A stretch of 62,128 bases of DNA, filler included, from Platydemus manokwari (lineage: Eukaryota), in assembly GCA_037951405.1 (NCBI GenBank). It is 5 parts of 5 records of this genome, joined end to end, with 100 filler letters (N's around TTAATTAATTAA, not from the genome) between each part and the next. Parts side by side here need not be neighbours in the genome. Positions count along the whole stretch, not along the records: positions 44,365 to 53,215 come from JBBMOY011339205.1; 4 more parts are not named here. One strand, given 5' to 3'. Every line of letters starts with the position of its first letter. Position 1 is the stretch's first letter. The notes under the pieces are model-generated. The model saw only the letters and a list, made by a program, of their open reading frames with translations. It did not search any database and was not told the DNA's origin. This document shows, piece by piece, positions 1 to 62,128 of the stretch. A program made the position numbers and the translations under genes.

Positions 1-14440: not shown

Positions 14441-16449
14441 TATAATAGCTGTGAGGATTTTAAAATGAAAGTGATGATTTCTAAAAAAATAATTTAAGCG
14501 ATTTTATAATCCTATGTCAAATGAAAGTTTGCTTAAATAATTGTGGTTAAATATAGCACGGCGCCTTACAATAGCAATGATAACATTGAACGACAATGAT
14601 CAACTCTGTATTGAAATGCGTTAAGTAAATATTGGCATTAATGGAACACAAAATGCAAATTTGTAATTTTGCCTTAAAAACATCTCCTTAAAACAATAAT
14701 CATTTTTAAACTCTTTGGCAAAGTTTCCCTGAATTACACGATGGGTTTGATACAGTGCAAATCATTATAAAATTGAACTCTTTGATTAAAACATCGATAT
14801 TTCACCTGTTTATGTCGTGCAGATCCATTTAAGGCTCCTATTTTATTGATCAAACTTTATTTTAATAATTATCAATACTGGTTTCAAAATTATTTTCCTG
14901 ATTCTAATTATTAACGAAAACAATGCCATTATCATTCTCATTATTCTATTTCGGGTGAATTCTCTTTCAAAATTTGATTTCTGACTTTATTCAATAACTG
15001 ACATCAATAATTTTAATCATTTCCTAACATTGTTTACTCTCTAAACGTCTCAATGTGAGAATTATTGATAAAATTTATTGACTTGGATAGAAAGGCTGAT
15101 ATTTTTCAGTTATTCACTTCAAAAGTTGACACCATCAAAAGTGCTTTCGGTACTTCCAATTGATTTCTTCGGTGTATTACATTTTAAATTTCCTGTACTG
15201 TATCTTTCTCCATTAAGTTCTCAAAAATAATTCAAAATCGTTATGCCTTTCAATCACACCGAATATATTCATTGCGCTTATATCACAATGTCTTTTGCAT
15301 TCTGCTGTTAAGTCACTACTTCTACATCTACATTACTAATTGTTATACATATATTAATAATAATAATAATAATAATTCAATAATAATATTATTAGTACTA
15401 TTATTATTGTGGTAAAATTGAGGATATTGAAGAAATGAAACCTATTAAAGTCTTGTTTCAAAAACTATTTATGATAAGTTTAATCTTGATAACGTTGGCA
15501 TTATTTAGAGATCAAACAATAAAATAATTACAAGCTCCTGTAAATCAAACTTTGTAGAAGTAAAGCTATATCAAAAGTAAAATGTCTGCACCATTTAGAA
15601 TACCTGCATAATACCGATCCATTTAACACCGATAATCAGACACCAGTTTTATTCTTTATTTATTTTGGGTATCTAATTATCTGACCCTAACTTGGCTCTA
15701 AATATATCCCATATATCTGATTTACATCACGGTAGAATACTATTCTTCTATTTCCGGAATGCATATTTTAATGTTTATGGTAAAAAGTATGATAGAACAC
15801 CTACTAGAGTTAATTAGCAATATCGATACCGGACTACTTCAGGCCATACCATTCGTATCAAGCGCATTCTACGAATACTGCAATATGCTTTCAAAAGTGA
15901 CAGCATATAAATCAATCCAACGATACAATAACTGATATCTTACGCTTACACTGCGAACATATTTTGTACAGTATAATCACAAACCATAATTTGTTGCTTG
16001 AAATAGAGGTTATTCACAAATTCATTCTGCTGTTCTCATGGATTGATGTAACGAACCTCATTAACCATGAGGAACGTTTTATTATATTTGCTTTTTTCTC
16101 AACTATTGCATGTCAAACTATTATATTCATTGCATTGCGATTTTCTATATTCAATTTTGCTTTGTAATAGAAGCCGACTTACACTATGCTCAATATTGAT
16201 TTTCCGAATCTATTTCGTAACTAAATTTTTTGGCTCTGTACTCAGATTATGAAAATATATGACAATAATAAATTACTGTGAGCCGCTATTGTTTCATAAA
16301 ATATGCATTGAAAAATGGCTTGAAAGTCATCACATACAATTATATTTAATAATATTTATTTAAATGAAACTAATATTTTTAAAAAAAAATATAAAGACAT
16401 TTACGAAATCATCAATATTTCAAAATTCTCACAAAAATAAATATATTTA

Positions 16450-16700
16450 CATCGACAACCTTGGTATGAGATCGGGATGTCATTTTTCTACTCTAATCAG
16501 GTGTTACTTGATCAGGTTTGCTCTAAAATGCTATTGTTGAGTAAGATGAAATTCTGCAAAAAGAAAAATGGAATAGTACCTTAGAACCCTTATTTAAACA
16601 CTTTAAACATTTCCATGTCTACACAATCATACATACATAGCATCCAGCCAATCATAGTTGAGTTAGATGGTAAGCCACAATTGGAAAATGAGGCATAACT
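16450..16700 (+). mobile_element. Degenerate Gypsy RNase H-like remnant
   Basis: Broken frames give SKMLL..., FKHFKHFHVYT and PANHS*VRW, in the order of the Gypsy RH motifs SRKL / F.VYTDH / RL.RW. Confidence 0.3.
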
Positions 16701-19109
16701 ACTCAACAACGCTCACGTAGGGATTGACCAATCGCATTCATACAAAAACTTAAAAACCCAATAAGAATATGGAAAAGCAAATACCAAATGAAAATATGAT
16801 ACAATATAACACGAAAAATTACACACAGATCGCAAATATAAAAGTTGGTGTAAAGTATGCCACTATTCCGAATATTGATTCGCATAAATTGTCCATGAAA
16901 TCATCGATTATTATAAACATTCGATAGAACTTAAATAAGGTCTTTATGATCCCGATTCAAGTATAGAAAACTAGAAAATTGTTTTGCAATAATAATTGAT
17001 AATGATATCACAGTTTTAGTGAATTTTCTTTTCTTTCAAAGCAATGTCCTTTGATATGCCCTGTGATTAAGGTTCATTCTTCTTTGGACAAACAACGACC
17101 ATTGTCAATCTGAAGATATTCGTATTCATCAGCAACGCTAGTAATAATTCTCTATCAAGTTAATATATTTTAAAATCGATTTTGCGCTTAATTCCATGGT
17201 TTATCTAGCTGATTTTCGCTTATCTAAATTTATATGATATAAATTTCATATGACAATCTTAATATCTCATTGAGGAGCACTTAAATTAATCCCCTCTTCC
17301 TACATCAGTCGAGAAATATTCTTTCTGGTTTCAAAGATTCCTTTTAAAATTATCCTATTGCATATGATTTCTCAACTAGTATTTCATTAGTGTTTCCGGA
17401 TCATGATTATTGGTTAATCTCATATTGATATTTATTAAAATCAGCTTAATAGCAACTACAAATCCATTCATAAAAATCATGGATTTTACGGTTTAATTTG
17501 AATTAAAATTATTAAAGAGGAATTAAAAATGTTTTATTTATATATATTGTTATTGTTTCCTTGGATTTCATTGTTATCTTCACTGATTCTAAAGGGGCTT
17601 CAATAGTGAGCGTTGGCAACTGCACTGTTGGAAATTACTTGACTGAATTATCTAAGAATAATGTCATTTGATAATAATATTCGATGATGTTACTTATTTA
17701 TCAATAGTATATCTCTGCAATGCTGTTAATATTGCTACAACCATTATAATGAGACTAGGATTAATCGATATAACCCCAATTAAACCTCTCAATTAAAATT
17801 TGATTGTTAGATTATGTGATAACTTCCGTTGTCAAACCTTCTCTATAATCGAGAACAAAGCTATCGATATGCAAGGATTTATTTAAGAAGAAATTTTTAA
17901 AAAAAACAATAATTTGAAATAATACGAAAAGTATTATTTTATGTCCAGAGCAGTTTGAAATTAGGTTACTGAAAATCCGAAATCGGACGAAGAAAAAGTT
18001 GAAAAAGAATATTTAGTTGACAAGGACCAATTATTATCAAACCAAAGATATTTGCACAATCATATATTGATTGGGTTATTTGTATTTAATTGGACGTGAA
18101 CGAATGAAATCATGTCAAATAATATCAAATAAGTAAACAAACAACTTTACTCCTATCTTCAGTAGGAATAAAAGTCAAATCTCTTGAAATCGAATAAGTT
18201 CCTCGTGACAATTGTTTAAATAAGAATTCGGTTTTATCAATCAATCAATAAATTCAATTGATTATCAATGTCATTTAATGTTTATCAATATCATCAACTG
18301 TTTATTGAAATCCTTGATTGTATTGTAATGAAGGGAGGCTGTGGATTATTTGCTGGGTTTATTGATCGAATTATTGGATCAGTTTTTCTCATCTGTAGTC
18401 AAGGTGATTTTGTTATGTGCTTATATGGAAGCGGTTGCTATGTATTGCATTCTGTTAATGGATAATGTTTATTTGCCTTTATTTAGCTGATACACATGCA
18501 TGTTGATTTGGTTGATGTATTTATTATATAAAAATGTGTTGCTTGATGAGTGGGTGCTCACAATAAAATTTTCAATAAATTATCTATGTATTTAAAAATA
18601 AACTTTAGAATCCGTCAAAATCTGTTTTATAACATTATATTAAAACATTATATACAAAAGAATAGTACCAATACTAAATTGATATAATATAAGATATTTT
18701 AATATAAGACAGGCACCATTTTATCACATTGTATTTAGGCATAAACGAAAATAAAGTCAACACAAAACGAATAATATTTCAAAAACATATCCTGAAAAGT
18801 TGATGCTTGAAAACAAGAAATAATTATGCCGAAATTAGATTGATGTTTTACTAAAATTTAAAAACGAAATAAAAAAAGAAGAATTCCGCCGAATAAATAG
18901 ATTAGTCAACGGATCTTGGCTTATGCTGTTGTCTTGTCCCAATGAAAATGATACCACTGAAATTGAATATCTGAAATTCAACTCTTGATTTTTTTATGAT
19001 AATATCAATTGTTGATGGGGATTAAAATTTCAAAAGACTGCGATATTTTTGATGAAATAAGTGAAAATAATTAGTTGATTTTTTGAGTAATACATAGATA
19101 AGATCAATA

Positions 19110-19710
19110 GAAATTTTGGCTTAAGTTCAGAAAAAGGGTTCTTTGACCTACTTTCGTTATAATCAATTTTTGCTCATGAGATAATTTTATAACTTAATTT
19201 TATATATAATTCCTATATTTGATTTTTTGTATAATTCAGTTGATATCTCATTTTTTAAGGTGTCTAATAGTGCTAAAACGTAGTTTTAAAATTAAGTTCC
19301 CTTTCTAATCACAACACTTCTATATAATTGAGTTTCTAATTTGAGTTTCTAAATTTAAATTTTATAATTATAAATAGAGTTAGTTAATTACAGACATGTT
19401 TAATAATATCATTGGTTATTTTTATAAAATAATTGTAAAAATTGAGAATATCTCTCAATTTGTTTCTAATGTTAAAAAATGGGTCTTCGCTAATTTTCAA
19501 TAAATTGCAATTCGACCTACTTTGATCCGTTTTTCAAATAATCAAATTTTAGGAGATTTTTAAGCTCTAGTCAATTTAATATTTGATTTCAAACAACTAA
19601 AATTCTTCTTAAGTACTTCAACAAAAAATTCAAAATGTTTTAAAGAATTTAATTAAATAAACTATATAGAATTTTGAAATACGCTCAACAAATTTAAAAT
19701 TTAATTTTCG
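19110..19710. repeat. Unclassified interspersed repeat, copy 2
   Basis: Same orientation as, and colinear with, 1185-1770. Confidence 0.85.
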
Positions 19711-20581
19711 AATCCTTTTTACAAACTTTAGCCGAAGGTTCTCTTTAAGTTCTTCTGAATATGTGCGATTCCGTAAAATTTTCAAAAACCTGTTTAAAAT
19801 AATAAAATATTGATTGAATTTTATGAAAGATTATCAAAGAATTTATTTCAAAAATTGTTTCCTCGATTGATAGAGTTTGCAATAATTATTTGATATTATT
19901 GATCTTGATCATCCGGAAAACCATTGGATCCGAAGATGGGAATGAGAATTTTTCCCAAAGTATAATATAAGCAATATAATATAGGGGATTTTGAAATGCT
20001 TATTCTTATCGCTTACTCATTTGAAGATTCGCCTTTTAGTTAGTTTTAAAACTGAAAAATCGTTGTTTTATGGTGATAAATATAAATCTCTCTCTCTTAT
20101 AAACTTGTAAGAAGCTCACCGAAAATAAAGCTAGCTTAAAATATACAATTTCAATAATAATATTCCTAAAAAATTGAGTATTTCCGTTTTGATTCCATTT
20201 ATTCTCTGGAAATTCTAATTTAACACTTACAAAAGTGAAAGTTCAGATTTGATACAAAGAAATACTGTTCTATATAAAACAGCTCCAAGTATGCTGTAGG
20301 ATAAAACATAAGTGAAAGTAAAGTTTTGTTTCAGACGGTCATCTTTTATATTTTTAAAGAGAATTTTAAAATATTAGGTTAAATTTCTTTTACATGAAAT
20401 CGTTATCACTGAATGTTCTGTACATGATTTGATTAAACATGTATTGATTTTATTATTGATTTTAATGAAAATCGATGTATAAAAGCACTTAAAAGAAAAT
20501 TATCTATAATCTAATTTTATGAAAGAAAATTTATATTTATTATTTAGCGACTGTTTTGTTACAAGAAAAATAAATTGAAGT

Positions 20582-22636
20582 AGTTATTGTGAATATCGAT
20601 TGTTGTTTAAATGTCGATTATATTGCTTATTTTTTAAATAAATAAATAAAGTGTAAAGCAACTTCGGACCTTGTTCATACTGGCAACCACTACGAAATGA
20701 ACTTTCAGACGAGAGGCAACAGAACATTTTTCTCCAGCTAGAGGAATCAAGGAGATATTGAACAGATATTCTCTGTTTTTGGACATGACACCCACAATGC
20801 TGTTATATGGTCACAGATAACCAAGGATTTTAACTGATTTAAGTAAATGAAGCCTTTGGGAGAAGATGTCAAACAACTTTGACGGGAATTCATTAATTGC
20901 ATAGAAGCCATTATTCTTGAAAACTTTTTCTGATTAAAAGACAGAACGAACAACGTGTACGTCTAGTTAGCAATTCTTCAAATGTCTGGTAAGAAGAATG
21001 ACTCCCGTGTATGGAGACTTGTAATCCTTTGGGAAATACTACGTGATTATTTCATTTTCAAAGATTATATGAAATTACATTCCGAAATTTGAGTCGAGAA
21101 CTTGAAAGTAAAAATGAGAAGTCAAATTAAGTCGAACCGTTAAAATCAGTCACGAAGTCATATGCCCAGATGTCGTACTAAAATATCCCAAAGAAGTATT
21201 TTAAAATCAGATTTACAACAAAATTATATAAGAGATAAAATTTGATTATAATAGCTCCCATTGTATGCCAGTTGACCAACAGGAGTTACAAATAGGGCGA
21301 CCTAATCGGTTCATGAATGCAATCAAGACAAAATGTATGGGGTAAAGAAGGCAAAACAAAAAGGTGCTTTATCAACACTGTTGATCACTCAATTGTTAGC
21401 AACAACGAGCTGAGAATGATTCAAAAAATTGATTATGAAAAGGCTGTAGCATCCAAAAGTCAATTTAGAAAAAAACCATGGTGTATAATAAGAATGAAAG
21501 GGGCCACATTATTATACTGTATTGTAATTTGCAGGAAATAACAACATAGATTCATGAAGAGTAATATCAGTAAGGATTTGGTGGATTAATTTCAGAATAT
21601 CTATTTCTGACCAAATATTGAAAATAAGGTTCGGAAATATGATATTTGCATAAAAAGAAATACGAACTAAACATATTATCATTTTATAGAAAACTTTTGA
21701 CATTTTCGAATAGACTGTTGATGATTTTTCTCATTTGGGAGAATTTATCACCAAAGCCTAGTTTCTTTTAGTTATTGTTGGTAGATTCAGCAAGCTATTA
21801 AGTTTAGTATCATCTGTCGGAAGATGTGAGATCGCTATATCCAATTTTATTCTGAATAATTGGATTTATATCCACTGTAATTCATGACCAGCACTTACGG
21901 ATAAGGATATAGTTTTTAATGGAAAAAGATAAAAGAATTTTCTTTACGATTTGGAATAAAACAAGAATGTTTGCTGTCGGAGAAGAAATTTCAGTAGATT
22001 TTAGATAGAACTGCACAAAATTAAGAAAAACTGATTTCGATATGAAAGTCATTCGTGAATTTAATTTCTAATTCCTCACCAAGTGCTTAATAACTTGGCA
22101 GGCCAACTCAAACCTAGAAGAATTGAATTATTTAGAAAATCTTCAATAGCGATCAGAAGAGGATGTTTGATATTTGTTATAATATAATCCATGTCGGTTA
22201 TTTTTTAAAATAGCAAATAAATTTCGTTCTTACCTAGAAAGGGAAGTAATTCAAAATGATAAAAATTCTAATTTATATTAATTTGATTGGAGGATAAATT
22301 TAAGCATAATCAAAGGTTTTCATTCTTGGGCGGTTATGATATGTCTTGATTCCTTGACTGAAATAAAGATATTATTGTAGAAACAACCTTGTATTTAATC
22401 AAATGTGAAATAAATCACTAGATTCGCACTAAGATTAATCCTATTTTATTCATTATTCGATAAGTTATCCAAAGCGATTTTTTATTGATTTTCTGTCATT
22501 TATCTTGAAACTAAAAGGACACTTTAATGGGGAAGGTATTTATAATTCACATGTGACAGAAGTTATTGATTTTTATCAGATAGTCTAATAAAATGTAAAA
22601 CATATCAATGTAAACGATAATAATATCGGTTCATAC
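20582..22636 (+). mobile_element. Old degenerate Gypsy-like LTR element, relative of 53387-55939 (gag-PR-IN remnants)
   Basis: Candidate 5' LTR 20582-20681 (AGTTATTG...GTTCATACT, 100 bp) followed by PBS-like TGGCAACCAC. Gag-region DNA ttgggagaagatgtcaaacaactttgacgggaattc matches ttgagagatgacgccaaacaactgtggcaagaattc (~53701). Integrase DNA at ~21720-21870 (ggagaatttatcaccaaagcc...ttattgttggtagattcagcaagcta) matches ~55220-55380. Candidate 3' LTR 22561-22636 (AGTTATTG...GGTTCATAC) is weaker. Confidence 0.65.
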
Positions 22637-23461
22637 AAAATATTGACGGCAATACAAGTCGATATATTTATTCACTCAACAACAGAGTGAAAATTTAGTC
22701 TTTTAGTCTTAAGTTCATCAAAAAATGTTCTGAATTCGGTAAGAATCATTTATATGAGAGAATTGCGGAAAGGAATTGTTTCGAAATTTCCAATCGATCT
22801 TGAACGAACTTGGAAGATGTAAAAAACAATAAAATCCAGTCGTGGCATGACAATGATAATTAAATATTTCATGCTGCACCCAATTTTAACAAATTTCCTT
22901 TCGATAGAATTTATCGACTAGCATGCTTGATATTCTTGGAAAAGAGCCAAGATATTTGGTTTAATAATAATTCGAACCAACTTTAAGAACATCATTTCTG
23001 ATCTGATTTCATTCATTAAAAAGCACATGTTATAATACTGATGTTATATCATATTATATTTTGTCAACAATTTAGATTTATAACATTAATTCATCTACAG
23101 ATCTCTAATTTTTTCAATGATTTCAATTAAATGATAAAATATTTTCGTTTTGATAAATAAACTGCAGCTACTTCTTATCTTGAACTTGTATTGCATGTAA
23201 ATATATTTTGATAACAAGCTGTTTCGAAAACACACATTTAAGGTTGACATTGCGGATCTCTAGCTATTTTATAAATTATTAATATATTTTATACTCATTC
23301 CAAGAAATATGGAGAACTGTTTTATCATTGTTTTATCTTTAGTTATAACAGATATAAATTATTAAGTTATAAAATTATAAACATTTCTTTAACAAAAATT
23401 CAATTCATATTCTTTCAAAAACAAAATCATAATAATATATTTATCGATAGTTTTGTTACTA

Positions 23462-24164
23462 TAGGATTGGAACGAAAATCTTATCCGATAGAAAATGATA
23501 TTGATTTAACCAATCAAGAAAATATGTATATTGAGAAATATAAATAAAACATCATTCATCTGTAAATCTGAAATGTTAAAAATAGTTACCTTTAAGGTCC
23601 ACACACTTTCGCTAGCGTTCTGGAAGTCGTTTTATGCCGTTTTCATAGAATCTCGCAGGTTTTGAAGCGAATCACTTTTCAAAATCATCGTTAACCTCTT
23701 CAACGGAGTAGGTTTTCCCACGAAGTAGGCGAAAACAAGCAATAGTCTGAATGAGCAAGGTATTGGAAGGAGAACCGTAAAACTGATCTCAGCATGGTTA
23801 TTTTGAGTAAATCGTGATGTATACGGTCGAGCGTTATCGTGAACGAAATTGGATTTTTCAAAACTGTCTCCACACATCCGGGGCGTCTTTTCTCGAATCT
23901 TATCTAAAAGATTATTCACTTAAGTGCAGTAAATTCCTGCGTCATGTTTTTCCTGGACGAAATACATCACACGGGAGATTTGTTTTCACATCCCAAAACA
24001 TAGTTGCAAGTTACTTTTGTGTTGTCAAACATCGACAAATTGGTATTGTTGGTTGATCACGGGCACCTTACCAAGATCGGTCGTGATATGATCGATTGGT
24101 ATTGTTCCAATATTGGTTAAATCAATATTATTTTATATCGGTCAAGACTTTCTTTCCAATCCTA
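23462..24164 (-). mobile_element. Mariner (Tc1/mariner) transposon, internally deleted, 703 bp
   Basis: ~53-bp imperfect TIRs TAGGATTGGAA(C/A)GAAA(A/G)TCTT..CCGATA.AAAAT.ATATTGATTTAACCAAT at both ends, each flanked by TA (23460-61, 24165-66). Minus-strand transposase remnants K*LATMFWDVK and FVHDNARP. Confidence 0.92.
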
Positions 24165-24955
24165 TATTATTGTGTAACAGAAAGGTTTTAAGAAATCTTA
24201 CACATTTTAATATTATTATTTTATGATAAATCAATAGATTTTCAAGAATGAAATTGCACAATAAAATGATTTTTATTTATATTTAATAATAACAAAATAA
24301 ATAAGAATAATATCAATAATAATAATAAAGATATTAATACAATGATTGTGAGGAGTTTAAAATTTTACTAAACTATTTTTAAAAAATGAAATCGGATATG
24401 AATTTACTAAAATTGATTTAAATTTTTTATTAAATAGATTTTTGGTTAAATTTATCTATGCGTTTCAAATTCTTATTTAATAGAACGTTAGTAGCTGAGA
24501 TGGAGACCACGCATTTGGATTAGATTCTGAGAAGATCAATATTAGGATGGCATGAAAGAATAGAATTCCATCAGGAAGTCATCATATAAAATAATGGAAA
24601 ATTTACGATGCAGAAAGAAGGATTTTAGTAAGAAATTAAGCATATTTATAAAATAAGTGCGGATTATTATGTGAAGAAAATAAAAGATTTTATAAATAAT
24701 TTCGAAATATTTTCAAACGATATAATTTGTTTGAATAATATGGTTAAATATCTTAGGTTTAAATTCTAAATTTTATTAAATGAAATATTAGCTACTGACT
24801 ATAGTAATGCGATAATTGTAATAATTTTTTTGTTAGTATTATATCAATCATAAATGATCTAAATAACCAACTTTATTATCAATATAAAATGAAGATTAAA
24901 GTGTTATTTTTTTTTGAAAATCATTTTCGACTTTTAATTCCCAAATCTTTCTCAG

Positions 24956-25558
24956 TCTACTCAAGTATCCGGAATTTTTGATTCAGAATTGAATCTGTCT
25001 CAAATCCCTGACAACATATCGAGTTCTATCGTGAATTTTGATAAGCCCTTCGTTAATAGTTATCTATACAATGACACACCACCGTACAATTCATTCGTCG
25101 TTCAGAAAAATCCTCGTAGTCCTCCCAGTGGCCAATCTTGTTCCAGTCAGGAAACAAGTGTCATCAATCCCAATTTAATTCCAAAAAACATCCTTGTGTC
25201 CGTGAGTGATAATTCATATTCCATGTACAATACATCAAAGATTAACAGTAATTATTGCATCACACCACTTGCCCCACAGATGGTTCGTTTACAGAACACC
25301 ACACGATATTTATGTCCTACTTTGGAACCGGAGAACAATCTGACATTAAACAATTATATTGGTAATCTGATTCCCATTCCCTTCTCATGTAATGATCCAT
25401 GTTGTTGTCTTAATGTCTACTCAAAGACCCAATTGACATCAACTATTCAAAGTGATTTGTCAAAATCATCAACCATATCTCCACATTCGAGCCTAATCGA
25501 ACCGAATCATACTTGTACGTGCAAATGTAACATACAATCGATAAATACTTTTGTTTGA
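24956..25558 (+). CDS. Terminal coding exon of an unidentified gene (Ser/Asn/Pro-rich, Cys clusters)
   Basis: Acceptor tctttctcag ends at 24955, followed by a 200-codon open frame STQVSGIFDSELNLSQIPDN...CNDPCCCLN...HTCTCKCNIQSINTFV*. A frame this long is unlikely by chance in DNA this AT-rich. No family is recognised. Confidence 0.6.
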   Translation, partial: STQVSGIFDSELNLSQIPDNISSSIVNFDKPFVNSYLYNDTPPYNSFVVQKNPRSPPSGQSCSSQETSVINPNLIPKNILVSVSDNSYSMYNTSKINSNYCITPLAPQMVRLQNTTRYLCPTLEPENNLTLNNYIGNLIPIPFSCNDPCCCLNVYSKTQLTSTIQSDLSKSSTISPHSSLIEPNHTCTCKCNIQSINTFV

Positions 25559-26851
25559 ATCGAGCAAATGTAAAACTATTTTGTATATTTTTTATCGACA
25601 TTGTTCTATCAATGTCATGAATTATTATTTTTTGTGACAAGTAAACACAAACCTTACAAATCGATGACGTTCTCTTGAATATTATATATTTTTATCGTTA
25701 TTTTTTTGAGAATTTTATATAAAGAGAGATGGAAAGAGAATCTAAAATATGAGATAATAAAATCAATTTTATAAAACTATATTTATGGACGATTGTTTAT
25801 TCTAATTGTTTATTGTTGTCATGAATATTATGTAAACATTGGAACGATTTTGCATACAACACATTTTGGTTATCTTTTACATTCATTCGTTTTTGTCGTT
25901 GATTGTGTTTATCGATAAAAATATTGACAGCAATAATATTTATTCATCTCTCATGATGATTTGATGAATACGATAATTATAGCCTACCTTTATTGCAAGA
26001 CTGAAGACATGGAGTGTTGAGGGTTTCCAATGGTTATCATTTCGATATTTCATTGGTGAATACACGAACCTATTCGAACGAAGTAATTCTAATTTGGGTT
26101 TCTTAGAATGGAGAACTAATATAATTAAACTTGGCATATTTTTTGTATGTTTTCTGCAAAGATAAACTCGAAGTTTTTACATGATGTCTATTATTTTCTT
26201 CATCCTCGAAAGTTAAATCAGAAGTATTTTTATCAGAACAATAATATATTTATATATTATTACATCAATTTTAAAACCAATTTTAAAACCAAGTTTCAAA
26301 ATTAAACATTAGTCTCATTAGGTTTGTTTAAATTTTTTTTATCAAAATATAAAGATTCCCGCATTTTTATTTTATATCTGTTTTTAACTAAAAATTTTAA
26401 TTTTATGTTAATAATTTTTATACTGAGAGTTTAACAGTATTATTTAGTGAGATCCCTGGCCTTTATAAATACTAATTTGAACATAATTTTTAAATAGTTT
26501 TGATATCATGTAAATTTTAATTACGTATAGCATTTTCAAAAGATAAGTTTGTTGTAAAATCAACCCCACGATGTGGATTAGCAAGATCATTATAAATGTA
26601 CTTTATTCGTGTATCTTAATGAGAATTTGCCAATCTTTATCAGATATATAAATATTAATAGATGTAAATAGAAACATTTTAATTGAAAATATAAAAATAT
26701 TTAAGAAATCACTTCATATTAAATAATAAATTATTTAATAAAATATCAANNNNNNNNNNNNNNNNNNNNNNNNNNNNNNNNNNNNNNNNNNNNTTAATTA
26801 ATTAANNNNNNNNNNNNNNNNNNNNNNNNNNNNNNNNNNNNNNNNNNNNAC

Positions 26852-29800
26852 GTGTCAGAACTCAGTAATCTGTAAATATGTCTATCATCATTTATATCTT
26901 GAGTAATTTGACCATTGAAATCCACACCTCGTAATCCATGTGTATGGAAAGCTAGAATGCTATCTCGAAGACCAACTAAAGAAAAATGATATCATATAAT
27001 AAAGAAATATTAAATTAATTATTAAAAAATTATTTCAATCTACTCTCGATTTACCGATCCAGATGGTATATGGCAAAATCACAAATCAATGTTATTGTTG
27101 TTATTGATTATTTATGCAAATAGATCGATCCGGACAATATTTTAATCAATATTTATTATTATAAAATATTGATCATAAATATTAAAAATATTTATTTAAA
27201 ACAGATTAGCATTTTAAAATATTTTTTAAAACCAAATTTACATTTTCAGTAACATTTATATCTGAAAATATGAATAATTTGCTTTCGAGATTTTTCAACA
27301 GGATCACAGTGACAAGGCGAATAAAATATATTATGTTTGAATGTAAATGTATATTTTTAACAGTAGGCTATGAAATAAGGCAGGTCATTAATATTATCCC
27401 ACAACCGTGCTAGGCATTGCTTTAATTTTTTATAAATTATTGATTGATTTTATTACGAAAATCCAAATGTAACACATGAAAATCTAGTATTAATCTAATG
27501 TATATATATGCCATAGTTCACAACGTTTAAAGTTAAATTATCAATTTTTCAATCCATTCAAAAGTTAACACTAAATCAATCATAGAAATAAATAATCATT
27601 ATAACGCGAAATATCGATTAAATGCATTCTACCGACAAATAATAACTTTATAAATGATTTCAAACAATCTTTTAACACAAGAGATTTAAGGTTATTTTAA
27701 ATTGCTAACAAGGACATCGATTTGATTAGCTAAATGGATTGAATGAAAAATAATGGAAATTGTTTCAAATATTAGAAATTCATAAAAATTAATCGACTAG
27801 TTTTTTTTTAAAAATTTAGTCGAGTTCTATTTTAATTGGATTAAATTCTATTTTAATCAATCGAAAAAGCTTACCAACTGATTCAATATGTGTTCCATAT
27901 TCCAAAGAATTTACTTTATTTCGGCTGGCTTTAACTCTACCATTCATTCCAATAAATATTGCACTATCTAAACATATATAATCGATAAATGGTAGCAGTT
28001 TATATAGATCATTTCCAATAAATCTAATAAAATTGTTGAAGAAAACTAATCGAATAAATGGTTATGAAAACTGTGAATTGTTAATATCGTTATTTACATT
28101 TATAAAATAATGCTAATCGAATCTGAATTATGTTTATATTTGCGTGTTATTTTCACGTAGATATGATAGAAATGATTTTCAATTTTAATAGAATATATGA
28201 TGGATGGATATTATTATGATAGATGGATATCACGGATAACTTATTTAATACTTTATTATCAATATGCATTTAGTATCAAATAATAAACATAATTATCACA
28301 TTATATATATATATATATATATAGAAAATATAAGATAAATGACATTAAATATTAACTGCACATACACATTTCATCATCAATAAATCGCAAATCTTCATTT
28401 CACAAAGACACAGCGATTTCCACATCCAATATAATCAATATCGAATAGTATCGAAATCCACCAATACCAAGCTGATTTTTCACAAGCGTTCTTAATTATA
28501 AACCAAAATCGATATTTGTGAATTGAAAACGATTTAAATAGCAGATATTTGATTTATAGAAGATTGTACGTGTATGTATGTAACGAATTCATACACCGAT
28601 TCAATGTAAATTTTCAAGTAAAGGTCTAACAAATTTTTTGTAAATTTTAATAAAATCAGAAAGGAATTGTTTGTGTTTGATTTCGATAATAACAATTTTT
28701 GGTATGACAAATCCAATTCCATGATTAATCAAAACATTAATTATTGTTCTATAAACAAAACCATGAATGAGTTGTTAATATTTATAAATTATTTCACTGT
28801 TAAATAAGTTTATCGGTCAACAAATAAACACTGGTCGATAATGTTTGATTGAACTTCATAAAATATCCTGATTAAAGTTGCAATGTCAATTGGGGGAAAC
28901 TTCTAAATTTACATTTAAATTCCTTTGATCATAATATTGAAAAAATAACACAATAAATATAAAGATTAATGAAATTTTTCAATCAATATAAAAAAATTGT
29001 AAAAACAAAATATTACTTGGAAAACACACAAGTAGCGTATTAGGTTCAATTTGAAGGACTTTAATCACATCTAATCGATCTTCGGCTAATTGTTAACCAT
29101 TAAATATAAACATAAATGAAAAATTCTACAATTATTTGAAGATTGGAACCACACAGTGCGATTGTTGTCTTGTAAATTAACCAGATTTAACTTATATCGA
29201 TCGGAGTCTTTTGTTTTATAGACACCCAAGCAGACAATTGGAAAATTTTGTTCGCGACTTACAAAGAGATCAAAATTGAGTAAAGGACAAGGCATAACTG
29301 GGACATCAACCTAAAAGCGAAATGAAATAAAAATCGATTTTTTTGTAACATATTATACATACTCTCTTTATTTCAATAAAAGTGCTGCGCGGACTGAACC
29401 ATTCATAAAGAAATATTTGTTTGTTCAATGCTGCACACATATATTTGGAACCAGTAAATGGATTCCTGATAATACTCACCATCTGACAGCTCTTTGTATC
29501 AGGAAATTTGCAACTGGGTCTTAACCGACTATTTGGAAAAAACAAATAAAGAAAGCTGTTTAAAATATCAAATATATATATGACATTACTGAGTATAATA
29601 GTTGGAAAAAAATTAAATGGAGAAATATTTACACCAATATTTTATATTCAAATATATCAGCACACATACCAGGTGTTTATGCTAAGAAAAAAGGTATAAT
29701 CAAGATCACACGCTTTAATTTTACATGTATATTTTAATTGAATTTATATCTAGGGTTCCTAACACTATTCATTAAAATTGTCACAAAATAACAAAATGTA

Positions 29801-32800
29801 ATATATTTAAATTTCAATAAAAGAAACAATATAATAATGAAATAAAATAAATAATTTAGGTTATAGCAGTGATTTAAACAAAAATATACCGCGGTATCAG
29901 TTTACTGGTTAATCGACTCATAGCTTGATCTTGAGTTTGCATTCTAATTAACGATATTAGATTATGAGTATACAGTTGTGGACTGTGACCAGATAATGAC
30001 ATCATAGTATCTCTGATTACGCTAAGCCAAAGACATCTACGAGGTACCAACTGAAAAAAAACACAAAATATAGACTTGATAATTTTAGTAAAGTTAAACA
30101 GTTCTGCTTCAAAGATAAATTATTATTATTTAATATTTCAGTTAGAGCAAATAATAGAATGATTCAAAATAAAATTTATTAAACGTTTCACGAAACAATG
30201 TTAATGTTCAAATATAATCACACTTTATTTCCCAATTTCATGGAGCTAATTTGAAACAGGAATACAATTACGGAAGGAGTTCAGGGTTAAGTGGTAAGTG
30301 AATGAAATGGGTAAAGTGGAATTAATTATTAAATCATTGATTCTCGGTCTTATTCGATAATAAATCAGTAGAAAGGAGTACGAAACCAATCTGTGGCAAA
30401 TGACAAGATTTCAGTCAGCAAATGCCCAATGGCAATTAATCTTACAATACGGTATTAATGCGATAAGTATATATATATAGTAATATTTGTGAATCAAATA
30501 AAACAAAATCTAATATATAGTATTGAAAGAAATAATGTCACAATCTACTGTAAATATCATTTTCTATTGATTAAGAATAGATATGAAAATTTATCGGTCT
30601 TATCTGTGCCTTATAAGAAATCAGCACGAATATACATATTCGACAAAACAATTGTTGAAAAATATCATATTTATTAATAAATCATTCAACAATGTGAAAT
30701 AATCAATAAGTGATTTATAAAATACATAATTTAAAAGATAATTAATACAAAAAAATCAATCAAATGACATACCAAATCCAACTTCCTGTCATGCATTTCA
30801 TTTGTATTAAGATAATAAATGCCGTCATTGGTACCAAGTAAAATTAATTTTTCTGTAATCAAATATTAAAAAATACAAAACTACATATAATATATAATAT
30901 GATAATGAAAAATCAATAAGAAAAATAAAAAATTATCATTTCGAAAGGTAAGAATATTTCACAATTAAAGGATAAAACCCAATATCTACTTCAAAATCAT
31001 TATAAAATCTGGTCGTTCAAATCAAATGATATCGATTATTTTAGTAATCTATTATTCAAGTGCAACTATTTTGGCCAATCATCCTAATGTATTCCCCACT
31101 GTTCTTGTTCTAGACTTTCTTTCAATTTGAAATTAAACGACCAATAATATTAATTTCGAAAATCGTTACATTCACAGAACATTAATAGAACAACTTATTT
31201 ATGTGGCCACAAATCTAGATTTATTTTTCTGAGGAATTAGATATTTTCAAGACAAATGAGTAATATATAATTAGTAATACATAATGAATCATCATAGTGA
31301 TTTTAAATGTATGAATATTTTAAAAGGAGTTTCTTTTTGAGCTTTCAATAACGTGAATCTTCTAAATAATAAAAAAAAGAAACAAATGATCAGCACAATT
31401 AATTAAGATGAACTTTCATAAATTTCAACTTGAACGAACAACTGTCAGGAATTTGCTGGAAAAATACATGATTGGTCAATTTCGAATAAGTCAAAACAAG
31501 AATTTATTCACTTAATTTTAGCTTCATTGAAATATGACAGAACAACCAATCATCATTGAGAAAATAAGCTAACATTTAAATAAGCTATATCTATATTATA
31601 AATTTTGATATTAAAAAAATATGGAGACTATTTGTCAGAGAGAAAAAGATTTTTATTATTTAAGATAAATAAAATTTATAAAAAATTATATAAAAAATTG
31701 ACCTTTTGTTTCGGGATTAATCCACGAAGCAGATGAATTGATTTTCAGAGAACAACCTTCAAAAATAAGAATAAAACAAGCGCCCATCTGATCAATAAGA
31801 ATTAAATAAATTGAATGATTTATGAACAATTTTTTCTCACGTGAACTTTAGGAATTCGTGGAATACTGTTTGGTTCAGTGTCATCGAATAAATCCTGTTT
31901 TTTCTCAGTTTTCTGAAGTTCTGATAAGTATTGGGGAGGTTTTTCCGGTCGAGATGGTTTTTTCAAGCTATTGGAATTTGACACAACACTAATGACTGAT
32001 TTTGGTCGTGGAGGGGGATTAATAGAACCGTCTGATAGTTTATTATTACGAGTGGAAACACTCAGATCACTCATAGATGCTCTTGTTTTTTCATGATATG
32101 GCAAGTTAGAAGAAATCTAATAATCGAAATAATTCACAACAGTCAAATTATTAATAGTGAAATACATTTTCTTGAGTTTTAGCATCTGGTGAACGGAATA
32201 TATCAGCAGTTTCAGGACAATTATCGTAGAAACTATTTCTTTCATACTGACCTTTCAACAGCGATTGATGACCTCTAAAGAAATAGAGAGGAATAAGGTA
32301 TGAATCCAATCAACAAAATCTTTGAAAGAAAAAAAGTAACTTCATTTAAGGTGCGACAATTAAATAAGTGCCATTTATTGAAGGAAAATATAAAAAACTC
32401 AATATATTTGAAAGAATTAATGTAATTCCGCAAAATGCATCTTTTTTTCGGATAATAATATAATTTTTAAAATTAACTCATTTAAACAAATCAATGAACA
32501 TTCACAATTCAATCGATAATTTTTTTTACCAAAATCGATATTAAATTAAATATATAACATTTCGCATAAATTGAGTGGAATTTCGAATTTTATTTGAGAT
32601 AAGAATTAAAAATCTCATTTTGTTACAATGATATATCAATCAATCATTTATTAATCGTATTTAAACAAAAATCAACTGGAGAATTATAAAAGTAATACCA
32701 CTTAAAAATCGTGCTAAATTAAGAACCACCATCGAACCAAAAATAAAATTTATTATGTATAAATAGATAATTTTTAAAGTCTATATATAATGTTTTTATT

Positions 32801-35800
32801 TCGTCGGCATTATTTTCCTTATCAGTCTATCTGGACTATTTAATTTAATTGAATTAAATCGTGAAATTTGTTGATTTTCTTCCGTATATTTTGAAATTAA
32901 TTGAGCAAAACAATTCTAAGAAATATTATATATATGACTGTATCTAATTTATGAAAATAATGATATGAACCGATTATACTAAAATATTAACAAAAATAAT
33001 GAGTGAAAAAAGAAAAACAATGAATGATCTTAAATTGACGTTTGGCAAATGGATCAATATATCTTTGTCTGGTTTTATGTAAATCTTAATCCGACGATAT
33101 AATTGCGTAATGTGTTTCCATTAATCTACCCAACCAAATTTCATTACATTTGTTAAAGAGAATTGGTGTGTTTAAAGGAGAATAATGGATGATATATAAT
33201 AAATAAAGTTATAAATAATATCAAAACAACAAAGCATGCTGGATGATTGTTGAGGGATGTGTAAAACATTATGGAGACATTTACGACATTTTCACTCAAG
33301 GAATTCATTTTCAAAAAATTAAGTTATTATAGTGAGTACAGAGCATACGTTAGCTATGAAAATGAAATTAACAAATACCGTTTCTGCAATTCGTTATCAA
33401 GACTAACCATAAAATCACTGAAACGAATTAAATCTCATATCAAATTTTAACTTCTTACAATTGGAATTTAACATATAAAAGCGTTCATTCACTTCTTTTA
33501 TGATGAATTTGTGGATTAATAAATTTTCTTTCAGTGATTTATAATTTATCAGAATTTTTAGAATAATGAAATATTATTTTCATGTCTTGTTGAACAATAA
33601 ATAATCCACTGGGTGAACAAAACCAAGGTGAACATAAACTGGATTATTATAACGAATATTCCACCAACTTCAAAATAGATTCTTGTAATTATTTCTTCGA
33701 TATTTCGATTATCCACAGGTGTTCTTGGTTAAGCAGTGCAATAAAATTTTCAAAATTAATAAAATTTTCAATAATATTCTTTAAATATCTTAATTATAAT
33801 TTAATCGAAAAGTTAATTATAATATTCAATATGATTATAAGCACCAAGTAAACATAGTTTTATATCAATTCATTGATATCTAGAGGAGTATTTCGATTTT
33901 GTATAGATTTTACTTTTTCTTTGATTACATGCTAGAAGATAATAAGAGCTGTTGTGTTCAGAAATAAGTTTTTACGATCACGTCAATTTCCTGCAATTCT
34001 ATCAAATTTCATCTCAGAATAGATAGCGATTATAGAAAGGATAATTCATCATGAATAATTTATTGATTATCTCTAATGGTTTTATATGAGCTTGAAACTA
34101 CATAAAGAAAGTCTTGATTTTCTAAAAGAAAGCATCCTTTTTCTTATCTCTATTAATCTGATCTAAGAAAAAACTTTTGTTTTTCCGAAGATACCCTTTA
34201 TGCCAAATTTTTTGATAAACATAATTTTTTCTTGTCCAAATAGAACCGAAAAATAAAATAAATTTAGAATACCTTGCCCTCTATGTTCATTATTTATAAA
34301 AACTATTTAATCTTTAAGAAATTGAGCTAATGTTTATATCAACCAATGACAATTATAAGATATAGTGAAATAAGACGGATGTAAGAACATTAGCCATTGA
34401 TGTAGTCATACTTGTGAAATTCTTAAGTAATGTTAGAAAAGAATCAAAATGAAAGGGACAGCAAAGACAATACTAAATTTTTAACAATTGTAGTCTAAAA
34501 AACGCAAGTGGAAACTACTTATATCGTCTTTTTCATCAACTCCTTCATTTTTCATTTCATAATTATCGACTGGGCTTTAATAAATAAAAAATTATAAATT
34601 TAACTTTGGTCTAACGAGTATTTTCTCGACTTTTCGGATAACATATTAAGATCCAAATTGAAAATTTAAACATTAGATCGTTATTTTTGCTAAGCTATTG
34701 CAAATTTTTTAAATATTAAAGTCAAGATTGATTATATAATTCTCAAAAATATGCTTATTATTGTAAACTAAAAAACTTACTCTTCTTCCAGTGTAATGGG
34801 AGGGAGTTGAAAGAATTCTGAAGAGTTGGAAAAGATATCCTGAATGAAAAAACAATGAATTACAGAAGCAACAATACATGATGAATAGTGAACACATTGT
34901 TGAATAATGGTTAATAATATATAGGAAAACACTGACAAACGAATTATCTATAAATCTTGAATAGATTAAACTTAAAAAGTAATTAATATAAGAGAATTAC
35001 TGAAAGGAAAATAAGGATAAATAAGCACATTTATAATGAAATAAGTGTGTATTAATAAATTCAGAATATTCAGTTCTTAAGAATTGTGAAATTGATTAAG
35101 GAAAGTAAAAACATCGTTTGTTTGCATCAAAATTTATTGTTTCCAAAATAACAGACGTTTTTCCGAATATTAAAACAAATCAAAATCTAAGATTTATCTA
35201 ACTGCCCTTTCCCGTAGTTTTAGAGATCTTTTTAGCCACTCAATTCTTCGAGGTTTTGGCTGTCTCTGGAAATCAAGAAGCACTTGATGTGGGCTTAAAA
35301 TGAGAATTTTGGTTATGGCTTTTAGAATCAAAAGCCGTAATGAAATGCATATTAAGTCGATTTCACCAACTAATTCTTAAATCTCTTAATTTCTAATGAT
35401 GCTAAGGCAACTTTTAAAATTGTGAAGGATCTTCTATATTGGTTTGTTGATCTGTGATTACACGTGAGTTTTTCATTTATAACAACTTTCACTGAAATAA
35501 AATCAGAAATCCTAATAAGCACATTTCTTTTTTTACAAGTAAAAACATGGTAGAGAGCAAATGCAAATCTCTCCTTTACATTGAAACAAGATAGAAAAGG
35601 GGTTTGATTATCTTGGTATGGGGTGATAGGTCCATTGCAATAACAATATAAACAAAGAAATATAACAAGATAACCAAAGTTAATATTAAAATATCCTTAA
35701 TTTTTTTACATGATTTTATGATGCAAATTTCTTTGAACGGACCTGTAAATTTGAAATGATTTATGGAAAATTAAAATGAGTGATTTATAAACCATTCCAA

Positions 35801-38800
35801 TTAGCATAATTATAGTTGAACATTAATGAAATTACTTTTTTATGTTCCGTTGTCAATTTGTCATTACCAATAATCAAATTGGACAGGGCTGGTTTCATTC
35901 CATCAATATTGGCAGACTTCTTTTCACTGTTTGGAGAGGAATGGACATTACCAACATTGGGAATGGGAAGTTGTTCCTGAAAATATTTTACAAAAAATAA
36001 ACTAATTAATGATTTATGAAAATAACTGGCACCTTTGATTTCTTGTCGTTGGAAGAAAATATTGGGAGTTTATGATCTTTGTTATTCAATTGCAATAAAT
36101 GTTGTGTTTGTTGCAAGGATAAATGTTCTTGAGTAACAAAATCATGCTAAAATTTATATATTATTATTTATATTTGAGAAATCATCATTACCGTTAACAT
36201 GTTTTCACAATAAGGCCGTTTTTTTTCATTTTTCAACAAAGCATATTTTAGAAAGGAATGAAATTTAAGTGACCTGAAATATTTACATCTTAATTTGATA
36301 ATCAATAATATTATAGTTTATAATAAAACAATTTTATGGAAAATTTATTATTGATAAATCTAAACCAATTGTTTGTCGAAATAAAATTTGGTATATCAAC
36401 ATTACAATTATAATAATTAAAACTTCTACACAAATCGGCGCTAGTTATTCAAAGATCTTGTAAATTAAATTATAAATAAGTAAACATACAGCATATATAT
36501 ACTTGCAATTATAATAACAATTTGAATGCAATTTTGAAACCATTTCAATTTTTAATTCTATTTTTAAGCATCTTTACAATAGATTTGAAACGAAATTTGG
36601 TAAATAAAAATAAAATATTTTAAATTCATCTATTATTATTATTATCATTATTATTATTATTATCATTATTATTATTATATACAAACGTCCAGAGATTTTA
36701 GAAACAATATCGATATTCTGACATCGGTACTGAAGTGGTCGTATTATTTAAATTGTGTTATAGCGGGAATGGATAAATGAATTAGATTGTGTTGCGTAGA
36801 TAAGTGTTATATAATGAATTGTTATGGATATTATATTGGAAAGTTGATTATATTCTTATAACAGATTAGGAAACAGCTTGAGGAGTCAAAATAAAAAGGT
36901 ACCAATTGTTCCGATTTATACATTGAAATATAAATATATGACTGAGAATAGGATCAAGTGCACCAATTTAGTTTAAAAACACATTTTGTTGCAGAAATGT
37001 GAAATAATATTAAATAAATATAAAATCGAGCATATGATGTTAAATAAAATAATTTTTCATAAGAAATCACAATATATTACGTTAAAACATACTAATTTAA
37101 ATGATTAAAAAATTAATAAAAACATACCAATGCTCTTTTCTTTGTAGTTTTGGTGGGGTATATGTTCTTTGGGAGAGAATTTGTAGAGCTCTAACTCGAA
37201 AATTATGAATTACAAACAATTTTTGAAATTTACTTCATTGGATGAAGATCGAATAATGGTGGCTGTAATTCTGCATATTCGATAGCTGTGATTCCCACTG
37301 CCCATACATCACAGCGTTCATCATAACCACCGGCTCGGTTATTAACAGCGGCAACTTCTGGAGCCATCCTATGCGAGACAAAACATGAATCTTGCTATTA
37401 AATTAGTATATTATTACGATTATTATTATGAATTTTATGATTTAATCTTTGACCTGAATACTTAACATAACATTAAATATGAAGAGAAGAATACCATTAT
37501 ATGCTCATCAAGTCGATTAGGACCAATTATGAGTAATAAATAACATTACATTTATAGTCATACCGAATTTGACTGAAATGAGCCCTATATATAATTTGCT
37601 TTCATTTCAAAAAATAGTTTATTATTAAAAAAAATTATTAAACTTTTACATATAAATTTGATTTCAATAAAATTATAAATGACTCAATCATCAAATATAT
37701 AATAAAAAGTTCTGAAATTTATTTCAAAAAACAATTTAACTTTGAGGAATTTTTTTTTAAAAAAAACCCATTATATTTGTATTTTTCAGTGGAATTTAAT
37801 TATTAAAATCATTTTCGATATTTATTTACTTGATTATCAAATCAAATCAATATTAACAAACACACAAACATATATATATATATATATATATCATTATGTA
37901 TAAAGATATATTTCTATTACAAAATGTTGATTTATATAATTGTTGTGCAAAGTAGACCAAAAATCGCAATAAAATCGTGCAATATTTACCAATATAAACA
38001 TTATGTACAAACAGTCTATTGACATCGTTAAAAACAAGAACAAATTGTTAATTGCTTGAAAACAATCAATCAAGTTATACAACACAATTTGTTTACACAT
38101 TGATTTTATTAGAAAATTGTTTGGGATGTGATTCATAAATTATTTACACTTATTGAATGATGTATATGTGTATGATTTCTCTAACATTACACTAATAAAT
38201 GAAATAATATTCACAGGATTAACAAATAAATTCACTACAAACACGGCATTTTTATTGAAAACTGTGAGAAGAATAAAAAAAACTGATTAAAACAAACATG
38301 TTCTATTAGTAATATGATAAAGATAATATTATCTAATTATATTATTATTATCAATATAAATTAAAAATGCTAATAATGTCATTTTAAGAAACAATAAAAA
38401 ATATATTGAATAAAATAAAAATATAATAAAATTTTCAAACCAACCAATATGGTGTTCCAATAAGCGTTGTTCTTTTAGCAACTGTTGTTGATAATTTTGC
38501 AGCTATTCCAAAATCCGCTGCAATGAACAAAAATATATATGAAATAATTATTTATTGATTTGATAACTATTATCAGAATAGGAAAAATGTTCACTAAATC
38601 TCCTTTATCAACCACATACAACAATTTGAAATTTCTTTTCTTTATTTTGAATTTATAAATTATTAAAAATAACATTTAATAAATAATACTCGCGCTACAC
38701 AAAACAATGATGGAAGAACAATTTTCTTTATAAATTCTTTATAAATAATAGAAATACGACCAACATAACAAAACAATAACATGATATCATATTATGATTG

Positions 38801-41017
38801 AGGAATGAACATATTTTCAGAAATAAATTCGAATGATATCGTGTGAACTAAATAGATCCATATCACACCATCAAATTCAGTGAACTGTTAAAATTTATTG
38901 CTCCCATTGACCGTTTATTTCAGATAATTTATTCAAATCAAATTATTTCGTGACAATTTCATTTAAAACTCTATTTTACAAAATATATAAATATTTGCTA
39001 TATATCACATATCCTGAGATAAAATACATTCGTTAATCATTATATATATATAAAGATCCAATCAACTTGTTTCGATCCTAGACAAATATAAAAGAAAGAT
39101 TATTGCAAAAGAGATACAGAAATTGATATGAAAATGGTTGACATTTACAAATGATGCTGACAAATCCATTTAAATTCACGGGACCAAGATATTCGATAAA
39201 AAATTATTTTGTTCAAAGTGATTAATCATCCCAATGAATTTTAGACGATAGGTTCATAGAAAAATACAAATGAAAAACATAAAATGTCAAATGTTAATAT
39301 ATTGCTTTATTATTCATTTTGGAATTGTTTCTTTAATCAAGAAGATAAATAAAAAGAAAATTACGCTTAAGATATTTTTCCACAAGAATATTGGAATAGC
39401 TTTCCACCAAAAAATTGCTTGAAAAATATTTAAAATTTAATTACTGAAATCAGAAACATTTATTTTAAAATTTTCAATCGATAATTGACCTAATTTTGTA
39501 ATCTAATCGATAATTTAAAATCTTATCAATTCCAGGAAAAATAGTGATATTAAATGAGTATATTGATAAAATCAATCAAAATCTGATCAAATTGACAAGG
39601 GATTGATGGTCACCAGTTATAATTAATCAAACGAGAACTCAATCAAATATCAAGATTTACCTTGAAGCCATTCCATACATCTTTATACATCAAACCAGCA
39701 AACAAATTGAAATAATATTTATTATTATGTATTATTAAGCATTTACAAAGTCTGGTGATTATTATAACATGAATATTATTAAATATTAAATGGATTTTCG
39801 ATTAGCGTAATGTTAAGCGAGTTTAAAAGCAATTGATATCAATAATATATTATCAATAATTCCAATGATCAAATAAATCAATAAAATCACCTATTTTAAC
39901 ATCGCCTTGATCAGTGAGCAAAATATTAGCGCCCTTAATAAGATATTTATTCACAAATTGAATATCAAATCAAAACAATCACTTTAATATCACGATGTAT
40001 TCGACCTCTTTTATGCATATAATCAAGACCTTTCAAAGTTTCTCTGGTAATAAATGCTATACAATCTTCTTCAATAGGCCGACGCAGATCTAAATTGAGT
40101 TATTCATACAAATATCACTTTTCAAATCTTATATTCACTTAAATAAATATCTTGCATTGATTGGCCTCCGCAGAATTCCATGCAAATCCACAATTTTGAA
40201 TTTCTATAATTAGAATTTAAAAGCCTTAAAAATCATTATAAGATCATAAAAATAATCGAAGAAGTTATATAAATATAAATCGATCAATATAAGAATAAAA
40301 AGTAAATTGACTTTGATGTATCCGAAGATTCAAATGTTCCTAAACATCTCATGTTTATACATATAATAAACTGGAAAATAAATGAAATTGATGTGGGTTT
40401 ATCAGAAACGATTATCAAAATAAGATGCTTTGGTTTTCATATATATTTCATCTCAAATTTTTTTAATTATGTTTTTAATCAAGAAAAATGATATTTGCAG
40501 TGGAAAATTTTTTATTTGTAAATTTATAAGAACAGTAATTTCAACATTAATTTTTAATTTTTTTCTCAAATTGCTGATGTTAAAGTTATTAGAAAAAATT
40601 ATCTGTAAGATAATACAATTTATATTTTGTATTAAAATGAAATAAATGACTTTTCAGTTTTAAGACAATAATCTTAAGGATAATATTTTTTTATAATAAA
40701 AAAATAACCTACTGTAGATAACTACCAAAAAATTGAACAATATTGTGATGTTTGCATTCTCGTAAGGTATGAATTTCTTGACAAATCGCAGTAACATCAT
40801 CTTTAAGATCAATTTTCATAATCTTGATTGCAACATAATTATGTGTTTTTAGTTGTAATGCCTTAAAATATAATATTTCTGAAATTATTCTTTAAAAAAA
40901 TACTTTATAGACGTCTCCATACGTCCCACTACCAATTTCAGATATTAATTTATATTCATCCTTCGGATTACTATTATTTACAAATTGTCGAATATATTCA
41001 ATATTAGGATGACTCAT
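26852..41017 (-). CDS. MAP4K3: MAP4K3/MAP4K5 (happyhour, GCK-I) family Ste20 kinase with C-terminal CNH domain; final exon(s) unresolved at the 26750-26849 gap
   Basis: Exons (minus): 41017-40904 (MSHP...[10 protein letters not shown]), 40861-40713 (VAIK), 40203-40139 ([10 protein letters not shown]), 40089-39983 (HRDIK), 39933-39891 (GANILL), 38517-38445 (DFG...GTPYW), 37368-37234 (MAPEVAAV...[12 protein letters not shown]), 37190-37128, 36273-36192, 36146-36033, 35976-35836, 34839-34781, 34574-34519, 34421-34412 (microexon), 33417-33379, 32274-32166, 32116-31841 (PPPRPK, IPKVH), 31787-31703 (MGACF...WINPET), 30852-30773, 30050-29890, 29528-29363, 29310-29130, 29085-29017, 27967-27875, 26975-26852 ([10 protein letters not shown]...IYRLLSSD). 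All junctions are GT-AG with consistent phases. Confidence 0.95.
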
Positions 41018-44000
41018 TAGTAAAGTAAAGTTAACATCATAAATTAAAATAAATACAAATAATAGCTATATTTAAACACAGCATTTCAAATTTTGTTAAA
41101 TTTCATATATAGTTTTAAATATTCAATAATTTTTAAGAGAATATTTTTATATTATTTTAAAAATTTGGAGTCATCATATTGTTCTAAATACGTTTATATT
41201 TAACAATGAACCTTGACATAAGTCCGAAAGCCATTATAATAAAGGCATAATTTAACCAACCACGTTAAAGTCGAAATCCGTTAAATCTTTTCTTTTCAAA
41301 TTTATGTTCGCTTTTTGAAATTTTTTTATGCACAACAATTTGCATTACTACATTATGTTTGGGATACACTTTATTACAAAAATTACAATTATACACCAAA
41401 TAACAATTTTGTGTTTCAAACTACTTTATACACAAAAACGACCAGTATTAGTGCGCAATTGAAATTAAGAAGTAAAACCAGTATTTAAGATGGTTGAGGA
41501 AGAATATAAGATTATTACACATATGGTAATATGTGATTTTTAAAAAAGAACATTACTGCTAAGTCTTTCAATAGATTACTGGCTATATAGAAATTCCAGA
41601 TGTTCCATAAAATTGATCTTTTTCTTCTCTAATGGATCGTAATTTCGACATTAGAAATTATTGCACTTCTCTATTGTAAAGCGTAGCCTGACTATGGAAC
41701 AATTGTGCATACGACAATTGTCACTCGTAGATATTTCCTACTATTTTAATTAATGCAATGCACATATTTTTAACACATGAAATTTATTGTGTTAAAGAGA
41801 AATTCTCTGTGATTAAATTTAATGCATAGCTATTTCATTTATTGTGCACGAAAATAAATAATTATTTATTTATTTCTCGAGAATACGCTGTAAGTTATTT
41901 GTTAATATTATTTTATGGATAATTTTATAATTGGAAATTTTCTTGATAGATCTTTACAAATATTTTTACGTTACATTGTTTTGATAAATATTATAAAACG
42001 TCAATAAACTATTTTGAATCAATTTTATATTGTATTTTATTTATATTAACAGCAAAACTTCCAGAAAAATTTTGTACATTAATGTACAGCTATTATCAAA
42101 TTATTGTCTTTAAAAATGTTTTCAGCCTCAAACCTAACAAATTATATAAATGCACGCTGTGTTTATGGTTTCAATTATTCATAATCTTCTTTTTAATGTA
42201 GAAGCTTTTCCTTTTACTTGCCATTCTTATATGTAATTACACATATAATATTTGTTGTTTATTTAGTACCATTATTTATTTTAACATTTATTATACTTTC
42301 ATTTTCTTTTCTTTATATTTACGTTAAACATATAAGACACAGTAATGTTGGGTTTTGGTTACTCGATGGTTCGCTCTATTGTTAATTAACCCAACAAATG
42401 AGTTCGAGTCCGACAAAAATATTCACATTTAAGATTTGCCTAATAGGTGAAATCAAAACACATTTATCAATGAAATATACAATCAACTTACTACAATGTC
42501 CACACTAATTCAGGTTATACAATTAGTTTTTACAAAAGGAACAATCAATTTCTTCAATATATCCTTTTATAAAATATATTTTTAAAATGTAGATACGAAT
42601 AAGTATATTAATGCACACATTTTAGTACTTTGATGTATTTTTCAGGTTTAGCCTCATATGATTGTAATGCACTTGATGGTTTTTTTTAACAATATCACCA
42701 TGACATGCTTTAATATTCTGACACTTTACATGCTACCTTTCTTAAAATTTTACATTTTCAAGGTGCAATCAGTCAAATTCACAGAATTAATGATCAAATT
42801 ACTTTTGGAAATTTATTAAACATATGTAAAAAATTTTAAACGTTCTGTATTTAGAAGCCAGAATAATAGAATTTCTATTCAGTTTTCCCTCTTTGAGTTA
42901 ATTTTGTATTCTATTATTTTTAATTTTATTAAATTTCAGGCCTTACAGTTTGCATAATAGTGGGACTGGAACTGAATCATTCTTATTACATGATATTATG
43001 ACTTTGGAATTTATCGGGACATTATGTGTTATTACAAATTATGCAACAATGTGGATATTACATAAAATCACAATGATGGCTCTTGGCCTATTATGAGGAT
43101 GGACAAGAAAAATATAAATTTCGAAATATATCATCATTAAACATAATTTTGTAAAATAAAATGTCATATTTTAAAACAATTAAACATTAAAGGAAAACCG
43201 TTCGATTGTAAATAAATCATAAAGGAGTTGCAGAAATGTATTTGTTATCAGTTATTTTTATCGGCACATCAACAGATCGGAAAAATCGAGAAATCAATAG
43301 ACAAATCTCAAGCAATTATTGTGGAAATAGCCAATAATTGAGAGACACAAATTTCATGACAGAAATACATACATTGATGACCAAACACAGAAGTTGCAAC
43401 ATCTGAATCTTCTTTTAAAGGCGTCCTTTACGAACTTGCTACTTATCACGGGTAATATATTAAGCCTAGCACAATGAATAAACACAGAGCATGATTGCTG
43501 ATGAAGCTATTATATATTACACGATTACATATGAATTTTCGAACTATTTTTGTGCAGTAGGTGGTTAAAATGAAGAATTTGAATAAAGTATTGATTATAT
43601 ATAATTAAAATCTTATATAAATTAAAATCTGTAGTAAATAAAACGAAACTTTAAAGAATATGCTTATTCTTAAATTTCAAATGTAGTCAAATAGGTTTAT
43701 ATTTTTTTAAAATATATTTCATATAATGAAAGTTATTTCTTTATATCAATGAAATCAGATCTACATTTAATGTTAATATATTTTTTAAATCAATTATTTA
43801 GATTTATTTTGCCTCTTGATGAACTTCCTTTCCACCTCCTGCTTGAATAGGTTTTGCTGAAAAAGATTATCTCAATTATAAAATGTGAAATTAAATTAAA
43901 ACAAAAAATTTACTCATTAAAATACTTATTATATAAACTTGATAATGAAATTTTTCGAACTCATAACAATAATAAATTTTTAATTAAATAAAGGTGGTAA

Positions 44001-44655
44001 TCAGTGTGATAATGCAGCGAAGTCTGATTAGTGATTGTTTCTAAGTTTTCAATCATAAGACTTCAAGATTTAGAAATGGCTTTCTTGGGAAAATAAATAT
44101 ATTTCTACTTGTAATGTTTCATCTTATTTATCTGTATCGAATTTGATAATTTAGAAATCAATAATTACTTTTATTGTTTTGCCAGGGGTTTTCTTGAATT
44201 ATATGAGATAAAATAATGATAAATATTAATTTCAACTGGAAATGTGCTTTTAAATAATGGCAATNNNNNNNNNNNNNNNNNNNNNNNNNNNNNNNNNNNN
44301 NNNNNNNNTTAATTAATTAANNNNNNNNNNNNNNNNNNNNNNNNNNNNNNNNNNNNNNNNNNNNAATCACATTTGGTTCGTATTTTTTTTATTTATTTAC
44401 TAGGCTATATCATCTAGATTACTTGTAAATTATTCATTTAACATCATCTTAATTAATTTTAATATTCTCCTAATATCATCTGAAAATTTTCATTCTAATT
44501 TCATGAAATTCGCATTATCACATGAGCAAATGTTGTTAAATTTAACTGAATGGATTGGTGAGAAAACCTGTTCATAGAAATTTGTATTCTAACTCTAAGC
44601 TGGTGTGCATTTGTGATGTAAGTGGTAGTGATGAAAGAATTATTGCTTTGATAAG

Positions 44656-44778
44656 CTTTGATGTCTTTTGAAACTGTAAGCATTCACAGTTGTTGTTCAA
44701 TTGAGTGGCTTTGAATTATGAACTTTGATGTCTTTTGAAACTGTAAGCATTCACAATTCTTGTTCAATTGAGTGGCTT
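44656..44778. repeat. 67-bp tandem duplication
   Basis: ctttgatgtcttttgaaactgtaagcattcaca(g/a)tt(g/c)ttgttcaattgagtggctt starts at 44656 and again at 44723. Confidence 0.9.
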
Positions 44779-45085
44779 GTAACAAAAACCATTTTTCATT
44801 ATAGATTTATATAAGTTGAACCCATATATGAGGCTTATAAATTATTTTAATGTATTTCTACTTAATTTGGATAAATTTTTATAAACTTAGATAATTACAA
44901 TATTGTGCTAATATCATACTTTTTTGATCATCATATTGGTCAAATTAAATTAAATTTTACAATATGGGATCAAAACAAATTCCATTTCCTATAAAATATT
45001 GGTTGTTTTCATTTGACATCAAAAATTCCAATAATAAATACAAATAAAATTATAAAGTTAGAGTAATTTCAATTTATAATTTTAG

Positions 45086-47274
45086 TTGCACCAATCCAAC
45101 TAATAATTCAACCGGATTTTCTAAATTTCTACTTAAGATCAATAATTTTTAATGTATCGTGTGAACTTGAAAATACTAGCGTTATTGAAAAACATAAGCT
45201 GGTTGATTTAGAAATGGTTTCAAATAGCACTTTAGTGACACGTTTAGGAAATCTGATTTATAGAATGCCTGGGACTGACATAGGAACAGTCTGTTTTACA
45301 TGTGGTAATAACTTCATACCATACGTAAATAAATGTTATTGGTTTTATGGTGAGATGTTTAAAATTTAAATTAACTTTTAGTCCTATATTAATGCATAAC
45401 CTTTAAGACAAAGTCCTGAATGTCCACATTCAACCGAATTACACTAAAATTTACCTTCCAAAAAAGACGATGAACATTTCGTGTAATGTTGATCCAGCTG
45501 ATTTGGTCGATCGTAAATTTATAAAATATGTTATTTTTATTTTCAATAACAGCACAGTTTCAAAAGGAAATAAGAAATTAATTATTTTTGATGGCAGAAA
45601 AGTTGGTCGAATTTGCTTCTCTTGTGGCCATGCTTTAATAAACTTCACTATGAGATGCTACGATTATTATGGTATGAACTGAAATTATCAGATACCTTTA
45701 TTATTTAAGAGAATAACGTTCTTATTTATGTAGAAATCAATATAAGTATAAATGGAACTATAAGTAATTATGTGTAAGTAACTATATGAATAAAATTTTA
45801 ATATTAGAAATATTCGACAAAAGAATTATAATTTTTCAATATCAATAATATCAAAATATATTTTTATAAAAAACAAAAATCAATTATCTTTTGCTGAATC
45901 CTTATAATCCAGTCATAAATTCAAACAAAGCGCAACGTTAGAAGAATTATCAATAAAATTTTACCTTTTTGGCAAAAGAAACACAAGCATAATAAGTGAG
46001 ATTGAGCTTTCAAATTTTTCGCAGTATCAAAGAGTTTGAAAACCACAGCTCCAGTTAGTCATGTAACCGTGATATTTGTTCATTTTTCGTAAAATATTTT
46101 TAGCATAATTATTTTAAAAATTATTGGAATTTAATAACGATATTGTTAATAGTGTGCTAATTCTCTTATTATATATTTATCCATGTTTTTCTTTCAAGAT
46201 AAAAGTATAATAATAGTTGTGAAACCGGAATACTACAAATATTACTTTCCCAGCAAATTGTTTAAAATAAAATGCATTGTAACGCCTGAGGAAGTTATTG
46301 AAAAGAATCTGATATTGGGAATTGGATTCATTTTTAACAATTCGACATTCAACTTGTCAAACATTAGAGAAATAACTGTAAATCGCTCAGAAATGGGTAC
46401 CATTTGCGTCCAATGTGGTCATGTGATGCTGAATATTATTAATAGGTGCTACGAAAATTATGGTAAAGCTAATTTTAAATTCTTCTAAATTGTGCTATTT
46501 GTAGTGACATTGATTTATATAGCCAAAGTTGTATTAAATGTTTTTAAATAGTTAATCAATTTTGACATTATCAACATTCATAAGTGAATTTATAGCACAA
46601 CAGAAGCTAAAGATTTAGAAATATGCTTGTCATAGCTTATAGGGTTGATATATTTTATAATTTCGAATAAAAAATAGCTGATAAAACAAATTTGATTTAC
46701 CTTTTCTTGTTTTTTTAATTTTATATTTATATTATTTTTATCATTTTTCTTCATTTAAATGTCGATGAGTTTTGCTTAATAAAAACCAACCGATATTGAA
46801 AATATTGATAAAATTAATATTAAGTTAAAAGAGCTTGAAAAATTTAAAGTATCAGTGCTAGTTGATAATCGTCAATTCTCTATTTGTTGTAAGAGTTTAA
46901 TCGAAGAAATTTGAAATACATATAATTTAAATATATTGACTAGATAAACTAAAAATGTCTTCAGCGATAGATTATCAATTAATTTAAGTTTATAAAATTA
47001 TGTAGTATTTCTTTAATAGGAAACAAACCAAATATTACTATTCTACCTAATAATGAAGTGTACTTGCTACGTGTAAAAATGTACGTTTATTGTGATGTTT
47101 ATCCACCACCAAGTCTTCACTTGATAGGAAATTTGGCGTTTACCTTTGTAAATGCATCATTATTATATCGATCGGCGACAGTTATAATAACGGATGGTAC
47201 CGATAATAAAATGATTTGTTTTGAATGTGGAATTATCGATTTAACTATTGCCCGAAAATGTTATGAGCCACTTG
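45086..47274 (+). CDS. Extracellular protein with four tandem divergent Ig-like, four-Cys domains (one domain per exon); 5' and 3' exons unresolved
   Basis: Exons 45086-45349, 45408-45671, 46199-46462 (264 nt each) and 47020-47274 (255 nt) have AG/GT boundaries and are all phase 1-1 and open. Each encodes hydrophobic-x-P...C-x41/43-C-x2-C-G-x9-C-Y and an aligned N-glycosylation sequon (NST/NST/NST/NAS). Confidence 0.8.
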
Positions 47275-47949
47275 GTAATTTATTTATATTTTTATTATAT
47301 GTTACTATAATTGTAATTAAATATTATATTTTCATGAAATATTTTAAAATATTTTAATAAGTCATGACAAACGATTCATAAATAGGCATACTGTTAAGAA
47401 TAAATAAATCATAAGATTATATTTCATAAAAATACGGAGAATGAGAAAAGCTTCAAAAATATCACCTAAATTCAGTAAAAATTTGGAAATAGATGAAAAT
47501 ACAAGTGAAACACTTACATAAATCAACAACCAATCAGAATTCCCAATGTTGGTAGTTGTTACATTATCATTTATAATACTCATACTCATTCAGGGAAATG
47601 CATAATCAACAATTCACCAATCAAATATTAGTAAAATGTAACATCGTAAATTAAGATTTTGATCGATACAACTTTATCTTAACAAATAAAAAAATTGATA
47701 ATAAAAAACTTAAGAAAACTTTACCAATCTATATATAATAAGCATTTCAATTTTTAATTCACTTGGTGCATAGTGATTAAATTTAATCTGTGCACTTTTT
47801 CATATATATGTTCACCTAATTTTATCGTAACTTTCTATTTATTATTATAAGCTTTCAGTATCATTCAATGCTTTGTTGTTACAAGATTTATTCAATACAA
47901 ATTTGTTTTGATTATTGGATTGATTGTGACCTGGTTGGGTCTGAAAGCT

Positions 47950-49130
47950 TTGATTCGTGAGGTCAATTTTGCTTTTTCATTCATTCATCTCGGCTTTTCG
48001 TTTGGTTAGAATTGTTTGATTCTATTTTGTGTTAGATAAAATCTATCAAAACACTGGTCGAGTGAAATTGCCAGATTTTTGCAGAATGTTCAATATTTGA
48101 GATTGCGCATTCTTTGACCAGGTTTTGGATTTTATTCTTAGGCACGCCAAAATTGCTTCTGTTGAGGCCGGAACTGTACAAAGTGAGCCTATAATGCACG
48201 TGAAAAGCTCAATATTGAAATCTGGTTTTAATTAGGCTGGCTCATTCTTAAAATCGGTATAATGAATTATATTTTTGTTTGATTCCTCGAAGTTTTGTAC
48301 TGTGTCGATCGGACATTTCATGTCTACCAGGAAGGTCTTTTTTCGCTCTACGTCGGTAACCGATAAATCGACGCGCTATTTTCTGTCCGGTAACAGTAAG
48401 CACATTTAGTTCACTACTACAATTATTTTTTTTGATCGAAGACAGTCAACAATTTTGGTAAGGCATGCATCATGGCGAGCAGTTTGTAGCTTTTTCGGAT
48501 TTCAACCCTGTAGTGCATGTGCCATGGTTTCAGGGAAGCTATGGTAACGTCGGCACTTTTGACTTTTCTCATTTGTCTTCCAAGGCCATGCATTAATTGC
48601 TAGAGTATTTTTTCTAGCTGGGTGAATGAGCTTAAACTCAAAAGATTTCAGGTCACTACGAAAAATCATCTTATTAATTCGTGGAGATAGCTTAACTGTA
48701 TCTGCAATAAAATTATGCGTTTACTATCAAGCTATCTTGAAGAATAAGATTCCTGAATCAATTGGTGTCAAACAAGAGATAGTTGCTTTCGATTACGAGA
48801 ACCAAAGTTGTAAGTTCCGCAAGAAACAGATGTCATCCTCAAGTAAGTTTATCTTTAACAAATTCAAAAATCAGGCTAATTTTTTGAGTAATTTGAAAAT
48901 ATTTCAAAGCATTGATAACACGTATCCACCAAATCTTTTTAGAAGCAGAGTTTTCCATAGATTTTTTACCACTGATCCATTCAAAGCTTTCACCGATTGA
49001 TGGATTTGAGTTACGAAATCTTGTAGAAGAAACAAAGCAAAGTGAATCAGATATAATTCTCTTTGTCAGTGAACAATCAGAGTTTAAGCGATGGTTGAGT
49101 GTGATATTCATCAATTCACGGAGATAAGTT
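47950..49130 (-). mobile_element. 3' fragment of a NeSL/Utopia-like (R2 superfamily) non-LTR retrotransposon with restriction-like endonuclease
   Basis: Minus strand reads EFKLIHPARKNTL (cf. WRFIHRARLN), a CCHC knuckle remnant KCRRY...ETMAHALQG*...TARHD, then the RLE core RVDL...FLVDMKCPID...F...IIGSL. Upstream, LNSDC...IWWIRV resembles the post-RT region. Stops and frameshifts are present. Confidence 0.85.
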
Positions 49131-52100
49131 TTATCATTGTTATGTAGCTATATCCTGTTTTCTAGATTTTAGCCTGGTAATTGATGAAGTACGGGGAACG
49201 AGAATATTAGCCTATAGAAAAGCGCATAGTGAACATTTTCGTTCCTGTGAAAACCTGACAAAAGTTTGACTACAAAAACCCAGAATTTCGGACTTCGATT
49301 TTCAAAAGAGATATTTTTATGTTTGAAATAAATCTTTGCACGTTCAGTGATTATATCTAACGATACATTTAACTGTTTCCACGGCTATTGCGTAATTTAT
49401 GATTTGAACCCAGCTCAATCAAACTATAAATAATCAATAAATTAACAATAAAATTCGTGTCACCCCGTGTTTTCCCGGGAACATTGGTCTTAACCATTTT
49501 TAAATCACTAGTTACACATCAAGTCTCTTACAGTCGTTGACATTGAAGTCATCTTGTCTAAAATCTGTTCCATATAATTAGAATCACAAACAATAAAAAT
49601 ATAATCAATAAATATCATTATCATAAACCCCCATCTCTAATTGGTTCTAAATTGCCAGTATTCAATTTTATTAATCGATTATTTTTTCTCTTCATTATGA
49701 TATTCATTGCAATTGTTGGCCATTACATTTTATTGGTGTCATTATTTATTCATTCATTTTATTTATAAATCAAAATGTTTTAGCACCATTAGTGGAGTCA
49801 CATACTTATTTAAAACCTTTATTTATATATTTTATCGCGCATTTACAATTCAAGCTCAGAAAATACATTTTATTGTCAAATTCCTGATGATATCTTTACA
49901 CTTAAATAAAATATATCTGAAAATCCCAGAAAACATAAGAACACTGTGCAGACAATGACGATTTTAACGCTTGACTGGAAATGCTGGGAAATTTTTGTGA
50001 ATGGGAGTATAATATCATATTGGATTGTGACATCGGTAGTCATTTCATACATGCCAGCTTCTGATAATTCAGTGAATTATGGGTTGAGAAAATTATTGCG
50101 ACAATTTTGATTGGCTAATTTTTTTGCACATAGTTCATGGGCTTGGATTCAAATTTGATCCTTTGAGAACTTTTTCTCACAATTTTTTAAGTTGAAATGC
50201 TTGCAAATTTCCGCAGAGGTAGTCAGCTTTTAGAGCTAATCTGTTTATGCTTCTGGATTCTTTTTGAGCTCTGGCAACGTGTCTTGTTTGTTGTTCTTAC
50301 CTGTTCTTGCTGTTCTTCTTTCGAGACATGGTGATTCAATACTTTGAACAAAGGCATTTGTCGGTTGGCTAACTTTCGCATTGTTCCTCGGCTTTCCTTT
50401 GAGTACCTTTGTCCGAGAGCCTCAATGAAGCCGTATGGGAGTAAACAGAGACCCAACGCTGAAATCAGTCGGAGGTGATTATCATTAAATGTTAGAATTG
50501 GCACTAGATAGCACATAAACATAGAGTCTGTGATAGCAATATTTGAGTAACCGCAGCAATAGTCATTGTATTGTTAATTTCTTGCTCTGGGATGAGTGTG
50601 AATAAGATTTCACGTGCTTTGATCTGACTCCAAAGATCTTGTAGCGTTTTGTAAATATGTGGCCCAAATAATATAAATACTATTTAGTTATAAATATACT
50701 AATAGCAACTGAGTTTCCTGAAAAATGTATTAACTGGAAATTCAAAATACAAAGGCAAATCACAAGACAACAAATATATCGATATACAATTTAGTTAGTG
50801 TGCAACAACGAACCGGTGATGTATTCTACTTAACCAGAGAGACCGATCCACAGGACAGTGACTAACCATGTAATGGAGAAAAACTTAGTAAAAAGTACCG
50901 GAACTAAAACGAAGAGCTGATTATTAAATACCGAATCGTTTGATACTGTATGTGGATGTAGAGCAATGTACACCTTTTAATTACAGCGATATGAATCCAC
51001 TGCAGGCGAGCGTTCTGCAGTTTTTCTCGTTTTTGAGTTGATTTTTGTGAGTTCACTTTGCTGGCTTCTGTTCTGAGTGACTAATTTTGTGCAGATGAAT
51101 GTTTTGACCACTATTTGTCGATTGAGTCGTGTATTTATACACTGTGTTTCTGCCACTTCAATTCTTTAAATTCTAAACTTAGGTTTTGATTTTCGTTTAA
51201 ATTCAGTTTGCATATTTATTTAATTCTATATTTAGAGTTGCTGTTATTTATGTAATTATTCTATTCTATTTATGTGGACTTGTTATTTTAGTTCCATATT
51301 TGTAATTATAGATTCTATTTTTGTATTTATTGATTCTATTTAATAATTATATTATGACTCATTGATCGCCTGTTGTAAATTGTCTTTCTCCGGGTTAACT
51401 CTGGGTGGTTAGATTATTGGATCCCAACATTGGATCCCAACAGTATAGAGATATTGATTTGAATCGGAATTCGCTATTTAGCTAAAAAATTATACTCTAA
51501 ATAACTCTAATCATTTATTTTTCTAACATAAGGCTTTGATGAATAAACAAGCTCAATGTAGAGTCCAAGAAACTCAAAGATTTCGAAAACAAAATCGAAG
51601 TTGTGCTCAAAATCTTGATCAATAATTTGCAGAAAATTCTCTTTGTAGTTTGGTTTTAGCAAAAAAGGATTTATAATTGATAAATAAAAATTTATGAGAT
51701 AAAACTAATCTGGTAATGATGTATAGATAATCGATAAATGATAGTTTGATTTAACTAAGTCGTGATCGACATTTGATTAGAAGTTAATCTATACTAATAC
51801 AATCTATACTAATATAATTTATACAAAACAATCAATAAATTATTTATTAGATTTATATTTGTAAATCAATGCCTTGCATTCTATACAAATATATCTAAAA
51901 ATCATTAAACTAAATATATTTATAATTGATTTAAAATTTTAATTATAAAAAATATCGATTTGTGTTTAAATCAATCATTTCAATGCTTCCATAAATATTT
52001 ATTTTTCAAATAATAAGGAAAAGATTACCCAATTTTATTAATAAATTATTACGTATTGCCTTTGTTATAAACATTATTGATTAAACTGATTCGAATTTCT

Positions 52101-52213
52101 TTCAAATTGTAAGTGTGAAAAATTTTTGCATTACTATTTCAGTTAACAGTTATGAAAATCGTTGTTAAACATGATTTTATTCTCGAAAATAATTAACTAT
52201 AATCCTTTTCAAG

Positions 52214-53002
52214 GTGATGGAAAGCCACCAGTACAATGACAATTATGATGACGATCAACAGAATCAAAGACGGGAACGAAAGAAGAAACGCAATCGTAAA
52301 CCGAGAGAGGAAAATTATAATGACGAAGAGAATTATCATGATTTCAACAGTCCGAATTATGAACAAGCATCTTCACCGCTGACGGCATTTCCTCGGAAAT
52401 CGGAAGAAGAAAATTTTGACCCGTCGCAAGCACCGAAACGGAAACATCGATCGAAACCGAAAACGAAACGAGAAGAAGAATATTCGGAAGATCCAAACCC
52501 ACATCGGAGTGGATATCATGATGAAAGGTTTAACTCGCCAGAACCAAGTTATGAAAATGAATTTGAAGAGAGGAAACCTCGTAAGGAAAGAAAGAAGAAA
52601 TCACGAGACGTCCACATGGATGAGCCGGCTTCAGAAGATCCTTATTTGAATATTCAGTCACCTAATGGTCACAAAGATAATAATTATCCATTCGAAGATC
52701 CAAGTGAATCAATTCAATTGGAAGATGATTCGCAATATCAAGATGATGAGATGGCTCGATCAGATGATGGCGCTCTCGATCACCAAGATGGTTCAGCGAG
52801 AGCCGGCGACAAACCAAAGAAAAAGAGCGGTGGATTCATGAAGATATTTGCATCATTTAAGAAGAAAAACAAAGCTAAAAATGCCGATACAAGCTTCAAT
52901 GGCAAACAATGGCAATCGAATCCAGAAATATTCAATCCAGCATATGACAGCCAACCGGGCACGCTTGAGAAATCAAGTTGGGATTTTTGGAATTTTTATT
53001 GA
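52214..53002 (+). CDS. Highly charged, intrinsically disordered protein (single large or terminal exon), family unknown
   Basis: Acceptor ccttttcaag at 52213, ATG at 52217, then a 262-codon open GC-enriched frame with alternating acidic and basic blocks, ending FNPAYDSQPGTLEKSSWDFWNFY*. Confidence 0.75.
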   Translation: MMESHQYNDNYDDDQQNQRRERKKKRNRKPREENYNDEENYHDFNSPNYEQASSPLTAFPRKSEEENFDPSQAPKRKHRSKPKTKREEEYSEDPNPHRSGYHDERFNSPEPSYENEFEERKPRKERKKKSRDVHMDEPASEDPYLNIQSPNGHKDNNYPFEDPSESIQLEDDSQYQDDEMARSDDGALDHQDGSARAGDKPKKKSGGFMKIFASFKKKNKAKNADTSFNGKQWQSNPEIFNPAYDSQPGTLEKSSWDFWNFY

Positions 53003-53386
53003 AAAATATTTTTATATATCGATTAAAATGAATTTGAAATTTTATTTTTAATAATTAGTTATTTAATTAATTAATTAATTTTAATTAAAAATCTATTTTT
53101 AACTGACTATATTATTTTATAATTATTTTATAAAAATTTTATTGATTTTTAATTATTAATAATTTTATTATTCAGTGGAATTTTATTAAATTTAATAAAT
53201 AATATATTTGATTAANNNNNNNNNNNNNNNNNNNNNNNNNNNNNNNNNNNNNNNNNNNNTTAATTAATTAANNNNNNNNNNNNNNNNNNNNNNNNNNNNN
53301 NNNNNNNNNNNNNNNATAAATTATACAATAAATTAATTATGTATTTTTTCATATAAATAAATTATTTTTTATTTTATAATAAAGAT

Positions 53387-55939
53387 AGTTAGATAAAAAA
53401 AATGAGATTTGTTTTAATATTAAAAACAAATTTGTGCGATTTTTAAAATAAAATAAAAGATTGATGAAAAGAACTTATGTTTTTACTGGTGACCACGCCG
53501 AAATTTAAGCTCTAACTAGAGTTAAACGAGAAGAGATGCAGAAAATTTTTGCGAATCTGACACAAATAACTCAGGGATTATTAATTCCGAAACCGTCATT
53601 CTTCAGTTCATCAATCCAAACTGTTGAGAAATATTTCCAAACAAAAAAAGATTTCGCAACATTTAATTAAATGGAACTATCATTTGCATTTGACATGCTG
53701 TTGAGAGATGACGCCAAACAACTGTGGCAAGAATTCAGCAATTTCAAAGAAGTTATTTCAAATGAATAGATTGAAAAATGGTTTTTAGAAACATTTTCAC
53801 ATGCCAAAACAGTGTAGGACAATGTTCAAGTTTTGGCAGCAATGCAATAAAGACAAGATGAAAAATACCACAGTTTTGAACTTCGGGTAAAGAAACTAGT
53901 TTCTGACGTGTTTGACAAGAAAAACACTCTTGAAGAAATTTCAAGACTCTTTATTCTGCAATGTCTAAATAGCTAGAAATTGAAAGAGTATTTTACTCTC
54001 GACCCTGCAATGTCCGACGATAGAAGAAGAGACCTAGTTGTAAATTATGAGAAGTTAACTCCGACGAAGCCCATAAACGCCATCAAGAAGACATATGCTC
54101 AGTCGGTATTTCAAAGTGATCCAAGAAAGACATTTTAGAAGGAGACTTCGTTCAAAAAGCGAAGTCCAATCGTGCAGAAAAGAGATTTTGGTGTTAAAGA
54201 ATATCATCGAGTACCACTTAATCGCAATAAATCTCCAAACAATGAGAGACAAACAAGATCAATGAAGGCTATTGCCTCTAAATTTAACAATGATTGTAGA
54301 GTAAAACCCATACCATGTGATGATTATTTGAAACCAGGAGCTTGTTTTTGCTGACATGAGCTTGAAAACCGGAAGTTTGAATGTCCACTGCGAAATAAAT
54401 GTTTGATATGCGGAAAAGAAGAACATTCGTTCAGAGAATGTCATTTAGCCACAAAGCCTAGTCACAATAGTCAGAGGAGAATACTGAGCATCCATGACGA
54501 AGAAAATGAAGCCGATATTCAAATCGAAAGTGAATCAAGTAATTGTATTAGCTCACTTTCCATGGAAGACAAAAAAATGGAATCAACCTCCTGTGCCTAT
54601 CTCGTCAGTGAGAAAGGCAGTAAGATATCGAGGAAGCACTCACAGATGTATCAAAAAGCAGATGGTAGACAGTGGAGTAAAATTGATTGTAACGGTAGAG
54701 ATATTGAAATGTTATGGGATTCTGGTGCATCGATAACAGTAATGAATGAGAGCAATTGGAGGCGCATTGGAAAGTCGCAGATTACAAATTCTGATGTTCG
54801 ATTGCCTGGTGCATTTTCCAATACACACAAATTGTGTCTATGAAAATAGGGATAGTTTGGAACAACAAAATTCTAGTATAGCAGATCATTGTAGTAAAAG
54901 AAATTTCACCAGGATTTATCGGAGAAGTTGATATGATGAAGACTTATGGAATATTCCTTGCAGGGATAAAATCAATTGATGCCAAGAAATACAACTACCA
55001 AGACAGAGTAAAAATGGCACTAAAGAGTATTACTGATAAGAACAATATTTCATTGGATAGGCGTTTAAAAGAAAATGGCTCAATTTGTCATATATGTCAA
55101 GAAGCATCGAGTATGAAGTATGGAATTGTGATATTTGTGCTAAACGGAAGGTATACGCTGGACGGACTAAAGAGATTATGATTCCCAGGGAAGTGTTTGG
55201 TTTTCTGGAACAGATCGTTGTTGATGTTGCGCACTTTGGAGAATTTATGACTAAAACTAAGTATTTGTTGGTTATTGTAGATAGATTCAGTAAGTTAGTA
55301 AGCTTGATACCACTTATTCGACAAGACGAAATAAGTATTTCCAAGTCCATCATCGATAAATGCATTTATAGGTATGGTGCTTCAAAATCTAAGCTGATCG
55401 GGGTAGAGTCTTCGAAAGAAAGGATGAAGGAATTAGCCATACGATTTGGAATAAAACAAGAGTTTATCTCCCCATACCAACATCAGGTAAATGACTTAGC
55501 CGAAAGGATGATTAGGATGGTCCGATACATAGTGGTCACAACGATGGTATCAGAGAAACAGGCTTGGGATAAAATAATACCTCGTATAGAATTCATCATC
55601 AATGTAACATATCAGAGCTCAATTCAGCGCTCCTCTTTTGAAATATTGTTTGGACGAAGAATTAATATACGTGGGTTACGACTAAATGAACCAAGTCATC
55701 ACGACCAGAACATCAAAGACTCGGAAAACCAGTTAAAATCAGTAGCCACAAACTTAAAGAAATTCGATGCTAAAAAGAGTTTGTAGAATTTGTAGAGAAA
55801 TGAGTGGCTGAAAAGGATTTCACAAACAACGGGATAGGGAAGTTAGATAAAAAATGAGATTTGTTTTAATATTAAAAAACAAACGCGTGTGATTTTTAAA
55901 AAAAGTAAAATATTGATAGTAACAACTTATGTTTTTACT
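53387..55939 (+). mobile_element. Gypsy-like LTR retrotransposon, 2553 bp, gag-protease-integrase only (no RT/RNase H)
   Basis: LTRs 53387-53487 and 55841-55939 (AGTTAGATAAAA...TTATGTTTTTACT). TSD AAGAT at 53382-53386 and 55940-55944. PBS-like TGGTGACCACGCCG at 53487 and PPT GGGATAGGGA at 55831-55840. Gag CCHC knuckle CLICGKEEHSFREC; protease LWDSGASITVM; integrase CDIC, IVVDVAH, YLLVIVDRFSK, SPYQHQVNDLAERMIR. Confidence 0.93.
55085..55786 (+). pseudogene. Retrotransposon integrase (rve core) of the LTR element
   Basis: ORF-track translation with the CxxC remnant and DDE-region motifs listed above; the second-Asp region is disrupted. Confidence 0.85.
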
Positions 55940-57227
55940 AAGATAATTGTAAAAATTTATAAAATATAACTTCTAAATTATTAAGTTTCCTTAATATCAC
56001 ATGATCACGGATTTCATAATCGAGAAAGACTTTCAAACAATATTCCTATCTTGCATTGTATTTCTATAACTTTTACTCAAAGAAAAAAGATTCAATAATA
56101 AATCAAACAATCCATTTTCCCATCATATTTACTGATTGTATTTACATATTGTAATTTTTTATCTTATTGATCTTCACTACTTTGGATGAAATCGAGAAAT
56201 CAGGAAATACAATAAAACAAATTTGTATTAACACTATTTTGTAATTAGCTTGTTTACTGAATAATAAAAACGATTTATTTTAATAATATTATTTATACTA
56301 GGTGATGAGTTATTATTTTTTAAATATTTTTATTTTAAATATAAGCAGATAACCCTGAATTTGATAGAAGTTGTATTTGTGATTTATTAATATTTCGGCA
56401 CTATAGTTTTTAAAATCAATTTTCATTTATTTGCAATAGTAGTTGAGTTTTTTTGATTAATTTTTCTCGTATTTCTCCCACATGTCGTAACAATACACAA
56501 ATCTCTAAATTCTTTTGACCGGGATATTTACTTAATTTCAGGTATAACTCTCGTATCTTCAGGTATTTAGAGTATGTAATCTTTAAATTCAATTGAAAAA
56601 TCCCGTATAAAACTAATGATTATATTAATTTTTAATATTCATGGGACGCGTTTACGGTAAAACCTTTGATTTTTAAGTAGTGCGAGCTCTTCTATGTTTG
56701 CACAGCTTAATCATTATTTTTGTTACGTAGATACGTAAATGCCATTTCACATAAATCTGTTGACGTTATGTACAACAAAATGTTGAGTGGCTTCTCGAAT
56801 AACAGTAGATATCATCGAATATATTTAGCTCAAAAAATGAAAGTGATTTTTTAAAATTTAATTAAAATACTCAATCACGTGTCAATTCAGCTAACTCTAA
56901 CTGTTATATTCGATAAGGTTAGAAGTTATAATCTAATTGTAATTCTCAACGGTGTCAAACAAAATTAATTAATTAATTATCATAATTAAGTTCGCATAAA
57001 TAGTGAATTCGAAGTTAATCCATTAAAATAATCAACTCCTAATTAATATTTAAAGGCTTTTTTGGTACAACCGTTCCTATTCATGACTATTAATTGCTTA
57101 AAATTTATCTCCACGTAAATTAATAATATATTTTTTATTGTTAATTATCGGGGTTATTTAATTTAAAAGAGAATGACTTTCTACAAACAATTGGGCATTG
57201 TTTATTTTAAATTTTTATATTCTTTAG

Positions 57228-57683
57228 ATACCCGAGGTGGAAACTATCAGCCAACCAGAGGATTTGTGTTGTGAAACTAGTTCTGCTATTGATCCCATTG
57301 AAAGGGATTCTATTGAAGCTTCTAAAATGCTTATGGAATTAGGAATCACAGATAAGCACATCGAAATTGCTCAAGCTCAAACGGTAAGAAATTACGTGAC
57401 AGGTACTTACAGAATAATGCTTCATCGAGTTCATCGGTAAAACTCATTTCAATACAAATTTATTAAGATTATAAATTGTAATAGAAATCGACGCATGAGT
57501 AACATTCCACATAGCATCAGTAACCCGGAATTGGGCCGACGTTTCTTCAGTAATCGCAGATATACAAATCGAAACGCATCGAAGAATTTTAACGGTGGGG
57601 GAACGAAATCTAAATCATCTTCTAATTCAGATAAAGGTACTGAAGCCAATCAAAAATCTAGCAAGATGTGCAATATTTTATGA
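57228..57683 (+). CDS. NIM1K: NIM1K-like Ser/Thr kinase, last two exons (57228-57436, 57485-57683)
   Basis: Spliced product ...LMELGITDKHIEIAQAQTVRNYVTGTYRIMLHRVHR...SSKMCNIL* matches the NIM1K C-terminus (LGITEEHI...ITGVYRIILHRVQR...SKFCSIL), including the CaaX box. The 48-nt intron is GT-AG, phase 2. Confidence 0.85.
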
Positions 57684-59534
57684 AAAAATTACTTCAGAAT
57701 ATTCATTTCACAACTAACCGTTCGGTGAATATCATAAATAATAGAGTTTTCTTATTCCAGGGTTAATCGAAGTTCTGGCTATTTTTATCTAAGAAAATTT
57801 TATATAATTCGATGTAAATTTTACAAATTATTTTTTGACCAATAAATATTACTTTTATTGCTTTTCTGTGATTTTTAATTGACTATTTAAGATATAGGCA
57901 TCGTTTAATTTATTTGAATTAATGAACTTTAGAAGAGAGATATCATAGTTATTTTAAGTGTTTGGCTTATTAGAATCTTAACGATCTTAGTATTTGAATT
58001 TGTGAATTATACATAAAAAATGTTCAGTGCTTAATTGAAGAACTAAATTTTCGAAATCAATATAATGAAAAATGCGTCGCATATAGAAGTTTTATTATAT
58101 CAATTTGTCAATACTCGCATTCCAAAATCAATTCGCTACGGTATCAGCATCCGAAAGCTCAAATAAAAACATAATAAATAACATTAGAGTGATCACATAA
58201 AAGTTTAAGATTGATAAAAGGACTTTTATAGACTTGATGTTTCACTTGTAGCTTTACCATTTTTATTTGCTGGAACAATTTGCATACTAGTTTTTTAGTA
58301 GATTCTCTTCTAACTTTGGTTCCATTGTTTGATGCCCGTTGTCGGTGTGCGTCATTTGATGATCGAATTTTATTTGTGATTTGATATTTTGGAAGTATTT
58401 GATTGGCTATTTACAAGTGCGCCAATTAAGTTTGCGCATTTTGAGTATTTTGAGGGTTATTTCAAGGTTTACATAATTATCTTGCTTTGTTTTTGTGACA
58501 CATTCAACTTCCTTTAGTAATGAGAACTATTGAGAGAAGAAATATCTTTGAGTCGTGTAGGTGGCAGAGCTTGCTTGTGTTATCAATTTAGAAAAATTTG
58601 TTTTTCTCATAGCTGACAGTAACGTTAAGTTGGATATTGTAACAATGACTATAAAATTTATTATAAAATTTGGTTCACTGTTAGACAGTTGGTGGCTGTA
58701 ATGTATGTGAAATACACGCATAAGTGCATTAAAATAATCCATAAAATAATAAAAATGAAAATAAAAACCATTATTTCAAAATAACGGACATTTATCTCTA
58801 AATAAAATTTAAGAGTCTGAACTAAGAAACTACAAGTAATTTAAAATTTTAAAACAAAGACAATGCAAATATTAACTTAGAATATTTCTTAGATGTCATT
58901 AAACGAACAGAGACCAGTGTAATATAACAAAGTGAGTAATTGCCTTTATATATTAAGCTGTTATTCCAAGCTATTCTGTTATTCTAATATGGGAGGAGGA
59001 TAAATGGAGATGTTGGATGATTTGGAGCTTTTCATTTCCTTAAAATTGGCAAAAGATTAAAATATATAGGCACTATCAAAGCCAAGATTATGGCTATTTT
59101 AAAAATCAATATAGTGAATTTCATCCGAAGACGAATTTATATCCAAAATAAGTCTAATATACAATGTCATAGTAATTAATAAGAGTATTTTTAGATAATT
59201 TATTAACGTTGTCGTTTGGAACCCAAATTAGTATCTAAAATATATCAATAATTATGTAAACAACAACCCGAGAAAAAAAGTTTGCTAATTAAAATCACAA
59301 ATATTTCAGTATTAATCAATAAATACCAACAAAAGTCGAACTTTTTATTGAAATATCCCACAGAGAAAATTTATTTAAAAATTTAAGTGATCAATCTACT
59401 TTTCAACTGATTTTAGTGATATTTTTAAAATAATCAAACACGATAGACCAATGAAAATAACAATAAAATAGACCGACGAAGAAAACAAGAAACAATCGAA
59501 TCGCAATAGTAAAACAAATTAAACTCGTAACTAT

Positions 59535-61780
59535 CTAACTGTTTCCTGTTACTCGCTGAATTTCAAATAGCTGAATATTTGTATCGTACCATATTGGGGG
59601 TTCAATATTTCTAAATAAATTTATGAAGTAACATTTGAGATTGATACAAGAATTATCACCTCAAATAAATTACACCCCACATATATGTACGGAACCATTT
59701 ATCTGTTCCTGGGTTACTCTGATACTTTCTGATGAGAATAGGGTGTGGAACAGGAAGCAAACCAACAAGTGTTCCTCTTTGTAGAAACTTAATGATTTCT
59801 GATTCATCTGTAAGACCCCTTAAAATTAAAAATGCAAATATAATGACAATATAGATATGACATACTTATCAATACAAATCTTTTCAACTTGAGGAACCAA
59901 CACTTGAAGGAGTCGCATAATTGTTTGTAAAGGTAACTTCTGTTTCCAACTTTGTATCCAATCAGGAGAAGGCATCCATTCTTCTCCATGAGAATTTTGA
60001 ACTTTTGAGGAGCCACTTTCATCGGAGGTACTTGTCTAAAAAAACTGGTTTTAATATTATAATGAAGTTCTGGGTCTATAATAAAATATAAATTTATATA
60101 TTATTCGGTTGATAACTGAAAAATTGTAAATTAAAATTCACTCTAAGAAATATTATATGCTATTTGGAAACTGTTGCATCGAAATCTATTCCTAGAATAT
60201 TGTAATTAATTGTTATTAGAACATCGATGAAATTTTATGATTGGAAAATACATTCGTAAACCAAATTTGAAATAACATACGGCTTCACTATAATTCGGAT
60301 ATATTTACAATGAATGACCTAAAATTATTACTACTAAAAGGTATATAAATATACAAATTCATTGGAATTAATATTAAAATAATTCAATAGTACTGAAATA
60401 TTATGCGGAAACTTTGGTTGCAGCGCATTCATAAGATAAACTAAGTTTTAATCAAAAAATGATTTTTAAAGAGATATATTAAAGCGACACCAATCTATAT
60501 ATAATTAAAAAAGTATAACAATAACCTTCCATAAAAGAATTATTGTGTTCTAAATAAATTCATAAAGGGTACCCCGCAAGTAAAGTGCTTATTACTAATG
60601 ACCTCTGGTTGAACATCTTTCCCATGTTCATTGAAATCAAATGATCAAGCTGTGGGATAATACATTTCAAAAAATTAGCAAACAAACATCTCAAAAGCCC
60701 AATAATTAAAGAAGTAATACAAAAAATGAAACCAATTCAAAGTTATTTAGCAGTTGTTTCCAAAAGTCAACTTTTTATGATTTTGCATACAATATTAAAG
60801 TGATTCATTTAAAGAAAAATACTCTAGAACATTCAATAAATTTTTTCTATTTGTGATTTATGTAAAATATTAATGATTTTCTTTGAGAAATATTCTAAAA
60901 ATATTTATTTACAATTTTCTAATTTTTTAAAAATATATTTTTAACATATTCAACAATATAATGAAAATTAAATAAGAAAATCTACCAATGGTGTTGTTCC
61001 AACATTTGATCGACTTTTATCAATAGTAAATTGCAAAGAAGGAGTTACTTCCAGACTTGCTTTTAGTTGCCCAGTTTCAACATCTAAATTAATTTGACTA
61101 GAACTCTAAAATTAGCAGACAAAATCAATTAAATCAATGAACTACATTTAATGGGTACTTCTATACTAGTACTTCTCAAGCTTACTGGAGAACTTGGGGT
61201 TTGAGGAGTGTAAAAGCTGCCAGACGGACTATTTCCCGACACTGGCGCTGGTAACATAACTGCTATTTTGGCTGCCCTCTTTGATTTTTTACTAAGTGCT
61301 TGTGAAATACTAGTTATGTCGGATTTTAAGCTGCTGAGGTCATGAAAAATTTGTCGTTTCCGTATCATCGAATAGATAAGATTACTGTTACCTGCAAAAA
61401 TAGGATCATTAATAACCTAAAAAATATAATTATTTACTATATTAATTTGAATGAAATTCCTTGATTTTGAAATCTTACTAAAAATTCAATCCTAACTTTA
61501 AAGTATTAAATTATAAATATATTTCAAAGAATTATTAATCTGTTAATTTTAATGATAAATATTATTATTTGTGACATTAAAATAATTATTTCTAAAAAAC
61601 CATTAAATCACATACCGTCAAATTGATATTGAATAATGTTGTTGAGGACCTCCAATAGAAAAAATATTAAATGGTGATTAGTAGGACTTGAGAACAAAAA
61701 CCAGGGAGTGCTGAAGGCTTCGATTAAATGTAGAATCTTAGTGGCAGCAACCATTGACATGGATTTTAAATACGGCGAAA
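59535..61780 (-). CDS. HID1: HID1 domain-containing protein, 3' exons (gene continues beyond the window end)
   Basis: Exons 61780-61616 (SPYLKSMSM...NNIIQYQFD), 61391-~61146 (GNSNLIYSMIRKRQIFH), ~61083-60986, 60035-59866 (WIQSWKQKLPLQTIMRLLQVLVPQVEKICID), 59818-59660 (GLTDESEIIKFL...GLLPVPHPILIRKY...YMWGVIYL) and 59610-59535 (NIEPPIWYDTNIQLFEIQRV). Confidence 0.95.
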
Positions 61781-62128
61781 CTAAAATATTTGCCAATGAG
61801 TTTTTATTACATTAAATCTATAGGTGACATAAATGTCAGAATTCTTTATATTAAGAAAACTTTTAATCGGCTATTCGTATTTATATATAAAAAATTCATC
61901 TTCGGACACATTCATCTTCAAAGTTCAATCATAAGTATTAAGAACCATTAAATTATTTGTTATATCTCATGCTAATGTTTGTCGTGAATAGAATATCTAT
62001 TTTTATTTAACAAAATTGCTACAAAATTGATAAAATGATTTTTAGAAAATTGAAAAATGATAGATTTTCAACATTTCAACTTATACCTTTTAATACATCA
62101 TATACAACACGATCAGAATAATAATGAT

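What the first reader, a model, noticed from the sequence alone, without database searches (positions are those of the whole stretch)
45086..47521. Exon-per-domain array of a non-canonical four-cysteine Ig-like module
Seen: four symmetric phase-1 exons, three exactly 264 nt. They are divergent in sequence yet keep C-x41/43-C-x2-C-G-x9-C-Y, an N-terminal hydrophobic-x-P strand and an aligned N-glycan sequon. Established: one-domain-per-exon phase 1-1 architecture, and a B-strand Cys about 45 residues before an F-strand aromatic-x-Cys, are typical of IgSF proteins. Inference: these are Ig-like domains that lack the C-strand Trp, carry Phe/Val at the tyrosine-corner position and have an extra F-G strand disulfide. 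That would suggest a fast-evolving, lineage-specific cell-surface or secreted family (recognition, adhesion or immunity). Symmetric exons also allow in-frame exon skipping. A basic, tail-like frame RLYFIKIRRMRKASK...ETLT* lies at 47414-47521, but no clean TM exon was found. Direct splicing to 47416 would instead give a secreted form ending EPLDYIS*.
Basis: partly seen in the sequence, partly recalled or inferred. Interest (0 to 1): 0.8.

Follow-up and report, generated by a model that had tools for sequence, protein, structure and literature searches.

The report
Orphan four-cysteine Ig-like exon array
Four neighbouring exons each encode one copy of a roughly 87-residue, four-cysteine, glycosylated module that is predicted to fold like an immunoglobulin domain. 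The module belongs to a small unnamed family seen otherwise only in a few AT-rich environmental contigs. Expression, the ends of the gene and its function remain untested.

Summary
Exons at 45086-45349, 45408-45671, 46199-46462 (264 nt each) and 47020-47274 (255 nt) are open, bounded by AG/GT, and all phase 1-1. They share P9, Y15, C25, C69-x2-C72-G73, C83-Y84 and an aligned N-x-S/T sequon.

This is not chance: four stop-free stretches against 0.07 expected. A profile of the repeats finds nine unnamed single-exon relatives among 1.84 billion proteins (E 2e-24 to 3e-7). These relatives keep the same exon phase and splice positions. In one relative the exons differ about six times less than the flanking DNA between strains, which indicates purifying selection.

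Two AlphaFold models (pLDDT 74 and 79) give a seven-strand beta-sandwich. The nearest solved structures are Ig domains of ICAM, nectin-like, PVR and CEACAM proteins (Z 7.3-8.5). No Ig sequence model matches any of 14 members, even at E<=1.

The Ig-like fold is therefore supported, while homology to the immunoglobulin superfamily and the disulfide pattern stay inferred. No signal-peptide or transmembrane exon lies in the piece. No RNA data could be obtained.

In relatives, cassettes of two or three such exons form 1.05-1.3 kb units that close on themselves in independent assemblies, which suggests tandem amplification.

The parts
45086..45349 (+). Exon E1, 264 nt, phase 1-1, one four-Cys module (the most divergent copy)
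   Evidence: AG|..|GTGAG boundaries and open frame. Profile score 96.7 bits, though the profile includes this copy. All four Cys and the NST sequon are present. It sits on a long branch in the family tree.
45350..45407 (+). Intron 1, 58 nt, GT..AG
   Evidence: Relatives have introns of 46-54 nt at the same positions.
45408..45671 (+). Exon E2, 264 nt, phase 1-1, one module
   Evidence: AF2 model m40a8239d28d8 has pLDDT 73.9 and is all-beta. Its nearest structures are ICAM-5, ICAM-3 and ICAM-2 D1 at Z 8.0-8.5.
46199..46462 (+). Exon E3, 264 nt, phase 1-1, one module (closest to the family consensus)
   Evidence: It is 48% identical to P0001/L009, and blastn similarity to L009 is confined to the exon. 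AF2 model m69e1a845fff1 has pLDDT 79.2. Its nearest structures are nectin-like-4 D3, PVR D3 and CEACAM at Z 7.3-7.6.
47020..47274 (+). Exon E4, 255 nt, phase 1-1, one module that is 3 residues shorter
   Evidence: It shares its two deletions and the C-terminal x-L ending with L008 domain 1, to which it is 37% identical.
47416..47430 (+).
   Evidence: The arithmetic is right. The acceptor context scores 2.6 against 5.6-10.6 for family acceptors and ranks 56 of 225 AGs.
47538..47605 (+). Alternative candidate terminal exon, read in phase 1 as E-F-P followed by a 16-residue hydrophobic stretch, QGNA and a stop; weak
   Evidence: It contains the most hydrophobic open segment near the array, with a 17-residue Kyte-Doolittle mean of 2.95. 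The acceptor scores only 2.1 and ranks 70 of 225. There is no conservation test and no RNA.
52217..53002 (+). Neighbouring gene, probably separate: a 261-aa charged, low-complexity ORF
   Evidence: It is 68% identical to P0015 on L013, from the same sample as P0001. The ATG is conserved, and a conserved non-coding TATA-like block lies at about 51960-52025, roughly 190 nt upstream. The ORF starts in phase 0, which cannot join the phase-1 end of E4 directly.

Best explanation
The four exons are real coding exons of a gene that is incomplete in this piece. The gene would encode an extracellular, N-glycosylated protein built as a string of small beta-sandwich (Ig-like) modules, one module per phase 1-1 exon.

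Each module is probably pinned by two disulfides. One would be a cross-sheet bond between the B-strand Cys25 and one of the F-strand cysteines, most likely Cys72, which follows an aromatic-x spacing. The other would be a bond within the F-G hairpin, Cys69 to Cys83.

Because all exons are symmetric, modules can be duplicated, lost or skipped without breaking the frame. In this window the copies are old and divergent. In related organisms, cassettes of two or three modules have been amplified as near-identical 1.05-1.3 kb units.

The likeliest role is a secreted or surface-bound adhesion, recognition or coat protein of a narrow, AT-rich, presumably invertebrate lineage.

What is shown: the exon structure, the paralogy, the existence and constraint of the family, and the predicted fold class. 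What is inferred: the disulfide pairing, the extracellular location (from the conserved Cys and the sequon) and the function.
For: - Exon boundaries, phases and shared motif.
- The open frames are far beyond chance.
- Nine relatives at E 2e-24 to 3e-7 among 1.84e9 proteins. All are single-exon ORF fragments on contigs of 26-30% GC.
- Every relative has GT at the same phase-1 position after C-Y/F-x3, and an AG 255-270 nt upstream.
- L001 against L002 and L012: 1.5% differences in exons against 8.5-9.8% outside them, with pN/pS 0.28-0.46.
- AF2 models with pLDDT 73.9 and 79.2 have strands at about 4-9, 21-28, 42-44, 51-54, 57-60, 68-74 and 77-86.
- The nearest structures are Ig domains of cell-surface proteins.
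- Language-model neighbours lean towards Dscam-like and C2-set proteins, but weakly (0.78-0.84).
- The sequon is conserved in 13 of 14 members.
- L008, L014 and L015 come from three assemblers, with end overlaps of 119, 55 and 30 nt. All three close on the same 1052-bp cycle holding three in-frame exons. L012 crosses the junction of the 1298-bp L001 cycle.
Against: - There is no RNA evidence.
- No multi-domain, spliced protein of this family exists in the 15-billion-protein collection.
- There is no signal-peptide exon in the 720 nt upstream.
- No downstream exon has a family-like acceptor. A decayed retroelement-like stretch follows the array, so the local gene may be truncated.
- E1 and E4 sit on long branches, which may mean relaxed constraint.
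- No Ig sequence model matches.
- Structural Z values of 7-8.5 lie within the range that the tool says can reflect only a common arrangement.
Confidence: 0.62

Rival explanations
1. The fold class is the same but there is no shared ancestry with the immunoglobulin superfamily. The module would be an independent small beta-sandwich, comparable to bacterial or phage Ig-like, E-set or fn3-like domains, that merely resembles Ig. This rival concerns ancestry only and is compatible with the architecture described above.
For: - No Pfam Ig family hits any of 14 members at E<=1, and there is no sequence hit in the PDB.
- Phage tail and glycosidase Ig-like domains tie with animal Ig domains in Z.
- The ESM Atlas structural neighbours are mainly bacterial Big_2-containing proteins.
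- The D-x-G-x-Y-x-C motif and the C-strand Trp are absent.
Against: - One domain per phase 1-1 exon, and a B-strand Cys 44-47 residues before an aromatic-x-Cys in strand F, are classic IgSF traits. This rests on established knowledge.
- One member has Trp at the C-strand position.
- The best-ranked hits in both models are animal cell-surface Ig domains.
Confidence: 0.3
2. In this genome the array is a gene remnant. The four exons are still open, but the gene has lost its 3' end, and perhaps its 5' end, for instance through the retroelement insertion downstream. It would no longer be expressed as a functional protein.
For: - No acceptable downstream exon was found and no signal-peptide exon.
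- Retroelement-like ORF debris lies on the minus strand from about 47900 to 51400, with raised GC.
- E1 and E4 have long terminal branches.
- No RNA holder was found.
Against: - All four frames, all eight splice sites and all sixteen cysteines are intact, in 25% GC DNA where a stop is expected about every 11 codons.
- The piece is only 8.85 kb, so the missing ends may simply lie outside it or behind the insertion.
Confidence: 0.2
3. The exons are mutually exclusive alternatives, as in the Dscam exon clusters. Only one would be included per transcript, giving variant forms of a single Ig-like domain.
For: - The exons are tandem, of the same size, the same phase and the same strand, and each encodes a whole domain.
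- Some inter-exon introns are very short: 58 nt here and 46-54 nt in relatives.
Against: - Neighbouring exons are only 21-37% identical, far lower than typical alternative-exon clusters. That comparison rests on established knowledge.
- No docking or selector complementarity was found beyond weak AT-rich inverted repeats.
- Introns of about 50 nt appear to be normal for these genomes.
- The amplified cassettes of 2-3 different modules in relatives look like repeated protein units.
Confidence: 0.06
4. The open frames are accidental features of a repeated, non-coding (satellite-like) sequence.
For: In relatives the units behave like tandem repeats or circles in assemblies.
Against: - The open frames are far beyond chance.
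- The four Cys, Pro9 and the sequon persist at 20-48% identity.
- Constraint is about six times stronger in exons than in flanks.
- The splice sites are conserved in phase.
Confidence: 0.01

Closest known systems
C2/I-set Ig domains of cell-adhesion molecules (nectin and nectin-like D3, PVR D3, CEACAM, MDGA1)
   Same: - The predicted seven-strand sandwich superposes over 78-82 of 87 residues, at rmsd 2.4-2.8 and Z 7.3-8.0.
- A Cys sits in strand B and an aromatic-x-Cys in strand F.
- One domain is encoded per phase 1-1 exon.
- The modules carry an N-glycan sequon.
   Different: - Sequence identity is 4-14%.
- No Ig HMM hit was found.
- Phe stands in place of the C-strand Trp.
- There is no D-x-G-x-Y motif.
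- There is an extra Cys pair (C69 and C83).
- The module is only about 87 residues long.
ICAM-family domain 1 (ICAM-1, -2, -3, -5)
   Same: These are the best structural matches for the E2 model: Z 8.0-8.5, rmsd 2.4-2.6 over 78-79 residues. From my own knowledge, ICAM D1 is also a small Ig domain of about 85 residues with a second disulfide.
   Different: - From my own knowledge, the second ICAM disulfide links strands B and F again, in a C-x3-C...C-x3-C pattern. Here the extra pair lies in strands F and G.
- For the E3 model the ICAM matches drop to Z 6.5-6.8, so the resemblance is not specific.
Hydractinia Alr allorecognition proteins (non-canonical IgSF; PMC9546547)
   Same: - Their Ig-like domains are invisible to ordinary sequence models and were recognised through structure prediction.
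- Each domain is encoded by a single exon.
- Conserved disulfides link neighbouring strands within one sheet.
- The family is lineage-restricted and divergent.
   Different: - Alr domains lack the B-F cysteines, whereas this family keeps a B and an F cysteine.
- Alr genes have proven transcripts, transmembrane helices and ITAM/ITIM tails, none of which is shown here.
- No sequence relation was found. The exhaustive profile search returned no named protein.
Brachionus mate-recognition protein repeats (MMR-A and MMR-B; PMC2746195)
   Same: - The repeat unit is 87-92 residues.
- Near-identical tandem units suggest concerted evolution, as in the L001 and L008 cycles.
- The product is a surface glycoprotein of an AT-rich aquatic invertebrate.
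   Different: - MMR genes have no introns and their repeats abut head to tail.
- They are predicted to be alpha-helical.
- Their asparagines are not in N-x-T.
- The family profile found no named protein.
This lead was rejected.
Dscam-type clusters of alternative Ig-domain exons
   Same: Both are tandem arrays of same-size symmetric exons, each encoding an Ig-like domain or half of one.
   Different: Identity between neighbours is much lower here. No selector or docking elements were found. Splicing was not tested.

Membership tests
Immunoglobulin superfamily (Pfam clan Ig, I-set/C2-set) | Greek-key beta-sandwich of 7-9 strands in two sheets | tested here: met
   Two AF2 models (pLDDT 73.9 and 79.2) have seven strands. 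All top structural neighbours are Ig-like sandwiches. This is a prediction, not an experimental structure.
Immunoglobulin superfamily (Pfam clan Ig, I-set/C2-set) | Significant match to an Ig-family sequence profile | tested here: not met
   No ig, I-set, V-set, C2-set or Ig_2/3 hit in any of 14 members at E<=1. The profile search of PDB sequences returned nothing relevant. HHpred-level profile-profile comparison was not available.
Immunoglobulin superfamily (Pfam clan Ig, I-set/C2-set) | Disulfide between strands B and F | tested here: inconclusive
   Invariant Cys25 lies in predicted strand B, and Cys69 and Cys72 in strand F.
Immunoglobulin superfamily (Pfam clan Ig, I-set/C2-set) | C-strand Trp packing on the disulfide | tested here: not met
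   The aligned position in predicted strand C (residue 43) holds Phe, Leu or Met in 13 of 14 members and Trp only in P0009.
Immunoglobulin superfamily (Pfam clan Ig, I-set/C2-set) | Tyrosine corner, D-x-G/A-x-Y-x-C in strand F | tested here: not met
   The motif here is G-T/K-I-C-F/V-x-C-G. Phe or Val stands two residues before Cys72, there is no Asp at -6, and Ile rather than Gly or Ala is at -4.
Immunoglobulin superfamily (Pfam clan Ig, I-set/C2-set) | One domain per exon with phase 1-1 introns (typical of the family, not defining) | tested here: met
   This holds for all four window exons and eleven exons in relatives.
Brachionus MMR mate-recognition repeats | Intronless gene with head-to-tail, near-identical, alpha-helical repeats | tested here: not met
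   Here every repeat is separated by an intron, the repeats are 21-37% identical, and they are predicted all-beta.
Dscam-like mutually exclusive exon cluster | Only one exon of the cluster is included per mRNA, with docking and selector RNA pairing | not testable with these tools
The inverted-repeat scan shows only weak AT-rich pairs.

The most novel reading that the evidence does not exclude
The module defines a previously undescribed, fast-diversifying recognition family. Its genes would grow by amplifying cassettes of two or three Ig-like exons into long, concertedly evolving tandem arrays, seen as the 1052-bp and 1298-bp self-closing units in relatives. That would make it a surface 'barcode' protein used for mate, self/non-self or host recognition in a little-studied invertebrate lineage, possibly with exon skipping or exclusive splicing generating isoform diversity.
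Probability: 0.1. Interest if true: 0.7.

Novelty: new variant of a known kind. Interest (0 to 1): 0.4.

Why it matters
If expressed, this adds a sequence-orphan branch to the Ig-like fold. It keeps a B/F cysteine pair but swaps the other hallmark residues for an extra F-G cysteine pair. It is another case, after the Hydractinia Alr genes, where surface-protein families of non-model invertebrates are invisible to profile databases.

The self-closing two- and three-exon cassettes in relatives point to an exon-level amplification mechanism that could change a surface protein's length quickly.

The practical value is modest. It gives a seed alignment and splice-phase signature for annotating this family in new genomes of the lineage.

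Tried and rejected
- **Pfam.** Scans of the four modules and of all 14 family members found only scattered single hits (DUF7335, Herpes_IR6 and others) at E 0.02-0.07. None recurred, so they were rejected as noise.
- **PDB by sequence.** Nothing relevant.
- **Word-indexed protein search with the family alignment.** It returned only three members that were already known.
- **Metagenome scans.** Two scans, with E3+P0001 and with the neighbouring ORF+P0015, confirmed no locus.
- **Brachionus MMR lead.** Rejected after reading the paper.
- **P0010.** This 504-aa coiled-coil-like protein hit at E 1e-5 with partial matches to profile positions 18-61. I treat it as a false positive.
- **Signal-peptide exon.** In 44365-45085 the only ATG exon with a phase-1 GTGAG donor (44503-44557) is not hydrophobic.
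- **Transmembrane or terminal exon.** The hydrophobic candidates have poor acceptors or the wrong phase.
- **The 261-aa ORF as a cytoplasmic tail of this gene.** Judged unlikely, because it has a conserved ATG and a conserved non-coding upstream block.
- **Taxon.** Sample accessions were found in no paper. Rfam found nothing in 47700-53215. The retroelement debris has no Pfam hit.
- From then on those places were sent to no search tool and I worked beside them.
Full report
**Scope.** Only 44365-53215 is genome. That was the only read-laying run allowed, and the one run that holds the stretch is not on record as RNA. Splicing and expression therefore could not be tested.

**Observation.** The sequence contains four + strand exons:
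- E1: 45086-45349, 264 nt
- E2: 45408-45671, 264 nt
- E3: 46199-46462, 264 nt
- E4: 47020-47274, 255 nt

Each follows a T-rich ...AG and is followed by GT (GTGAG, GTATG, GTAAA, GTAAT). Each is open when read from its third base and leaves one base over, which is phase 1-1. The introns are 58, 527 and 557 nt.

The four products align without difficulty. Invariant residues are P9, Y15, C25, C69, C72, G73, C83 and Y84. Identity is 21-37%.

In DNA of about 25% GC, four stop-free stretches of at least 85 codons on one strand are not chance. Shuffles give a mean of 0.07 and never more than 2 in 2000, and the opposite strand has none. A six-frame profile scan finds no further or degenerate copies in the piece.

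**A real family under constraint.** A profile of the four repeats was searched exhaustively against 1.84 billion representative proteins. It found ten hits. Nine are convincing (E 2e-24 to 3e-7). The tenth is a coiled-coil-like protein matched only over part of the profile, and I discount it.

All nine are unnamed ORF fragments of 79-164 aa. They lie on contigs of 0.6-1.4 kb and 26-30% GC, from ENA, JGI and Logan assemblies of many different samples. None is a multi-domain protein, so the collection holds no spliced transcript of the family.

On these contigs the modules again sit in tandem, two on L001, L002 and L012 and three on L008. Every one has GT exactly one base after the C-Y/F-x3 codons, and a phase-compatible AG 255-270 nt upstream. 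The introns are 46-54 nt.

Between L001 and its close variants L002 and L012, the exons differ at 1.5% of sites, against 8.5-9.8% for the surrounding DNA. pN/pS is 0.28-0.46, on few changes. This is the strongest available evidence that the modules are functional coding sequence, at least in relatives.

The window's E3 matches L009 at the DNA level only inside the exon.

**Fold.** Two AlphaFold2 runs were made. E2 with 13 sequences gave pLDDT 73.9 and pTM 0.63. E3 with 14 sequences gave pLDDT 79.2 and pTM 0.67. Both give an all-beta domain with strands at about 4-9, 21-28, 42-44, (51-54), 57-60, 68-74 and 77-86.

The exhaustive structural search puts Ig domains on top:
- E2 model: ICAM-5, ICAM-3 and ICAM-2 D1 at Z 8.0-8.5, and nectin-like-4 D3 at Z 8.0.
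- E3 model: nectin-like-4 D3 at 7.6, PVR D3 at 7.4, and CEACAM at 7.3.

Foldseek's best E-values are only 6e-3 and 2e-2. Phage-tail and glycosidase Ig-like domains tie in Z. The tool warns that Z below about 8 can reflect a common arrangement.

Homology to the IgSF proper is not demonstrated:
- No Pfam Ig model hits any of 14 members, even at E<=1.
- The profile finds nothing relevant among PDB sequences.
- The C-strand Trp is Phe, Leu or Met in 13 of 14 members, with Trp in P0009 only.
- The D-x-G-x-Y-x-C motif is replaced by G-T/K-I-C-F/V-x-C-G.

The cysteines fall in predicted strands B (C25), F (C69, C72) and G (C83). The pairing C25-C72 plus C69-C83 is a reasonable inference from the aromatic-x-Cys spacing and the hairpin register. 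I had no coordinates to check it.

**Gene ends.** Upstream (44365-45085), the only ATG exon ending in a phase-1 GTGAG donor is 44503-44557. It encodes a non-hydrophobic 18-mer, so it is not a signal peptide. The 5' end probably lies beyond the edge of the piece.

Downstream, I scored every AG against a small matrix built from the eleven family acceptors, which themselves score 5.6-10.6.
- A site at 47538 would add E-F-P, a 16-residue hydrophobic stretch, QGNA and a stop. It scores 2.1.
- The basic 'tail-like' frame at 47414-47521 has no phase-compatible acceptor.

None of these is convincing, so the 3' end is unresolved.

From about 47900 to 51400, GC rises to 0.32-0.40. The minus strand there carries frame-shifted ORF debris that resembles the C-terminal part of non-LTR retroelement proteins. 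That resemblance is my own reading, and Pfam gives no hit. The element may separate the array from its last exons, or it may have truncated the gene.

**Neighbouring ORF.** The ORF at 52217-53002 encodes 261 aa and is charged and low in complexity. It is 68% identical to P0015 on L013, which comes from the same sample as the E3-like P0001. Three observations argue that it is a separate downstream gene rather than a cytoplasmic tail of the array gene:
- Its ATG is conserved.
- Both species have stops upstream in frame.
- A block at about 51960-52025 is about 85% conserved, contains CATAAATATTTA, and is closed in all frames in at least one species.

**Relatives amplify cassettes.** L008, L014 and L015 come from three samples and three assemblers. 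They are circular permutations of one 1052-bp sequence and are 99.4-99.8% identical. The ends of each contig overlap by 119, 55 or 30 nt, about the assembler's word length. The unit holds three different modules (258+261+267 nt) and three introns (54, 50, 162 nt), all in frame.

L001 closes on a 1298-bp unit with two modules, and the independent contig L012 runs across its junction.

The simplest reading is a tandem array of near-identical cassettes. That would be a long repeat protein kept homogeneous by recent amplification or concerted evolution. A circular molecule cannot be excluded from assemblies alone. The window itself shows only old, divergent copies.

**Comparison with known systems.**
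- The architecture (one Ig-like domain per symmetric phase-1 exon, glycosylated and disulfide-bonded) is the classic plan of IgSF surface proteins.
- The closest conceptual precedent is the Hydractinia Alr family. It is sequence-orphan, was recognised as V-set and I-set only through structure prediction, has one domain per exon, and has unusual in-sheet disulfides (PMC9546547). Alr domains lack the B-F cysteines and have proven transcripts and tails.
- I tested and rejected the Brachionus mate-recognition MMR repeats. They have the same unit length and concerted evolution, but they are intronless, abut head to tail, and are predicted helical (PMC2746195).
- A Dscam-like cluster of mutually exclusive exons is formally possible but unlikely, given 21-37% identity and no selector-like complementarity.

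**Verdict.**
These are real, constrained, lineage-restricted Ig-like modules with a non-canonical residue pattern.
- IgSF homology, the disulfide topology, fast evolution, expression, skipping, and both proposed 3' ends remain unproven or weak.
- I file it as a new variant of a known kind, of moderate interest.
- The source organism was not identified. It has AT-rich DNA, GT-AG introns of about 50-560 nt and retroelement debris, all consistent with an invertebrate animal.

Noticed in passing
window 52217-53002 (+), with upstream block about 51960-52025: A conserved 261-aa charged, low-complexity ORF, 68% identical to P0015 on L013. The best-conserved part is C-terminal: a basic K-K-K-S-G-G-F-M-K-I-F-A-S-F-K-K-K stretch, an N-P-A-Y motif, and a D-P-Y-L-N-I motif further upstream. 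A non-coding TATA-like block about 85% conserved lies roughly 190 nt upstream. There is no Pfam or Atlas match, so this is an unnamed gene.
   Followed up: partly
L013 about 299-301, against window 52244-52246: The relative's copy of that ORF has an in-frame TAG where the window has TAT (Tyr), nine codons after the conserved ATG. The gene caller therefore started P0015 at a later Met. This could be a sequencing error in a low-coverage contig, a real nonsense allele, or a sign of stop-codon reassignment. A single case cannot decide.
   Followed up: no
window about 47900-51400, mainly the minus strand (for example 48049-48375): A stretch of raised GC (0.32-0.40, against about 0.25 around it) carries frame-shifted ORF fragments on the minus strand that look like the tail of a non-LTR retroelement protein. 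Pfam gives no hit and no terminal repeats were found. It sits between the exon array and the next gene.
   Followed up: partly
window 44651-44711 and 44718-44778: A tandem direct repeat of 61 nt, 93% identical and spaced 67 nt apart, lies about 300 nt upstream of E1. Its meaning is unknown.
   Followed up: no
L008, L014, L015 (1052-bp unit); L001, L012 (1298-bp unit): Contigs from different samples and assemblers close on themselves, with end overlaps equal to the assembler's word size. They carry three or two in-frame family exons. These are tandemly amplified exon cassettes, or less likely circles, in relatives found in at least a dozen environmental data sets.
   Followed up: yes
The places lie in the AT-rich stretch just after E4 and were kept out of all later searches.
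   Followed up: no
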